DNA from: a virus
Length of the DNA: 64,000 nt
IMG/VR virus record: IMGVR_UViG_3300006224_000008
Location: 9,571-73,570 of that record
Reading direction: 5' to 3' (one strand)
Made by a program: the position numbers and the translations under genes. How positions within the stretch are numbered: the first letter of the stretch is position 1; every line of letters starts with the position of its first letter. Below the pieces are notes generated by a model, which saw only the letters and a program-made list of their open reading frames with translations, was not told where the DNA came from and did not search any database. Positions 1 through 64,000 of the stretch are shown here, one piece after another.

Positions 1-3000
1 AGATCGCCAGCAATCCCGTAGTCCAGAAAGCTACAGAATTTGTGGGCGAGCAGGCCGCGCTGAACGCGTACATGACGGCAACGGCGTCGCCGGAACTGAT
101 GCGCTTGTGGCGCGAGAACCCGGAAGAGGCCAAACGGCAGATCGCGGATATTGTCGGGGTGAACCTGGGCTTCGCGCTTCTAGGCATAGGCAACTGGCGC
201 AGGAGAGTGCCGAGTCACACGGAACGTTACCTCGCGGCGAACCAGAAGAGGTACGCGGACCTTACCGACATGCTGATTACGCGGGCAGCGGTCGGCCCCG
301 AAGCGCAGCGTGAGATTGAAGCCACGATAAAAGCCCGCATGCTGCACTGGACCGGCGACATTGGCATCGGCCCGAGAACGACTCCGCCACCGTTGGTGGA
401 CAGAACCATCGAGGAAGCACAGAACGCACTTCTGCCGCCCGCACTAAGGCCGCAGGCGTTGCCTCCGGCATTGCCTCGCCCAGCGGTGCCGCCACGATTA
501 CCAGGGAATGAACCCCTGTTGACGCCGGAACAGCAAGATCGCGTCGAGGCACGAATGCGTGCCGATGATGCTGCACGACAACAAGAGAAAGGACCTTATG
601 CCCCTCCAGTCAGGATCGAGCCGCCAAGTGGTGTCCAGCAATATCCGGGAACTCCACAGCGGGAAAACGTACCGCCATACCCTCCGGAAGTTCGGCCGGA
701 AGCGGGCGAACAAGCAGGCCGTGGCTATAGCATTGAACGAGGCGGGGCTGTCCCGCCGGAAGCGCCGCCACCTGAGCCTCAAATCCTGACATCTGAAAGC
801 GCCAGATCCATCGACGAGTTTCCACCTAGCCAGCAGGAACTAGACGCGTTGCGTGAGAAGATAATGGCCGGAAGGCCGGAGGGCCTCACACCAAGAGAAA
901 AGGAAGTACTCGATTGGCAGAAGCGACAATCTGAAAATCTGCGGCTACTCTCCCCGGAAAACGCGGCCAAGCTTTCCGAGAAAGATTTTGAGCGATGGGC
1001 ATACCCTAGGTGGACCGAAGAGCCGATCAGCGTCTCCGACGCAAAGGATGTATTTGAAATCCTGAGCGCGCTACTGATGAGAGGGGCTGATCGGATGAAC
1101 ATTAGGAAAGTTGCATCGATCCTAGCCTACAATGTCCAGCGCGAGACTGATCCGGCCATACTGCGGAAAATGTTTGAAAGAAGCGGAGATCCGTACACCG
1201 AGGAAGAGATACAGAAAACCGCAGAGGCCAACGAGGAACACAATCGGGCCACTGCTTCATATGTCGAGGCTGGCCGGGCCGCGCTCGCCGAAAAAGGCAA
1301 AACGCCCGCGCCGCCACCTGAGCCTCAGATAAGAGGTCCGAAACGACCCGAGGACCTCACACCAGAGGACGGGATTCCGTACCTACTTAACCGACTTGGC
1401 AACGTTGAACGGTTGGTCAGTTTTGGCCCCAAGGCCGACCGCGATCTATTCGAGAAAGAACGGCAGAATATCCTGTGGGAATTATACTCACTCGACCGGC
1501 TGCCAGAAACCTACGTCAAGCAGGGCAACAGGTGGGTACAGGCGCGACCTGAGCCTCAGATAAAAGCCCCAGAATCTCCCGGCTTGATGCCGGAGTCAGC
1601 CAAGCCAATCGACTGGAAAGTCGAACTCCAGGCGACCATCGCGGACATGCGGAGACGAATTGCCACGCGTGAGGAAGTGTCTGGCGCAATTGCCCAGGTA
1701 CGCCAGCCGTTGGTAGATGAGGCGTTCCGAAAAACAATCGAAGCGTGGGATGCGGTTGAGAAGGAACCGGATCCTTTCAAGAAAGTACAGTTGCAGAGTC
1801 TCGCACGGAAGGCCGACGACGATGCAGTCAAGTTCTTCTCCAAAGAGCAGAAGGAAACTGTTTTTCGCCGCATGATCGACGGGGAAGAACGTGTACAAGC
1901 TGCATGGGAGAAGTTCAATCTGGACTCCGTGCCAGAGAACGTTCGGGGAATCAGAATGCGGCCAACTGACCCCGAAAAAAGGTGGTTCTATCTCATCACG
2001 CCGTCCACCTATCCCGACCAGAAGGGGAAATGGCAGGCAACGAGAATCGATGAGAGGGGACCATTCGGGCATTTCAACGCAGATACGCCTCAGGATGCTG
2101 TTGCGTCCTTGAGTGGTAGAACCGTTAAGGGAATTGGACCCCCTTGGGGATCCGTTGGAGAATGGGTAGTTGAGCGCGCAGAGCGCATACCGAAAGGTGG
2201 TGAAGCGTATGCCAAAGAAGAAAGGGTGCAAGGGCCGCAAGAAGTAGGCCCACAACCAGTGTTGCCCCCGGTCGAACCCGGAGGTAAAGTATTGCCGAGT
2301 CCAGAAGCGGTCCAACCTATCACCGTCCGCACTGCTACCGGTGGCGAGATCTCCCAACCGCGCAGCACCGAAGGGGAAAAAGCTCCTGAAATGACGGTGG
2401 GCGAGGCCCCAGGTCAAGCTGTTCCTCGCACCGCTTCTGAACTCGCTGCTCTCATAGCTGTCGCCAAGAGGGTTGAAAGCCGCGACCGCCAGCTCTACGA
2501 ACAGATCAAGTTCTCCGGCAACCCCAGAGCCGCAGCAAAAGCGCGTGCCGCATGGCGCCAGACCAAACTCAATGTACGCGAACTCCAGCGGGAACTGAAA
2601 GCCCTCAAAGGCCCGAAAGGCATAGACATCAGCAAGCGCATGACGGCGGACGTTGGCGGGGAACGGATGCCCGACATCATTGATGACATCCTTGCCAATG
2701 TCGGCACGAAACTGTCTCTCGACTCCGCCAAGCAATACATGGAGGACATTGAGGAGAGGCTGAAGCGCGGTGGGGCCGCAGCCAAGTTGTTCACGCGAAA
2801 AGGCGGTCTCGCAATCGACGACGCCTTGGCCATGCTGATCGAGGCGAATCCGAATTACCGGCGACTGGAGACCGAGTACGATTTGCTGGATGCCATATTC
2901 GGCGCAGCCGAGAAACGGAAAGGCGCTAGGAAGGGCGAAGTTCGGGAAGAGCAAGTTCTGTCTGACAGGGAACGCCAGACGATAGATTTTGAAGAGGCCG

Positions 3001-6000
3001 CATTGCGCCAACGTGCCGACACTGAAGGAGTAAAAGCGGATACCCTCCTCATCGGCACCAAGTTCAAGTTGAGGGATGTTGAGTTTGAAGTGCAGGATCT
3101 GATCTTCGATGACAACGAGAACCTGCTCTTTGTCGTAGTTGAAGATGGCAAACGGTTTGGCACGCAACGCGTCGGCGCCGACTGGTACATTTTCCCGGAC
3201 AAAGGCTCCCTTGAAAGGAAGGAGGCAGAAGTTGAATTCGTCTCGCCAGAGGAAGCGGCGGCACCGGAGGGGCCAACCCCTGAGTGGCGACGCCTTTTTG
3301 ATGAGGAAAAGATAACCGGAGCCCAGGCGAAGACATTGCGGGCCATCGAGGCGGATACAGAATCAATCCGCCAGATACCAGTCGGAGGAGAGACCGAAAC
3401 TTATGTCCGATTCAAAAACGGTGTCATAAAGTGGGTCACGAAAACGGGGGAACTCGCGGAGACCAGCCGGGCAGATGAGGCGTTCCCATCGGAAGAAGGG
3501 GCAACGACCCCGCCCGTATCCGTTTCTAGGGCGAATCTGATCTGGAATGCTGTCGCGGCATATCTCGAATCGATTCGCGCAATCGGCGCGCCATCCGACG
3601 CTGTAATTCAAGGTGTCATGGAAATAACCGGACTGGACAGGGGTGAGGTCGAGCCCGCGTTGGAAACGTTGAAATATGAAGGCAAAATCGAATGGCAAAA
3701 GAGGTTGCCGCAGCAAATCAATCTCATCCAAAGACCCCCTCCCGCCCCTGCCGCCGAACAGCCCCCTGTGGAAGGTGTTCCAGAGAGAGGACCAGCTCCG
3801 CCAGTTGCGCCTCCATCCCCGCCTAAACCAGCAGGCCCGGCACTGGACCTGTTCGGTCAACCTATAGCCCCAGAGAAACCGGCCGCGCCCGAACCGCCGA
3901 AGGGTCCGCAAGAGATCCAAGGCGGACTTGAAATCGGAACGGTGCCCTCCGGGGAACCTGCGGTAAAAGAGCGCCCCCTGACAGCGGCAGAGAAAAAGGA
4001 ATTTCGGGCTCTCAGTCTCAAGCTCAGGGCCAACCGCGAAGAAGGCGGTGAGGCGCTGACAACTGAAGAGGCCCAGCGCTATGAGTACCTCGGAGCATTG
4101 GCGGGACAGAAGACGCTTGGAATCGATGTCCAGGTTGGGCTAAAGGGCAAACTAAAAGCGCTTGTGGCCCAGCTTGCATCACTTGACCAGCGGAAGCCGC
4201 AGTCCAGAGGTAAACGTTATGACAAGTGGGCACTCGACCGCAGCGACATCGAACGCCAGATAAAGAAGATTCGCAGTCAACTCACCGAAGGCCAGGGCGA
4301 AGATCTGGGCACTTCCGGACCACCAGAAGAAATGCCCAACGGCATGTTCATGCAGAGGCGCCGACGCGTCCGACAGATGACCGACGAGGAAGTACGCGAA
4401 CGCTGGCCTGACCCCGGAGAGCGCTTGGACGTGTTTCGCCTCTATGGAGAGCGACCATGGGTGGCTGAGTCCAGAACGATGGAGTTCTCGGATGCGTTCG
4501 GAACGCAACTGGAGGAAACCGGTGACTGGTACATTGCCGCCTGGGGTAAGAGTCGCGATGAAGCGATAACTGAGGCGCAGCGGCAGAAGCGGAAAGGTTG
4601 GGAGAATCTGCCGGAGAAGAAGCCGGAACCGCCGCCTGCCATCTGGGCTAAGGAGCTATGGCAACTGACACGAAAGGAACTTGGCGACAACCGCGAGTTG
4701 CTTAGGCCGAAACTGGGCGTTGTCAGCGACACGATGCACCGGGATGCTGTTGCGCAGGCCATTCGAGACGGCAAGCCGGTACCGCCCGAGGTCCTGGCTG
4801 ATTTCCCTGAACTCGCGCCCAAGCCCGAGGCTCCGCCACCAGCTCCAGCAGCCCCGGCAAAACCCGAGTTCGCTGGTGGCGCCCCAGAAGGTGCCCGTGT
4901 GGGCAATTACCTCAAGAAAGATGGCCGCTGGTACCGTGTCGATGCCGAGGGGAACCTTGGCAAGATCCCGACCAACAAAAAGCAGCACGACCAGCTTGAG
5001 CAGGAGTTCGCCTCGCCAACCCCTGCGGACACGCGCACGCCGATTGAGATTCTCGCCCAGGCAAAGCGCGTCAGCGTGAAGTTGCCCGAGGGTGCCACTG
5101 TGTTGCGCGGGTATGACGCGAAGGGCCGGAAGTCGGACATTTTCATCGCCAACATCAACAAGGGCGACAACATTTTCCGTGACGCTGGCATCGTTCGCGT
5201 CGAAGCCGGGTTCATCAACAAGGACAAGCAGTTTAAGCCAATCAAGGGCGACATCAAAGTTTCCGAACGCAAGCCAGCGAGGGAGGGAATGCTGCCGGAG
5301 ACTGAGCGGCAAGCGCTACCGGAGAAGCCCCCTGGCGCTCCTATCCAGATGAGCGGCAACGACGGGTTTCTGATCCCGCCGCTGGAGACTGGGCCGCGTG
5401 AGGGGCTGCCCGCGTTCCACGGCACACCGCATGAGGTGGACAGATTTCAATTGAAGTACCTGGGTACCGGCGAAGGTGCGCAGGTCTTTGGATGGGGACT
5501 CTATTTTGCAGAGGCGAGAGAAGTTGCTGAGAGATACAAACAGTCTCTGAGCGGTGGGGAACCGAGGTCATCCTATCGGTTCAATGGAAGGGAGGCATGG
5601 GAATGGCAGCGTGATTTTGAAAAGGCGATGGAGTATGACAAAGCATCGGTGTGGGAGAGGATACAACTGCACCATCCAAAGAACGCAATACGTGTAGCTG
5701 CTAGGGCTATCATCACGGACGATGCTGAAAGCGCTGCCAAACTGCTAAAGTACATCGAGACACTCCCGGATAGTTTATTCGCCAAAGAACGGGGCAACAT
5801 CTACACCGTTGACATCGCCGAGGATTCCATACTGCTCGACTGGGATAGGCCGCTTCGAGAGCAGCCGCAAGCCGTGCGCGCCGCGCTGGCAAGACTGGAA
5901 GAGCAGGGCGATCCACAGGGGACATTACACGCTCTGAAAGCTGTTCTTGCAGAGCACCTGACTGGTTCAGACTTTTACCGCCGCCTCGAAGCTCTGCGCG

Positions 6001-9000
6001 GGGCCAAGTGGGCGAGCGAAGCGCTCCAGTCCGTAGGCATCAACGGCATTCGATACCTAGACCAGAAAAGCAGGGATTTTATAGTCCAACACAGACCATC
6101 AGACGGAAAATGGTACGTCCTTAGCGGCAAGCCGTCCCCCGGTTTCGCTACAGAACGCGAAGCGCGTGATTGGGGATATGAACAGAGTTCGCGCAACTAC
6201 GTTATCTGGGACGAGTCGAAGATCCGCATCACTGAAAAGAACGGCAAGCCAGTTTCCCTCGATGAGTTTCGACAGGCCATGCCCCCCCGCGAAGGCGAAG
6301 CGGTTCCTAGCCGCGACGTGATTCTCGCCCAGGCCGATTCTCCTGAGCAGTTGCTGGCGCACGTTGACCGCCCGGAGCTTCAGATTCCGGCCGAGATGAA
6401 AGCGCTGGTCAAAGCGCTTCTCAGTCATCCCGTCGCCAAGAAAATACAGGGATTACGCTGGGCGATTGCTGATGTGCTTGCCGGTGGATTCGAGGGCGAC
6501 TTTGATCCTCATGGCCGTCTGGCGCGCTTCTCGCGCTGGGCTGAAGTTAAGGCGCCTGTTCACGAGTTTCTCCATGACCTCTGGTACTTTCTGCAACCGG
6601 GCGAGCGCGGCGAGTTCATGGCCATGCGCGTTGAAGAGATTCGCAAGGCCCTGAAAGACCTTCCGCGTAACGCAGCGGAGATCGCCGCTCTGGAAAAGCT
6701 GCTGGAAGCACCTGTGACATCCGAGGAGTTCCTCGCACTGAAAATGCCGCGGTCACTTTACTGGCTGGCAAACGAACGCGAGTTCTTCGTGAGTGCGATG
6801 CAGGAACCCCTCGTGAAACGTCTCACGACGCCGGAAGCGCAAGGTGCGATTGCCAAGGTCCGCGAGTACATCAAAGGCTTGTGGGATGCATTCAAGGATT
6901 GGACGAAACTATCCCCCAAAACCGAGAGACTCTTCCGCCAGATTTTCGAAGGCAAATACGAGTTCACACCGGAACAAGGGGCGGCGGCAGAGGCACGGGA
7001 GGGGGCGTTGCCCACGAGTCCTGAGGAGTTCAGAAAACAGAAGCGCCTTCTGGAACCGAACGTTGCTGGCAGAACGCTGGCAGGTTTCGCTGAGCCAGCG
7101 AAGATGAAAATGGAGCTGGCCGACCAGTTCAACCTGTCACCGCGGGCGCGCCGGATGATACGGCTGCCGCGTGAGGCGGAGATGTACAGCATCGCGGCGG
7201 GCGAATTGACCGGTATCGAAAATTATGTCCAGGCCAGAGACGCAGTTCCGAAGGATAACCCACATCTGCGTTGGGGAGTGACGCATGATGCCATAACGGG
7301 TATTGATTTTCAGGAGCACCTTGGCAGGACTCTTACGGCCACATACGAGCGGCAGTTAGCCAAGGTGGATTCACCAGCTTTCCAACAGAAGATCTTCCGC
7401 GAAGCACAGCTTGCACTCAGGTCCGACCTCGCCGCCGAGAAAGAGGAAACCTTCCGGAACATCATCGCTGGGAAGGCCGCTGCACTGGAAGCGCAAATCC
7501 GCAATGCCGCCGGTGACGACGCACGCATCGAGACGCTTCGGGAGGACCTACGATTGACGCGTCCGCTGATGGACTGGGCCATGGCTGTGTCCCAGCAGAT
7601 GGACAACATCGTCAATCGCGTGTACCGCGAGTACACGGAGTTCGGTCGCGCAGGTTACTGGACGCGCTGGCGGGAGAATGCGACGGGGCCGAAAAACGCA
7701 GAAGAGTTCTTCCGCCTCTATCAGCGTGCACGAGCGGCCGAAGGCAATCCCCTCGTCGAACGCCAGGAAGTGGCCCTTGCGCGTCTTGCATCCGAAATCC
7801 TGGGGATCAACTTCGGACTAGCGGACAGGTTGCTTTGGGCGGAACGGTGGCGCCGCGAGCCCGACTTTGCCAAGGCAGTGAACGAACTGGGGGAAAAGTT
7901 CGTAAAGGATCTGCGCACGGACCCGGCCAAAGCCATTCGGGGCATGATAACTCGCGAAGGCACGCTCGCCACAAGAGCGTGGCAGGCGAAGACAGCCTAC
8001 CTCGCCATCAATCGGGACGTGATGCGGGAACTGGAACTCCTTGGCGATCTGGAACAAGCCGCGACGGTGATGAAACGCCTCCGCGATTCGGATCAATGGA
8101 AGCAACTCGTCAACACCGTCATCACTGACGCGGAAGGCGAAGGCGTTCCTGCTGTGGTCGTCGATGCGATGCGCGCCGGAAAGTATTCCTCCGCTTTTAA
8201 CGAAGGGACCGGTAAACAAGTCTGGGTCGATCCGAAAGGTGGGTTCCACGAGGTTGATCTGAACTGGACCCCGGACAAGGCTGTTGAAGCGCAAAAGAAA
8301 ATAGACGGCTTCCTGACAGCCGTGAACGACTGGATCTACGACGATGCCAACGCGAACAGCCCCGAGCTGGCGTATTGGCGGCAACAAGCTGACTGGGTGC
8401 GCGCAGTCTACAAGACGGCCTCGGTATTCGCTCCGAGCGCGGTGAAAAGTTTGTTCGTCCAGCATTCGCTGACCATGCTTTCCCCGTTCTTCCGGCAAGC
8501 CAAACTACCAGCAGTGAAGGTCTTGCAGGACATGGCGGAGAACTATGAGCGTGCGCAGAATATCGGCAAGCAATGGTCTGTTGGCTTCGACCAGGACAAC
8601 ATGGACAAGGCTAGGCGCGCCGCGGAGGCGCACGGTTTCCATCCTATCTCGGAACTCCCGCTGTATCGTTCAAACATTTTTGATTCGCTGGCGTGGCATT
8701 ATCGGCACGGCATCGCCATCAAGCCCGGGCAGAAACTGTATGGCGTGACGGTGCTCAAGGAAGACATCGACCTGCTGAAACACCAGGGCGGTGGCCTGTT
8801 CAATCTGATAAAGCGGGCACTGCCGATTGGGCGCAAAGGCCGAGAAGCGAAGATGCAGGAGGCGCGCTTGGTTGACCAATACCTGAAGACCGCTTTCCTG
8901 ATGCGTCCCCCTCAGGAGTTCGGCGCCGAGCCAGGAACAACCGTGATGCGCGACTTCAGCACGCGTGGTGGCGGATTTGCGGATGCCGTCGGGAAAAACG

Positions 9001-12000
9001 CGATAGACGTCAAGCAGGAGGTCAAAGGCGGAAAGACTGTCGAGACCAGGGAAGTCAATCTGGATAAGTTCATGCAACTAGCCAACCTGCCGCAGTACTT
9101 CGAGCCTGTGGTGTGGCGATGGATTTCCGAACGATCGAGGCAGTATAACGATGACACCGGATTCGAACCGTTGCTGAACAAACTGCGTGATCGGATTCAC
9201 GAAGGAACAAATCCACCGAGGAGTGTTGAAGACGTTCTCGATTACATCACACGCAATTCTGAGGCTTCCCCCGAAGAGGTCAAAAAGGCCATTGTCGGCA
9301 ACATGGCCAAGGAAACGTTTTCGTATTACAGGAATTTCATCGAAAAGCCGAGTGGAAGATCACTGACCGTTCGCGCCCTTCGTGCCACGTCACAAGGACC
9401 ATTCAACACCGCGTTCGACCACGACATTGGCAGTTCCTTTTTCTACGACTACGGCATGTTCAGCACTCAGGAGGTCCGGGCTGCCGCCGTGGATGCCACC
9501 ATGTTTTACCTGGAACGCGTCGAGGCTGCCATGCGCAGTACTCTCGATGTGTACGATGAGGCCCTCAGGCAATTTCGGGAAACGAGATCTGGCAGTCCAG
9601 AGCGCAAAGCTTTGATGCAGCAAAATCGGGCACTGTTCAGGTCCGGTGATGATTTCCGGGATTATTCGGCTTTACGCGGCCAGCGCGATGAACTCCAGTG
9701 GTTCATGGAAAATCTTCCCATCTGGTCTAAGCAAAATATCTCCCGAAACGAAGGGTTGAACACCCTGTACCGGGTCATCGGAGATTCGGTCGTCAGCAAG
9801 CTGGCTGGATGGAAAACTGTGTCTCGCGTGTTTACTGGGTCTGCGGTGAAACAGGGGTTCGTGTTCAGCGCGATTGACCGGTTATACGGCACGTCCTACC
9901 TGAAATCGGCACTGTCAATGGCATTGAGCGCATACGACATCGCACTCAAAGGCCCGGCCATGTATCTGGCACGCAGGGCTGGATTGGCTGAGAAGCGGAA
10001 AGAAAAGTTCAGCGGCGTTGCCGAAGAGATCTTCCGGGAAGGTAAATTCTTCGATCCGCTCTACGACTTGGGCATGGGCACAAAAACGCCCTTGTTGAAT
10101 ACCATAAAGAACAACCTCGCCATGCCATACACGCATGGCCGTGGTTATGACCCCAAGTTCTCAACCAATGCTGGCATCGCCCTGCTTCAAAAGGGTGCCT
10201 ATCGGCTGTTATCGGGGGCCGAAACACCACTGGAAGTTTTGCGGACTATCTTCCCGACCCTCGGCTATTCAGTTGCATACGACTCCGTCGCACGTCAGGC
10301 GTTCAACGCAATCAGCGTTATAGAGCGTCAAGCCCGCAGGTCGTTCGAACTGCACGAAGAAGCTGGCACCCTGGGCCGGTTCGACCTCAACGACCCGCGC
10401 AATCCGAAAAATGTACTGCCCGCATCTGACATTCTACCTCGTGGCCTGTTTCCAAAGACGCAGACGCAGTTAGCGCAGGCTCGTGAATTGTTCAAGCGAG
10501 GTACTGACGGAGATCTGAACGATTTCGTGATGGAATTTTGGGCCAAACTCGCCAGAACGCCAAAAGACCAACGGGGCGAGGTCCATCTTCTCAGCGCAGA
10601 CGCAAAAACACCAGAGGAAGCCGCCCGCCTTCAAACCAACCGCAGTCTGGGGATTGCGGCAATTGGACTTCTGGACATCCACCATGCCGGTTTCACAAAC
10701 CGCATGTGGGTGATGCGTGGGTCTTCGATGTGGCGCCTGATGCAGCCAATCGCTGGTTGGACGTTCCAATCTACGAGGCAGTTATTTGAGTTGTTTGGGA
10801 AAAGCGCCACTGATCCCGCTTTGCGCCCCGCTGTCGCTACCGCTCTTACGGCGATCATGGTTCTGGCTGGCCTCGCTGCCATGGGCATTGGCGGTGACCT
10901 TGAGAAGCGGCTGTTTGATGAACTGGAGTGGATCATCAACAAGCGAGTCGATCCAGTCCGCTATTTCGGCATGGGCCGAGACTGGAAGGAGAACACGATC
11001 ATCGCCTTAACCGGCATCTTCACGTATATCACGGTTCTCTCCGGGTACTTGGAACGGTTGATGAGCGAGAAGGGAAATCGAACCAGTGTAACGGACCAAA
11101 TGTTCGTGCTTTCTCTGGCGAACTCCATGGTCAGGTACGTCAGCGGAGTTATTCACACGAAGGATCCGAACTACGGTCTGGCTGGATTCGTGACCCGGGA
11201 AATTCCATCCCTGAAGCCCCTAATCCGACGGACGAGCGCCAACGAAGGGCTGACCAATGTTGAAAATGCGATAACGGCGATACAACGTTTCGCGCCGAAA
11301 GACCTCATACGACAGACTACGGGCGGTTTCGGAATGCCCACTCCGACCGAACTGAGCGTTCCAAAGAACAAACTCAAAAACGCGATCTACGCGGGCGATT
11401 CTGAAGGTGTCATCAAGTACTTCGCCGAACTGCGCAATAAGGCCGTCGAACTCAAGCGCACAGAACCGTTGCGACTCGCGGCTGACATCATGCGCAGCCT
11501 CAACCCGTACACGTTGGCACTCATCGGCCATCCTACCGAAGTGCAACGTCAGGAATTGCTGGGCAGATTGAGCGACCGTGAGCGTCAGGTCATTCTGGAT
11601 GCCGAAACCAACTATCTGGCTGCCGCGCAGTTGGTTGGTGTGCAGTCCCGAATGACCCGCCAGCCTCCTGGTGGCGGCGGTGAGGCCGTCTCAGCGGCCC
11701 CTGCGTTTGGCGGCGGTTACGCCGTTGGCGGCGGTGGTGGCGCCGGGTTGCGCGGTATTACGACCGGCTACGGCGGCGCCGGTGGATTCCCTTCGGTCAG
11801 GCGAATCTCGCTTGGCCGCGCTGGTGGAGTTCCAACCGCTTTCAGGCGTATCTCAACGCGCCGGGGTCCAACCACACGGTTGCGACTCGGTGGCCGCATT
11901 GGCAGGCCCCGCCGTTACACCACGGGAAGGATAAAACTCCGGCCGCGAAGACTCGGAATGCGGCTTCGGCAGAGGGTTACGTTGCCTCGGACCCGGAGAC

Positions 12001-12017
12001 TGACACTGAGAGTCTGA
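1..12017 (+). CDS. Giant polyvalent internal-virion/ejection protein (>3990 aa, 5' end outside the window)
   Basis: The frame is open from base 3 to 12017. It has Pro/Glu-rich linkers, an ART-like domain (AFHGTPH..GTGEGAQVFGWGLYFAE..NYVIWDE, ~5412-6245), an HEFLH zincin motif (6561-6575), a long helical C-terminal half with hydrophobic segments, and an Arg-rich tail. Confidence 0.85.
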   Translation, partial: IASNPVVQKATEFVGEQAALNAYMTATASPELMRLWRENPEEAKRQIADIVGVNLGFALLGIGNWRRRVPSHTERYLAANQKRYADLTDMLITRAAVGPEAQREIEATIKARMLHWTGDIGIGPRTTPPPLVDRTIEEAQNALLPPALRPQALPPALPRPAVPPRLPGNEPLLTPEQQDRVEARMRADDAARQQEKGPYAPPVRIEPPSGVQQYPGTPQRENVPPYPPEVRPEAGEQAGRGYSIERGGAVPPEAPPPEPQILTSESARSIDEFPPSQQELDALREKIMAGRPEGLTPREKEVLDWQKRQSENLRLLSPENAAKLSEKDFERWAYPRWTEEPISVSDAKDVFEILSALLMRGADRMNIRKVASILAYNVQRETDPAILRKMFERSGDPYTEEEIQKTAEANEEHNRATASYVEAGRAALAEKGKTPAPPPEPQIRGPKRPEDLTPEDGIPYLLNRLGNVERLVSFGPKADRDLFEKERQNILWELYSLDRLPETYVKQGNRWVQARPEPQIKAPESPGLMPESAKPIDWKVELQATIADMRRRIATREEVSGAIAQVRQPLVDEAFRKTIEAWDAVEKEPDPFKKVQLQSLARKADDDAVKFFSKEQKETVFRRMIDGEERVQAAWEKFNLDSVPENVRGIRMRPTDPEKRWFYLITPSTYPDQKGKWQATRIDERGPFGHFNADTPQDAVASLSGRTVKGIGPPWGSVGEWVVERAERIPKGGEAYAKEERVQGPQEVGPQPVLPPVEPGGKVLPSPEAVQPITVRTATGGEISQPRSTEGEKAPEMTVGEAPGQAVPRTASELAALIAVAKRVESRDRQLYEQIKFSGNPRAAAKARAAWRQTKLNVRELQRELKALKGPKGIDISKRMTADVGGERMPDIIDDILANVGTKLSLDSAKQYMEDIEERLKRGGAAAKLFTRKGGLAIDDALAMLIEANPNYRRLETEYDLLDAIFGAAEKRKGARKGEVREEQVLSDRERQTIDFEEAALRQRADTEGVKADTLLIGTKFKLRDVEFEVQDLIFDDNENLLFVVVEDGKRFGTQRVGADWYIFPDKGSLERKEAEVEFVSPEEAAAPEGPTPEWRRLFDEEKITGAQAKTLRAIEADTESIRQIPVGGETETYVRFKNGVIKWVTKTGELAETSRADEAFPSEEGATTPPVSVSRANLIWNAVAAYLESIRAIGAPSDAVIQGVMEITGLDRGEVEPALETLKYEGKIEWQKRLPQQINLIQRPPPAPAAEQPPVEGVPERGPAPPVAPPSPPKPAGPALDLFGQPIAPEKPAAPEPPKGPQEIQGGLEIGTVPSGEPAVKERPLTAAEKKEFRALSLKLRANREEGGEALTTEEAQRYEYLGALAGQKTLGIDVQVGLKGKLKALVAQLASLDQRKPQSRGKRYDKWALDRSDIERQIKKIRSQLTEGQGEDLGTSGPPEEMPNGMFMQRRRRVRQMTDEEVRERWPDPGERLDVFRLYGERPWVAESRTMEFSDAFGTQLEETGDWYIAAWGKSRDEAITEAQRQKRKGWENLPEKKPEPPPAIWAKELWQLTRKELGDNRELLRPKLGVVSDTMHRDAVAQAIRDGKPVPPEVLADFPELAPKPEAPPPAPAAPAKPEFAGGAPEGARVGNYLKKDGRWYRVDAEGNLGKIPTNKKQHDQLEQEFASPTPADTRTPIEILAQAKRVSVKLPEGATVLRGYDAKGRKSDIFIANINKGDNIFRDAGIVRVEAGFINKDKQFKPIKGDIKVSERKPAREGMLPETERQALPEKPPGAPIQMSGNDGFLIPPLETGPREGLPAFHGTPHEVDRFQLKYLGTGEGAQVFGWGLYFAEAREVAERYKQSLSGGEPRSSYRFNGREAWEWQRDFEKAMEYDKASVWERIQLHHPKNAIRVAARAIITDDAESAAKLLKYIETLPDSLFAKERGNIYTVDIAEDSILLDWDRPLREQPQAVRAALARLEEQGDPQGTLHALKAVLAEHLTGSDFYRRLEALRGAKWASEALQSVGINGIRYLDQKSRDFIVQHRPSDGKWYVLSGKPSPGFATEREARDWGYEQSSRNYVIWDESKIRITEKNGKPVSLDEFRQAMPPREGEAVPSRDVILAQADSPEQLLAHVDRPELQIPAEMKALVKALLSHPVAKKIQGLRWAIADVLAGGFEGDFDPHGRLARFSRWAEVKAPVHEFLHDLWYFLQPGERGEFMAMRVEEIRKALKDLPRNAAEIAALEKLLEAPVTSEEFLALKMPRSLYWLANEREFFVSAMQEPLVKRLTTPEAQGAIAKVREYIKGLWDAFKDWTKLSPKTERLFRQIFEGKYEFTPEQGAAAEAREGALPTSPEEFRKQKRLLEPNVAGRTLAGFAEPAKMKMELADQFNLSPRARRMIRLPREAEMYSIAAGELTGIENYVQARDAVPKDNPHLRWGVTHDAITGIDFQEHLGRTLTATYERQLAKVDSPAFQQKIFREAQLALRSDLAAEKEETFRNIIAGKAAALEAQIRNAAGDDARIETLREDLRLTRPLMDWAMAVSQQMDNIVNRVYREYTEFGRAGYWTRWRENATGPKNAEEFFRLYQRARAAEGNPLVERQEVALARLASEILGINFGLADRLLWAERWRREPDFAKAVNELGEKFVKDLRTDPAKAIRGMITREGTLATRAWQAKTAYLAINRDVMRELELLGDLEQAATVMKRLRDSDQWKQLVNTVITDAEGEGVPAVVVDAMRAGKYSSAFNEGTGKQVWVDPKGGFHEVDLNWTPDKAVEAQKKIDGFLTAVNDWIYDDANANSPELAYWRQQADWVRAVYKTASVFAPSAVKSLFVQHSLTMLSPFFRQAKLPAVKVLQDMAENYERAQNIGKQWSVGFDQDNMDKARRAAEAHGFHPISELPLYRSNIFDSLAWHYRHGIAIKPGQKLYGVTVLKEDIDLLKHQGGGLFNLIKRALPIGRKGREAKMQEARLVDQYLKTAFLMRPPQEFGAEPGTTVMRDFSTRGGGFADAVGKNAIDVKQEVKGGKTVETREVNLDKFMQLANLPQYFEPVVWRWISERSRQYNDDTGFEPLLNKLRDRIHEGTNPPRSVEDVLDYITRNSEASPEEVKKAIVGNMAKETFSYYRNFIEKPSGRSLTVRALRATSQGPFNTAFDHDIGSSFFYDYGMFSTQEVRAAAVDATMFYLERVEAAMRSTLDVYDEALRQFRETRSGSPERKALMQQNRALFRSGDDFRDYSALRGQRDELQWFMENLPIWSKQNISRNEGLNTLYRVIGDSVVSKLAGWKTVSRVFTGSAVKQGFVFSAIDRLYGTSYLKSALSMALSAYDIALKGPAMYLARRAGLAEKRKEKFSGVAEEIFREGKFFDPLYDLGMGTKTPLLNTIKNNLAMPYTHGRGYDPKFSTNAGIALLQKGAYRLLSGAETPLEVLRTIFPTLGYSVAYDSVARQAFNAISVIERQARRSFELHEEAGTLGRFDLNDPRNPKNVLPASDILPRGLFPKTQTQLAQARELFKRGTDGDLNDFVMEFWAKLARTPKDQRGEVHLLSADAKTPEEAARLQTNRSLGIAAIGLLDIHHAGFTNRMWVMRGSSMWRLMQPIAGWTFQSTRQLFELFGKSATDPALRPAVATALTAIMVLAGLAAMGIGGDLEKRLFDELEWIINKRVDPVRYFGMGRDWKENTIIALTGIFTYITVLSGYLERLMSEKGNRTSVTDQMFVLSLANSMVRYVSGVIHTKDPNYGLAGFVTREIPSLKPLIRRTSANEGLTNVENAITAIQRFAPKDLIRQTTGGFGMPTPTELSVPKNKLKNAIYAGDSEGVIKYFAELRNKAVELKRTEPLRLAADIMRSLNPYTLALIGHPTEVQRQELLGRLSDRERQVILDAETNYLAAAQLVGVQSRMTRQPPGGGGEAVSAAPAFGGGYAVGGGGGAGLRGITTGYGGAGGFPSVRRISLGRAGGVPTAFRRISTRRGPTTRLRLGGRIGRPRRYTTGRIKLRPRRLGMRLRQRVTLPRTRRLTLRV
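598..789 (+). CDS. Small basic phage protein (63 aa) nested in the +1 frame of the giant gene
   Basis: MPLQSGSSRQVVSSNIRELH..KQAVAIAL resembles the widespread phage MPLKKG..NI..KQAVAIA family as I recall it. SD-like GAGAAAGGA at 585-593. Confidence 0.75.
   Translation: MPLQSGSSRQVVSSNIRELHSGKTYRHTLRKFGRKRANKQAVAIALNEAGLSRRKRRHLSLKS
762..1563 (+). repeat. Three copies of ACCTGAGCCTCARAT (PEPQI linker) inside the giant gene
   Basis: Copies at 762-784, 1308-1330 and 1547-1563. The first two share 22 of 23 nt. Confidence 0.85.
2209..2247 (+). CDS. Nested 12-aa Lys-rich micropeptide MPKKKGCKGRKK (+1 frame)
   Basis: Strong SD-like GAAAGGTGGTGA at 2192-2203, ATG at 2209, TAG at 2245-2247. Confidence 0.45.
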   Translation: MPKKKGCKGRKK

Positions 12018-12091
12018 CCTCCTCTGCTTCTACATGCCTGAATACTGAAAGCTTTTGACTCGCGGCCAGTTGTGGCTGCAAACTGGCTGCC

Positions 12092-12511
12092 ATGAGCGGG
12101 CCAAGCCCTGAGTTCCTCCGTCACATGAAGGGGATGCTGCCGTCCTTCATCAAAGGCATCGCCGAAAAGGTGGCTATCGGCCGCGGCATCAAAGCACCCA
12201 AACGCTTATCACCAAAGAAGGTCTGCACACTCTGTACCAAGCTGTTCGACAAGGTCGAAGTCGATGCTGGCAAGGAACCGCCCCTGGAGATGGGGAGATG
12301 TCCGGAGTGCGAGGAGAAACTCAAGGACGGTTTCGTCGCGGTGGTAGCGCCGAACAAACTCGCCTTCGTAAAATCGGAACGGCTAAAGGATCTTGCCGGT
12401 AACACCGTCCAGGTGTCAGCCGAGAATTTCCTCCGAATTCAACAGGAGTACCTCAACAACTGGGCACCCGAAAATGCACACGCCAACAAACCTGCTGGGC
12501 CTGCTCGATAA
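12092..12511 (+). CDS. Hypothetical Zn-ribbon protein
   Basis: 139-aa ORF with CTLC and CPEC pairs, directly after the giant gene. Confidence 0.65.
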   Translation: MSGPSPEFLRHMKGMLPSFIKGIAEKVAIGRGIKAPKRLSPKKVCTLCTKLFDKVEVDAGKEPPLEMGRCPECEEKLKDGFVAVVAPNKLAFVKSERLKDLAGNTVQVSAENFLRIQQEYLNNWAPENAHANKPAGPAR

Positions 12512-12872
12512 GTGCCCGCCGTTCCTCGTTTTCGCACTGGCCAGACGTGGTACCGATAAACGACCGAAATTTGATGACATCGTGAAGGCATCCGGCCTGT
12601 CGGAGCGCACGTTCATCCGAATCGCATGTCGTTTTTCGTGGCGCGAGGTCAAGGTGAAGCACATTGACGGCTTTTGCCGGGCGTGCGGGGTAGACCCCTT
12701 CAATCTCGAACCGCACCTGGGGTTCCTGAGACGGTCACTGACATCGGACAAACCTTTCGCCTACATGACCTCGCAGCAACTGGCGAGGTTCAATGACCAT
12801 TGTAGTCGGATTGCCGATTTCGCGAGGGCTACGGTTTCTGGAGCGCCATCGCGTCAAAGTCAATCTTCATGA
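12474..12872 (+). CDS. Putative HTH DNA-binding protein
   Basis: DDIVKASGLSERTFIRI is an HTH-like pattern. ATG 12474 was chosen as the start. Confidence 0.55.
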   Translation: MHTPTNLLGLLDKCPPFLVFALARRGTDKRPKFDDIVKASGLSERTFIRIACRFSWREVKVKHIDGFCRACGVDPFNLEPHLGFLRRSLTSDKPFAYMTSQQLARFNDHCSRIADFARATVSGAPSRQSQSS

Positions 12873-14664
12873 GGTAAGCACTCCCACCAACTGCCGCAGT
12901 CCCGGTCGAACTGGAAATCATGATCTCGAAATAGATGTGCCGACCCTCCACGTACATCGGCCATTCGCACCCTTCCGACTGCCTTAACTTCTGGGATGTC
13001 AAATTTGTATTGGTGAATTCCTCCTCGCAGCGAAGGTCCTTGTTTTCGTAATCGTTCCACTGGGGAGAACACTTTGGAGCCGTGCTATTGGGGTCTGTCC
13101 TGTTCCATGAGTGCCCAAGGCGCAGCCGGATCACTGGCGGCGTGGTTTCCTCGATGGTCTCACGGTCAACGTACACCTGTTGCACTCGTTTCTCCCGGTC
13201 GTAAAAGCCTAATGGCGCTTCCGCCCGGAGAATCGATACGTAACCATCGCTGCGGTACAGGGTACCGATTAGGGCGTCAACCGGCAGGTCCACCGTGACG
13301 TTCGACATATCGTCGATGATCAGGAACTCGCGGTAGTAGGAGCCCCCGATGTTTTTGATTGCGTAATCCACGCCGCTCGCACCAAAGAAATACTGGGTCT
13401 CGTTGCACACGCCCGCGGCCGTAGGCGTATCCCGGAAGTTCGTAAAGGCCGTAAAACCGGTGTCAACCACGTCCGCCGTCTTTTGCTTAATGTTCGCAAC
13501 CATCGTCCAGTTGTTGACGGAGAGAGTCCCGCTGGGCCAGCTAAACCAGATCTCATCCTTGCTGGGCAGGAGTGCTGCGACAGGTGCGTAGCAGTGCGTG
13601 CCACCCATGGCTGTTGCTTGGTCGGTAAACATCACGCCGGTTGACAGGTGCAGCCAATCGACGCGTTCCGGTTTTGGAATGTAGGGATCGAATCGGTACA
13701 CGCCTTCCCGGCTGCAATACCAGTGCTCAGAGCCGGTGCTTACGAGTGTCTCCGGGTAGAAGAGGCAACCTACCTGATTCTGCGGCTCGCTATAGATCCG
13801 AGTGAACGTGAAAACCTCGTCAGCAGTGAGCGTGCTTGGCGTCATCTTCCAGATGCTGCGCCGCGTGTAGATGTAGACGTCTCGTAGAATGTGCGCGGCG
13901 CCAAGAATGTCGTCGCCGTAGGGCAAGTCCTGAGTCCCGCAAAGCGGCTCGACCTCCGGTGGATCGGCATCGGGATCGAAGTAAGGGTCCCACGCCATTC
14001 CGTCGTTAATGTCCGACCACGCGATACGTGTTGGCTGCGCCACCCCATCCTGCACCACGTTCATCAGGACGAGAAATCCGTTAAACTCGATGGCGATTTT
14101 CGCCGCTGTGATTTTGATCGTGGTTTTTAGCTCACTAACCTCGGTTGTGGTGCCTGCCGCGAGGTCGTGTGCCAGAATGTTGTTCACACCATTCGTGAAG
14201 TACAACACGTTCTGGAGTTGGGCGGCCTTCCATCGGCTTCCGTACGCACCGTAAGCAACATCAGGAAGTTGAATGTCGGTCCAATGTCCCGTTGTGGTGT
14301 TCAGCTTCGAAAGCCTGCTCTGCGTGCCGTCAAACAGGATGCGTTGCCCGCTGTCGGTCGTGCATTCGTGGAGAAACGTTATCGGTTCGCGTGTGGCACC
14401 CTGGGCATGATGGTCGTGATTGTGGTAATACCACCCGCTGCGGTCATCACTTTGCTCAATCGGAACACCCCACTGGTCGTACAATTTCGAGGCAAATGGA
14501 TGCTCAAAACCGGCACGTCGTTTCAACCTGCCGTCGCTGGTGGCCTCCATGTTGAGTTTCCAGCGCCACGCCCCCGGTTGAACCTCGGTGGGGTCCGACC
14601 GCACGTCCAGCGGGCCGGTCAGCGGATGGAGCGAGATCGTTGACCAAACATCTTTCTTAGCCAT
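12829..14664 (-). CDS. Tail nozzle / head-stabilisation protein (P22 gp10 / T7 gp12-like)
   Basis: 611 aa. N-terminal LDVRSDP..LNM..G.LKRRAG and RIAWSD motifs, beta-rich, last gene of the morphogenesis operon. Confidence 0.65.
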   Translation of the reverse strand: MAKKDVWSTISLHPLTGPLDVRSDPTEVQPGAWRWKLNMEATSDGRLKRRAGFEHPFASKLYDQWGVPIEQSDDRSGWYYHNHDHHAQGATREPITFLHECTTDSGQRILFDGTQSRLSKLNTTTGHWTDIQLPDVAYGAYGSRWKAAQLQNVLYFTNGVNNILAHDLAAGTTTEVSELKTTIKITAAKIAIEFNGFLVLMNVVQDGVAQPTRIAWSDINDGMAWDPYFDPDADPPEVEPLCGTQDLPYGDDILGAAHILRDVYIYTRRSIWKMTPSTLTADEVFTFTRIYSEPQNQVGCLFYPETLVSTGSEHWYCSREGVYRFDPYIPKPERVDWLHLSTGVMFTDQATAMGGTHCYAPVAALLPSKDEIWFSWPSGTLSVNNWTMVANIKQKTADVVDTGFTAFTNFRDTPTAAGVCNETQYFFGASGVDYAIKNIGGSYYREFLIIDDMSNVTVDLPVDALIGTLYRSDGYVSILRAEAPLGFYDREKRVQQVYVDRETIEETTPPVIRLRLGHSWNRTDPNSTAPKCSPQWNDYENKDLRCEEEFTNTNLTSQKLRQSEGCEWPMYVEGRHIYFEIMISSSTGTAAVGGSAYLMKIDFDAMALQKP

Positions 14665-14698
14665 AACGGGTCACCTGTCTTGCCGGAATACCCGGAGA

Positions 14699-15646
14699 CT
14701 ACCCCTTATCGCCGGGCAGTGGAATATCAAAACGTCGGACGTACTCCATGAAATCAATCTGGAAAATCGACGCGTTGCGCGTTCGTTCATACTCAACCAG
14801 ATACCAGTTCTCCTTGATCATCTCCGTTGCCCTGATGCACTCCGTATGGTCGTAGACCAGTCGCATTCGGGCAATCAAGGTCTCCGCCAGATCAGGCGCC
14901 AGCAGTGTGTGACAGGCGAACATCTTGTTGTACAACGTGTACCCGGCTCGCACCGTAAACCCCTGTTTTTCGCCGGGACTCCAGAACCGGTGCCCAATGG
15001 CGATGTCCTCAAGCATCTGGATTTTGCCACCGGCGAGGTAAGTCTTGATGGAGATCATGGCTTCATCGCAGCCCCAGTACCGGAGGAAGCGCAGGGGGGA
15101 GATAAGGTCGAACCACGATTTTGCAATCAAGTAGCCTGCCCCCATCAGACACGGGACCGATCCGCCTTCGAATGTGGATGGCCTTTTGCTCCAGTTGACC
15201 TCGAACACCTGTTTCTGCTTTGGGTGTACAGGGTCTGGGCCATACAGGTTCAAGGTCGCGCCGTAGCGATACACCGCCTTGGCGCTGGCCAGGGTCGGAT
15301 GGAACTTGTCCAGGGCAGCGCACGCGCAGCAGTAGACCGTCTCGTGCGGTTGGCCGCTGAGCATGGGCAGAAGTCGATCATACCATCCGGCCGGGAACCG
15401 CATGTGCCCGTCCACCAAGAGAATCCAGGGCCTTTTGGCGTAGAGAACGCCGATATTCCGCGACGGGCCGCAGCCGCACCGGAACCGATTGTGCACAACG
15501 CCGGTCGCGCCTTTTACATGGACTTTCGTCGAACTGCAATCGTCCACCACGATGATTTCAACATGGTCCCCGGCAGTCTCCCGAATCGAATCGACCGTAT
15601 TCTGAAGGTCGGGCTCGTTGACGGCGGCAATGATGATCGAGATCAT
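14699..15646 (-). CDS. GT-A glycosyltransferase, polypeptide GalNAc-transferase-like
   Basis: ISIIIAAVNE, EIIVVDDCS, DxH motif (VDGH), LMGAGY, WGCDEAMIS..LAGG and IGHRF mirror ppGalNAc-T motifs. Confidence 0.8.
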   Translation of the reverse strand: MISIIIAAVNEPDLQNTVDSIRETAGDHVEIIVVDDCSSTKVHVKGATGVVHNRFRCGCGPSRNIGVLYAKRPWILLVDGHMRFPAGWYDRLLPMLSGQPHETVYCCACAALDKFHPTLASAKAVYRYGATLNLYGPDPVHPKQKQVFEVNWSKRPSTFEGGSVPCLMGAGYLIAKSWFDLISPLRFLRYWGCDEAMISIKTYLAGGKIQMLEDIAIGHRFWSPGEKQGFTVRAGYTLYNKMFACHTLLAPDLAETLIARMRLVYDHTECIRATEMIKENWYLVEYERTRNASIFQIDFMEYVRRFDIPLPGDKG

Positions 15647-16431
15647 AATTTGGTCACCATTGCGCGCTCATCTGCCCAATGGAAAAACGGCTGAAGCCTA
15701 GTCGGCCATGGCCCCTGGTATGCCTGTAAACGTTCCCAGCGCTTCACAGCGTCCGCGTACCCGTAGTATTGTTCCTTCTGCTCCACTTGCCAGCGGAACG
15801 CATAGCTGTAGTGGTCGAACCCAATGCCCCACTGCGCGCAGAAGTCTCTCTCCGCGCACTTCTCCTTCGGCCCGTTCGCGCCCGTCAGGAAAGGAGGTTC
15901 GTGTGACGTGAAGGTCATCCCTGGTTCGTACCGCCATGCCCTGAGCCACTCCCCCGGATTTGCCCCGTAGCAGTTCCTGCCAACCGTGATCAGGCGCGGG
16001 CCAACGAAGAATCGGCAATGGAATCTGGCGCACGTGTAGCCTTCAGCCGGGTCGGAGAGCATCGCACAGACCGCCTCGATGTTGCCCGGCATCCAGATTT
16101 CGTCCGCGTCAATCTGCATCAGGATGCAGGGTTCCTTCAGGCGCCTCAGAACGCAATTATACATCGACACTTTGCCGGGCCAAAGCGCCTGGGTTGTGTG
16201 ATGAACGCGCCGGTGGGATTTTGCTAGACCAGCCAGGAACTCAGTGGTGCCATCCACACTCAACCGCGGCTTTGGCTTCTGGCACCAAGCGGTGCACTTC
16301 ACGTTATCAGCGGCGCCCTCAACGATCCACCAGTGCCAATCGACCTCTGGCGGCAAAGCGTTGAAGCAAAACAACTGCGCCGGGAGAAACGGCATTGCAT
16401 CGAGTGCAATCGTAATTATGTTCAAATTCAT
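15643..16431 (-). CDS. GT2-like glycosyltransferase
   Basis: VEGA, SVDGTTEFL and QIDADEIW (DxD). ATGA overlap with the upstream stop. Confidence 0.75.
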   Translation of the reverse strand: MNLNIITIALDAMPFLPAQLFCFNALPPEVDWHWWIVEGAADNVKCTAWCQKPKPRLSVDGTTEFLAGLAKSHRRVHHTTQALWPGKVSMYNCVLRRLKEPCILMQIDADEIWMPGNIEAVCAMLSDPAEGYTCARFHCRFFVGPRLITVGRNCYGANPGEWLRAWRYEPGMTFTSHEPPFLTGANGPKEKCAERDFCAQWGIGFDHYSYAFRWQVEQKEQYYGYADAVKRWERLQAYQGPWPTRLQPFFHWADERAMVTKL

Positions 16432-16964
16432 ACTCTGGTGGCCCAGCATTGAAACGATGTCTTCTGCGCCTCCGGCAGCAGCTCATCGACAGCCTGTTTG
16501 ACCCCTGGGTACGTGTCACCGTAATCGTGCCCCGCCAGGAACCCTCCGGGCCGGATCTTTGGCTTCCAACAGCGGATGTCATCCTTCACGGAAGCGTAAT
16601 CATGGGCAGCGTCGATAAAAACAGCGCCCAGTCCATTCTGCACCAAACGTGCCGCTGTGACTGAGGAGCACCGCAGCGGAATGACAAGGTCATCCAGTTT
16701 CATCTCGTGGACGTTGGCTGAGAAGGTACCAAACGGATTTACCACCGTAAGGCCATCGTCGCGCTCATAAATGTCTGGCCACAGGTCAACACAGAGGAGT
16801 TTTATATCTTTGCCGGACGCACGGATTCTTTCACCAAGATAGCAGGCCGATTTTCCAAGGTAAGAACCGACCTCTACGATGTTGTCGCCGGGCGCGAGCA
16901 GTTCGACGAACTTATCGTACACGTCCGGGAAGTCGAAGAAGCCATCGATGTCTGCCCATGTCAT
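16428..16964 (-). CDS. Class I SAM methyltransferase (Methyltransf_24-like)
   Basis: VEVGSYLGKS, VFIDAAHDY and GGFLAGHDY motifs. Confidence 0.85.
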   Translation of the reverse strand: MTWADIDGFFDFPDVYDKFVELLAPGDNIVEVGSYLGKSACYLGERIRASGKDIKLLCVDLWPDIYERDDGLTVVNPFGTFSANVHEMKLDDLVIPLRCSSVTAARLVQNGLGAVFIDAAHDYASVKDDIRCWKPKIRPGGFLAGHDYGDTYPGVKQAVDELLPEAQKTSFQCWATRV

Positions 16965-16977
16965 ATTGCGATTTTGG

Positions 16978-17694
16978 TTAATGGTTCGAGAAGACCGCCA
17001 CGTTGTTCGGCATCCCTTCGAGCGTGATCAGGTCGTGCGTCCTCAGGTCAATCAGTTCGGCGGGAGTGAGTTTTTGCAGATAGAACACTTCGTCCGTCAG
17101 TCGGTACGGCCGATCACGGTCATAACCAAAACTGTATTCGGCATAGTCCTCCGGATTCATCGACATCATCCGCGCTATTTTCAGTTCGGGAACGCGACTG
17201 GGAACCGTCTCCGGCCCTTGCAGCAGGTACGAGTAGACGAACTGGGGGATAAACTTATGGCGTACGAGAAAGATCGTGGTCGAACAATTGAATACCTTGT
17301 TCCGCCCGAAGATGGCGTTCTTGTTTCCCATCTCGCGGTACATCCGATCCACAAAAGGTCCAAACACCAGCGCATCCTGCTCTACATAGAGAAAATCCAT
17401 CTCGTTGGCATAGGCAATCCAAAGCCCAATCATCCACATAGTCGCGCACCCAGACATAACGATCCCCGGTTTGCTGCCGTTCAGCAAGGAGCCCGATCCG
17501 CCAAGATTGCCGCTCAGGCAGATCCATTCGCCCTGACCGGCTGTTGCCACGCAATCGGCTGAAGCGATAATGAAGACGCGACGTGGTTGGGCATGACGCA
17601 GGTTTGTTCTCCACCACAGTCGGTGGAACCAGTCGGCACCCCTGCCGGTCTGCGAGTGATACCCAGAGACAATGATGTAGTGAGGGGTGGTCAT
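16978..17694 (-). CDS. Putative GT-A-fold glycosyltransferase
   Basis: 238 aa, DFLYVEQDALV (DxD-like), embedded in the GT cluster. Confidence 0.55.
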   Translation of the reverse strand: MTTPHYIIVSGYHSQTGRGADWFHRLWWRTNLRHAQPRRVFIIASADCVATAGQGEWICLSGNLGGSGSLLNGSKPGIVMSGCATMWMIGLWIAYANEMDFLYVEQDALVFGPFVDRMYREMGNKNAIFGRNKVFNCSTTIFLVRHKFIPQFVYSYLLQGPETVPSRVPELKIARMMSMNPEDYAEYSFGYDRDRPYRLTDEVFYLQKLTPAELIDLRTHDLITLEGMPNNVAVFSNH

Positions 17695-18485
17695 ACGAAA
17701 AACTCTCTCATCTGGCTGCGTTCAAGGAACCAGTATTCGGCGTTCTTAAATGGTCCCCAGCAATGCAAGGTGTTGGCCTTGATCTTCTGCTTGGTATTGC
17801 GCAGCACGAAATGCGGGTACCCGGCAATCCACTCAATTCGTTTGCCAAGGTCGCCCATGACGAAACGGCCATCGTGGATTAACAGGTGATGGTCGAAAAC
17901 GGTCCCGTCCTTAACCTCGAAGGTGTTTCCGACATTAAACCCGTGCAGCCCGGCAAGCTGAGTCCAGAACGTCATGTCGCTTACGGTCTCAACCGGTTGG
18001 TTCGCGAGGTCTACGCCGAGCAGACTCTCGACGAAGCCGCAGAACGCCGTCAAAGGTTCGCGCCGACTGATGTAGTAAGGTGCCGTGCGAGCCTCGCCCA
18101 TGAACGAGACCGAGAAATCGAACTGTGCGAACGGCTCGAATGCCTTTTCAAGATTGCCGAACACCATGAAATCCGTGTCGGCGGTGAAGATTGGAAAATC
18201 CAGGGAGGTTGCTTCAGCGTATTCGTAAATCGCGAACCATCGTGCGAGCGCGGGAGCGTGCAGGGTGCGAAATGGATCATGTAACAATTGATGGGAAATC
18301 CGTTCCAAAACGGCATTGCTCTTTCGGAGTTCGGCGATGTGCGTAAAAGACCCTATGTTGTAATCGTGTTCGCCCAGGACGTGGATAGGACAGCCGCAGT
18401 GGGCTTGCGCACACTGCAAAGCAGAGAGCAGGCCGTCGTATTTTCCCCAACTCGTGAATATCAGGTGCATAAAGTCATGGGCCAT
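17691..18485 (-). CDS. Putative GT-A-fold glycosyltransferase
   Basis: RWFAI..IFTADTDFMVF (DxD), SDMTFW and late LHCWG. The start was trimmed to 18485 to avoid a long overlap. Confidence 0.6.
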   Translation of the reverse strand: MAHDFMHLIFTSWGKYDGLLSALQCAQAHCGCPIHVLGEHDYNIGSFTHIAELRKSNAVLERISHQLLHDPFRTLHAPALARWFAIYEYAEATSLDFPIFTADTDFMVFGNLEKAFEPFAQFDFSVSFMGEARTAPYYISRREPLTAFCGFVESLLGVDLANQPVETVSDMTFWTQLAGLHGFNVGNTFEVKDGTVFDHHLLIHDGRFVMGDLGKRIEWIAGYPHFVLRNTKQKIKANTLHCWGPFKNAEYWFLERSQMREFFV

Positions 18486-19185
18486 GGATTCCATCAGCGC
18501 GCCGTTCAAGGTCAAGTTTCTCTTCCGGAGACGCTTCACGGTAAATGTCGCAGTGCCGGTCCCAAAGGATGCAGTTGGACTGGTCGCCACGTCGGAAGAT
18601 GTTGTCCGGTTTGCGCCATTTGGAAATACTGTAAAAGCCGTCCCAGGTAACCAGTTTGCACGTTCCACCGTGCGTCTCGACAAGCACCGAGAACGCCTGT
18701 TCGAACTCGGAGCAATCCAGGTGCGTATTGACCTTCTTGGGCCATAAGGATAGCAACGCCGGTGAGCACGCGATGCAGGAGGTCCTCAGGTGCGGCGTGT
18801 TCTCGTAGGAAGCCATCGGGCCGTACAATCCGGGTCCGTACAATGCCCATGCCAGCGCCAGTCGTTCGAGCCACCCTTCCCGCCAGAAGTAAACTGGCGT
18901 CGCCATGAACACCGCCATGTCGCAGTCCAACCATCTAGCGATTTTCTGGTAGGTGCCGCAGTCCCAACCTGCCCCTTCATTCTTGATCGTGGCATTGCCA
19001 AAATACGGCGGCAGGATGGAAACGCCAATACCGCAATTGACCACGTAAAGTTCGTGCCTTATAGTCGGAAAGAACCGGCGGTAAGTCTCCATGAAGCGTA
19101 GTTCTAACGGATGATAGAACTCCGAGTCCGGAGCGTCCGGTGTCGCCTTGCCGATGACGTTCAGGTAAACAAGCGCGATTTTCAT
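18475..19185 (-). CDS. Putative glycosyltransferase (rhamnan-synthesis-like)
   Basis: NEGAGWDCGTY and PHLRTS motifs, within the GT cluster. Confidence 0.55.
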   Translation of the reverse strand: MKIALVYLNVIGKATPDAPDSEFYHPLELRFMETYRRFFPTIRHELYVVNCGIGVSILPPYFGNATIKNEGAGWDCGTYQKIARWLDCDMAVFMATPVYFWREGWLERLALAWALYGPGLYGPMASYENTPHLRTSCIACSPALLSLWPKKVNTHLDCSEFEQAFSVLVETHGGTCKLVTWDGFYSISKWRKPDNIFRRGDQSNCILWDRHCDIYREASPEEKLDLERRADGIHGP

Positions 19186-19189
19186 GCGG

Positions 19190-19693
19190 CTATGTTTTTT
19201 TGAAGGCTATCATTCCGTCGCGTTTCTCCGCGAGTTCATGGGGCAGGCCGTCGAAGAATGATTTTGGTTCCGGGTAATCCGAGTGATTGTAATCGTGAAA
19301 CGCCAGGATTCCCCCAATGCTGACGTGAGGCCACATTACCTCGTAACACCTGACCGTGGTGTCAAGCCTGTGATTGTGATCGATAAATGCGAAAGCAATC
19401 GGACCATGGGGCCAAGTTTTGAGCGTATCCATGATGTCACCCTTAACCGTATCCACCAACACTCCTTTCCCGATGAAAGGTGAGACGTTCTCCTTCCACT
19501 CGTCGAATGCATGGAAGAGGTCCAGGCAATGCACTGCCTTCTGGGTAGTGTTCGCGGCCAGGATCGTCGCGGTGGACAGGCCAAGATGGCAACCGACCTC
19601 CAATAGGCATCCCGGGACTGTTAAAACCGATTGTACCAGCCGCGTCAGCGACTGCGCATCGGCTTCACAGATGAGGCCGGGTATGTCTAACAT
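19190..19693 (-). CDS. Class I SAM methyltransferase
   Basis: LEVGCHLGLST, AFIDHNH and GGILAFHDY. Start at 19693 overlaps the upstream stop. Confidence 0.8.
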   Translation of the reverse strand: MLDIPGLICEADAQSLTRLVQSVLTVPGCLLEVGCHLGLSTATILAANTTQKAVHCLDLFHAFDEWKENVSPFIGKGVLVDTVKGDIMDTLKTWPHGPIAFAFIDHNHRLDTTVRCYEVMWPHVSIGGILAFHDYNHSDYPEPKSFFDGLPHELAEKRDGMIAFKKT

Positions 19694-20613
19694 CCGTACT
19701 CCTTCCGCATCCACGCCGCGGTCTTAGCCATTCCCTCCTCCAGGCTCACAGTGACCTTGTGATCGAGATCCTGCACTGCAAGTGAAGTATCGGCCTGTTT
19801 GCGAGCTGCCGTCATGGCCTCCGGCAGGTCGCGGAAAAAGACCGGCACACTGACGCCCATGGCGACCTGGGCTGCTTCAGCCAGTTCCTCGATGTTGTGC
19901 TCCTTATCGCCCGCGATGTTGTAGACCGCCCAGGGCTTGAAATTGTCGATGATATTAGCCAGCGTCCGGACACAGTCCGAGACGTAGGTGGAGGTCCGCT
20001 TATGGCCTCTGTACACGGTCAATGGAAGTCCCGTCATTGCGCGGTACAGGAACTGGCAGTTGACTGACCGATAGGGACTGTAGTGTTCCCCCGGCCCATA
20101 GGTGTTAAAAAGCCTCACGACGACAATCTCGGAGCCATACATCCCCGCGTTCGCGCATTGCTGCTCATTGACCCACTTTGTCATGGCGTAGTCGTTGAGC
20201 AGGCGCGCCGGAACGAGATGCTCCTGAAGCGTTCCAGACGTGTCCCCGTAGACCTCCGATGAAGAAAAGTGAATCAACTGGAACGATTCGCGCTGTGCGA
20301 ACCTGAGAATGTGCTTTGTCCCGATGCAGTTAGTCCGCCACAGATTCTCGTAGAAGTCTTCGCCGTTCCAGCGCCCGAATTCTGCGGCCAAGTGGTAAAC
20401 AAAATCCGGTTTACTCCAGCCAACGACCCGCTCGACGTGACGGTAATCACCAACGTCGCACCGCATGTAATGCCCAGCCGTTGGGAAATGGTCGCCAGTT
20501 TCGTCTTCATTGTGGGAAATGTCGCAGCCAAAAACTTCGTGGCCGCGCTGCTCCAACTCGGGCACTAGGGCGCTCCCGATGGTTCCAAGTGATCCGGTAA
20601 CGAGTATTCTCAT
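19687..20613 (-). CDS. NAD-dependent nucleotide-sugar epimerase/dehydratase (extended SDR)
   Basis: ILVTGSLGTIG, HLAAE, SSSEVYG, YAMTK and RLFNTYGPG. Confidence 0.92.
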   Translation of the reverse strand: MRILVTGSLGTIGSALVPELEQRGHEVFGCDISHNEDETGDHFPTAGHYMRCDVGDYRHVERVVGWSKPDFVYHLAAEFGRWNGEDFYENLWRTNCIGTKHILRFAQRESFQLIHFSSSEVYGDTSGTLQEHLVPARLLNDYAMTKWVNEQQCANAGMYGSEIVVVRLFNTYGPGEHYSPYRSVNCQFLYRAMTGLPLTVYRGHKRTSTYVSDCVRTLANIIDNFKPWAVYNIAGDKEHNIEELAEAAQVAMGVSVPVFFRDLPEAMTAARKQADTSLAVQDLDHKVTVSLEEGMAKTAAWMRKEYGC

Positions 20614-21083
20614 GTGATAGTGACCTCCAGAACGTTGCTCAGGTAAGAAGTGTGCGGCAGCAAAGTGCGGAAGTGCCGCTGGTGCTTAACGCGTTTCAAA
20701 AGCGGCTGCCAGTAGTCCCTCTCCGTGTCGTGTGCGACGATGCAGCAAGGTTTGTTCAGAAACATCTCCGCGCAGGCCACGCGGTCTTGTCCGAGATAAC
20801 AGTCAATGAAAACGACGTCCCAATCGTCTTTGACCATCGCTGCCGCCCCAGCGACCATGTTGGACACGAGCCGCAGCTTATTGCCCGCGACTGGCCAGAG
20901 TGTCTCAACCCATGACCTGTCGGTCTCCAGCGTTACCACTGATGGGGAAATCGCGTGGAGCAGAGGAGTCGAGTAACCACCGGCACCAAGTTCAAGTACG
21001 CGAGGCCCAAACTTCATTACGGCCAGAGCCAATGCTGGCATGTGCGACGCGCAGGCTTCGCAAATGGTGAGGGATGTGTTCAA
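20610..21083 (-). CDS. Methyltransferase-fold protein
   Basis: VLELGAGGYST, VFIDC and VAHDTE. Confidence 0.7.
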   Translation of the reverse strand: MNTSLTICEACASHMPALALAVMKFGPRVLELGAGGYSTPLLHAISPSVVTLETDRSWVETLWPVAGNKLRLVSNMVAGAAAMVKDDWDVVFIDCYLGQDRVACAEMFLNKPCCIVAHDTERDYWQPLLKRVKHQRHFRTLLPHTSYLSNVLEVTIT

Positions 21084-21775
21084 GGGACCTTCCTCCGGAT
21101 TAAGGGCTGCATGCGTCTGACTTCATCGACACGCACCTGTAAAGGCAGGCTCGGCCAATGACAGACGAAATCGCCGGGCATCCACTGGCCCCGGTGACCG
21201 AAGTAGTCCAGTCCCTTTCGGGGCTCATTTCTGGTCGGATACATTTTAGCGAAGAAATGGTACTCATAGGAGTTGAGCATCCACTGGGGCAGGATTTTCA
21301 CGGTGCCTTGGTAGTTCCCAAGCGTGTCAATCATGGCGGCATTTTCGACCCATCTGTTGTCCTTGTACTTCGGATACAGGGCGAGCAGATCGTTCAGCCA
21401 GCCGATCCCCTGTGGCGTCGCCCGGACAAGAAACGAATCGGCCTGGATCGGCGCGCACCAATCGGCCGCCGCGACAACGTGGCAGTCGTCGTAGGTTCGG
21501 TCCTCCAGCCGAATGCCAAAGTTGGTAATGAGAACATCGGCCCCGGAGCACCACGCCCAATCCCACTCGCCGGAAACCAGGAGGTCCCGCAGAAACTTCA
21601 GCCGGTCCCAGGAAACCGGATGTGCAGCGGGCATCGCCCAGCCATCGGTCTTAACCTTCAGCGTGTATCCGTGCGCGGCGCAGTATTCCGCCCGATTCCC
21701 GTAAATCGTCAGCTTCGCCAACGCTGCGAACGATGGCAGATGCGCTGCAACACAGACAATTCGTTGACTGGTCAT
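21080..21775 (-). CDS. GT34 (GMA12/MNN10)-like glycosyltransferase
   Basis: YCAAHGY, WAWCSGADVLITN, WVENAAM, LNSY and GDFVCHWP. Confidence 0.75.
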   Translation of the reverse strand: MTSQRIVCVAAHLPSFAALAKLTIYGNRAEYCAAHGYTLKVKTDGWAMPAAHPVSWDRLKFLRDLLVSGEWDWAWCSGADVLITNFGIRLEDRTYDDCHVVAAADWCAPIQADSFLVRATPQGIGWLNDLLALYPKYKDNRWVENAAMIDTLGNYQGTVKILPQWMLNSYEYHFFAKMYPTRNEPRKGLDYFGHRGQWMPGDFVCHWPSLPLQVRVDEVRRMQPLIRRKVP

Positions 21776-22296
21776 GTTGGGGTCGAGGTATTCTGAGTAA
21801 CAGAGTCGGAGGGGGTCCCAACTACAGCCTCAACCCTAACAAAGTCGAGCGGGACCTCATAGAATTCTCGTTCGCGGTGTTTCGCGGTATCCAGTTTTCT
21901 CACGCGGACCCAGTGTTTGAAGGTCGAACAATAGACCACGAATGCGACGGTCATCTCTCGATTGAGGATGATGTACGCGTAGGGTTTTGGTCTGGCCCGG
22001 TCATAGGCGTGACAGACGTCTACAATGAGGGTCCTAAAAGGAAAATCCTCCTTGCAGGTGAAGGTTAGACGGGGCCGGTGCTTTACCTCTACGCGTTGCA
22101 TGATCTCCAGGTCGCCACTATCCCCATACTCCCCCATCTGAGCGACATCTGGCCGTTCGAAAGTTGGCCGGATGACCACCGGGTACCCGCGGTCGGAGAG
22201 CCATGCCGCAGCGACGCGAACTGCAATCTTGCTCGCTCGAAGGTCCGAAATAAAGTTTGGATCATCCGCGTAATTGCTTATCAGTGGTAACTGCAT
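21772..22296 (-). CDS. Putative PD-(D/E)XK nuclease-fold protein
   Basis: DSGDL..RVEVKH motif. Confidence 0.55.
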   Translation of the reverse strand: MQLPLISNYADDPNFISDLRASKIAVRVAAAWLSDRGYPVVIRPTFERPDVAQMGEYGDSGDLEIMQRVEVKHRPRLTFTCKEDFPFRTLIVDVCHAYDRARPKPYAYIILNREMTVAFVVYCSTFKHWVRVRKLDTAKHREREFYEVPLDFVRVEAVVGTPSDSVTQNTSTPT

Positions 22297-22333
22297 TAGT
22301 GGACCGCGTGGGATTGTCGAATGCGCAGAGGCT

Positions 22334-22570
22334 TCACGACTGGTTAGCGGAATTGGACGGAGTCGGTGGATTCAGGGCGTCGTTGATCAGCTTAGCGACC
22401 TCGTCTTTGCTGCCCTGGACAGTGCGTTCGGTTCCATCGCGCATGCCGATGAGACAACGGTCTCCGTAGGTGGTGTCATCATCATAGATGCTGCTGATTT
22501 GGGTGGGGTCAACCCAGATGGTCCGACCGCGATACACGTGGTCATTTGGCTGTGTGAATTTGAGTAGCAT
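22334..22570 (-). CDS. Small hypothetical protein (FlbD-like pattern)
   Basis: IWVDPTQISSI..VQGSKDEVAKLIN. Confidence 0.5.
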   Translation of the reverse strand: MLLKFTQPNDHVYRGRTIWVDPTQISSIYDDDTTYGDRCLIGMRDGTERTVQGSKDEVAKLINDALNPPTPSNSANQS

Positions 22571-22582
22571 AGTTGTGTTTCC

Positions 22583-22834
22583 TTATTTCAGAAGTGCCAG
22601 CAGTTCCAAGAGTTGTGGTAATTCTGTGACAGGTTTTATGTCCTTTGGATTGTCCGAAAATCCATCGCAGAAATCCAACCACACGGGGTCGAAATTTAAC
22701 GGCCACATGAACCATCCATGCTCGATGCCGTGGCGACTGCCCGTCACGTTCGCCGCGTGATTGTTGCACCTTGAGTGAGCATCGCCAGGAATGTCTAAGC
22801 GGTGAACGCACCTATAGCAGATGATATCTTTCAT
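22583..22834 (-). CDS. Cys-rich phage hypothetical protein
   Basis: CYRC..PGDAHSRC..GWFMWPLNFDPVWL..CDGF. ATGA-coupled to the upstream gene. Confidence 0.65.
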   Translation of the reverse strand: MKDIICYRCVHRLDIPGDAHSRCNNHAANVTGSRHGIEHGWFMWPLNFDPVWLDFCDGFSDNPKDIKPVTELPQLLELLALLK

Positions 22835-23406
22835 GTCTCCTTAACAAAAAGTAACTGGTATCCCTCCGCGACAAGCTTCCAGCCGCGTCCCAACAGGAAC
22901 AACTTTGACAGGGCGGTCTTGCCGCCGTGAGGGGGGAAACAATCATCCATGAGGATCGCGCACGGCCTCCGCAGCAGGCAATAGACAGCCCCCACTTCCG
23001 CCAACTGATGCAACTGCGAGGGAAGCCAGTTGCCCTCTTCGTAGTCGTAAGAATCCAGGTAAACGAAATCGATATGGTCAAGGCATCTAACCGTTTCGAC
23101 GCTGTCTCCGGGAACCAGCCAGACATCCTTGTCTCTCGCCAGTCCAAACTTCGCGAGATGCGTAACCGCCTGTTCAATGTGGTTCGGGTTCAATTCAAAG
23201 CTGCTGAACTTCGCGCCGATGTGCCGTGCCAGTTTCGCCAGGATGATCGTGCTTTGGCCATCCTGCGGAATGCCCCGGTAACAGCCGGTCTCGGCCAGAT
23301 ACTTGCATTCGTTGGCCATAATCCACTCAGCGGCAGCGCGGAAAGTCTTTGCCCGAAGCCCGCCCGCCAACTGCTCGATCTCTTTCAGCAAGGGTTCGTC
23401 GATCAT
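22831..23406 (-). CDS. Class I SAM methyltransferase
   Basis: LAETGC, GDSV, FVYLDSYD and ILMDD. Start at 23406 via ATGA overlap. Confidence 0.75.
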   Translation of the reverse strand: MIDEPLLKEIEQLAGGLRAKTFRAAAEWIMANECKYLAETGCYRGIPQDGQSTIILAKLARHIGAKFSSFELNPNHIEQAVTHLAKFGLARDKDVWLVPGDSVETVRCLDHIDFVYLDSYDYEEGNWLPSQLHQLAEVGAVYCLLRRPCAILMDDCFPPHGGKTALSKLFLLGRGWKLVAEGYQLLFVKET

Positions 23407-25736
23407 ATCGTTAAGATTGGGGTGAATTTGAGGCTGGGCAGATGTTTCTGAGCCCATTCGTAGAAGAGTTTCCGGTTGTGTTTCTGGCTGGGCGCGCTGT
23501 CGGTGTTCTCCGGCCTGTTCCAAAACGGCATGTGGAATTGATGCGAAACGAAACCCTTCGGAAGCTCGCACGGCCAGAGTACTTCGCCCAGGTTTAGCCG
23601 GTCTGACTGGATGCCTTTTTCGACGCGGATCATGGCGGCAAGGCACAGGTCGAACTCGGATGCGCCCAGGATAAAATCAGGGATGTCCCCCCAGTGATGC
23701 AGCAACCATGCTTTCGTGAAGGCAAAGAGGTCTCGGCCTATGTGTTTTAGGCTGGATGCAGCGGCAATTACGTGCGGATCGGATGCCTGTGATGGGACCG
23801 GACAGTTCTGGAACTCGCATCGATGCGAACTGACGGCGTCGTAAATGGAGACGTAGAACCTGAGCAGTTCCGGCAGCAAGGCATGGAGATGGTTGTCGTC
23901 ATTCGTCCACATGATGATGTCCGAGGGTTCCGCCTTTAGCATGGCCGCCCAGAGGACGTCTTTCAGGTAAGGCAGTCTGCGCCGGTCGCCAATGCGCCTC
24001 GCGTCACGGGGGTATTGTGAGAAGTGGCAAGGAACGACGGCCTTATCGTAGAGCACTTTCCAGGTCTGCTGGGCTGCGGCTTTCCGCTTGCGTTCGGCGT
24101 CGTTGCCAGCCTCGTGGCGTTCTACTGCATGGAAAATTCTCCGAGTTGGCGGGGATGCCAGCGGCGGATGCGGGATTTGCCGTCTCGCGACTGCGCGGTC
24201 CATCAGTAGCTTAAGGCCGGGTCGTAATTCCCGCGCAATATCCTTGCCCACTGAGTCATAGTCGGTGATGGCAGCGTACGGAGCACACGGGCGCGGCGCC
24301 GTTCCCAACCAGGGTTTCGAGTTTCGAATCACGATGGTCGGCACGCCGCAGGCTGTCGCAAAATGGATGGGCGCCGTGTCGATTGACACCACTCCGGCGG
24401 CGCGGTCCATCAGACCCAGCAAATCGTAGATGCGATGCAGTTTCAACGCGGAGATGTCGAGAACGCCCAACCGCCCGGATACTTCTTGCCGAATCCATTG
24501 GAGAACTTTTGCACCATGAGGCCACGGCGACGAGTGGCTCGTCATGACGTTGACGAGTAGTGTGTTCGGCCCGACGCGCAGCTTGGCGGCTGCCGTCTGC
24601 TCGCGCTCAGTGTTACGCTGGTCGAATATCGGTGCCCAGGTCGGATCGTCAAACTTGTGCAGGAACCCAAGCAAGCGCCAGCTCTCACGATTGAAAGCAT
24701 CACACTGTCGCGGCATTTCGAACCGAGTGCCCCACACCTGCCCTTGAAGGACAAAACCGAAGTTCTGCCGCCCGATGGCGAGCGCATCGTTAATCTGGTC
24801 ATGCGTCAGGTCCACCGGGTAAGGTTCGACGTAGGAGACACCATCCAGAATGTCGGCGAACTGCTTGCTAACCACGAGATAAGGTTTTGCGTAGCGTTCG
24901 CAGACGTGCCTGCAAATCGGGAGGATGTTGACGATGTCGCCATAACGGCCAAGCTCCACGATGCATACCGAAGTCTTGAGTGGCGCATCCGGAAGCGTTG
25001 ATGTGAACTGCTTGGATTTGTTCGCCCAGTTGACATCGAAGTGCGGCTTCAGCACGTTCACGCCGGTCTTCACCAGACGCGCATTGATGCGGCGCTGCAA
25101 GTCCTTCGCAATCCGCTCGTGGCTGGTCTCCCTGCCCGGTTTGTCGTCTCCTTCGCCGCTCATGTGGTACACGCCATTGGCCCACCGGTAAACAAATGAG
25201 ATTCGGTCACGCGGAATGTTGATACGCTCGCCCTTGCATTGCTCCGTTACTTTCGCGATGAAGGCGCGGTCCTCTCCACAACCCATGTGCGGGTATCCGC
25301 CAACTTTCACCCAGGCGCTCTTCTTGAAGCTGAACAACGGGCAGGATCCGGGCGAGATTTCCACGATGTCAGTGCCCCGGGCGGAGAACTGTTTGTCGAT
25401 CCAAATCCATTCGTTGTCCTTAAAGACGTTCCCGATGTTTTCCAGATGATGCGGCAGGTAAACGTCGTCGTCATCCCAAGTGACGATCACTGAATCCGGT
25501 AAAGCCTGAGTAATGGCGTAGTTCCGCGCTTCGCCAAGGGATGCAGGCCGCGTCTTGCAGTTGATGATCCGGACGTTCTGAAACTCGCCTTGCAGGATCT
25601 GCCCGGGGAATGTGTTGTAGACGATGAGTTCATGCGCAGCCGGGTACTGCTGCGTGTTGAAACAGGCGAGGGCGACCTCCAACTGTTTGACTCGCCCAAA
25701 TGTGCAGCAGATCGCGGTTATGCGCGGCAATGTCAT
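23403..25736 (-). CDS. Multidomain glycosyltransferase (GT2 + GT9-like + C-terminal GT-like)
   Basis: N-terminal WDDDD and GEDRAF (GT2). Central GRYGDIVNILP and SIDTAPIHFA (GT9). C-terminal LPYLKD..TNDD. Confidence 0.8.
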   Translation of the reverse strand: MTLPRITAICCTFGRVKQLEVALACFNTQQYPAAHELIVYNTFPGQILQGEFQNVRIINCKTRPASLGEARNYAITQALPDSVIVTWDDDDVYLPHHLENIGNVFKDNEWIWIDKQFSARGTDIVEISPGSCPLFSFKKSAWVKVGGYPHMGCGEDRAFIAKVTEQCKGERINIPRDRISFVYRWANGVYHMSGEGDDKPGRETSHERIAKDLQRRINARLVKTGVNVLKPHFDVNWANKSKQFTSTLPDAPLKTSVCIVELGRYGDIVNILPICRHVCERYAKPYLVVSKQFADILDGVSYVEPYPVDLTHDQINDALAIGRQNFGFVLQGQVWGTRFEMPRQCDAFNRESWRLLGFLHKFDDPTWAPIFDQRNTEREQTAAAKLRVGPNTLLVNVMTSHSSPWPHGAKVLQWIRQEVSGRLGVLDISALKLHRIYDLLGLMDRAAGVVSIDTAPIHFATACGVPTIVIRNSKPWLGTAPRPCAPYAAITDYDSVGKDIARELRPGLKLLMDRAVARRQIPHPPLASPPTRRIFHAVERHEAGNDAERKRKAAAQQTWKVLYDKAVVPCHFSQYPRDARRIGDRRRLPYLKDVLWAAMLKAEPSDIIMWTNDDNHLHALLPELLRFYVSIYDAVSSHRCEFQNCPVPSQASDPHVIAAASSLKHIGRDLFAFTKAWLLHHWGDIPDFILGASEFDLCLAAMIRVEKGIQSDRLNLGEVLWPCELPKGFVSHQFHMPFWNRPENTDSAPSQKHNRKLFYEWAQKHLPSLKFTPILTI

Positions 25737-25759
25737 CGCTCAAAGGATTTCTGCTGGTG

Positions 25760-26160
25760 ATTCATGAATGGTACAACAGTTTGAAGACCACCTTCCGGCA
25801 CATCTCCGGACAGTACGCCCCGCAGAAACATTTAAGGGAGCGCGGACAGGGCTATCCTCACGCAGCGTTGACGTGGTTACCGAACCTAAACACGCCCAAA
25901 GCGGTTTACTTTTACCCCGTCCTTTCGGCGGGTTCAGACCGCCGCCGCTCCCCAAAGGATTGCCGTCCGCCGCGAGAGTCCGCTGTAAGGTTCGGCTTGC
26001 AGCCCTCCCAAGGGCGTGTCGCTCAGTAGTGCCCCCTCGCGCTTCTCCGTCCAACCGTTCCACGTTTTGGTGCGGATAGTCCGGCACAGGAACGGACGGC
26101 AACGATACTTTCCCCCCGCCGTTCTGCCACACGGCAGACGGAAAACCGGTGTTCATCCTG
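25760..26160 (-). ncRNA. Candidate large structured ncRNA (unclassified)
   Basis: A ~450-nt gap in an otherwise tightly coupled operon. It contains several complementary 8-10-nt segment pairs, a GAAA-loop hairpin and loop-loop pairings. Boundaries are approximate and the strand is assumed from the operon. Confidence 0.55.
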
Positions 26161-26192
26161 AGCATTGGATTCTGAAACATAAGCTCTCCGGC

Positions 26193-26468
26193 TTAACAGG
26201 GGGAAATTGATTCGTATAACACGGGTTTTCGTCCGGAGCGCTTAGCCAGTCCAAAAACGACCAATTCTTGCAAACGCCCGTTCCAAGCCGTGATCGATAC
26301 TTTGCGGTCGCTCCGCAACCAAAGTTCCGGCGCCGTGACCTTGCCTTTCGCGTGCTGCAAGGCCACCAGGGCTTGAAACTGTGGCGGGCTGAGTGTTTGC
26401 TTGCCCGAACCGCCGCACTTCGAGCAGTTGACCTCCGGAATGGCATTGTGACGGCTCACGGTTCTCAT
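26193..26468 (-). CDS. Zn-knuckle / winged-HTH protein
   Basis: CSKCGGSG followed by TAPELW..WNGRLQELVVFGLAKR. Confidence 0.6.
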   Translation of the reverse strand: MRTVSRHNAIPEVNCSKCGGSGKQTLSPPQFQALVALQHAKGKVTAPELWLRSDRKVSITAWNGRLQELVVFGLAKRSGRKPVLYESISPC

Positions 26469-26503
26469 CTAAGCAGGAAAGGTGAGAACTGTCCAGAACT
26501 ATT

Positions 26504-29500
26504 TTACACGCTGATCGTGACCTGTGAGCCCGCAATCACGTTCCCGTTGGTCCCGACAAAGCAGATGGACAGTGAGGACTCCGTGAGAATCAGCCGCAGC
26601 AGCGCGTTGTTGCTGACGGCGTACTCGACGGCTGGAGTGTACGCGCCGTTTATCGCGTAAAGATTGGAGGAGCCGCCGCCGCAGATGATCTGAGTGCAGC
26701 CGGTGACATCCGGCGTCCCGTCGCCAGCCCTTGCAGTATGGATTTGACTCGTGTGTTCATGGCCGCTGATCCACGCGATGGCCCCCTGGCTAACGGCTAA
26801 CTGCCAAAGTGAGTCAAACGTGGCATCATCGCCGTGAGTGGTCCCCGCCGACCAGCGCGGCATGTGGCCGACAAGCACGTACTGGTAACCGACTTCGGTG
26901 AGTTCGCTTGCGATCCAGTCGTACGCGGTGCCCCCGGGCTCGAACGTGTTTGGTTCGGAGTCAGTCTCCGCCGAGTTGAACACGATGAATTTCCAGATGC
27001 CGAACTTGGCAGTGTATCGGAAGTCCACGGGGTCAGTTACCAACACAGTAGCAGGGAAAGCACCACCATAGACCGCTGCGTATGAACCATCCCAAAAGGA
27101 CCGGGTCGCAGCTTGTTCGGCAGCACTTTCCCCAAGCCAATCGTGGTTTCCAGGTGCGTACAGAGTCTCTGCAACCAGCGCTGAAAACCCGAAATCCCAG
27201 AAGTTTTGCCAGTCTTCCTCGGGGTCCAGCAGAGCGGGGGTGCCCATGATGTCGCCCGGACAGATGAAACCATTCGCGACCGCTGGAACATGCGTGAGCA
27301 TGAGTTCAACAAGCGCTTCGTCAACCGTGCGCGCAGTGTCCGAGAAACCGTACAGGAGGTAGGGTTCTGCGGTTTCGGTTGTAAGGGTCAGGTCCCAACT
27401 GTCGATTGTCCCCGTGTTGAGCGTTGCGCGGTCAATGACCCATAGGGACCAAGCGCCATTCGGATCCAGCGGAGTGCCGACACATGCCGCTGCAAGATTT
27501 GGCAGGTAAGGCCCGGCTTCGAGTGGCGCCGGGAAATCCATCGCAACGCCGAAGTGCGTTGGGGCATAGGTGCCGGACGAGATCTCGGTCGCATCAGGAA
27601 GCGAGGCCCCGGCTTCATCGTCAAACACGAGGTCAACTCCGCTAACGGCGACGGCGCCGCCGCAGGATCGCATGAGTTCAACACGGCGCCCGTCAGGCGT
27701 GCGCAAGACGACCAGAACGTCATCCGGATAGGTGTGGGTGAAGCCGTTGATGGAGACGACAATCTTCGTGACGACCCCGGTCTCATCCTCAACGTATTTC
27801 GTGGTTGGGTAAGGCGTAGCTGCGGAGGCGGCGCCCGTCACGGCGTCATTGATCGTAATCTTCTGCGTGTTCGTGCTGAGTGTGCAGTCGAGGGCGGCTT
27901 GTGCTAGGGCCGTGGCTGCCGCCAATGCTGCATCATCGGCCTCCTGCTGAGAATTGTAACTTGTCGCAGTGGCGGAACGCGTCACGTTGGCGCCTGACTC
28001 GCCAATTGGACACTTTGCCGTATAGGACTGGGTTGATGTGTATACGAACTCGCAGTGTAGCAGCGCGTGCGCGGCAGCGAGAGCGGCATCGTAAGCTTTC
28101 GTATCCGCATCCGCCTGTGAAATGGTGCTGGTCGCAGTAGCGGTTGCAGTTGCCGTTTCCGTGACCGCGCCGGTCTCGGTCGATCCGAACAAGGCGATAT
28201 TCGAGAGCGTGAAGAAAATTCCCGTCGTGGTGACGTCGTAATTCGTGCCCTTCGTGAACCGAAACCGATAGTACAGATACGCCGTCGCGTTGATGAATTC
28301 GAAACGCTTTGTTCCGGCGTCCGACCATGGAAGGATGTTCGCACGCGAATCGAGTTGGGTGAAATTCGTCCCGTCGTTCGAACCTTCAAAGATCCACGAT
28401 TGAGGTACCGTCAACCGCGATCCGCAAGTGATTTCGTACGCATCAATGGTTTTCGCCGCTGCGAATTGGTATTTGACCCATGGATTGGCAGCGCCGTAAA
28501 CCGATGTCCCCCACTGGTAATCCAGGCTCTTGGTGCCCTTGAACGCATAGAATGCCGCCAAGGAAGCGGGCATTCCGGCAATGTAGGTCTGTTCCCACAG
28601 ACTGATTGCCGTCACGTCCGGGGAAGCGCTGACAACACCTGACGGGGCCGTGTTGCTCGTCATGGCGGGCACGAGATTCGTGGTATTCGGATTGGTGCTC
28701 CCGGTCGGGCAAGAGGCCGTCGCTGATTTCGTGCTCGTGTACGTTATTGTCGGCGGAGGCGGAGTAGTCCCGGATTCGATGTCGGGCAGTGGGCTGGGGT
28801 CCTCCGCCTGGATCGGCGGGGGCGTATCGAGGCAATCACCCCCATAGCAGTACGTGCCGATGATGTATCCGTAACCCGCAACCTCTGAAATCCAGACCGA
28901 AATGGTTCCCGTACCACACTTCGGCGGCACGTAGGTCAGATTCTCCGTGTCGAAATCGTCATCGATCAACGTGGTGAGGTTCGTGATGTCCTCAAATTTA
29001 ACCGAGTTCAGCAACAGGCCGACGCGGAGATCCGCGTCATCGGGAATGTCGAGTTGTTCGACCGACACATACACGTCATGGGCGCCCGCGGCTGTGAAAC
29101 TGTAAGCGAAATTCTGGAAATCCTGAGTGTAGTCATCAATGGTGACCGTCTGGCTGAGGAGGTAAATCGGCGTGTGCTCGGAGTCGTCATTCAAGTAGAA
29201 GACTCGGATGCGAGCCGTGTACGGAGTTGCATCGATGATTTGGTTACCAGCCAGTCCGACCGTGACACGGTACACGTGTCCCGCCGTCAGCGTGAATGCC
29301 GTTTTGGATTCGAGGCGCCCCTTGTTGTCGAGTGCCGGATCCTGTGTTCCGCTCACGAGGTCAACGTACAGACCGTTACCCGGGAGATAGTCAAAGAACC
29401 CATTGCCCTGGAGATCCACCGCCCCATTGACAACATCCCAGTTAGCGAAGGCCGTATAGTTCAGAACACCCTTGTACTGGTACTCGTCACCGTCAGGCCG

Positions 29501-30460
29501 ACAATTCCCAGCGCAGAGGTAGCCTTTGATGCCAGCAAAGTAGTCGAGGGCGTCTGACGCGTTGGTTGCGTAGGCGTTTATGAAGAAACCGCCCGTCGCA
29601 AGGGAACTGAGCAGCCGGTACCCCTTCCCGGCTGCTCTCGTACCTAGACACATCACGATGCCACCACCGTTCCTGAAATCAGTAGCCAACGCGATTGGGT
29701 TGTTCGCGTCGTTGTAGCTCGGGGTCAGATCTTCACCGTCCGAAATAATCGCCAAAACCTTCTGGTCAGCCGACACTGAGGCAAGTTGCGCGATGGCGTC
29801 GTTCAGCGCATCGTAGAACGCCGTCAACTGTGCAGTCTGCGTTATGCCCGCCACCAGGGTCTCCACCGCTGCGGTATCTGATGTTGGCGTAGCCAGCGCG
29901 ACGGTTTCAGCCGCATTGAACGTCATCAATCCGATGAGGTCCTTTGTGCCATCAACCTCTCCGGAGAATCGAACGCCAGCCGCTTTGGCAAAGGCAAGGC
30001 GTGACGCGTAATCCGCGTTGAAGAGCTGCGACATGGATTTGGATGTATCGATGAGCAGCAGCATCGCGACGGTTTGCTGCGAGCAGCAATTGTCCCCGGC
30101 AATAACCGTGACCTCAGAGTAAGCGGTTGTGCCTTCGTACGTGGCGGAAATCGACGCGGAACCGACCCCGGTGCCTGTGGCGTTTCCCGACATCGCGCCA
30201 ATCATGGCGACATCGAGATTCGAACTCGCAAAAACGGCTTCGCCGGTGACATCGGTCTCAACCCCGTTGTTGACTGAGTACGCCTTGAATTGGATCGAGC
30301 CGAAAGGGCAGGTAAGCGCCATGCCGGGCTTGATGAGCAGAGTGGTCGGAGTTGGGCAAAGCGTTGGATTGGCCAGTGCAAACGCCGGATCGGAACACCG
30401 AGGGTCGGTTGGTGCCACAGTGTTGACGCAATCGGCAGTGAATATATTTCCGAAGCGCAT
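26504..30460 (-). CDS. Multidomain virion protein: Ig-like, vWA, carbohydrate-binding, DUF5977-like repeats, P-domain, metallophosphoesterase
   Basis: FASSN..VA (Big_2), LLIDTSKSM and SDGED (vWA MIDAS), SWIFEGSNDG (F5/8C), SQADAD repeats, HTYPDD..GAWSLW (P-domain), GD/GNHD/GHEH (phosphoesterase). Confidence 0.8.
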   Translation of the reverse strand: MRFGNIFTADCVNTVAPTDPRCSDPAFALANPTLCPTPTTLLIKPGMALTCPFGSIQFKAYSVNNGVETDVTGEAVFASSNLDVAMIGAMSGNATGTGVGSASISATYEGTTAYSEVTVIAGDNCCSQQTVAMLLLIDTSKSMSQLFNADYASRLAFAKAAGVRFSGEVDGTKDLIGLMTFNAAETVALATPTSDTAAVETLVAGITQTAQLTAFYDALNDAIAQLASVSADQKVLAIISDGEDLTPSYNDANNPIALATDFRNGGGIVMCLGTRAAGKGYRLLSSLATGGFFINAYATNASDALDYFAGIKGYLCAGNCRPDGDEYQYKGVLNYTAFANWDVVNGAVDLQGNGFFDYLPGNGLYVDLVSGTQDPALDNKGRLESKTAFTLTAGHVYRVTVGLAGNQIIDATPYTARIRVFYLNDDSEHTPIYLLSQTVTIDDYTQDFQNFAYSFTAAGAHDVYVSVEQLDIPDDADLRVGLLLNSVKFEDITNLTTLIDDDFDTENLTYVPPKCGTGTISVWISEVAGYGYIIGTYCYGGDCLDTPPPIQAEDPSPLPDIESGTTPPPPTITYTSTKSATASCPTGSTNPNTTNLVPAMTSNTAPSGVVSASPDVTAISLWEQTYIAGMPASLAAFYAFKGTKSLDYQWGTSVYGAANPWVKYQFAAAKTIDAYEITCGSRLTVPQSWIFEGSNDGTNFTQLDSRANILPWSDAGTKRFEFINATAYLYYRFRFTKGTNYDVTTTGIFFTLSNIALFGSTETGAVTETATATATATSTISQADADTKAYDAALAAAHALLHCEFVYTSTQSYTAKCPIGESGANVTRSATATSYNSQQEADDAALAAATALAQAALDCTLSTNTQKITINDAVTGAASAATPYPTTKYVEDETGVVTKIVVSINGFTHTYPDDVLVVLRTPDGRRVELMRSCGGAVAVSGVDLVFDDEAGASLPDATEISSGTYAPTHFGVAMDFPAPLEAGPYLPNLAAACVGTPLDPNGAWSLWVIDRATLNTGTIDSWDLTLTTETAEPYLLYGFSDTARTVDEALVELMLTHVPAVANGFICPGDIMGTPALLDPEEDWQNFWDFGFSALVAETLYAPGNHDWLGESAAEQAATRSFWDGSYAAVYGGAFPATVLVTDPVDFRYTAKFGIWKFIVFNSAETDSEPNTFEPGGTAYDWIASELTEVGYQYVLVGHMPRWSAGTTHGDDATFDSLWQLAVSQGAIAWISGHEHTSQIHTARAGDGTPDVTGCTQIICGGGSSNLYAINGAYTPAVEYAVSNNALLRLILTESSLSICFVGTNGNVIAGSQVTISV

Positions 30461-30466
30461 AGGCGA

Positions 30467-32149
30467 TTATGGTTGGCCCCAGACGTAGCTGAAGATTCCG
30501 CACTGCCGTTCAGCCACCAGGACTTCGAGCCGCATGGTAGCCAGTTGATACCCCATCGAATCTGCCATTTGGTTGGCAAGCGACTGAGACGTGGCTGAGA
30601 CTTCGTGTGCTTCGACCGTGACATTGACGATGCACTGGCAGCTAAATGGCCAGACAGTCAACGGCACAATCGATTGCCGTGTGATGGTCCGTGCCTCATT
30701 CCAATAGACCTGCACATCGGGACACGTTCCAGCGTCGATCAGCGCTTGGTTTGCCAGATTCTGAGCCTGCGTAGCGGCTTCGGCATCCGCCTCAGCCTGG
30801 GAATGAGTGGACGAATACTCGTGTTCGGCCACAGTCGCCTCTTCCGAGATTCCCGGGTCAGTCGCGCAAACTGCCGACCGACTGACTGTGCGATTCCAGT
30901 AGACACACGTGAGTTGGGCACCCGCCTGCTGCAACGCCAAAGCCATTGCCTGCTCGTTTGCGTCCGCCTTAGAGATAGTTGACGTGACCGTTCCGGCCGG
31001 GATTGTCACCGTGACAGGGTCACCTTCGGGAACCGGAGCGCCTGCTGAATGTTCGCAAGCCGCCGTTGCGGTCTGGGCGTCATTAAAATAAGTGACTGCC
31101 TCCACCGTGCAAACTAACTGAGCCTGAGCCTGCCGTTCGGCTTCGTCTTGAGCTTTTTGATTCGCGTCGGCGACGGAGATGGAGGAACCAACCGTCCCCG
31201 CCGGGATCGTAACCGTGACAGGGTTGCCAGTGTACCCGTCCGGACAATGCGCAGTGGCTGTCTGTGCGGAATTGTGGTAGAGCGTGACAAGGCTCTGAGG
31301 GCTGCCGCGTGCCCGAGACGGCTCACATTCCCTGAGTCTATTCTCTTCCGTGCATTGATGCATGAGCATCGCTCTGGCTTCGTTGTAACCCGCGAGCGCC
31401 CTCGCCGCTTCGTCCGCATCATGCCCGTACTTGTCTTGATGATCCCACCGCACCCACGCTTCGACGGCCCTCGTAAGTAGCGGATCTTCATCCACCAAGT
31501 CGGCGTCTGTCCAGATGCGCTTGATACCATCCCATTTGATGACCACGGACTCTGTGCTCTGAATCCAGGGGGCGATGTAGAGTTTTCCGCGCTCGATAGC
31601 CCACCGACCGGCCAGCGCACGGCTGATGGTCGAATCCGTTGACGTTTGCGGATAGTGGTACCCAAGGGGCAACAGCGGCAGGCCAGCGGGCACGCCTTCA
31701 TCCGTCGGTACCGGGTAACACGCCTTTGTGCAGGCGTCGCCACTGAGGGCAAAATAGGCGGGAATACTAAGGCAACATCCCGCGGCGGAACTTTGGTACA
31801 GGAACCGTTTCACCGAGCAAAAATCGACTGGGGTATAGACGATCTCCGAGCACCAATCGTCTTCGGCATCGGCATCTTCCAGCCCGGTTTCTGGATCGAT
31901 CTTGTCGATGACGGATACGGATTGGATGTTCCCCCTGGGCGCGTCGAGTACGGTGAGCCCGCAGTTGTAGAATGTGGCGCAGTGGGGGATGACGTCCGTA
32001 TTATCCTGTTGAAGGCAGTCCACCCAGGTCTGAAGGTCAATCAGGGCGTCTACGAAGGCTTTGTTGTGGGCCGCGACAAGACTGCTTGCTTCACCGCCAG
32101 GAAAGACTCGCTGGCGAACATCGGTCTTTAACTGGCCGAAAGTGTACAC
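30467..32149 (-). CDS. Head-tail adaptor-like protein with C-terminal DUF5977-like repeats
   Basis: MYTFGQLKTDVRQR N-terminus is typical of adaptors. Repeats of Y.N.AQTATA.C..PVTVTIPAGTV.S.IS.ADAN. Confidence 0.65.
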   Translation of the reverse strand: MYTFGQLKTDVRQRVFPGGEASSLVAAHNKAFVDALIDLQTWVDCLQQDNTDVIPHCATFYNCGLTVLDAPRGNIQSVSVIDKIDPETGLEDADAEDDWCSEIVYTPVDFCSVKRFLYQSSAAGCCLSIPAYFALSGDACTKACYPVPTDEGVPAGLPLLPLGYHYPQTSTDSTISRALAGRWAIERGKLYIAPWIQSTESVVIKWDGIKRIWTDADLVDEDPLLTRAVEAWVRWDHQDKYGHDADEAARALAGYNEARAMLMHQCTEENRLRECEPSRARGSPQSLVTLYHNSAQTATAHCPDGYTGNPVTVTIPAGTVGSSISVADANQKAQDEAERQAQAQLVCTVEAVTYFNDAQTATAACEHSAGAPVPEGDPVTVTIPAGTVTSTISKADANEQAMALALQQAGAQLTCVYWNRTVSRSAVCATDPGISEEATVAEHEYSSTHSQAEADAEAATQAQNLANQALIDAGTCPDVQVYWNEARTITRQSIVPLTVWPFSCQCIVNVTVEAHEVSATSQSLANQMADSMGYQLATMRLEVLVAERQCGIFSYVWGQP

Positions 32150-32152
32150 AGG

Positions 32153-32641
32153 TTAGTCGCCTTCTCCGACTGCTTCCCGGCGACTGATACGCCGCGTAGT
32201 CGGGCGAAACTTGGGCGGTTCCTGGTTCAGTGCGATCTGGGCCTCTCCATTCTGGGGAGCTGGTGCTGTCTGTTGCACTGGCGGGGTTGGCTTAGCCGCA
32301 AGAGGGGTTGGCCGGTTACCCGCAACTGCGGCAACCGGATTGAACACGGCTGGCCTGATGGAAGGCGGCAAGGCGCGCAGCATGTCTTTTTTCAAGCGCG
32401 GCGCGGATGGATTGAACGGATGGAGCGCTTTTTTTTTCCGGTACTCGTCGGCAGTGATCTTGATGATGCCTCCCCGGTGCTTCGCCGCAGCGGCATTCAA
32501 CCCGGCGACAAGGTCAGGTTGGTGTTCCGGGTCAATTTCGAGCACGCCGCGATTCCCGTCCAGGGTCTCCCATTCCACCACCTTGCCAGCAATCATGATG
32601 GGGTTTGAGATGAGTTCCTTTGAAAAGTATTGGAGGTCCAT
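32153..32641 (-). CDS. Hypothetical protein downstream of the capsid gene
   Basis: 162-aa ORF within the operon, with a Pro-rich C-terminus. Confidence 0.7.
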   Translation of the reverse strand: MDLQYFSKELISNPIMIAGKVVEWETLDGNRGVLEIDPEHQPDLVAGLNAAAAKHRGGIIKITADEYRKKKALHPFNPSAPRLKKDMLRALPPSIRPAVFNPVAAVAGNRPTPLAAKPTPPVQQTAPAPQNGEAQIALNQEPPKFRPTTRRISRREAVGEGD

Positions 32642-32644
32642 AAT

Positions 32645-32695
32645 ATCCGCCGCTAATCAGAACGGCGGATCGACTTTGGGGTCAACCCGCCGTTC
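32645..32695 (-). promoter_or_regulatory. Stem-loop after the capsid gene, with an alternative RBS-sequestering pairing
   Basis: GAACGGCGG..CCGCCGTTC at 32660-32695. Segment 32645-32654 can also pair with 32661-32670. No U-tract. Confidence 0.5.
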
Positions 32696-32721
32696 ATGTC
32701 AAATCAAACCGTTCGCACGGC

Positions 32722-34440
32722 TTACTGTGGAGCCGTGGTGGTTGTGGTCGTCGTCAGGGTGCCAGGATACGTACCCACCAACGTCGCGTGTTCGGGAATT
32801 TCGCTGCTGAAATTCTCGATGATGAGATTGGCCGACGGGCATTCCACGATCATCGTCCAGGTAACGCTGGTAAGCGTCTGCTGCTGCGTGTTCACCGCCA
32901 TGACGCAGGCATAGTCGGCGTTGATCTTGGCCAGTGTTTCCAGGTCGCCGGTGCGGTGCACCTTGCGATTGGAGGCGAGGATACCCGGGTAGATTCCGGC
33001 AAAATCCAATATCCAGAGCACCCTCGCCGTGTCCGCCTGACCGGCAGCCGTTGCCGCCGTCAGGTAATCGTCGAAATAGTAGTGGGTCACGACGTTGAAT
33101 TCCACGCCTTGCGGCCAGAATAACGGGTAGGTGCGGAAGCTGAACCCGAAGTTCGCTCTCTTGGCTTTGCCGAACGTCTCCACCGGGACCATCAGCCGGG
33201 CCATGCCATCGGATTTGCTGTTGTAGTACTTGATCATGGCCTGATTGATGAGTTCGGCCGTGACCCCGTCCGTGAAGACGTCGAAAACCTTTGGATTCGG
33301 GTGATTGCGGCCCTCGCGGACACGCATCATGTTGTAGAACGCCTGGAACAGCGCTGGGAGGTTGAGCTGGGTGCCCTGGGAATCATGAACCCGACCGCAC
33401 TCGGCCATCAGTTCGTAGATCCCGATGGCGTTCGCTCGCTTGCCAACACAGGTGCCGCCATCCACGCCCAGGAGTGTCGAGGCAATATCGAATGCGGGGA
33501 TGTCCTCCAGATCGGCGTAATCAGTCGCATTCTGGTTCGCCAGGGCTTTGCCCCAGAACATCTGATCCACAAACCGGCGCTGCCAGTCGTTCGCGATCTG
33601 TTTGTTCTTCTCGATCTCGTCGAGATCGAAGAACTCCTTGTACAGGGCGTTGTCGGCCATGACCAGTTCTCGCCACTTGTCGTACTGGTCGCTCTTGCAC
33701 ATGCTGTTGCGGACGGTTTCCACCCAGAACGGAACGTTCTTCCAGTTCAGGTAGGCGGGCATTTCGGCGCACCATTTCTCGAAATCGTTCACGTTGGGCG
33801 TGCCGCGCCGGGCGAGGCCGGTCACTGGACTGCCCAGTTTATCGGCGTCGAGGAATGACCCCGTGTTCTCCTGCGTCAAATTGAGCGTGAGCGTGTCATC
33901 GCCGTTATCGGTCACCGCGGCGACTTTCCATGCTGTCTTCGTGGAGCTTCCGCCCTCCGAAACGCCATCGATGAAAATACGCAACCCAACGGGGAAGGAA
34001 CGGACGTCGGCTGGAATGTTCGTGCTGGATGCGACGATGATCTGCCAGTCAATGCCTTCGAGAGCGGGATCGTTGCCGCCGGTAACCAGCCAATACGCGT
34101 TGTTGATTGGGGAATACTGGCGGGCGAGAATGAATGGCGCGATTTCCAGGAGGCCACCGGGCAGCCGCCGGGTCTGCATCGTTTTATGAACGGCGACCTT
34201 GTTCGCCATGAAGAAGTCGTACAAACCGTTCTGGACGGCCTCGCACATCTTGATCTCCATGTCGTGATGGAAAAGCGCTTCCATCACGCGGAACTCACCG
34301 GTTTTCATATAGGCGCTGGTGAGATCGCCTTCGGTCATCGGTTTGGCGCTACAAATCGTTACCGATCCGCACTGCTTGATGTTGGTCGAGATCGCGGGAG
34401 CGCACTTCGCGAATGCATTGGCATTGAGAGCAAAACTCAT
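32722..34440 (-). CDS. Major capsid protein with C-terminal poly-Thr tail
   Basis: Follows the portal and scaffold genes. 572 aa, R..AIGIYE motif, followed by a hairpin, ends GTLTTTTTTTAPQ. Confidence 0.72.
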   Translation of the reverse strand: MSFALNANAFAKCAPAISTNIKQCGSVTICSAKPMTEGDLTSAYMKTGEFRVMEALFHHDMEIKMCEAVQNGLYDFFMANKVAVHKTMQTRRLPGGLLEIAPFILARQYSPINNAYWLVTGGNDPALEGIDWQIIVASSTNIPADVRSFPVGLRIFIDGVSEGGSSTKTAWKVAAVTDNGDDTLTLNLTQENTGSFLDADKLGSPVTGLARRGTPNVNDFEKWCAEMPAYLNWKNVPFWVETVRNSMCKSDQYDKWRELVMADNALYKEFFDLDEIEKNKQIANDWQRRFVDQMFWGKALANQNATDYADLEDIPAFDIASTLLGVDGGTCVGKRANAIGIYELMAECGRVHDSQGTQLNLPALFQAFYNMMRVREGRNHPNPKVFDVFTDGVTAELINQAMIKYYNSKSDGMARLMVPVETFGKAKRANFGFSFRTYPLFWPQGVEFNVVTHYYFDDYLTAATAAGQADTARVLWILDFAGIYPGILASNRKVHRTGDLETLAKINADYACVMAVNTQQQTLTSVTWTMIVECPSANLIIENFSSEIPEHATLVGTYPGTLTTTTTTTAPQ

Positions 34441-34482
34441 ATTCGTTAGTTGGTTGTGCGGCTACTGCCGCGTTACACCCAA

Positions 34483-35955
34483 CTAACGTTTACCAAGAAA
34501 GCGCTCGCCAAAAGCTCTAAGTGGATTTGGGTCGTTGTTCGCAGCGGCCTTTGCTGTCGCAGCCACAATTGACTCCGCGCCGACGGTCGGTGAAAGCGGT
34601 TTCCCATCGGTTTCATCGAGTTCTCCTGCACCTTCGCCAGATTCGCCGGGACCCTTATCTGCGCTGTTTTCGGCAAGTTTGATCCCCCGCGCTTCAGCCC
34701 ACCGCCGGTGTTTTGCCTCCTCTTTTTCGATATTTTCCTTGGCAGTTTTCACTCTATCCGCTGCCCGAAGAGCCGCGAGGTCGGCCACGGACAGCGTCCA
34801 GTAGTAGCGTTCCCGCTCGGCTTTGGGGACTTTATAGTAGTCAGCGGCCGGTAAAAATGCCCTTCCTTTGGCGTCGAGTTTTTCCTGGTCCGGCAAGGCC
34901 GCGATGCGCATTTCCTCTTTTTCAGCAAACTGGCCAAGCTCAACGTGCATCTCATTCTTGGGGTCGTATTCCGTCAAGCCGTTGAGAAGTTTGTACAGTT
35001 CTGCGGTCTCGTTTTCGAGAGCCACAGCGCTCTGAACCTGTAATTCGAACCCAGTTGGATCGGCCTTTTGCAGCGCCTCCAGCTTAGCCTGATCCACAAC
35101 ACCCCGTTCATTCACGAGGTCTTTATATGCATCGCCCAGGCGAGACCAGAATTGCCGGGCTGCTGACACTTGCTCCTGATTTATGATTGGTGTCGCTTCA
35201 CGCAGTCGTTCTTTGGTCTCCAGCTTCGAGAGCTTTTCAGAGAGTGGTTTACGTTCAGCCTCCAGGCGCTTGTCGGTCCGGATGTCTGCCAGAGCTTCCG
35301 TGTAATCGTCGTCATCCCATTCGATGTCGTTCTCAGCGAAAAACTCCTCGTGTTCCTCGGCGGATTCATCGAATTCTTTCCCTGGATTTTCCTTCTCCCA
35401 GTTCGCGGCGTACTCGCGCAGTTTACGGACGGAGGTTCGATATTTGTCGGCCAGACCGGTGTACTTCTCCGCATAGAGCTTCTCCATCCTCGTAAGGACT
35501 GCCACCTTACGTTCCTCTTGCGGTGTGGGCTCGTCTGGCTTCGGTCCCGATTCGGGTCCGGTCTGTCTACCCAGGGCTTTCGCTACTCCCGCTGCGGCCG
35601 CTTCGGCGATCTTTTCGCCTGTCAGGGGTTCGGCTTCACGTTTGGGCGGGACAACGGGGGTTACCTTGGGGCGCGACTGGGCTTTGGGTTTTCCCGTTGC
35701 TGCACCAGCCTCAGGCTTCCCCAATTTTTTTTCGTCTTTCTTGGACGGCTCGATCTTGATGCCCAAATGCCGGGACATAAACGCCTCAACTCCGGAGAGA
35801 TCAGCGGGTTTTTTGTCGGCCGGTTCCTTTGGTGCGGCTGGTGCCCCTTCGCCACCTGCTGGCGGCGCCGGTGCTGCCGCGGCCGGGGGAGTTGCCACCG
35901 CAGCCCCTGCCCCTGGATCATCCGGGCTAAGTAAGATGTTGGATTTGAGCAACAT
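34483..35955 (-). CDS. Capsid scaffolding protein
   Basis: Pro/Ala/Glu/Lys-rich and helical, immediately upstream of the capsid gene. Confidence 0.65.
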   Translation of the reverse strand: MLLKSNILLSPDDPGAGAAVATPPAAAAPAPPAGGEGAPAAPKEPADKKPADLSGVEAFMSRHLGIKIEPSKKDEKKLGKPEAGAATGKPKAQSRPKVTPVVPPKREAEPLTGEKIAEAAAAGVAKALGRQTGPESGPKPDEPTPQEERKVAVLTRMEKLYAEKYTGLADKYRTSVRKLREYAANWEKENPGKEFDESAEEHEEFFAENDIEWDDDDYTEALADIRTDKRLEAERKPLSEKLSKLETKERLREATPIINQEQVSAARQFWSRLGDAYKDLVNERGVVDQAKLEALQKADPTGFELQVQSAVALENETAELYKLLNGLTEYDPKNEMHVELGQFAEKEEMRIAALPDQEKLDAKGRAFLPAADYYKVPKAERERYYWTLSVADLAALRAADRVKTAKENIEKEEAKHRRWAEARGIKLAENSADKGPGESGEGAGELDETDGKPLSPTVGAESIVAATAKAAANNDPNPLRAFGERFLGKR

Positions 35956-35963
35956 AGTCGGGT

Positions 35964-36248
35964 CTAGGTCAATTTAACGGTCTGGAATATCTCCCGCTGT
36001 TCCAACATTTCGTTGAGGACGTCGAGGCAGATCTGGTAGCGCTGGGCCACACGTAACTTCGCATTCGCGGCATCGAGTTTCGCTCCATATTCCTTGGAAT
36101 CAACGGCATCGTGTAGTGCTTCAGCCTGGAAACGTTTGACCTGGGAGGCAACGACGCGGGCAAAAACCTCGCGGGCAGGTTGCCGCAGCCATGCTCGGAG
36201 GGCTCGATCAGCCTCGGCTGACAACGGTTCTAGCTGGCAGTCGATCAT
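35964..36248 (-). CDS. Small helical protein between portal and scaffold
   Basis: 94 aa, in a position conserved in podovirus head modules. Confidence 0.65.
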   Translation of the reverse strand: MIDCQLEPLSAEADRALRAWLRQPAREVFARVVASQVKRFQAEALHDAVDSKEYGAKLDAANAKLRVAQRYQICLDVLNEMLEQREIFQTVKLT

Positions 36249-36305
36249 GTGGACGTTAAACCTGTCACCGCCACATTTGGCAAGTATAATCGTCCAACGG
36301 GTAGG

Positions 36306-38768
36306 TTAGTCGGCTTTGGGAGATTTCGCCGCAATGGCCTGTTTTGTGGCGGCTTCCTCTTTCGCAATCGCCTGATCTGTTCGGCTTTCGACTGTTTTGA
36401 TCTGCATGTCGAGTGCCGCTTCCTCGGACTTGAGCTGCATGTCGAGGGCGTGTTTTTCCTGCTTGCGCCGCGCTTCGGCCTGGGCTTCGCTCTCGCGGAT
36501 CTGTTCCTTGGTGGCAGCTTCCCGGGCGGCGATGGCGTTCTTATCCTGCGTCTGCGCCGCGACTTCGTAAATCTTCATGAGCTGCTTAACAGCCGCTTCC
36601 AACTCCGCGATCTTCTGCTTGTCTTCGGCAACCGCTTCCGCTGCCGGTTGGCCGACCTTCTCCTGAACGGCCTGAAGGGTCGCTTGCTGGGCCTGTTGTA
36701 TGGCTTGTGTGATCATCGGTGTAAGACCGCCACCTTGCCCTTCGCCCTGCTGCATCGTTTGAAGTTTGAAGTCTTTCGGCGCGCCGCCCATGATGGCCGC
36801 TTGTTCGAGCAGAGAGATAAGCGCTTTCGGACCAATCTCCTGCACGAGCAACGGCTGCCCGGCAATGGCGCCGACCACCTGGAAAATGATCTGCGCTACC
36901 TCGGCGCTCTTATTGCGCTCAGGCCCCTGGTTGCTGGCGGCAAAACCTTCGAGTCGGAGGCCGCTTTTCTTGCCGTGCACAAGGAGTTTTTCTTCTCCGG
37001 GCCGATGGTTGAAGTCGAAGCCAAGCTCTTCAAGTATCTGATGGACATTCGGTATTGTCGTGGAGACCTGGGCCATGAAATTCGGATCTGCATAGGCCAT
37101 TCCAGCGTCATAGAGCTGAGCTTTCCACGCGTCGATTCCTTCATCGACATAAGAGCACGTGAACGCAACGCGGTTGGTACCGGCGTTACCGGTTTGGAGC
37201 ACTTCCGCTTTGCTTTGCTGGTGTGACGCCGCGGCGCCTGCCTCTTGCGCGCTGATTTGAAGAACGCGCTCCATCATGTTCAGTACGATCGGCAGCGCCT
37301 GGAGTAGTTCGACGATGCTCTGCTTGGCCAGATCGAGCGGCGCAAAGGCGTCTTTCGGGTTCAGTCCCTGGCGCGCCCATTTCATCGAGTCGAAAGGGAG
37401 GTATTGGCGAGAGCGATACCGCAGTTCACCGAGATTTTTCATTTTCTCGATCTCGGTCGAGGCGATCATGTTGGTATCGTAGAACGTGACGTTTTCGAGG
37501 TTTTGTTTCGCTGTCAGGATGATCTGCGAGAGGATGTTGCCGATGTGATCCTGCCACGGGATCAATTCCAGAGCCATCGACGACGTGCGCGCCGTCATTT
37601 CATCGTAGTCGTACCCCATGAACCAGAGCGGACTGTAAGCGCACGGCGCACACCACATGACTGTGTCATCGCCAGCAATGGTGAACCTGTGCCAGACCGG
37701 ATGGCTGTACTCCGCAAGACCCCACTGCGACGGCACGAGCTTCATGAAATAGTCAGTCACGAACACGGCTTTGTCTCGGTCGCCGGTGCCATAGAGAACA
37801 CGGTCCTCGCGCTTGCCAACCGTCGGGCCGATCTCGGGATACGACATCGCGCACGGATAGATCTCCTTGAAGTAATTACCAGCGAGCGGATGGTCGAACC
37901 AGTTGGTGCCGGACACGATCTTCTTACGGTTCCACAGGTCCCGGTTGTCCAGAACATCGCCGTAGGAGAGGACGTGCCAGTTCAAAGCCCATTCGCAACC
38001 GGTATTTGAATTGAGGCTCGTCAGCGGGTACCGGAGGTCGAATCCCATGCGAGTCGGGTGCGGATGGGTGTAGCGGATGCCTTCGCGCATCGTGACCTTT
38101 TCGACTGTCCCATTGGCATTTTCGACTTCCTGGCGTTCGCAATACCATTCCTCGCGTGGGAACGCGACCGAGATCCCATACTTGAGCATCTGCTGGATGC
38201 TCTGCCGAAGGACGGCCGGGTACCCCATCCACATCGAGATCGTGTTGACGAACTCCGTGATGAGTTCGCACAGAACACGGTTCCGCTGGGTGTTGATCCG
38301 GGGGTTGTAGGTCAGCAAGGGGGAAAGGTTCCGTTCGTTGAAGATCTTGGCCAACCGAACAGTGCAGTACGCCTTCGTGATCGGAATGAAGATCTGGTAG
38401 AAGACGGGAGGGTTAATCTGTAACATTTCCCTCCCGTCAGGCAGGGCTACACTAAGGAACAACTCCTCCTTCTTGAGCCCAAGCGCCTCCAATTCCTTTA
38501 GAGTTTCTTCAGCGGTCAGGTGCCTGGACAGCAGGTGATTGATGAACGTCGGTGTGGTCTGGGAGAACGGCGTCTCGTAGGCGATGTCGATGGCATGGAA
38601 GGCGCGATGATCGCGCAGACACAGTGCGTACGTGTCTTTCATCCGCGCCGAAATCAGGTTGATGAGGTCCCGTATCCGCCGGGGATACTCCGCGGGTTCA
38701 AGCGTGAAAATCTTCTTGTAGGGGCCTGAGTGGACCCCTCTCTTTTTGAGGTACTTGGGATCGATCAT
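36306..38768 (-). CDS. Portal protein
   Basis: 820 aa with an MLKYG motif and a Gln/Ala-rich coiled-coil C-terminus (P22-like barrel). First large gene of the head operon. Confidence 0.75.
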   Translation of the reverse strand: MIDPKYLKKRGVHSGPYKKIFTLEPAEYPRRIRDLINLISARMKDTYALCLRDHRAFHAIDIAYETPFSQTTPTFINHLLSRHLTAEETLKELEALGLKKEELFLSVALPDGREMLQINPPVFYQIFIPITKAYCTVRLAKIFNERNLSPLLTYNPRINTQRNRVLCELITEFVNTISMWMGYPAVLRQSIQQMLKYGISVAFPREEWYCERQEVENANGTVEKVTMREGIRYTHPHPTRMGFDLRYPLTSLNSNTGCEWALNWHVLSYGDVLDNRDLWNRKKIVSGTNWFDHPLAGNYFKEIYPCAMSYPEIGPTVGKREDRVLYGTGDRDKAVFVTDYFMKLVPSQWGLAEYSHPVWHRFTIAGDDTVMWCAPCAYSPLWFMGYDYDEMTARTSSMALELIPWQDHIGNILSQIILTAKQNLENVTFYDTNMIASTEIEKMKNLGELRYRSRQYLPFDSMKWARQGLNPKDAFAPLDLAKQSIVELLQALPIVLNMMERVLQISAQEAGAAASHQQSKAEVLQTGNAGTNRVAFTCSYVDEGIDAWKAQLYDAGMAYADPNFMAQVSTTIPNVHQILEELGFDFNHRPGEEKLLVHGKKSGLRLEGFAASNQGPERNKSAEVAQIIFQVVGAIAGQPLLVQEIGPKALISLLEQAAIMGGAPKDFKLQTMQQGEGQGGGLTPMITQAIQQAQQATLQAVQEKVGQPAAEAVAEDKQKIAELEAAVKQLMKIYEVAAQTQDKNAIAAREAATKEQIRESEAQAEARRKQEKHALDMQLKSEEAALDMQIKTVESRTDQAIAKEEAATKQAIAAKSPKAD

Positions 38769-38777
38769 AAGCGACCC

Positions 38778-39086
38778 CTAGCGCTTCCTCATGAGCCGTT
38801 CTATCGCGGGGTTCGGGTAGTTCCCGGCAACTTCCTGTTCGGGCGCCACAGCTTCCGAGTCGCCAACTTCCCCTTCTTCCTGCCCGCCTTCGGCTTCGGC
38901 CGTCGGGCCTTCACCGGGGGTTGCACTCAAAACCTCGAATTCGCCGGGGCTAACTTGACGAACGGTGACCTCGGAGAAGGTGTACTTCTTGCCGTCCTCC
39001 CAGTCCTCCACACCGAACTGCGAAGGAACAAGACTCAGCCGGTTATCGGCAGCGCCAGCCTCATTTTCCATTGCCATTCCATCCAT
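38778..39086 (-). CDS. Acidic hypothetical protein
   Basis: 102 aa from ATG 39086. The longer ORF in the track would overlap terL. Confidence 0.65.
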   Translation of the reverse strand: MDGMAMENEAGAADNRLSLVPSQFGVEDWEDGKKYTFSEVTVRQVSPGEFEVLSATPGEGPTAEAEGGQEEGEVGDSEAVAPEQEVAGNYPNPAIERLMRKR

Positions 39087-39179
39087 ACGATTGTCAGGTT
39101 GAATGTTCTTTTCGGCCTGCCGGGGTACCGTTACAGTGCCACGTAAGACTTGTTCGCGTGAAACTTCAAGCGAAATCGT

Positions 39180-40703
39180 ATGCCCGTTGACGCTGAGGGC
39201 AGATGGGCACCCGGGCTTTTCCCAAAGCAGTGGGAGACCATGCGAGCGTGCCAGCCATCCTTCCAAAACCTCATTCTCTTGAGTGGACCTCGGTGGAGTG
39301 GAAAGACCCTTGCAGCGTTGAATACGATAGCCCAGCACGCATGGAACACGGACCGGGGAAACATCGTGGTACTGACCCTTACGCAATCCGTCGGCCTGGA
39401 CTCAGGGGTCTGGATCGATCTGATTGAGACGATTTTACCGGAATGGATCGACGGAAATTTTGGCATGGAGTGGGTCAAAAAGCCCTATGTCCAGAACGTC
39501 ACCAAGAAGCCTGCCTGTTCAGTGCTCAACAAGTTCGGTAACGAGAGCCGCATCCAGTTGGATTCGCTGAAGAACGAAGACGAGGTCGAAGGCCGCTACA
39601 AAGGCAAGCGGTATTCCATGATCTTCATCAACGAACTGTCGAAGTTCAAATCCCGGAACACGTTCGACGCGATGAAACAGTGCCTCCGGATGCTGCATCT
39701 CAGGGAAGAAGACCATCTGCTCCTGTGCGACACGAATCCATCCGATGAGGGAACAGAATCCTGGATCTACGAATTGTGGTACGAGTTCCGGACGGCACGC
39801 GATGTGGATGCGTCGCTCTTGCCCCTGCAAAAGGCCCTGAAGCTGATTGAGTACACCGTTGATGACAATTTCGCGATGTCGCCCGATAAAAAGGCCAGCT
39901 TGATGGCGGATTTCTCACACGATGAGGATCTCCTGGCCCGCTATTTCTATGGGAAGTGGGTAACAGCCTCGGCCGACGCGATCTTTCATCGCGTCTTCAG
40001 ACCGGCTTACCACGTTGTCGGTGAAGAAGAGACCCCAACCAACACGGATCCAGAGATGATGTTTCCGGAGGCGGATTGCATCGAACTTTACACCGGGTGG
40101 GACCCTGGCGGGACAAACTCGGCCGCGGTCATCATGGAGAAATTCTTCCCCAGGCTGCCGGAATACAACGGCTTACCGGCGTTCAAGGTGCTCGATGAGT
40201 TGGCTGTAATCGGGGAAGATGTTGACCTTAAAGAGTTTGTCAACGCAATGCTGCGGAAGATGGATTTTTGGGAGGGAATGGTGGGGAAGCATGTTGGCTG
40301 GAAGCACTGGAGCGACCGCAGTGTGTTCGACATGAAGGATTTGGAATCGCACAAGTACTACGTCCAACTCATTCACGAGATGAGCGACGGCCGGATACGG
40401 CTTGAAGGCGCTGAACGTTCGCCCGGCAGCGTCAGGGCCGGTGTGGATTTGATGCGGAGGTTGCTATGGGAGGATCGTCTGTTCCTAAACCGAGCCCGAT
40501 GCCCGATCTGCATCAACGCCATCAAGAGCGTGAAACGCGGTAAATCGGAGTTGGCAGTGATTCAGAAGGGTAGCCCGCACAAGCACCCTATCGATGCGAT
40601 GCGGTACGTGCTCCAGTCAGAGTGCTATTTTGAACTCAACAAACAGGTCTTCATGAACGTGCGAAAGAAACGTGAAAGCGCGATTGTCTCAGTGCCGTAT
40701 TAA
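39180..40703 (+). CDS. terL: Terminase large subunit
   Basis: Walker A GPRWSGKT, Walker B variant IFINE, coupling motif DTNP, and RNase H-like GWDPG / SD / HPIDAMRY. Confidence 0.92.
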   Translation: MPVDAEGRWAPGLFPKQWETMRACQPSFQNLILLSGPRWSGKTLAALNTIAQHAWNTDRGNIVVLTLTQSVGLDSGVWIDLIETILPEWIDGNFGMEWVKKPYVQNVTKKPACSVLNKFGNESRIQLDSLKNEDEVEGRYKGKRYSMIFINELSKFKSRNTFDAMKQCLRMLHLREEDHLLLCDTNPSDEGTESWIYELWYEFRTARDVDASLLPLQKALKLIEYTVDDNFAMSPDKKASLMADFSHDEDLLARYFYGKWVTASADAIFHRVFRPAYHVVGEEETPTNTDPEMMFPEADCIELYTGWDPGGTNSAAVIMEKFFPRLPEYNGLPAFKVLDELAVIGEDVDLKEFVNAMLRKMDFWEGMVGKHVGWKHWSDRSVFDMKDLESHKYYVQLIHEMSDGRIRLEGAERSPGSVRAGVDLMRRLLWEDRLFLNRARCPICINAIKSVKRGKSELAVIQKGSPHKHPIDAMRYVLQSECYFELNKQVFMNVRKKRESAIVSVPY

Positions 40704-41076
40704 GGTGGCCGAATGGAGCGGCCTGTTCGTCGCGCTGGTCGTGGCGGCGGCGTTCTCGGACGTCACGTCAAACGCGGCCTGGAAACGCATCTGGCGGGCC
40801 TTTACCCTGTGGTTGGACATCTGGCGTACACCAGACCCGACAGTCCCTGCCGATGTACGGGAAGCCCGCCTTGAGGCGTGCCGGGCCTGTCCCGTGTACT
40901 ACGCGAAGCTCCGCACCTGTGGCACGCCGATGGTAAAGGAATTGCGCGACATGGGATGCTGGTGCTTTTTGCCTTCCAAAAGCCGCTATAGTGCGGCAAC
41001 TTGCTGGTTAGAAGACGAACTTGGCGAAGAGGCGCCACACGGATGGAAGAAGATACTACAGCACAGCCAGAAGTGA
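40672..41076 (+). CDS. Cys-rich Zn-binding hypothetical protein
   Basis: RLEACRACP..CG..GCWC..K..CW..GW pattern. Confidence 0.6.
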   Translation: MKARLSQCRIKVAEWSGLFVALVVAAAFSDVTSNAAWKRIWRAFTLWLDIWRTPDPTVPADVREARLEACRACPVYYAKLRTCGTPMVKELRDMGCWCFLPSKSRYSAATCWLEDELGEEAPHGWKKILQHSQK

Positions 41077-41708
41077 CTGCCCCGGTTCCAGGCGAGCCCG
41101 ATGCGCCGGAAGAGTTCGTGGGCAAACCAATCCCGCTTGCGAAACGGGTTCAGCAACTGGAAGCAAAATATCGGGCATCAACGCAAGGTCCGCCGATCAC
41201 ATTCGGCGATGTTGACATCCTCGACGCGTCTGCCACCGACCCCGTGGAGGCACCGAGCCGCATCGTTACCCGGGCCATTAAGACTCTCGGTTTGCGAAAA
41301 GAAGGCTGGAGCTTGGCAAAGCTGCGAGCGGCCCAGGAATTCGGGCGATTCCTGAACATGAGAATCACCGGCCGCATCCTGCTGGTGCGGAGTTTCAACT
41401 GCATCGAACAAGTTGAAAAGGCGATGGAAGTTGTCGGCAAGATTGCGGAGGACGAGAAGGTACCCGCTGAAGATCGCGTCTCGGCTGTCGGCATGATGGC
41501 CAAAGCGGCCGAAGCTTACGCGAAGCTGTCCGATCAGATGATGACGCTGGCGGAGAAGACGGCGCCGAAGATTTCGACGGAAAAGCCTCGGAATTTACCG
41601 CCGACGCTCGCCGTCCAGGTGAATGTCGCGGGACCCCAGACGACACCGGGGTCACCAGCCACTTCTGGCGGTGAGGTCCAGGTTACCGCTTCGCCAGAAG
41701 GGAGTTGA
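41043..41708 (+). CDS. Putative terminase small subunit
   Basis: Helical core ending in a beta strand (LAVQVNV) as in many TerS proteins. Close to terL. Confidence 0.45.
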   Translation: MEEDTTAQPEVTAPVPGEPDAPEEFVGKPIPLAKRVQQLEAKYRASTQGPPITFGDVDILDASATDPVEAPSRIVTRAIKTLGLRKEGWSLAKLRAAQEFGRFLNMRITGRILLVRSFNCIEQVEKAMEVVGKIAEDEKVPAEDRVSAVGMMAKAAEAYAKLSDQMMTLAEKTAPKISTEKPRNLPPTLAVQVNVAGPQTTPGSPATSGGEVQVTASPEGS

Positions 41709-41755
41709 CGTGTTTGCTCTCAGTGCGGCTTCGTTCGCGTGCTACGCTTGCGACC

Positions 41756-41935
41756 GTGAGCGGACGTTACTGGATCAAATCGGCAATCAAACACCCGGGC
41801 GCCCTGCGAGCGTCGATGCACGTCAAGAAAGGCAAGCGCATCCCCGGGGACCGGCTACGGGCGGCAGCGCGCAAAGGCGGAGTGACTGGGCGCCGAGCGC
41901 GTTTGGCATTGACTTTGCGCGGGTTCCGCCACTGA
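41756..41935 (+). CDS. Small basic phage protein
   Basis: WIKSAIKHPGAL..IP..RRARLALTL resembles a widespread phage family as I recall it. GTG start. Confidence 0.7.
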   Translation: MSGRYWIKSAIKHPGALRASMHVKKGKRIPGDRLRAAARKGGVTGRRARLALTLRGFRH

Positions 41936-41954
41936 TTCAAAGAAAGGCCACGAT

Positions 41955-42248
41955 ATGTTAATTGGCAAGGCATCACCTATCGCAACCAGCGTCGGCCAAC
42001 TGGGCGCCGACTTCATCAACGACATCGCCGCCCACGAAGGGTCCTGGGGTGTCATCTATTGTATTACCACGTGCAGTTTCACGGTATTGACGGCTGGTAA
42101 CCGCCTGAGCCCGACGGGCGTTGATACGGGAGTGCCCATGATGAGTGGCACCCTCAATGGGATCACGATGCTGCCGGGCATGAGCATCTACGGATACTTT
42201 ACGGCGATCACTTTGGCGAGTGGGTCGGTTGTCGCTTACGTGGTATGA
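41955..42248 (+). CDS. Small beta-rich virion (decoration-like) protein
   Basis: SD AGAAAGG. C-terminal GYFTAITLASGSVVAY. Confidence 0.65.
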   Translation: MLIGKASPIATSVGQLGADFINDIAAHEGSWGVIYCITTCSFTVLTAGNRLSPTGVDTGVPMMSGTLNGITMLPGMSIYGYFTAITLASGSVVAYVV

Positions 42249-43963
42249 GGATTGCCCTCGGCTACGCGCTGGATTTGATCCACCTGGAGAATCCCAGGTC
42301 TGGCGAGGCAGACGTCACCACCATGAGTCTGGAGGGCGGATGCTCCACTTGTGCGGATGAGCCGTACGAGAGCGTTGTTAATGTGACCGGAACGGCACCA
42401 CCCTACATGGTCATCTGGGAGGCAGGAGTGATGCCGCCTGGGTTGACCTTGTCTGGGAACGTCATCAGTGGAACGCCGACGACCCCAGGGCGTTACGCGC
42501 CGGTTTTCCGGGTTATTGATGCGACTGGCGCCTACCTTCTGATTCCTTTCTACATCAACGTCGTTGGCATCACGACAGAAGCGCTCGACCCATTTGTCGT
42601 TGGAACGCCGTATTCGTTCCAAATGGAAGCCGAAGGGGGAATGGGAACCTACGCATGGACGATGCCGGGCGGAACACTGCCTCTTGGGCTGTCAATGAGT
42701 GAAAGCGGACTCATTAGCGGAACGCCCAGCGAAGGCGGTGAAAGAGAACTCACCTTTCGAGTGACTGACACCGCATGCGGAGCTGTTATTCCAGAAGGCA
42801 ACCCGCGGGCGGAAAGCCTCACGTGCGTTTCGACCACGCGCCTCGCCACGCGACATGGTCTTCCCGGGTTCTTAGACACGAACCGGCTGTTTCGCGAGGT
42901 CACGTACGAGGGGACGGCCGAACAGCGCCTTTTCGTGCGATTCCCCGACAGTGACGCCTACTATTACTGGAAGCCAGATTGGCCACCGCTGACACGCTGG
43001 TACGAAGGCCGCGACATTCCGACGTACGCCACCGATAATTTCTGCACGGCTGTCCGATGCGCCCAAGCAAAGTACATCTGGTCAGGCACGACCATCATTG
43101 ATGACGACGGCAACGTCACCCAGATGCATGCGAAGAACCTGTACGGTTTGTGTCCGAGCGACCTGAATGACCCAGCCTTCTACACGTACCAAGGCTATTG
43201 GAACGATGAGGGGGAACCGGTATTCATGCTCAGCAATTACAGTCTGATTGGGTACTGCTGGGAGCTGGACCCACTCAGTTGCACGCCTTGCATGGACGAC
43301 AACGGCGGCAATCCGGCGCTGAATCTGATTCGAGACGAGGCGGTGGTGACGAACCTTGATTGGCCATCCAAGTTCGTGCCGTGGGGCCTGCAATCCGTGG
43401 CCACAACGGACACAACGCAGCACATCACTGGAACACCCGACCCGCTTGAGGAGCCATGGTCCGCCTATCGGAGACTCTACGACGCCGTCACCCATGAATT
43501 GATACGCGACACTCAACTGCCCAGGTCACCTTACCTATGGTATGACTGGGACGACCTTGCCTTGGCGGTAATTGAAGTAGCTGGAGAACAGGATTTCACG
43601 GTGACGTTGGCCAATGAGTACACCTACGCTCAGGCACTCGCCAACGCGGTCGAGTTCGTATCGAACAGCGACACGGCTGTTACGCTCACGGACAATCTTA
43701 CCTGGGGGGCTGCGGCGAACGGGTTAAAGCACGTACAAAGCCGCTATACCAGTGTCGATTTCACAATTCACGTCATCGACTTATTGGTTGGTTTTGATTA
43801 CATCGTGAGTTACGACCTGCTTGACACGCTTACATCTGTGACGACGGTCGTGGACGTTCCGCTGACGGCGACTGACACAGAGATGGACGTACTCGGGAGC
43901 GTTCCTACTCCGGCTGAGGGCCATTCAATCAAAGTCCGCAACGCACGAGTCCGATTTGCGTAG
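42245..43963 (+). CDS. Virion protein with tandem putative-Ig (He_PIG-like) domains
   Basis: MPPGLTLSGNVISGTPT and LPLGLSMSESGLISGTP repeats. Confidence 0.75.
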   Translation: MRIALGYALDLIHLENPRSGEADVTTMSLEGGCSTCADEPYESVVNVTGTAPPYMVIWEAGVMPPGLTLSGNVISGTPTTPGRYAPVFRVIDATGAYLLIPFYINVVGITTEALDPFVVGTPYSFQMEAEGGMGTYAWTMPGGTLPLGLSMSESGLISGTPSEGGERELTFRVTDTACGAVIPEGNPRAESLTCVSTTRLATRHGLPGFLDTNRLFREVTYEGTAEQRLFVRFPDSDAYYYWKPDWPPLTRWYEGRDIPTYATDNFCTAVRCAQAKYIWSGTTIIDDDGNVTQMHAKNLYGLCPSDLNDPAFYTYQGYWNDEGEPVFMLSNYSLIGYCWELDPLSCTPCMDDNGGNPALNLIRDEAVVTNLDWPSKFVPWGLQSVATTDTTQHITGTPDPLEEPWSAYRRLYDAVTHELIRDTQLPRSPYLWYDWDDLALAVIEVAGEQDFTVTLANEYTYAQALANAVEFVSNSDTAVTLTDNLTWGAAANGLKHVQSRYTSVDFTIHVIDLLVGFDYIVSYDLLDTLTSVTTVVDVPLTATDTEMDVLGSVPTPAEGHSIKVRNARVRFA

Positions 43964-43968
43964 AACCT

Positions 43969-44970
43969 ATGGGCTGCCAAAAGACATTTACTCTCACACA
44001 GGGCGAGGCCGTGGGTTTCACTCCTCTCCATACGGCGGTTTACGTGGCGTCCAGCGATAAGATCCTGGGAACATCAATGGATCACATCATCGAGTTCAAC
44101 GCCAGCACCGGCGCGTACATCCGTGACGTCCAGACCCCGTGGCCAATGGTTGGATCTATGCATCTTGGGCTAGTTGACGCGCTGCCTTACGCCGCCGGAC
44201 ACAACAACCCTGCGGCACGCGATCCTGAAGATAGTAATTATCACGAGGGGTACGACATTTACCCCATAGACCCAACGACGCTGGACTTAGGAGCTGGATT
44301 GGAGGTCTACAAAACGAACCTTGGCGGATACCCAATGCTCAACCAGAACGGGCCGTACCAGTTCATCCAGGTGGCCAACAAAGTGTTCTATGTGCTGCCC
44401 GGAGATGGCGAGGGCGTCAACATTGTTTGGGTCAAGAAAACCGGGTTTGGCGCTGGAGTTTATGGGACAGACTGGAGATACGCGTCGGCAACCAGTGGAA
44501 TATGGGTGGAACAGATTTCCTCGGATGGCACTTCCATTTTCGTCGCCGATAATTACTATCCTCGCGTTAGAAGTAGAAACCTCACAACTATGGCTTCGAC
44601 TGGTTACGGGGCTGCCACTTACTTTTCCTCTTCGACTGAATATGCGGCGAACGCAGCCAAGGTTTTCGCGGTTGGAGACAGCAAATGGCTGGAGCGCATC
44701 GACGACTTTGCTGCCCACACATCCACAGGCTTCGATTTGGACGCGTTGGTTTCTCAGACCGGTCTAAAGCCGATTCGGTTGCGCTATCGTTCTTCCGACG
44801 GCAAACTCTATATTCCCTGCCAGAATAAGGATGGCATCGTGGTGTTTGATCCAATCGCTGAGACTGCGGTCTGGAAAAGCGGATTTGACTCTCCCGTTGA
44901 TATTGTGTTTACCGCGTCGAAGGCGTTTGCAGTTCAATCCAGCCTTGTTGGGCTGAAGGAGATCGTCTAA
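43969..44970 (+). CDS. Beta-propeller-like protein, paralog A
   Basis: DGKLYIPCQ and GFDSPVDIVF. Similar to the next gene. Confidence 0.65.
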   Translation: MGCQKTFTLTQGEAVGFTPLHTAVYVASSDKILGTSMDHIIEFNASTGAYIRDVQTPWPMVGSMHLGLVDALPYAAGHNNPAARDPEDSNYHEGYDIYPIDPTTLDLGAGLEVYKTNLGGYPMLNQNGPYQFIQVANKVFYVLPGDGEGVNIVWVKKTGFGAGVYGTDWRYASATSGIWVEQISSDGTSIFVADNYYPRVRSRNLTTMASTGYGAATYFSSSTEYAANAAKVFAVGDSKWLERIDDFAAHTSTGFDLDALVSQTGLKPIRLRYRSSDGKLYIPCQNKDGIVVFDPIAETAVWKSGFDSPVDIVFTASKAFAVQSSLVGLKEIV

Positions 44971-45968
44971 TGGGAATGAATCAAGCATGTTACCTGCCCG
45001 ACCCCATCGATAAGATCTTTGGCACCATCGAAAATTACATCGTCCGATTCAACGCGACGACTGGAGCCAAGGAAGCCCACGGCAAGATTGCTGCTCCCCT
45101 TTACGGTCCTTGCACCTGTTGTGCTGGCAATGGAGTTGTCTACGTTGGATTGATCCACGATTACTCTTGGTGCAGCGATTACGATCCCGGAGTAGCGAAC
45201 AAGTTCATCTGGACCGTAGACCCAGATACGCTTGTGGCCACAGACGCTTTCGCTCTGAATGCGTTCTTTGAGGATTATTGGAGTACCGCTTCGGACGGTT
45301 ATGCGCATGAGGGAGTTGGTCACATGAAGGTCTACGGTGATTATCTCTACTTCGAGGGCGCACGGGGGGGCGGCAGCACTCCTGGTCGAGTGAAGTTGAC
45401 AGACCCAACGGATAATACCCTTGACGACTTTGGAGACCCCTGGGGTGATTCCGGATTTCGTCCAGAATCAGTTGAAGTTGCCAACTTTGATGGCAACGAC
45501 AATATGTTCCACATAGATATGGGTGGCCAAGCCTTCGATTCTAGGATTATCACACCCGGCCCACTTGACCCCACTGTTTCTCCATGGGACCTTTCCATTA
45601 CCGACTACGAGGTTACTCCTGATTTTCCCGCCGCTTTAGTATTCAATCCCACGGACACATCAGTTTACATCGTGTGCGGCAATGGAAATCTCCACAAGCG
45701 CGATGCCATAACAGGGGGCGCCATTGACGTGTTCAACTTGGAGATTGTTTACGCTGATGTGAAACCATTCCGTATCACACTGAGTCCGCTTGACGGAAAG
45801 CTCTACATTCCTTGCCAGCACAAAAATGCAGTTATCGTCTGGAATCCTTCCACGGATACTGGAGTCGCTGTCGAGGGATTCAACTCGCCCATCGACATCG
45901 TATTTACCGACGCGAAGGCGTTTGCTGTGCAGTCCGGAGTTACCCCGTTGAAGGAAATCGAACTATGA
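44970..45968 (+). CDS. Beta-propeller-like protein, paralog B
   Basis: DGKLYIPCQ and GFNSPIDIVF. Confidence 0.65.
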   Translation: MGMNQACYLPDPIDKIFGTIENYIVRFNATTGAKEAHGKIAAPLYGPCTCCAGNGVVYVGLIHDYSWCSDYDPGVANKFIWTVDPDTLVATDAFALNAFFEDYWSTASDGYAHEGVGHMKVYGDYLYFEGARGGGSTPGRVKLTDPTDNTLDDFGDPWGDSGFRPESVEVANFDGNDNMFHIDMGGQAFDSRIITPGPLDPTVSPWDLSITDYEVTPDFPAALVFNPTDTSVYIVCGNGNLHKRDAITGGAIDVFNLEIVYADVKPFRITLSPLDGKLYIPCQHKNAVIVWNPSTDTGVAVEGFNSPIDIVFTDAKAFAVQSGVTPLKEIEL

Positions 45969-46159
45969 GGCATATCACTCACGAAGATAGCGTGGTCCTG
46001 GACGGTATCCTGGATGAATTGCACCAGGAATTTCGCAAAGATAAACTTTACCTTAAATCTCTGTTCTTCGGACTGGCGCATCAATCTGACGCCGAGACCA
46101 AAACCAGGATGGATGCCCTGGTTGAGAAACATCGCAAACTGAACTCAAAGCCGAAATAA
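45965..46159 (+). CDS. Hypothetical protein
   Basis: 64 aa, ATGA overlap with the upstream stop. Confidence 0.55.
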   Translation: MRHITHEDSVVLDGILDELHQEFRKDKLYLKSLFFGLAHQSDAETKTRMDALVEKHRKLNSKPK

Positions 46160-46168
46160 GAAAACGTC

Positions 46169-46540
46169 ATGAAAACAATAAAAAAACTACTCGCAATCGC
46201 AGTCCTCGCGGTCGTCTGCCTTGTGGCATTCTCGGTGAATGCCGCTGGCACAGTGCCAATCACAGTCGGCTGGTCGTGCGCGCAAGCCGACGGTCCGACG
46301 AATTACGTGTTCAAGGTGTACACGAGCCCTGACGCAACGCCGCCCGGCACTGTCCTCACGACCGTAACCGGAGTCACGAATGCCACCTTGACCGTCAATC
46401 GACCCTCGGATCAGTACCTCTACGTGACGGTCACTGACCCGCGCAGCAATCCCACGAACTACATCGCGGAAAGCGAACCGTCGAATATCATCAGGGTCCG
46501 CGTGCTCGGCAACGGGCAACTCAAAGTGACTTCGCCGTGA
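46169..46540 (+). CDS. Secreted FN3-like protein
   Basis: Signal peptide ending VNA, and an ESEPSN C-terminal strand. Confidence 0.7.
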   Translation: MKTIKKLLAIAVLAVVCLVAFSVNAAGTVPITVGWSCAQADGPTNYVFKVYTSPDATPPGTVLTTVTGVTNATLTVNRPSDQYLYVTVTDPRSNPTNYIAESEPSNIIRVRVLGNGQLKVTSP

Positions 46541-47370
46541 CCCGATGGCTGACATTACCCTTCGCGCTAATCGCGTTTGCCGTTGTCGCCCAGCAGGGCA
46601 CCAATAGCGTGACGTTGGCATGGGACCCGTCGCCTGGACCGGACATTGCGGGATACAGTATCTATTACGGAACAGCGAGTGGCTCTTACGGAGCGGGCAA
46701 GGTCACAGTTGGCAACGTCACGAATGCTGTGGTTACCGGGCTAACAAATGGCGTCACGTACTACTTCGTCGCCACTGCAACTGACACTTCCGGTCTCGAA
46801 TCTGATCTGTCCAATGAAGTCAGCTACACAGTGCCCGGTGAACCGCCGCCACCTGTGCCTTGCACGCAGACGAATTGGATTACGAGTTTCATCCCGGGGA
46901 CGCTCCGCACGAATTACAGCGGCTGGGTTGGATTGAAGTTCCGGGTTGGCGCAAGGCCGTTGGACGTGCGTGGCCTTGGTAGGGTCCACATTGATGGGAA
47001 CACGAATCCACATACGCTCCGGCTCGTGCGAGTCTCGGATGGAGTAATCATCGCTGATGCCGCCTGGGTGCCTGCCGGAGAAACGAATCAGATTTCCTAC
47101 GCCCAGGTGGATTCCGTCATTCTCCAGCCGAACACGGAATACATTCTAGCCTCGCAGGAAGTCACCGGGGGCGATGCGTGGTACAGCTATGAGACGGCAA
47201 TTACCACGACTGACAAAGCCGCTGCCGTCTCACCAGTTTATAGCAACACGGGGACCGCTTGGGTGAACTACGGCACTCCGGGGAACTTTACTTACGGCCC
47301 AGTCGGTCTACTCTATTGCCTTTCGGGTGCGCCGCCAGGACCACGCAATTTGCGGGTGCTGACGCAATGA
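46537..47370 (+). CDS. Secreted FN3-domain protein with a second beta-sandwich domain
   Basis: Signal peptide, then SVTLAWDPS..GYSIYYG..YYFVATA..ESDLSNEV. Confidence 0.8.
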   Translation: MTRWLTLPFALIAFAVVAQQGTNSVTLAWDPSPGPDIAGYSIYYGTASGSYGAGKVTVGNVTNAVVTGLTNGVTYYFVATATDTSGLESDLSNEVSYTVPGEPPPPVPCTQTNWITSFIPGTLRTNYSGWVGLKFRVGARPLDVRGLGRVHIDGNTNPHTLRLVRVSDGVIIADAAWVPAGETNQISYAQVDSVILQPNTEYILASQEVTGGDAWYSYETAITTTDKAAAVSPVYSNTGTAWVNYGTPGNFTYGPVGLLYCLSGAPPGPRNLRVLTQ

Positions 47371-47735
47371 AATCAGAACCGGACAATTGCATGAATGATG
47401 TAACCCTGAAGGAATACGTTGAATCAGTGGTGGGCCAAGAGCGCGAATTGCGCTTGCTTCAGTTCAAAGATACTGAAAGAGCACTCGATCTGGCGCGGCG
47501 TACTATGGAATCGCGCTTGGACTCAATGAATGAGTTGCGGGCTCAAATAAATTCTGAGAGAGGCATGTTTCCCAGCCGCGACCTGTGTGACCGAATGATG
47601 AACACGATGGAAGCACGAGTGCGTGCGTTGGAAAACTTCAAATCCAACATCGAGGGGCGCATCTTGGTTATTGGCGGCTCGTTGTTGCTGCTGCAAATCA
47701 TCATTGCCGCCGCCACTCTCTTGCTAAAGAAGTAG
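47367..47735 (+). CDS. Coiled-coil protein with a C-terminal TM helix (lysis-associated)
   Basis: 122 aa with a hydrophobic C-terminus. Confidence 0.6.
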   Translation: MKSEPDNCMNDVTLKEYVESVVGQERELRLLQFKDTERALDLARRTMESRLDSMNELRAQINSERGMFPSRDLCDRMMNTMEARVRALENFKSNIEGRILVIGGSLLLLQIIIAAATLLLKK

Positions 47736-47755
47736 AACTAAGTGAAAGGAATCAA

Positions 47756-48004
47756 ATGAAAAAGTCGCTTGTGGACATGATAAGCTCAGCGGATGGCAGC
47801 ATCAGCCTTATGCGCGTGTGCACTCTGCTCGTGGTACTGGCGGTCCTGTTCAACTGGTGCTGGCTCACTGTCAAAACCGGTGTGAAACAACCGCTGGATT
47901 GGGATGAAGTCGTAATGGTCATCGGCGCTCTCACAGCCAAGGCGATCCAACGCCCCTTCGAAACCAAGCCAACCGCACCGGTGGTTACCGGAACAACGCC
48001 GTGA
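47756..48004 (+). CDS. Putative holin
   Basis: 82 aa with two TM segments and an SLMR motif. SD GAAAGGA. Confidence 0.6.
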   Translation: MKKSLVDMISSADGSISLMRVCTLLVVLAVLFNWCWLTVKTGVKQPLDWDEVVMVIGALTAKAIQRPFETKPTAPVVTGTTP

Positions 48005-48312
48005 AAACGCTATTCTCACTTCTGGTAGCGTTCGCCCTCTGTGGGTGCGCTCGCTTCAGCACGAAACAAACGGACGTCAGCTATGACAACGGCAATACGA
48101 ACAACCCGTCTCGGGAGATTACCACGAAAGCAGCGGCTTGGACGTTCTTCTCGGGCAAGTCGGCCCTCACGAACTGGAAGGCAACCCAGACCGACAAGAC
48201 CCAAGGCGCAACCGTAGGGTCGCTTGTACAGGAGGGCGGGCAGACGAATCAGGTGTCGGACATTGTGGCTGCTGCGGTCGGCGCTGCCGTCAAGGCGACG
48301 ATGAAGCCGTAG
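48001..48312 (+). CDS. Lipoprotein (spanin-like)
   Basis: Lipobox LCGC after a hydrophobic signal sequence. Follows the holin. Confidence 0.6.
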   Translation: MKTLFSLLVAFALCGCARFSTKQTDVSYDNGNTNNPSREITTKAAAWTFFSGKSALTNWKATQTDKTQGATVGSLVQEGGQTNQVSDIVAAAVGAAVKATMKP

Positions 48313-48676
48313 GATGCGCGAGGGCGAGGTACTCGGTCTTGCTGCGGATGCAGTGGACTGTGTGGCCCTTCAATTCGAGCTGGATTGAGAATCCAAGTTG
48401 AGCCGGGCGCAGCTTCCCGGTGCGCGACTTGCATTCAATCACGAGGACCCGGCCGCGGTCCGCAAAAATAATGAAGTCTGCGGCGCCCTCGTTGATCGTG
48501 GATTTCTTGTCCATCCTGGAATGGATATACCCCCAGCCGTTAGCGCGGCAATCGGCCATGATGAACTCGTGCAGGTCGCTTTCCTCTTCAACACCATCAT
48601 CTGGAATGTTCTCAGGCCGGGCGTTGCCCTTTAAGCGGGCAAGCATCCTCAGGTATTCTGCTTCGGTGATGATCAT
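48290..48676 (-). CDS. VRR-NUC domain nuclease
   Basis: ESDLH..GAADF..IECKSRTGKL..Q. Start trimmed to 48676. Confidence 0.85.
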   Translation of the reverse strand: MIITEAEYLRMLARLKGNARPENIPDDGVEEESDLHEFIMADCRANGWGYIHSRMDKKSTINEGAADFIIFADRGRVLVIECKSRTGKLRPAQLGFSIQLELKGHTVHCIRSKTEYLALAHPTASSSP

Positions 48677-48900
48677 TGTTCCACGTGGAACTCCCGGGCA
48701 CGTTTGAGCGCGTATATTGCACGAAAGATTTCGTCCAAGTCCAAAGGCCCAACCGGTAGTGGCCCACAGTTGTCTAGCATCCACAGAATGCCTCTGTTTG
48801 ACCTGACCCAACCATTGGGCGCCGCTGGAAGAAAGATTCCCCCGGTGGACAGCACCAGCGAAGCGCCGAGGATTTGTCTCAGGAAATACCGTCTCTTCAT
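48673..48900 (-). CDS. Small protein with a Tat-like N-terminus
   Basis: MKRRYFL followed by a hydrophobic stretch. Confidence 0.5.
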   Translation of the reverse strand: MKRRYFLRQILGASLVLSTGGIFLPAAPNGWVRSNRGILWMLDNCGPLPVGPLDLDEIFRAIYALKRAREFHVEQ

Positions 48901-49187
48901 CAGCCCCTTTCCAGTCCGCCGAACACCATGCCCTTTTCATTGGCGTAGCTCACGTAGATAGTGACCCCGTTGAAGAAGAGAACGCCGGGCTTGCATCGTG
49001 CCATGGCTCCCGCCTGCATGGCGTTTGGTGTCGGAGCTAGTGAATACATCGCCTCCAGACAGCCGCAGAAAGCTTCAAAGTCCTGGTGTCCCATGATACA
49101 GACGCACGGGAGAGGTTGACCAGAGGCCCGCTGTTCAGCGTATTGCCCCTGCTGAAACTCGGTAATGAGGTCACGCGCTTCGCTCAT
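48900..49187 (-). CDS. Hypothetical protein
   Basis: 95-aa coupled ORF. Confidence 0.55.
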   Translation of the reverse strand: MSEARDLITEFQQGQYAEQRASGQPLPCVCIMGHQDFEAFCGCLEAMYSLAPTPNAMQAGAMARCKPGVLFFNGVTIYVSYANEKGMVFGGLERG

Positions 49188-49389
49188 GAGGTTTGGACTT
49201 CACCTTCAACTGAACCGGTTGGCCGTCGATGGAGAATGTGACGGTGCTAACGTCGTCTTTAACGACGCGCAATAATCTGACCCACTGCGACAGGCCGAGG
49301 TGCACCACGTTACCGTCCCGTCGAACGCGTCTGAACGGCATCTGAAGCGCCTGCCCGTTTCCCAAATTAACGAGAATTGTGGTCGTCAC
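49171..49389 (-). CDS. Hypothetical protein
   Basis: 72-aa coupled ORF. Confidence 0.55.
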   Translation of the reverse strand: MTTTILVNLGNGQALQMPFRRVRRDGNVVHLGLSQWVRLLRVVKDDVSTVTFSIDGQPVQLKVKSKPHERSA

Positions 49390-50537
49390 AACTCCTCGAT
49401 GCTCCCCGCACTTTCTTTGGGCTCAATGAATCCATCCAGCGCCTTCCGAACCCATTCCTTCGCTGCCTTCTCTGATGACAGGTTCTTCTGCACTCGCACG
49501 AACTTCGCCAGATCCTCTTTGCCCATGGACAGACAGGCCCAAAGACCGTCCTCCTCGAATCCGTCGCCTTTCAGGAATTCGAATGCTTCCTTGACCAGCA
49601 CGATTGGATCCAGTGCCCGGCCCTTTCCGACTTTGAGTCCAAGGGCGGCGAGTTCTTCTGGTGGCATCTTCTTCAAGCGCGAGACAACGGCGTCCAGAAT
49701 CTTTTCCACGATGCTCTTGGATTGCCAGAGGCGCTTCAGGTCTGCGCCAACCATCCTGTCAACAGCCGCTTCGATGTCGGCCTTCTTCACTGCGCCATCG
49801 GCAATGACCGACGGCAGAAGCGAGTACGCGCCCGCGCTCCGGCAGTAGCTTTTGCCTGGGCAATAGTTGCAGTGCGGCCCGGGGATCAGCGGCGCGTCCT
49901 CCTGCTCCATCTGCCACAGGTGGTACATGATATGCCGGTCTGCGTTCTCCAGGTCGTTCAGAGTGTAATCGCAATAGTCCCCTGCGCCGACCTTCAACCG
50001 GGCCTTGCAGTGCGCCACACGGAGGCGCCGAATCTCGGGACGTTCTTTCCAGAGGCAAACGCCCTGCACGCGCAGTTGTGTCGAGCGCGGCGAAGGCACG
50101 AGTTTCTTCACCCAACCGCTCTTCAGATCCACGATCAACGCCGCATCCTGAGAACAGAAATGCCGGTCCAGTTTGGCACTGGTCAGCGGTTCGAGTGTGT
50201 CAGGGTGCCGGTACCATAGCCTTTCTTCGCGTGGCCCTTCCTCGCAATCGGGCAGGTTGTAATCCCGCATCCAGCCCTGGACGAGTTGGTCGAGGAACTT
50301 AAGACCCTGGTTGTAGACCTCCAGTTGTTCCTCGGACAACGGCAGCGTGTTACCGGTCTCGAAGGCTTGGTGGATCAGCGTGCCTTCGTCAGCGTCCGGC
50401 CCGGCCGGGGAAGACAATACCTCGGCGGGGAGGGTCGCACACAGCTTTTTCTTGCCGGGACAGGACCAGCCTGCGTTATCGCTGGCAGAGATTAGTCCCA
50501 GGCGTTCGTCGTCTTGGTCGAGGGGCTGTCGGTTCAT
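49386..50537 (-). CDS. Cas4-like PD-(D/E)XK exonuclease (DUF2800-like)
   Basis: CPG..EGTLIH..LD..VDLKSG..Q..Y/G and C-terminal PGPHCNYCP..C (Fe-S cysteines). Confidence 0.8.
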   Translation of the reverse strand: MNRQPLDQDDERLGLISASDNAGWSCPGKKKLCATLPAEVLSSPAGPDADEGTLIHQAFETGNTLPLSEEQLEVYNQGLKFLDQLVQGWMRDYNLPDCEEGPREERLWYRHPDTLEPLTSAKLDRHFCSQDAALIVDLKSGWVKKLVPSPRSTQLRVQGVCLWKERPEIRRLRVAHCKARLKVGAGDYCDYTLNDLENADRHIMYHLWQMEQEDAPLIPGPHCNYCPGKSYCRSAGAYSLLPSVIADGAVKKADIEAAVDRMVGADLKRLWQSKSIVEKILDAVVSRLKKMPPEELAALGLKVGKGRALDPIVLVKEAFEFLKGDGFEEDGLWACLSMGKEDLAKFVRVQKNLSSEKAAKEWVRKALDGFIEPKESAGSIEEL

Positions 50538-50538
50538 T

Positions 50539-50757
50539 TTAGATCTCGTATTCAGGTTCTTGGGCTACAAGGTCGTATGCCCTGTGGATGGCGCGGACGA
50601 GTTCATCAAGGGTAGCGCCTGAGTCCCGGAGGGAGACGTGCTCCCGGATCAGTCGTCGCTGCGTTTGAAAGGGCAGTCGGACGTGCAGATCGGCATGCGC
50701 CTGCAACGCATCGGTGATGCGCGCAGTGTCCGGATCCCGATAGGCCAGCAGATTCAT
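50539..50757 (-). CDS. Hypothetical protein
   Basis: 72-aa ORF within the operon. Confidence 0.5.
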   Translation of the reverse strand: MNLLAYRDPDTARITDALQAHADLHVRLPFQTQRRLIREHVSLRDSGATLDELVRAIHRAYDLVAQEPEYEI

Positions 50758-50775
50758 GGTTTGGTTTCGGGCGGT

Positions 50776-51687
50776 TCACGTTGACCCAAGCAGTATGCGA
50801 TTCGCTGGCGGGAGCCAGAATGGATACAAAGCCTGAAAACCGCACGCGCCCCTATGCCCGCCTCCACCGTACTTCACTGCAATGGCGGACAGGTCCAGAT
50901 CGGTGCGGTGGCGGGCATGGTAGAGACTCACAATCCATTCCTTGCCGTTGAAGAAGAAACCCATCAGCGCGTCATGCCCAGTCTCCGGCACATCCCTTGC
51001 CGCGAACGCCAGAGAGTTGCAACGTGCCGTGTTCAGGGCCAGGAACTTTAGCCCTTCAAACTCGATGATAAACGAACGCGTTGTGACAATGGAAGCGTCA
51101 ACGTTCTGCGCGTAACGCTGGGCAATCTCACCTTCTTTAACGAGGGCATCCGTGTACCCGGTGTTCTGTGACAGCAGCATATCCCATGCGATGTCCTTTT
51201 GAATGCGCAATCCATACTGGAACGTTTCTGCCCGCGGGTCGCTCCGGTCCCACACGTCGTACTCCCCGGCGAGTTGCACCGCGAGGGGTTCATCGACTTC
51301 GCATGCAAGATATTTCTCCTTGCGCGGCAATTCCTGGTCCTGTGGAACCGAATTTATTGTGAACCACTGCCACGCCAGACGGCACGCGGCCACGCCGTCG
51401 ATGCGATAGCCAACAAGGTCCGGTGGGTGCGACTTGATAGCGCTGGCGTGGTGATCGATCCACACCAGCCGCCGATGGTTCAGTAAGTAGATCAATGGCA
51501 TGGGCCAGCCAAAAGGTTTGTCAGTTGGCAGGTCCATAACGTAAACGTCACCCTCGGTCGGGATTGGAATTGGAGGATCTCCATAGTTCCACCCAATGAA
51601 CGTGGTGTCCTCTGGCAAAAACTTGCGGGCAATCTCACGGCAGAAAATGCCGTCGTAATCGGCGCTGTGGAAAATCACGGTTGTCAT
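50776..51687 (-). CDS. DHH/DHHA1 phosphoesterase
   Basis: DYDG, WIDHH and GGGGHRGACG motifs. Start at 51687. Confidence 0.9.
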   Translation of the reverse strand: MTTVIFHSADYDGIFCREIARKFLPEDTTFIGWNYGDPPIPIPTEGDVYVMDLPTDKPFGWPMPLIYLLNHRRLVWIDHHASAIKSHPPDLVGYRIDGVAACRLAWQWFTINSVPQDQELPRKEKYLACEVDEPLAVQLAGEYDVWDRSDPRAETFQYGLRIQKDIAWDMLLSQNTGYTDALVKEGEIAQRYAQNVDASIVTTRSFIIEFEGLKFLALNTARCNSLAFAARDVPETGHDALMGFFFNGKEWIVSLYHARHRTDLDLSAIAVKYGGGGHRGACGFQALYPFWLPPANRILLGST

Positions 51688-51751
51688 GGTGAGAGAAGGA
51701 GAATTGGGAAGCCCGGCCATTCCTAGGAGACCGGGCTCCCCTTGTTCATAG

Positions 51752-52055
51752 TACGCGAAAGGGTCAGAACTCAGTTGTTGGAGTCGATGTGCCTGATGCT
51801 GGCGATGCTGGTGATCATCGTTTCCTTGGGTTGTTCATTCCAAGGGTTTGTCTTCGGCTTAAGTTCAGCGAAAGTCCAGTTGGGTTTGATGTCCGCCCAC
51901 GACCACGCTTCTTTCCCGTCCACATGAAGATGGAATAGCGGTTTCTCTTTAGGCATTTCCGGGTGATCGAGTGATAATAGTAGCTTCTCGATTTCTGCCG
52001 CAATGCGCTGTTTTTCTGTTAGACTGAACATAAAGATACGCGAAAGGGTTAGAAC
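51752..52055. repeat. 19-bp direct repeat TACGCGAAAGGGTYAGAAC flanking one small ORF
   Basis: Copies at 51752-51770 and 52037-52055, with one mismatch. Confidence 0.85.
51771..52031 (-). CDS. Hypothetical protein (86 aa) between the direct repeats
   Basis: MFSLTEKQRIA..FHLHVDG..WSWADI..NPWNE. Confidence 0.65.
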   Translation of the reverse strand: MFSLTEKQRIAAEIEKLLLSLDHPEMPKEKPLFHLHVDGKEAWSWADIKPNWTFAELKPKTNPWNEQPKETMITSIASIRHIDSNN

Positions 52056-53335
52056 GCTGGTTGTTCCTTGATTTTCGGCAGGATATTCGGCCACGTCTTC
52101 AGCATCTGGTTGTACTTCGCCGTGCTTAGTTCAGTCAGCTTCCGCTGTTCCGGCTTGGCCAGCTTCACTTCATGCGCCCAGTTCATGACCTGGGGTTCGC
52201 TTACGCCGTTCTTGTGCATCATCAAGCGGACGTTTTGCAGCTCATCACTCTCGTTCGAGTTCGGCACGAATGGCGCAGCCGGTTCTGACTGTGTGGCAGG
52301 TTCAGCCGGTGCCGGTGTCGGGACTTGCATTGTTATTGTTGTCGTAGTTGTGGTCTGCGTTTGCGATGCTGGCGCAAGACCCGCGGCGGCTTCAGCTTCC
52401 TCGTCGGAGGGTTCGACCTTCTCTTTAGCGCTATTGTCCTGTGGCGCATTGGTGGATGGCTGCTGTGCTGGTGGTGTTGTGGATGTCACGACAGCGGGCG
52501 CCGTTTTTTTCGTCTCCTGAGTCGGCGGCTTCGGTTGTCCGGGAATCTCCGGGGCTTTGGTTGCGGGCCTCACGGGCGCAAAAATCTCCTCGATGGAACA
52601 CCCTTCCTGCCCGTCCTTGATGGCCGTAAACAGGCCAAAAAGAACCTCAAGATCCGAGAGTTCAATCTCTTCCACTGTTTTCTTCTCCACCTTAGCGAGT
52701 AGTTGTTCGGTGGTGACCCCGATCTTGCTGAACTTTTCGATGGCCCGGGCACGCCGTTGCACAAGAGATTTGGCCGTTCCGATGGCCACAGCTTTGGCCT
52801 GTTCGAACACAGGCTTGATTAGGGCCAGCGGGACGATCTTGTAAATAGCGTCGCGAAAGGCGATTGCACTGCAAGCGTTGGTAGCAAGATTGATGTCGTC
52901 CTCGTCGATGGCGAGTTTGCTCTTCTTTTTTGTGATACGGCGCCGTTTCTCCATGCTGACCGTGATGTTGTTCTCAAGGTCGGTAGCGATTGCCTGGACA
53001 ACCACGTGCGGGTTCTCACCGTTGACCACGGATTGAATGATACGCGAACCTGCCCGGAGATTGCCGTAGCACGATGCCGCAATCTCAGCCAGCCGGACGC
53101 TTGGTCCCTGGATTAACTTCCCGCCTCTGGGCAGAGAGTAGAAGCAGGACTCTGCGGTCTCTTCATCCAAAGTGGCGAAGCTCATCATCTTGGCCTTTAC
53201 TCGGGCCAGTTCGCGGGGGTATTTGCGTGCGGTAGCGATGGAAATGTCTACCTCTGCGCGGGTGACTGCCTCAACCGCTGATGGGGCGAGGACTTCGAGG
53301 GGCGCCTCACTACTGCCCATGCTTTGGTCGTTCAT
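52049..53335 (-). CDS. Putative phage recombination / ssDNA-annealing protein
   Basis: IATARKYPR..YSLPRGGK.I.GPSVRLAE..GN core plus a low-complexity linker. Near the exonuclease gene. Confidence 0.55.
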   Translation of the reverse strand: MNDQSMGSSEAPLEVLAPSAVEAVTRAEVDISIATARKYPRELARVKAKMMSFATLDEETAESCFYSLPRGGKLIQGPSVRLAEIAASCYGNLRAGSRIIQSVVNGENPHVVVQAIATDLENNITVSMEKRRRITKKKSKLAIDEDDINLATNACSAIAFRDAIYKIVPLALIKPVFEQAKAVAIGTAKSLVQRRARAIEKFSKIGVTTEQLLAKVEKKTVEEIELSDLEVLFGLFTAIKDGQEGCSIEEIFAPVRPATKAPEIPGQPKPPTQETKKTAPAVVTSTTPPAQQPSTNAPQDNSAKEKVEPSDEEAEAAAGLAPASQTQTTTTTTITMQVPTPAPAEPATQSEPAAPFVPNSNESDELQNVRLMMHKNGVSEPQVMNWAHEVKLAKPEQRKLTELSTAKYNQMLKTWPNILPKIKEQPAF

Positions 53336-53577
53336 GCCGGATTATTGTTGGATGTTGTTACTGGTGTTGATGTTGTTGCTTGTGTATTTCTGTCGTTTGG
53401 TGCTGATTCGGGGGGTGGCAGAAAAACTCCTGCTTTTTCGGCCAGCTTTTTGTGCATGGCGCGAATGCCTGCTTTGCCTGCTTTAGATTTCTGTTCTCGG
53501 GTGCCGCGTTTGCCGCCTTTGCGGCCCCACTGGACGAAATAAGCGCGGACTTCAGGTGGAAGATTGGATTTGTTCAT
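53332..53577 (-). CDS. Small basic protein (KGG-like)
   Basis: YF..GRKGGK..AGKAG. Confidence 0.55.
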   Translation of the reverse strand: MNKSNLPPEVRAYFVQWGRKGGKRGTREQKSKAGKAGIRAMHKKLAEKAGVFLPPPESAPNDRNTQATTSTPVTTSNNNPA

Positions 53578-53921
53578 TTAGTCCCTTGTTGGGTACGGAG
53601 GGTCGCGAGGGCGTCTCTACCTCTACTCCGTATGGCTTCTCTCTGAGACGCACTAAGATTTGCCCATCTGCGCTGCGCAGCAGCTTCATTTGGGGTTAAT
53701 CCGAGGAGTGGCAAAGCGTCTGCGTACTGGGATCCGATTCTGGCCCGTATCGTTTTTGCCAAGGTGCATTTTTGTTCTTTGTCGCCCGTATCGGCCAATC
53801 GTTCACCTTGCCTGGGATCCAGCGGGCAATGATTCACGGAGCAATGGTCCCAACGCGGGCATTCTTTGTAGGGTGTGACGTCAAGAACTGTGGCCACGAC
53901 CGCGATGCTACCAGAACCCAA
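53574..53921 (-). CDS. Cys-rich hypothetical protein (start uncertain)
   Basis: CPRWDHCSVNHCPLDP motif. Confidence 0.55.
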   Translation of the reverse strand: MGSGSIAVVATVLDVTPYKECPRWDHCSVNHCPLDPRQGERLADTGDKEQKCTLAKTIRARIGSQYADALPLLGLTPNEAAAQRRWANLSASQREAIRSRGRDALATLRTQQGTK

Positions 53922-54041
53922 CAGCCTGTCAATACATCAATCTGGTTGAGAGATTGCAGGACACCCAGCCAGGATCCCCGGGGGAAACCAAAGCCCCGGT
54001 GGCGGGTACCAGCCGCCAAGAGCCGGGTGCCCTGCACAAAG

Positions 54042-54236
54042 TTACTTCTGTTTTTCCCAGATCGCTTTGCTGTCCTCGGTCCGAACCCAACGGTAACCTT
54101 GGCAGATGGCTTTTTCGAGGAGTCTAGCCGGTTGGTCGCTGGCAAGGTAAGCATCCGGGTTTTCTTCTGCGTCATGCGCAAACATGGCGTAACAAATCTC
54201 TGCGTCGATGACGATGTAGTCGTAGTGAGGCGTCAT
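54042..54236 (-). CDS. Hypothetical protein
   Basis: 64 aa, ATGA-coupled. Confidence 0.55.
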   Translation of the reverse strand: MTPHYDYIVIDAEICYAMFAHDAEENPDAYLASDQPARLLEKAICQGYRWVRTEDSKAIWEKQK

Positions 54237-54724
54237 ATCGGCCTCTGTTTTGATTTGCCTACAGTCACACTGCCGTCGTTGACCAGCCGTTCAGTGAACC
54301 CAAACGGGAAACGGTATGCCGGATCCGAAACACACCAGAGCCAATACTGGTTGCTTGAGTCCACCAACCGGGACTCCGCCGGGTACAACTGCACTGCTTC
54401 GCACTCCGGCCCGACCAGTTGATTCTTGATCGCTTGAAAATCCCGCCAGTCATTACAGGGTTCCCTGTCGTTGCGTTTGATGCTGAGGACCACAAGGCCC
54501 TCCGGATGACGCCGGAAGCCGACTTGGTAAGTCTCGTTGCGCCATTGTTCCATGTCGCGCTCGCGGTCCACGAACTCACGGACCAGTTGTTCGATGGTTT
54601 CGTCGGTCGCGCCAGGAAAAGCGTTGCGAAACTCAGGTACGCCTTCACGCCATTTCTTTACGACATCGGCGCGGATAAGTTCGTACTCGGACTCGGGGAT
54701 GTATGCTTCTTCGAGTGGGTTCAT
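54233..54724 (-). CDS. Conserved phage hypothetical protein
   Basis: LSIKR.D..WRDFQAIKN..G.E.EAVQLYP..LVD..NQYWLW pattern. Confidence 0.75.
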   Translation of the reverse strand: MNPLEEAYIPESEYELIRADVVKKWREGVPEFRNAFPGATDETIEQLVREFVDRERDMEQWRNETYQVGFRRHPEGLVVLSIKRNDREPCNDWRDFQAIKNQLVGPECEAVQLYPAESRLVDSSNQYWLWCVSDPAYRFPFGFTERLVNDGSVTVGKSKQRPI

Positions 54725-54903
54725 TTCCTCAGTATCCTTCTCAATGCCCAGTCGGAGAACCGCCGGGCGGGTTTAAGCGTGCGGTTGGCTTTCCAGTGTT
54801 GGTAAGCCGCGCTAAGAATAATCAATGCGAAGTACGCCAGCAGCAGTATGACTACCTGCCACCAAAGCCACGTTAGAATGCGCCCAAAGCTCATAGCAAA
54901 CAT
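54721..54903 (-). CDS. Small membrane protein
   Basis: One long hydrophobic helix. Confidence 0.5.
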   Translation of the reverse strand: MFAMSFGRILTWLWWQVVILLLAYFALIILSAAYQHWKANRTLKPARRFSDWALRRILRK

Positions 54904-55064
54904 GGTTGTTCTTTGGTTAAACGTTGTGCGGCTTCCTCCCGGGCGCGCTCCCGCTCTTCAGCTTCACGCCGCAAGCGTTCCCCATCCTGGGTCTCCTCGG
55001 TCCTCAGGTTGAAAACGTTCTCCATCCCGCCGCCTTCCAATTCGTACTGTGGGGTTCTTTTCAT
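54891..55064 (-). CDS. Small charged protein (57 aa, below the track cutoff)
   Basis: Translated by hand: MKRTPQYEL..REEAAQRLTKEQPCLL. Fills the gap in the operon. Confidence 0.5.
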   Translation of the reverse strand: MKRTPQYELEGGGMENVFNLRTEETQDGERLRREAEERERAREEAAQRLTKEQPCLL

Positions 55065-55090
55065 TGTTCAACGTCCTCTTGAAGTCTGGC

Positions 55091-55390
55091 TTACAGGGCA
55101 CACAACCGTTTTACGCGATATGCGACCGCTGGCCCAGCTATCCTGCGCAACGTGTCCAAGTCCAATTCCTTGCCCCTCATTTCAGGAGATAGGTTCAATG
55201 GGATTTCGGTGACTGAGCGCGCCAAGGCCGCAAGCGCCAAGGGAAGAACACCGATTACATCGCGTCCTGTAATGTCTGCTGGCGTCGCATGTGCTATCAC
55301 CGAGACAGAGTCGTCCTTGATGATACCGCGTTCCTGCAACAATGCGACGAGCGCGGCATGACGCGTTACTACAACAGGTGGCAGTCTCAT
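55091..55390 (-). CDS. Csx16 (VVA1548-family)-like protein
   Basis: VTRH..HA...G.DVIGVLPLALAA..P..RGKEL pattern. Confidence 0.65.
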   Translation of the reverse strand: MRLPPVVVTRHAALVALLQERGIIKDDSVSVIAHATPADITGRDVIGVLPLALAALARSVTEIPLNLSPEMRGKELDLDTLRRIAGPAVAYRVKRLCAL

Positions 55391-55526
55391 TTTTGCCTCC
55401 ATACACAATGTCTTTTACCGTCTTGCCATTGCAGAAACCATCCGTGCCACTTCCTTTTTTCGATCGTCAATGGCCCGATAGTCCACCACTTAAAGTGCCC
55501 GTCCCAATTGTGATATTCGCCTCTAT

Positions 55527-55709
55527 TCATAGCATTTCCTGTGTTCCATCCTCGGCAATGTTGGGTTCTGTCAGGTCGTAGTATTTCACTCGTCGGTCCG
55601 CGTTGTTGACCATCGCCCAATCCACCAGCCGGACCTCGCCCTTTTTTGACCGTTCACACAACGCCAGCCATTCAGATGGCGTAAGCGTCTCGGCATGCAG
55701 TTTCCTCAT
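55527..55709 (-). CDS. Hypothetical protein
   Basis: 60-aa ORF within the operon. Confidence 0.4.
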   Translation of the reverse strand: MRKLHAETLTPSEWLALCERSKKGEVRLVDWAMVNNADRRVKYYDLTEPNIAEDGTQEML

Positions 55710-56217
55710 TCGACATTTTCAGTAGGCTTTCCATGGCCAACAGCGTGGCTTCCCTGTTCGGATCATAATTTGCCGCTTCCGGTACCGCGCTGGTATGGCA
55801 CCAGAGATAAAGGGGCGGAGGCTCGGCCAGCCACTTTAGGCCGCGCAGCTTCGCACCCTCCATCAAACCGCCGATTGAGAAATCAACGATCTCCTGCGTC
55901 TGCACCAAACCGCACCAGATATGGATCTCCGGCATCCCGCCCTCCGCTATCTGTGCCCGGCTTCGCGCTGAATCAGGAGACCACACAAAACCGTAATGCG
56001 TATCCCTTGTCCCATCGTCTAAAGCGTCCGGCACCATGCGCCACAGCATACTGCCTGCCTGGAGACAGGGGTACAGGCCAAAGCGCGTAAGCGTCATCAG
56101 AGTTACTTGTGCCCAGTAGAGACACGCTCCGTAAGGCAGCAACGGTTTGTCGCCGTGCAGCTCCTGAAAGAGTGCGTTGGCTTCCTGGTAGATTGCGAAC
56201 TTGTCCGGTCTAATCAT
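55672..56217 (-). CDS. Hypothetical protein, possibly transglutaminase/papain-like (C..H..D)
   Basis: GACLYW..QAGS..EIHIW..IVDFS. Confidence 0.6.
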   Translation of the reverse strand: MIRPDKFAIYQEANALFQELHGDKPLLPYGACLYWAQVTLMTLTRFGLYPCLQAGSMLWRMVPDALDDGTRDTHYGFVWSPDSARSRAQIAEGGMPEIHIWCGLVQTQEIVDFSIGGLMEGAKLRGLKWLAEPPPLYLWCHTSAVPEAANYDPNREATLLAMESLLKMSNEETACRDAYAI

Positions 56218-56240
56218 AAGTTATCGCAGAATGTGGTGAT

Positions 56241-56573
56241 TCAATTGCGGTTTTGTCGATCAGGATCCACCCATGCAAAGTGTTGTGGTCGCACTCCGGA
56301 ATCGTAGCCCGTTACGTGCTGAAAGACGTGCATGGCTTCAGAGGCACTGTAATGTTTTCTTGAAAGGATGACGACCTGATAGCCGTTACTGCCTGGGTCG
56401 GCCATGTCCCAGAAGTGCATACCAATATAGATGGACTTCTGGTCTCGCCACATCACGAATGCCCGGCGGGACCCTGGACGCGGCGCTAAACCTGTAAGTT
56501 GGTCGTGACGTATTAGAAGCGCTTTAGCCTCCGTCTGATCGTCAATGATGTTAAAGTGTTTGGGCATGGTCAC
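56241..56573 (-). CDS. Hypothetical protein, paralog of 56954-57289
   Basis: Shared DD..AKA.L..H, HF and NGY.VV.LS motifs. Confidence 0.65.
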   Translation of the reverse strand: MTMPKHFNIIDDQTEAKALLIRHDQLTGLAPRPGSRRAFVMWRDQKSIYIGMHFWDMADPGSNGYQVVILSRKHYSASEAMHVFQHVTGYDSGVRPQHFAWVDPDRQNRN

Positions 56574-56921
56574 TTAATCCTCCCTCAAATCGAACACGCG
56601 GCGCCGCCCGGCTGCCTGGGCGCTGAGATTCGGTTGTGTCATGCCCGGCACCGCAAGGCGCGGCAGGTTGCGGCGCACTGGCGCCACACTGACGATCTCA
56701 GCGTAGCGCACCGTTCTTGTTGCGTGCGTCTCCGCAAGCCCGGCCTCGTGGTCCCTCACGTGTTTGCAGGTGCGCTCTCCGGTCGCGGTCACTTTCCTTT
56801 TGAATTTCCAGCCGGGACACTCACAAGACGTGGTACCGTCTACGTAAACGAGAGTTTGATAAAACTTGTCCGGAGTGCTTTCGCTGCGGAACACGTACAC
56901 TATGGCGATCTCTTTTGGCAT
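56574..56921 (-). CDS. SWIM zinc-finger protein
   Basis: SCECPGW..TCKH. Confidence 0.8.
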   Translation of the reverse strand: MPKEIAIVYVFRSESTPDKFYQTLVYVDGTTSCECPGWKFKRKVTATGERTCKHVRDHEAGLAETHATRTVRYAEIVSVAPVRRNLPRLAVPGMTQPNLSAQAAGRRRVFDLRED

Positions 56922-56953
56922 GGTATTGGATCCTTTCCTCGCGCAGCAAAATC

Positions 56954-57289
56954 TCAGTTGTTCTCAGGGTCGCTCTTCACCCACTGACAGAAACAAGGGC
57001 CGTTACCTTGCGCATTGGCGAACGTCTTGAACCACTCCGCCGCCTCAAGTTTGGTGAACTCGGCTTGCGATAGCAGGACAACGGTGTACCCGTTGTCGCG
57101 GGCATCGGGATACCCGTAGAAGTGCGCCGCCATGATCCAATTCTGTGCATCCGACCAGAAGCAGAACACCCGGGGGTATCCTGCCACCGGCTGAAGCGCG
57201 ACGAGGCGATTGTGATAGGCAAGAAACGCTTTAGCGCGTGCGTCGTCCTCAATGAAGAGGACACCTTTTCGAGTTTGGGGTTGTGACAT
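56954..57289 (-). CDS. Hypothetical protein, paralog of 56241-56573
   Basis: Start placed after the AAAGGATC motif. Confidence 0.65.
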   Translation of the reverse strand: MSQPQTRKGVLFIEDDARAKAFLAYHNRLVALQPVAGYPRVFCFWSDAQNWIMAAHFYGYPDARDNGYTVVLLSQAEFTKLEAAEWFKTFANAQGNGPCFCQWVKSDPENN

Positions 57290-57302
57290 GGTATTGATCC
57301 TT

Positions 57303-57482
57303 TCAGGTTGTTTGTTTGCGTCTCGTGATGCGGACCCAGCGCTTGGCTTTCTTGTCCCAGCGCTTGCCGCGTGTGTCCACCCAACCATTGCACCATCCCT
57401 GCGATGTCCCAGACTGCCACCAGGGAGCTAGGCAATTCGCATCAATGGTGCGGCCGTAATGGTGTTCGTGATATTCTGGCAT
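57303..57482 (-). CDS. Small Trp/basic protein (59 aa, below the track cutoff)
   Basis: Translated by hand: MPEYHEHHYG..GKRWDKKAKRWVRITRRKQTT. The stop overlaps the next RBS. Confidence 0.45.
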   Translation of the reverse strand: MPEYHEHHYGRTIDANCLAPWWQSGTSQGWCNGWVDTRGKRWDKKAKRWVRITRRKQTT

Positions 57483-57611
57483 TGGGTGTGCGCCACTCTG
57501 GCGCCCGGTGCCCTCGCTTCCCGCCTCGCACTATGGCCCCGTCGGAGGTTCCCGACACTAGAAGAGCCAAGCCGCACGGCAAAGAAGCAAGGGCAATCGG
57601 CGCAAGACTGA

Positions 57612-57797
57612 CTAGCTCGCCTTCTGTGCCGGTGGCTCCGGCACTTCCACCGTGACCGTGATCGTGGTCGCCTCGTTCACGCCTTTGAGCGCTCGCGACA
57701 CGTACACATTCGTTACTGGCTGTTTGTCGTCGTCCGTAGCGAACCGGACACTGCCCTTGCAGTCTTTGTCTCTGCTCAATACCACTTTTGCTGTCAT
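57612..57797 (-). CDS. Small hypothetical protein
   Basis: AAAGGATC RBS, 61 aa. Confidence 0.65.
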   Translation of the reverse strand: MTAKVVLSRDKDCKGSVRFATDDDKQPVTNVYVSRALKGVNEATTITVTVEVPEPPAQKAS

Positions 57798-57841
57798 GAT
57801 GTTTTGGATCCTTTCTATTGTGTTGTTGTGTGTTGTTCTTC

Positions 57842-58057
57842 CTATCGCCTAAATGCTTTGCCTTTCTCGTAGCTGACAAACTCTTCCGCACTGGCCCGCT
57901 CCAATCTCATCCGCCAGTGAAGTCCACCGCAAGGACATAGAACCTTGTCGTCGTTATTGGTTCCTCCTATGATAATGGTGCGGTTGTGCGGGCACCTAAA
58001 GAAACCCGCGTCATAGATGCGTTTGGCAAACTCTTCGTCGCTAATGTTGGTCTTCAT
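57842..58057 (-). CDS. Small Cys/His protein
   Basis: CPH..DDKVLCPCG. Confidence 0.55.
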   Translation of the reverse strand: MKTNISDEEFAKRIYDAGFFRCPHNRTIIIGGTNNDDKVLCPCGGLHWRMRLERASAEEFVSYEKGKAFRR

Positions 58058-58251
58058 GAAAAGTTCTCGTTAATGTCGATCCAGTTAAGGATCTCCCTCA
58101 GGCCCTTGCGCGTGATCTTTACCGTCGGCCCCATCAATCCGCCCGGAGACTTCCGAACTGTCATTGTGCCATCGTTGTACGTGATCAAGGTGTACTCGCC
58201 CAGGACCACCGCAGCAGCGCCGCGCTTCAAAATTCTAAGCAGGTAGTTCAT
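58054..58251 (-). CDS. Hypothetical protein
   Basis: 65 aa, ATGA-coupled to the next gene. Confidence 0.5.
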   Translation of the reverse strand: MNYLLRILKRGAAAVVLGEYTLITYNDGTMTVRKSPGGLMGPTVKITRKGLREILNWIDINENFS

Positions 58252-58324
58252 TTGATTGTTTCAAGGGTTGCTAAAGTACCGCCGCCGCCGATCCGCCCCC
58301 GGACGGCGCCCGGCAAAAAAAGAT

Positions 58325-58552
58325 TCAAACTTTCGGGGTGTCCGCCTCGGCTGTTCCGAGGTCAAACTTGCGCCCGGCCGTTCCGGCCGCTCCCTTGACC
58401 GTCGCGGCAATCTCCGACGCTTGGCGCCGCACTAGGCGCGCTTCCTGGGCACGGTACCGTTGGAGCTTGCCCGCCGCGAAGCGTAGCTTGCGCTCCCACC
58501 GCACGATTGCGGCACGTGCCGCCGTGAGTTTCTCGCTTGTGTTCCGTCTCAT
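58325..58552 (-). CDS. Small basic helical protein
   Basis: AAAGGATC RBS before ATG 58552. GRKFDL near the C-terminus. Confidence 0.65.
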   Translation of the reverse strand: MRRNTSEKLTAARAAIVRWERKLRFAAGKLQRYRAQEARLVRRQASEIAATVKGAAGTAGRKFDLGTAEADTPKV

Positions 58553-58647
58553 AGTGATCCTTTCCGTTGACTGGCCTTTGTGGCCAGACTGAAAGCCCGG
58601 GCCGGTCTCCCGGGCTTGTGTGTCTGGCAACCAAGGGAGGATCGTCC

Positions 58648-59688
58648 CTATGCTGCAACAGCCTCGCCCGCTGGGGCGGCTTCGGTGTCTTCCGACAAAT
58701 CGAACTTGCGGGACTTGCGGTCTACGATCATACCGTCAAGGGCGGTCTGAACTTCGCGGAACTTGTTCGCGATCTGGTCTCTCACGTTCAGGTTCTTGCG
58801 CAGCTTTTCCGGGTCGGTGTCCTTGACGATCTTTTGCGCCTTCTCTACCAGCGCCGCAAGTTCGGCATCGCCCAGGTTCTTGTCCTTGAACGTCGCGATA
58901 AAGTCTTCCACGTTCGCCACAAGCGTGTCCTTGAAGATCTTGGGCTTGGCGCCCGCCTCCACGGTCAAGCGCTCCACAAGATGATCAACCAACTCGGCGA
59001 AGCTCACCCGCAACGCTTCCCGCATCTGATCGGCCGCGTTCACTAGCTTGCGTTCGAACTCCGCGACCTTCTCAGCCCGCAGCTCCGCGGGAAGATCCTC
59101 AGGCACGCCGATTGCCAAGTATTCCCAGTCGAGGGAGAACTTGCTGGCCGCTTCACTTGCGCCAGGGTAGTTACTCTCCACGTACAACGGCCCAAGTCCG
59201 CCCTTCTTGACGGGGGTGTCCTTCGCCCGCCGCTTGGCGTTCTGCCAGTCCGCCACGATTGCCGGGCGGTACTTGGTTTCGAGCTGAACCAGGGCGTCTT
59301 TCAGAAGCTCTTCAACTTCCGTGACAATGTCCTTCCGGCATCGGAACAGCCCTTCCTGAATGAAGCTTGGCTGCATTCGCCCCCGATACTTCCCACACAG
59401 TTTGTCTTTGATTTCGTTCAAGAAATCATTGACGTAATCTATCGGTTGACTGTCCATGAGTCTGACTGTGTGCTTGCACTTGTCAACGGCGCCCGCCGTC
59501 CGGACGCTGGAAACTGGTTGCCCGGGATCCGTGCTCTCATCCTCCCCTTCGGGCAGGTTCAAGAGTCGGATGTATTCCCTCACTGCGTTCCCGTTGGTAG
59601 CCTTGGCTGAGTTACCCCAGCGGTGGATTGAAAGCCGGAATAGGTAGCTATTCCGGAGGTCGTCTATGTTTACGAGTGTTGTCTGCAT
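58648..59688 (-). CDS. DUF3150-like helical protein
   Basis: 346 aa with a YP..F..W motif and coiled coil. This family typically neighbours AAA modules. Confidence 0.65.
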   Translation of the reverse strand: MQTTLVNIDDLRNSYLFRLSIHRWGNSAKATNGNAVREYIRLLNLPEGEDESTDPGQPVSSVRTAGAVDKCKHTVRLMDSQPIDYVNDFLNEIKDKLCGKYRGRMQPSFIQEGLFRCRKDIVTEVEELLKDALVQLETKYRPAIVADWQNAKRRAKDTPVKKGGLGPLYVESNYPGASEAASKFSLDWEYLAIGVPEDLPAELRAEKVAEFERKLVNAADQMREALRVSFAELVDHLVERLTVEAGAKPKIFKDTLVANVEDFIATFKDKNLGDAELAALVEKAQKIVKDTDPEKLRKNLNVRDQIANKFREVQTALDGMIVDRKSRKFDLSEDTEAAPAGEAVAA

Positions 59689-59804
59689 TGGATTTGATCC
59701 TTTTGGTTAAGTGTGAACTTGGCCAGTGTCGTTTTAACACTGACGCGCCTACTGCCCGCAGCTTACCTCAGGGCTCCGGGCAGGTAGCGCGCCACTGTTG
59801 GCGC

Positions 59805-60053
59805 CTAGTGTGTGTGACCGTCCGACGCGTGCGCCTCTAGCGCCGCGTGTATGTGTGCATGCGTGCCCTTAAGCTTGATCTCAGTGGTCCCGCCCGCCAG
59901 CCGTGACAGTTCCCGCAAGAACGCTTCAGCGTTGGCGTGATTCGGTCCGGATATGATCCCCGTATCGGTCCGGATTCTGCCATCTTCCAATACTTGGATC
60001 CGGAGAATATCGCCCCCAGGCTTGCGGACTTCAAAACAGATAGGCGCGCTCAT
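59805..60053 (-). CDS. DUF2997-like small protein with a His-rich tail
   Basis: I.VLEDG.I.T.T..ISG..H..AE. Follows the AAA and DUF1257-like genes. Confidence 0.55.
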   Translation of the reverse strand: MSAPICFEVRKPGGDILRIQVLEDGRIRTDTGIISGPNHANAEAFLRELSRLAGGTTEIKLKGTHAHIHAALEAHASDGHTH

Positions 60054-60376
60054 GACACCCTCCTCACTGCCCAAGCGGGCTGGTCAACCTGTTTTGTTAC
60101 CCACCCAAACCGCGCAAAGCGCCTCGCGGTATCTCTCACTACAGCGGCGCCATAAGCCTGTTTGATCTCGTTTACGTCGCGACTGCTCGCGAACTGGCTT
60201 TGACCGGTGGCAACGTCAATCCACTCTCCCCGGCCAAAATGAATTCGCCCCTTGTCCACACTGCGGATAAAGGCGCCCAGGTGCAGATCGTTCAGCGCCG
60301 CCAGCATCAAATCCGGGTTAATCCGCCCGACGCTGGAAAGGTCTACGCTAATCGTTCTAATGCTATCGCATGGCAT
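60050..60376 (-). CDS. DUF1257-like protein
   Basis: MPCDS..LMLAALNDL..IKQAYGAAVV...A..FGW. Directly after the AAA gene. Confidence 0.55.
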   Translation of the reverse strand: MPCDSIRTISVDLSSVGRINPDLMLAALNDLHLGAFIRSVDKGRIHFGRGEWIDVATGQSQFASSRDVNEIKQAYGAAVVRDTARRFARFGWVTKQVDQPAWAVRRVS

Positions 60377-60378
60377 AG

Positions 60379-61914
60379 TTAATCCTGGGTTGTGATTTTC
60401 CGGCCTACTGGCGCCGCCCCGACGGCCTCACCGGCACTGTAGCGGTATTTCCCGGGCAGACTGGCACTGAGGAACCGATTATGCGCGAGCTTGCGCAGTG
60501 CCTCAACGGCCTCCGGGGCAGACTGGCACACCGGGACAACATTGTCGGCGGCATCGACCAGGGACAGCCCGGCCCGAAACGCCACGTCGCAGCATGCCCT
60601 GATTTCCGCCCCCGTCCATCCGTTGCACTCAGGCAAGGCTTGCTGCGGGTCCAACCTGAACCGCTTGATCCATATAGGCCAGATCGTAGCCCTTTCCTCC
60701 GCCGTCGGAAGGTCAAAGAAGAAGGTCCCCATTGTATAACGGCGCCTCAACTCCGGCGGGAGACTGGTAATCTTGTTGCACGTCGCAAGGATCATGCCCT
60801 GGCGGTTGCTCACGCTCATGTAAATATCCATCGCTGCCCGGATTCGGGCTTCGGAGTCGCCAACTATGCCCGCTTTCATGGCTCCGCAATCGAACGCTAC
60901 GACCGGCACGTTTGCCAGATTGCCCGCTGCCTTCGCGACTTGGCTTTTCCCCGTGCCAGCATGGCCGACAAGTAGGATCCCCGGGATGTCGTAATCTTGC
61001 ATGACTTTCAGGAACACTTGCAACTGGTCTTTGCTGACTCCGGAGTCCCCGCCCCCGTCGGTGGCGCCCGCGAGTCCCTTTTCAATCTCGTCGACAAACC
61101 CCAGCGCGCCCACCTTGGTATTGCCAGACGTGAGAATGCACGTGAGATAACGCTTCAGGCGGTCTAGCCCGCCAATATCCGCGAACGTTTCACCCCCGCG
61201 CCAGACGCTCAAACCTGGGGTTTGCTCAATCATCTTGACCTTGCGCGCCCACAGGCTATCAGGGTCGAGCCCTGCCCGCGTCACGGAAACCGCGGTAACC
61301 TGTTCGACCGCGAACGCTGACAGCCCTGTTAGCACATCCGCCGTCTTGTCCAACTCCGCCGGTGGCGCAATCTCAGCATCCTTGCATACGCTCTGCACGA
61401 TCTCTGAGATTTCCGCTGAGTCTGGCAACGCCTCACTACTGACCATTACGTCTTGCTTCAGCTCCGGCGGCAGTGTCAACGCTGGCCCGAGGAGAACCAG
61501 CAAGGCATGGCGCCCTTTCAAGGCGTCGCGGCAATTCCAGACGGCCTGCATCACGGTCGTCTCAGATATGAATCGTTGCGCATTGTGCATGAAGCAGACG
61601 GTCTCCGCCGGAGCTTTCGCCGCCAGGGCGGAAAGCGCTTCGGTCGGATTAGTCAGGGGGATCCCGTCGTTCCCGCCAACCTCGCGGACGGCATCGCCCG
61701 AAACGTCATTGTAGGCCCGGCCGCTTGCCGGATCCGTGACCTCAGAAAATGCTCGAACAACATCCCATTGAATCAACGGGACAGATTCGAGCTTGCCATT
61801 CATGGCCCGAACCGCATTCAAGATCGTGCGGGCGGGATCCGCGGTCTCCAGTCCCGCAATGGGCACGCCAGCCCGCCGCCAGGGCTTGATCGGATGACTT
61901 TGAACGTTACGCAT
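60379..61914 (-). CDS. Ycf46-like AAA+ ATPase with permuted motif order
   Basis: IGGLDRLK, FVDEIEK, GDSGVS, GHAGTGKS, VGDSE, ATCN, LPPELRRR, FFFDLP and TGAEI. Confidence 0.88.
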   Translation of the reverse strand: MRNVQSHPIKPWRRAGVPIAGLETADPARTILNAVRAMNGKLESVPLIQWDVVRAFSEVTDPASGRAYNDVSGDAVREVGGNDGIPLTNPTEALSALAAKAPAETVCFMHNAQRFISETTVMQAVWNCRDALKGRHALLVLLGPALTLPPELKQDVMVSSEALPDSAEISEIVQSVCKDAEIAPPAELDKTADVLTGLSAFAVEQVTAVSVTRAGLDPDSLWARKVKMIEQTPGLSVWRGGETFADIGGLDRLKRYLTCILTSGNTKVGALGFVDEIEKGLAGATDGGGDSGVSKDQLQVFLKVMQDYDIPGILLVGHAGTGKSQVAKAAGNLANVPVVAFDCGAMKAGIVGDSEARIRAAMDIYMSVSNRQGMILATCNKITSLPPELRRRYTMGTFFFDLPTAEERATIWPIWIKRFRLDPQQALPECNGWTGAEIRACCDVAFRAGLSLVDAADNVVPVCQSAPEAVEALRKLAHNRFLSASLPGKYRYSAGEAVGAAPVGRKITTQD

Positions 61915-61945
61915 AGTATGATCCTTTCCTTGGTTGGTTGGTTGC

Positions 61946-62215
61946 CTACGACCGGCACACTTGCCAGAGGATGATCGCGGTCAGCGTCACACTCGCGACG
62001 CAGTAGATCGCAAGCCACAAGTTGAGCCAGCCGCACCCCGGCCGCACACCGAACACGTTATCGAGCCATGGCCCGGCCCGCCTCACCGTCCGCCGGACTC
62101 GCGCCCACACCGAGGGCACCCACAGACACGCGACGCCAGCCAACAGCGGCGCCACAAGGCCCAGGTGCCCGGCACACGTGCCGCACCCTAGAACTACGGT
62201 ATTGATTGAATACAT
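61946..62215 (-). CDS. Small membrane protein (first early gene)
   Basis: AAAGGATC RBS and two hydrophobic segments. Confidence 0.55.
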   Translation of the reverse strand: MYSINTVVLGCGTCAGHLGLVAPLLAGVACLWVPSVWARVRRTVRRAGPWLDNVFGVRPGCGWLNLWLAIYCVASVTLTAIILWQVCRS

Positions 62216-62685
62216 TGGTGTTGATCCTTTTGGTTGCACTCCTCAGCTAGTTTGATCCGGACTTGGAACCCGGCATCGGCGCCACACTTGGCGCCCATGG
62301 TGCTTTAGTGCTTTCCCCAGGTTCTACCCGCAGACTTGCGGATTACCCCGGGAGCAGTACAGCAGAAAGCCCGGCACCCCAGCGCTTACCTAACAAGGAT
62401 TCACGCCAGAGAACCGCGCAGGCTCCGCCTCTGCCAATCGCCTTTTTGGCCGAACAAGAACCGCCGGGCCATGGCGCCCGGGACCGTCAAACCGCTTCGG
62501 TCTCGCCGTTGCCTATCGAACCCGCCCGCCAACCTCGCGAACCATGATCACCAATCGCATGGCCCGCTCTGCGGTCGAACCCGCTCCATTCTGGCCGGAG
62601 AAGCCCCCAGCGGGATAACGCGCCGCCGGACTACTCGCGCCGCCTCCCAGCGGAAACCCTTAGCCCTTCCCCTCAGCCCACACAC

Positions 62686-62715
62686 AGACTACCAGACAAC
62701 CTAGCAAACCGTCAA
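62686..62715 (-). promoter_or_regulatory. Sigma70-type early promoter
   Basis: TTGACG-N18-TAGTCT with a TG extension, pointing into the early operon. Confidence 0.6.
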
Positions 62716-62779
62716 TGCCCTTGGTGAAGATTTAGACTCCTTTTTCTGGCTCACTTGGCACACCCAATGCTCCCCTAGA

Positions 62780-62940
62780 CATGCCCCGTCCACCCTAAAC
62801 TCAACCCTTAATACCCCTAATACTTTCCCTTAGTCACCCGTACTACACCTAATACACCTAATACTCCTAATTAGACTAAAGATGTCCACCTATATCAAAC
62901 GTTCGTTTTAAACGTACGTTCAATTGAAACGAACGACTGA
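62780..62940. repeat. C/A-skewed CCTAATA repeats and a palindrome (origin or operator candidate)
   Basis: Several CCTAA(TA) units. Inverted repeat CGTTCGTTT (62900-62908) / AAACGAACG (62927-62935). Confidence 0.5.
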
Positions 62941-62951
62941 TAAGAACAGGC

Positions 62952-63431
62952 GTGTTACTTTCTCTCCTTCTCTTGTTCGGCCGATGGGGCCAACATAGTG
63001 CAGTGCCAGCGCTCATCCGCCAGCCCAGACGTAAGGCCGCAAGGGCTCATGCCCGGCGAACACTGCGCCTTGGCGACGAAACCCGGCGGATGTGGCGAAT
63101 GTTGGCGCCGTCGGATGAGGAGTTCCGAATTATGCTGGTGGACTTGTTCCGACTGTGCAGCAAGAATTTCTACCTCCTCACGTCGATGCTCGGAGTCCCC
63201 GCAATGACACTCCAGCGGTGGATGCTGGGCAAGAATTCGCCACCAGCCGGAGCGCGCCGGGCTGTCTGGCTAACCTGGGCCTTGCTGATGCATCCGGAGG
63301 TAATCGAGACGATCTACGACCTCGCGACATGGGGAAGGTTCAGAACCATCCGGCCGCGACCGCGGCGCCCGCCTCACAAGAGCTACGCCACCGTTGCAGT
63401 CCCCGAGGGGGTTGACGACTGGAGCGTCTGA
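62952..63431 (+). CDS. HTH DNA-binding protein (start uncertain, possibly 63090)
   Basis: LTSMLGVPAMTLQRWMLGKNSP is an XRE-like HTH. Divergent from the early operon. Confidence 0.6.
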   Translation: MLLSLLLLFGRWGQHSAVPALIRQPRRKAARAHARRTLRLGDETRRMWRMLAPSDEEFRIMLVDLFRLCSKNFYLLTSMLGVPAMTLQRWMLGKNSPPAGARRAVWLTWALLMHPEVIETIYDLATWGRFRTIRPRPRRPPHKSYATVAVPEGVDDWSV

Positions 63432-63964
63432 CCGCGGCGCCTTGTGTCCCGGGGACCACTACAGGCAGCGTACGCGAGGCGGATACTGGCCTTGACACGC
63501 CACAAGTCGGGGACTGGCTGTCCACCAACCACTTGCGCACGGAGCAATTGAATATAACTGTTGTTGCGCGAAGTCGGCGCCATTGTGGCCCTCGGTTTGC
63601 CTTCCCGCCCGGCCCGGTCACCCTGCCCGGTCACCCGGGATCCTCCCCTGCCCTGCCCGGCCATGGTGCCAGCGGCGGACGGAACGGCGCCGCGACCGCG
63701 ACCGACCGCAGAACCCGCACGCACGCGGCCGCGCTGAACCCCGGGGGGAGTTTTGGGGGTGCCGGGGGTGCCCCGGTTCACGTAATATGTCCTCTTTCTC
63801 TTTCCGACGGGATTGCGTTGGGACTCTCTGGGAATGAATGCGTGGCAGGATTGAAACTGGTGGTTAGGGGGGGGGTAGGGGGTGGGGAATAGTTGACTGT
63901 GTCGTGGTTTTTAAGTTGTAAGGTCTTGGTGGATAGGGTTACAAACAAAGATGAAAGATTGAGC

Positions 63965-63993
63965 TTGACAGGCTGTTTTATTTTTTTCATTCT
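63965..63993 (+). promoter_or_regulatory. Possible sigma70 promoter pointing out of the window
   Basis: TTGACA-N17-CATTCT. Confidence 0.35.
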
Positions 63994-64000
63994 TCAAAAG

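What the first reader, a model, noticed from the sequence alone, without database searches (positions are those of the whole stretch)
598..789. A real-looking basic protein gene hidden in the +1 frame of the giant virion gene
Seen: SD GAGAAAGGA, ATG at 598, and a 63-aa K/R-rich product with NIRELH and KQAVAIAL. The giant protein is a low-complexity P/E/Q linker over this stretch. Recalled: this pattern matches a common free-standing small phage protein family. Inference: a fully overlapping gene that standard annotation would miss, possibly a DNA-condensing core peptide co-expressed with the ejection protein.
Basis: partly seen in the sequence, partly recalled or inferred. Interest (0 to 1): 0.75.

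Follow-up and report, generated by a model that had tools for sequence, protein, structure and literature searches.

The report
Hidden small gene inside giant phage gene
A complete 63-codon gene for a very basic small phage protein lies in a second reading frame inside a 4210-codon virion protein gene, and the same hidden arrangement recurs in many unrelated uncultured phages, where gene callers missed it.

Summary
ORF 598-789 is frame +1 of a 4210-aa polyvalent-type virion gene. It encodes an intact member of a conserved small-protein family (phrog_2423, E 9e-10). The family is related to Pfam DUF6496, though the window's protein scores below that cut-off. Homologues reach 72% identity.

The same gene sits nested in a 776 to over 4180-aa ORF in 15 further distinct viral or metagenome loci. 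The relative frame is the same in all of them, although the carrier proteins fall into at least 7 groups with no BLASTP similarity to each other.

In the overlap the small frame carries the selection (pN 0.24, pS 0.68). The giant frame only stays open (pN 0.37, pS 0.22). Ten of 16 nested starts have a strong Shine-Dalgarno site, and no frameshift site was found. In the window's record and in 5 of 5 near-complete records searched, the nested copy is the only copy. Ten of 10 nested proteins are absent from a 15-billion-protein catalogue.

Elsewhere the module is free-standing, or is the N-terminus of prohead proteases and polyvalent proteins. AlphaFold2 predicts a three-helix fold (pLDDT 92.6), and the pI is 12.

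I found no evidence of expression and none of function. The closest known architecture is lambda Rz/Rz1. No paper found describes this case.

The parts
598..789 (+). Nested gene: 63-aa basic three-helix protein (phrog_2423, DUF6496-related), in frame +1 of the giant gene
   Evidence: In a codon-usage log-likelihood scan the +1 frame turns positive only in the four 120-nt windows starting at 525-645.
585..593 (+). Shine-Dalgarno-like GAGAAAGGA, 4 nt upstream of ATG598, embedded in the giant's coding sequence
   Evidence: Anti-SD pairing is -5.3 kcal/mol, rank 0.20 within the giant ORF. It is much stronger in 10 of 16 nested loci (for example AGGAGG in L014, L025, L029, L080 and L124).
1..12017 (+). 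Giant virion (polyvalent-type) protein gene. It starts 615 nt before the window (G000:C1:8955) and encodes 4210 aa in all. The nested gene begins at its codon 405.
   Evidence: Weak ART-PolyVal match (19.7 bits, below the cut-off of 31.2). Codon-usage LLR is positive in this frame on both sides of the overlap. A phrog_3287 virion structural gene is the adjacent convergent gene at 12832-14664.
597..788 (+). Pro/Glu/Gly-rich acidic linker of the giant protein, encoded by the same nucleotides as the nested gene
   Evidence: P 17, E 8, G 7 of 64; pI 4.7. This frame evolves as a passenger (pN 0.37, pS 0.22).
766..804 (+). First of three copies of the PEPQI-encoding direct repeat of the giant gene. 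It supplies the non-conserved C-terminal tail and the stop of the nested gene.
   Evidence: copies at 766, 1312 and 1543. The family-conserved core ends near residue 50.

Best explanation
Window 598-789 is a genuine protein-coding gene embedded out of frame (+1) in an inter-domain linker of a 4210-aa polyvalent-type virion protein gene. Shown by comparison: the small frame is the one under purifying selection, and the giant frame across it is kept open but is otherwise a passenger. Inferred: ribosomes start internally on the giant gene's mRNA at the gene's own SD and ATG. They make a separate 63-aa, pI-12, three-helix protein, while ribosomes that began at the giant's start read the same nucleotides as an acidic Pro/Glu/Gly linker. 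Also inferred, from the family's other architectures (free-standing, or the extreme N-terminus of prohead proteases and of ART/LPD/NUDIX polyvalent proteins in virion modules): the module works inside the head, and needs a free N-terminus (M-P invariant). Possible roles are docking cargo proteins, binding the packaged DNA, or binding the portal. The need for a free N-terminus would explain why it is kept as a separately initiated frame rather than as an in-frame internal domain. I put about 0.85 on 'real, selected, separately translated nested gene' and about 0.35 on the head-internal or DNA-associated function.
For: - Family membership: phrog_2423 E 9.1e-10. 21 homologues of 54-70 aa, up to 72% identity, E 1.4e-16. 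In the 22-sequence alignment M1, P2, I16, E18, L19, G22, G33, A37, Q40, A43, I44 and A45 are invariant, and all are present in the window's copy.
- Recurrence: 12 of 73 viral loci are nested (11 distinct). Of the 72 metagenome loci examined, 7 are nested and 4 of those are new. Every one uses the same relative frame. The carriers fall into 7 BLASTP-unrelated groups among 12 loci.
- Real domains lie on both sides in the giant frame: in L027, SLT and InPase upstream, LPD1 and a helicase downstream.
- Selection: in 55 pairs of 11 nested loci, small-frame pN is 0.24 and pS 0.68, giant-frame pN 0.37 and pS 0.22. Small-frame aa identity exceeds giant-frame identity in 55 of 55 pairs. The small protein is the best conserved part of each related pair.
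- Start: ATG or GTG in all 16 nested loci. SD pairing is in the top 10% of the locus's own giant ORF in 10 of 16.
- No X_XXY_YYZ heptamer lies near the 3' end in 15 of 15 loci.
- Single copy: 1 place in the window's genome, and 1 match in each of 5 records that are 95-100% complete.
- Codon usage: the +1 frame scores positive only in the overlap.
- Fold: pLDDT 92.6, three helices.
- Context: the module is the N-terminus of the head maturation protease in Acinetobacter phage AB1. 327 longer proteins carry it, among them ART-PolyVal, LPD23 and NUDIX proteins. In all 150 listed representatives it starts within the first 56 residues.
Against: - No evidence of expression of any kind was found: no RNA-holding run was listed, and no proteomics was available.
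- The window's own SD is only moderate (rank 0.20). Six of 16 nested loci have SD pairing no better than typical positions in their ORF (ranks 0.19-0.55).
- One nested locus (L124) has an in-frame stop at codon 10 of the small gene.
- Synonymous differences are near saturation, and the loci are not independent samples.
- The 56-column tree cannot tell one origin from several (10 changes, but a single origin is not excluded).
- The window's protein scores below Pfam's cut-off for DUF6496 (17.9 against 24 bits).
- One longer protein (P0088) carries the module in frame at residues 1504-1560, so a free N-terminus is not universal unless that copy too is started internally.
- Function rests on context only. 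Foldseek found no match in the PDB at E<=0.001 (16 rows at E<=10). The best VIA match (7wmp_A, N-terminal 53 residues of a KHP30 tail-complex chain, Z 6.9) is within the range the tool calls common for helical models.
Confidence: 0.8

Rival explanations
1. The small frame is not expressed as a separate protein. Ribosomes that start at ATG598 shift -1 near the end of the small ORF into the giant frame, making a module-plus-downstream-giant isoform with the same architecture as the naturally fused proteins.
For: In-frame fusions of the module to the N-terminus of polyvalent proteins are common (327 longer proteins; DUF6496 at 7-52 plus ART-PolyVal at 222-286 in P0070). The 1683-aa fused protein of L028 is homologous to giants 2011-2313 of the window's protein (24% identity, E 3e-12). 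Going from the small frame to the giant frame is a -1 shift.
Against: No canonical X_XXY_YYZ heptamer lies in the 3' part of the small ORF in 15 of 15 nested loci. The only two heptamers found are at codons 6 and 22. The stops lie at varying distances after the core, and the tails are unconserved, as at real termini. Free-standing forms are the majority (83 of 113 distinct cores), so the module works on its own.
Confidence: 0.05
2. The nested ORF is a non-functional relic or hitch-hiker: a small gene swallowed when two neighbouring genes fused, still intact by chance or recency.
For: L124 carries a stop at codon 10. The window's SD is modest. There is no expression evidence.
Against: 15 of 16 distinct nested loci keep the full ORF and all family-invariant residues, while their carrier proteins have diverged beyond BLASTP recognition. 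Substitutions follow the small frame's codon positions: entropy is 0.65, 0.47 and 1.04 at positions 1, 2 and 3, and pN 0.24 is far below pS 0.68. The nested copy is the only copy in the window's record and in 5 of 5 near-complete records searched.
Confidence: 0.04
3. The giant ORF is not one gene. The real arrangement is upstream gene, small gene, downstream gene, and the long frame is open across the small gene by accident or assembly error.
For: The giant-frame stretch over the overlap is low-complexity and evolves like a non-selected frame. In free-standing loci the small gene does sit between separate genes.
Against: There is no stop in the giant frame anywhere from G000:8955 to 21587. That frame is open in 16 of 16 nested loci, against 5 of 41 free copies. 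Codon usage supports the giant frame on both sides, with no other coding frame upstream. Pfam domains lie on both sides in one frame in L027. Contigs of three runs are identical over window 1-3000. Without a stop, the upstream ribosomes must read through.
Confidence: 0.04

Closest known systems
Lambda Rz/Rz1 two-component spanin genes (embedded architecture)
   Same: A small gene lies wholly inside a larger phage gene, with its own start. The +1 frame of Rz1 is recalled, not seen. [quoted passage not shown] Here the forms are nested, free-standing and fused.
   Different: The proteins and the function are unrelated (lysis versus virion module). The carrier here is a giant multidomain protein, and the overlap falls in an inter-domain linker. 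The small gene is the older, conserved partner and the carrier frame is the passenger. Physical interaction of the two products is not shown here.
Pfam DUF6496 (PF20106) / PHROG phrog_2423 small proteins of unknown function
   Same: Length, the KQA(V/I)AIA motif and the basic character. phrog_2423 matches at E 9.1e-10. 44 of 72 family members match DUF6496 at E<=0.01. Atlas neighbours are viral clusters in which 11-13% of members carry PF20106.
   Different: The window's own protein is below Pfam's gathering score (17.9 against 24 bits). The phage branch has an invariant MP N-terminus and an I(R/S)E(L/F)H motif. No function is described: 0 papers hold 'DUF6496'.
Polyvalent proteins of phages (Iyer et al. 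2017, PMC5512222)
   Same: The carrier genes are giant multidomain proteins encoded among virion genes. They carry ART-PolyVal, InPase, LPD1, LPD38 and helicase domains, as that paper describes for proteins packaged in the head and injected (passages).
   Different: The main text of that paper contains neither 'overlap' nor 'frameshift' (0 occurrences each). In the passages I saw it does not describe this N-terminal module. Its supplementary alignments were not seen.
Overlapping genes of small phages (phiX174 B in A, E in D; recalled, no call)
   Same: Out-of-frame genes wholly contained in another gene.
   Different: There the nested gene is thought to be the novel, overprinted one in a very compact genome. 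Here the nested gene belongs to an old, widespread family, and the genome (73.6 kb) is not under comparable size pressure.

Membership tests
phrog_2423 (PHROGs v4) | Significant match to the family HMM | tested here: met
   E 9.1e-10, 39.4 bits, two stretches. The family HMM also finds this one place in the whole record.
Pfam DUF6496 (PF20106) | Whole-protein score at or above the gathering cut-off of 24 bits | tested here: not met
   17.9 bits, E 0.004 for the 63-aa protein; 17.3 bits for the 76-aa form. Relatives do better: 44 of 72 match at E<=0.01, best 5.6e-7, and P0070 scores 24.4 bits. It is a related branch, not a certified member.
The MPLKKG...NIRELH...KQAVAIAL phage small-protein family (alignments A1/A2) | Full length, with all columns that are invariant in the family | tested here: met
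   M1, P2, I16, E18, L19, G22, G33, A37, Q40, A43, I44 and A45 are all present. Identity to 21 homologues is 48-70%.
Embedded (nested, out-of-frame) gene, Rz/Rz1-type architecture | ORF wholly inside another gene's ORF in a different frame | tested here: met
   598-789 lies inside 3-12017, in frame +1. The same is seen in 15 other distinct loci.
Embedded (nested, out-of-frame) gene, Rz/Rz1-type architecture | Own start codon and ribosome-binding site | tested here: inconclusive
   ATG or GTG in 16 of 16 loci. The SD is strong in 10 of 16, but in the window it is only -5.3 kcal/mol, rank 0.20.
Embedded (nested, out-of-frame) gene, Rz/Rz1-type architecture | Both products are made and act together | not testable with these tools
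   No RNA or protein data. No RNA-holding run was listed.
Polyvalent protein (the carrier gene) | Several effector or LPD domains in one polypeptide, encoded among virion genes | tested here: inconclusive
   In the window only ART-PolyVal is found, at 19.7 bits against a cut-off of 31.2. Its ART region is homologous to certified ART-PolyVal proteins. Carriers in L027 and L041 pass cut-offs for InPase, LPD1, SLT, helicase and LPD38; 7 of 9 carriers scanned have no Pfam match.
-1 programmed frameshift site | X_XXY_YYZ slippery heptamer in the upstream frame near the junction | tested here: not met
   0 of 15 nested loci have one in the 3' part of the small ORF.

The most novel reading that the evidence does not exclude
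The nested gene and its carrier are a functional pair. The small basic protein would be the dedicated head-loading or ejection adaptor (or chaperone) of the giant polyvalent protein. It would be made in cis from the same mRNA, and would perhaps bind the acidic Pro/Glu linker that the very same nucleotides encode in the other frame (pI 12 against pI 4.7). That would make this a second Rz/Rz1-like class of embedded partner genes in tailed phages. It would also give a handle on how half-megadalton effector proteins are packed into and expelled from capsids.
Probability: 0.12. Interest if true: 0.85.

Novelty: new variant of a known kind. Interest (0 to 1): 0.7.

Why it matters
Embedded genes are textbook rarities in tailed phages. 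Here an old, widespread small-protein family is repeatedly hidden inside the largest genes of uncultured phages, and none of the 10 nested copies I looked up is in a 15-billion-protein catalogue. This shows a systematic blind spot of gene callers. It supplies a rare case where the nested gene, not the carrier, is the conserved partner. It also links an uncharacterised DUF to head-internal cargo proteins: prohead protease and ART/NUDIX/LPD polyvalent proteins. That linkage makes the module a testable candidate for the still unknown route by which giant injected proteins are loaded into capsids or accompany the DNA.

Tried and rejected
- **Genomic context of the database homologues:** I used the search for related loci instead, as the error message advised.
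- **Close relatives of the window's giant gene, for an unsaturated dN/dS:** a viral-contig scan with window 792-2399 found none (0 of 18 candidate stretches). Laid contigs showed no variants. Selection therefore had to be measured on distant loci.
- **Expression:** no RNA holder was listed. Only DNA contigs were laid.
- **Fold-based function:**
  - Foldseek against the PDB gave no match at E<=0.001.
  - BFVD gave only uncharacterised small phage proteins, all weaker than E 0.05.
  - VIA wide gave 7wmp_A at Z 6.9 as the top row, which is not distinctive for a helical model.
  - The KHP30 tail paper was not among the 6 of 9 papers listed.
  - A sequence profile against PDB chains gave a best E of 0.069.
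- **-1 frameshifting:** rejected for lack of slippery sites.
- **One or several origins of nesting:** the tree of 113 cores is unresolved.
- **Complex prediction:** not used. No specific partner region of the giant protein could be justified.
- **Literature:**
  - 'DUF6496': 0 papers.
  - Polyvalent protein / overlapping gene / phage: nothing relevant in the 15 listed. Passages of PMC13299392 were irrelevant.
  - Nested gene / overprinting / virion protein: 8 listed, none on this.
  - Supplementary files were not opened. The supplementary alignments of PMC5512222 could hold this module under an LPD name.

**Rows dropped:**
- One search examined 72 of the 80 metagenome loci. The 8 whose match did not begin at residue 1-2 were left out.
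- One search used 11 of the then 12 distinct nested loci. L072 was dropped for an indel in the core, and L053 is a duplicate of L052.
- One search left out L124 (interrupted ORF).
- One search left out L124 and all identical cores.
Full report
**Observation.**
- The window opens inside a very long + strand ORF (3-12017). In the full 73,570-bp virus record this ORF starts at an ATG 615 nt upstream of the window and encodes 4210 aa.
- In frame +1 of it, ATG598 to TGA789 gives a 63-aa protein, MPLQSG...NIRELH...KQAVAIAL.... It has 16 K+R, 2 D+E and pI 12.0.
- GAGAAAGGA lies 4 nt upstream. Its anti-SD pairing is moderate: -5.3 kcal/mol, and 20% of positions in the giant ORF do as well.
- The giant frame over these nucleotides is Pro/Glu/Gly-rich and acidic (P 17, E 8, G 7 of 64; pI 4.7).
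- Contigs of three runs from three studies are identical to the window over 1-3000. Any of them may be the source sample.

**It is a real family member.**
- The peptide matches phrog_2423 at E 9.1e-10. It matches Pfam DUF6496 below the cut-off (17.9 against 24 bits).
- The 5.8-billion-cluster search gave 21 proteins of 54-70 aa, up to 72% identity, E 1.4e-16. In their alignment twelve columns are invariant, and the window's copy keeps all of them.
- A profile of 72 members finds 2110 cluster representatives at E<=0.001, of which 190 are at E<=1e-10. 44 of the 72 match DUF6496 at E<=0.01.
- AlphaFold2 gives a confident three-helix model: pLDDT 92.6, helices 9-20, 23-32 and 34-62.
- No informative structural neighbour was found. 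Foldseek had no PDB match at E<=0.001. BFVD returned only uncharacterised small phage proteins. The VIA top row was the N-terminal 53 residues of a chain of the KHP30 tail complex at Z 6.9, inside the range the tool calls common for helical models.

**The nesting recurs.**
- Of 73 viral-contig loci that encode the family, 12 have the small gene wholly inside an ORF of 776 to over 4180 aa (11 distinct, since L052 and L053 are near-identical).
- Of the 72 metagenome loci examined, out of 80 fetched, 7 are nested, and 4 of those are new: L080, L118, L124 and L129.
- Counting the window, that makes 16 distinct nested loci. In every one the carrier is read in the same relative frame (small gene = carrier +1).
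- Among free-standing copies the corresponding frame is open over the core in only 5 of 41 (mean 2.3 stops), and the other alternative frame in 7 of 41. Neither the openness nor the choice of frame is therefore expected by chance.

**The carriers are real, continuous genes.**
- Among 12 loci they fall into 7 groups with no BLASTP similarity to each other. Against the window's giant, three foreign carriers match only in the overlapped stretch.
- Upstream parts are homologous within groups: 40-46% identity over about 460-510 aa in L010/L025 and L041/L062.
- L027 has SLT and InPase domains upstream of the nested gene, and LPD1, AAA_34/ResIII and Helicase_C_4 downstream, all in one frame. L041 has LPD38. 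Seven of the 9 carriers scanned had no Pfam match.
- In the window, codon-usage log-likelihood supports the giant frame before and after the overlap. The +1 frame is strongly negative everywhere except in the four 120-nt windows starting at 525-645, where it turns positive.

**Which frame is selected.**
- Over the 47-codon core, 55 pairs of 11 nested loci give pN 0.24 and pS 0.68 in the small frame, against pN 0.37 and pS 0.22 in the giant frame.
- Small-frame amino-acid identity (mean 0.67) exceeds giant-frame identity (mean 0.36) in 55 of 55 pairs. Column entropy is highest at the small frame's third codon position.
- The small protein is the best conserved segment of each related pair of loci. 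The small gene is thus the constrained partner, and the carrier frame is kept open but otherwise follows.

**How it is probably expressed.**
- All 16 nested copies begin with ATG or GTG at the family's M1. Ten of 16 have anti-SD pairing in the top 10% of their own carrier ORF, several with AGGAGG (Fisher combined p about 1e-10; the loci are not fully independent).
- No canonical -1 slippery heptamer lies in the 3' part of the small ORF in 15 of 15 loci. The tails and stop positions vary.
- I therefore favour independent internal initiation giving a separate small protein.
- The family HMM finds only this one place in the window's record. The profile finds exactly one match in each of five nested-type records that are 95-100% complete. 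In these phages the nested copy is the only copy.

**What it may do.**
- Of 113 distinct cores, 83 are free-standing, 15 fused and 15 nested.
- Fused forms put the module at the extreme N-terminus of longer proteins:
  - the head maturation protease of Acinetobacter phage AB1, next to the head protein genes, and similarly annotated genes in many Obolenskvirus records and in BcepB1A;
  - proteins of about 180-310 aa that follow a phrog_3287 'virion structural protein' gene;
  - polyvalent proteins with ART-PolyVal, LPD23 or NUDIX domains.
- The L028 and L092 fusion proteins share their ART region with the window's giant.
- In all 150 listed representatives the module begins within the first 56 residues. 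One exception seen elsewhere is P0088, where it lies in frame at 1504-1560 with its Met retained.
- These contexts point to a head-internal or ejection-linked role that needs a free N-terminus. The pI of 12 is compatible with DNA binding. None of this is shown directly.

**Evidence against, and limits.**
- No RNA or protein evidence exists here.
- The window's SD is modest, and 6 of 16 nested loci have unremarkable SD pairing.
- L124 has a stop at small-gene codon 10.
- Synonymous sites are near saturation.
- The tree cannot decide between one origin and several.
- No close relative of the window's carrier was found.

**Comparison with what is known, and novelty.**
- The architecture resembles the embedded Rz/Rz1 spanin genes, whose components also occur in embedded, overlapped and separated forms (abstract of PMC6139136).
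- The carriers are polyvalent proteins in the sense of Iyer et al. 2017. That main text holds no 'overlap' or 'frameshift'. The passages I saw do not describe this module.
- No paper in the library holds 'DUF6496', and two further searches found no description of such a nested gene.
- Ten of 10 nested small proteins looked up are absent as exact sequences from the 15-billion-protein collection. A free-standing one is present: P0007 equals the small protein of L013.
- I class this as a new variant of a known kind: an embedded gene, but with the old conserved gene as the guest and a giant injected protein as the host.

Noticed in passing
window 766-804, 1312-1350, 1543-1581: Three direct repeats encode PEPQI in the giant frame, with start-to-start spacings of 546 and 231 nt (both multiples of 3). 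The first copy supplies the tail and stop of the nested gene. In frame +1 all three read ...LSL(K/R) followed closely by a stop, and so end three successive +1 ORFs (598-789, 1132-1332, 1396-1563).
   Followed up: partly
L124:6001-6147: A nested copy with a strong SD (CAGGAGG) but an in-frame stop at codon 10 of the small gene. The rest is intact and conserved. It could be a sequencing error, a recent loss or read-through.
   Followed up: partly
L149:685-830 and L154:804-950: Two contigs where the family gene switches frame mid-way. After the break the read-on frame spells the Glu/Gly-rich 'carrier-like' sequence. These are probably indel errors in those assemblies. L149 has stops in the carrier-equivalent frame and neither was flagged as nested.
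   Followed up: partly
P0083 (171 aa): The module (residues 1-58, 53% identical to the window's protein) is fused to a complete ribosomal protein L20 domain (61-158, Pfam E 4e-40).
   Followed up: no
P0088 (1732 aa), residues 1504-1560: The module is in frame inside a long InPase-bearing protein, with its Met-Pro-Leu start retained. This may be an in-frame internal-start variant of the same theme.
   Followed up: partly
fused forms in L006, L007, L015, L028, L034, L061, L064, L092, L093: About 8-14 residues after the AIAL motif, most fused proteins share a short (A/M)-x-G-G motif (for example RAEGG, NMGG, RAMGG). It may be a processing site or a hinge.
   Followed up: no
window 2209-2247: A 12-codon ORF, MPKKKGCKGRKK, in the same +1 frame behind GAAAGGTGG. 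It echoes the family's MPLKKG start but is too short to evaluate.
   Followed up: partly
window 12832-14664 (-): A homologue of phrog_3287 'virion structural protein' (E 4.5e-28) lies just after the giant gene's end. In L007 and L028 the same family is encoded directly upstream of the module-bearing gene.
   Followed up: partly
L037:9988-10488 and L074:9994-10833: Open stretches of 172 and 279 codons in the carrier-equivalent frame cover the whole small gene but start only a few nt upstream. They may be short overlaps with the downstream gene. I counted them as free-standing.
   Followed up: no
G000:C1:2346-5522 (upstream of the window): A 1058-aa protein with methyltransferase (phrog_21658, E 2e-25) and glycosyltransferase (phrog_2170) matches lies in the same + strand block as the giant gene.
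   Followed up: no
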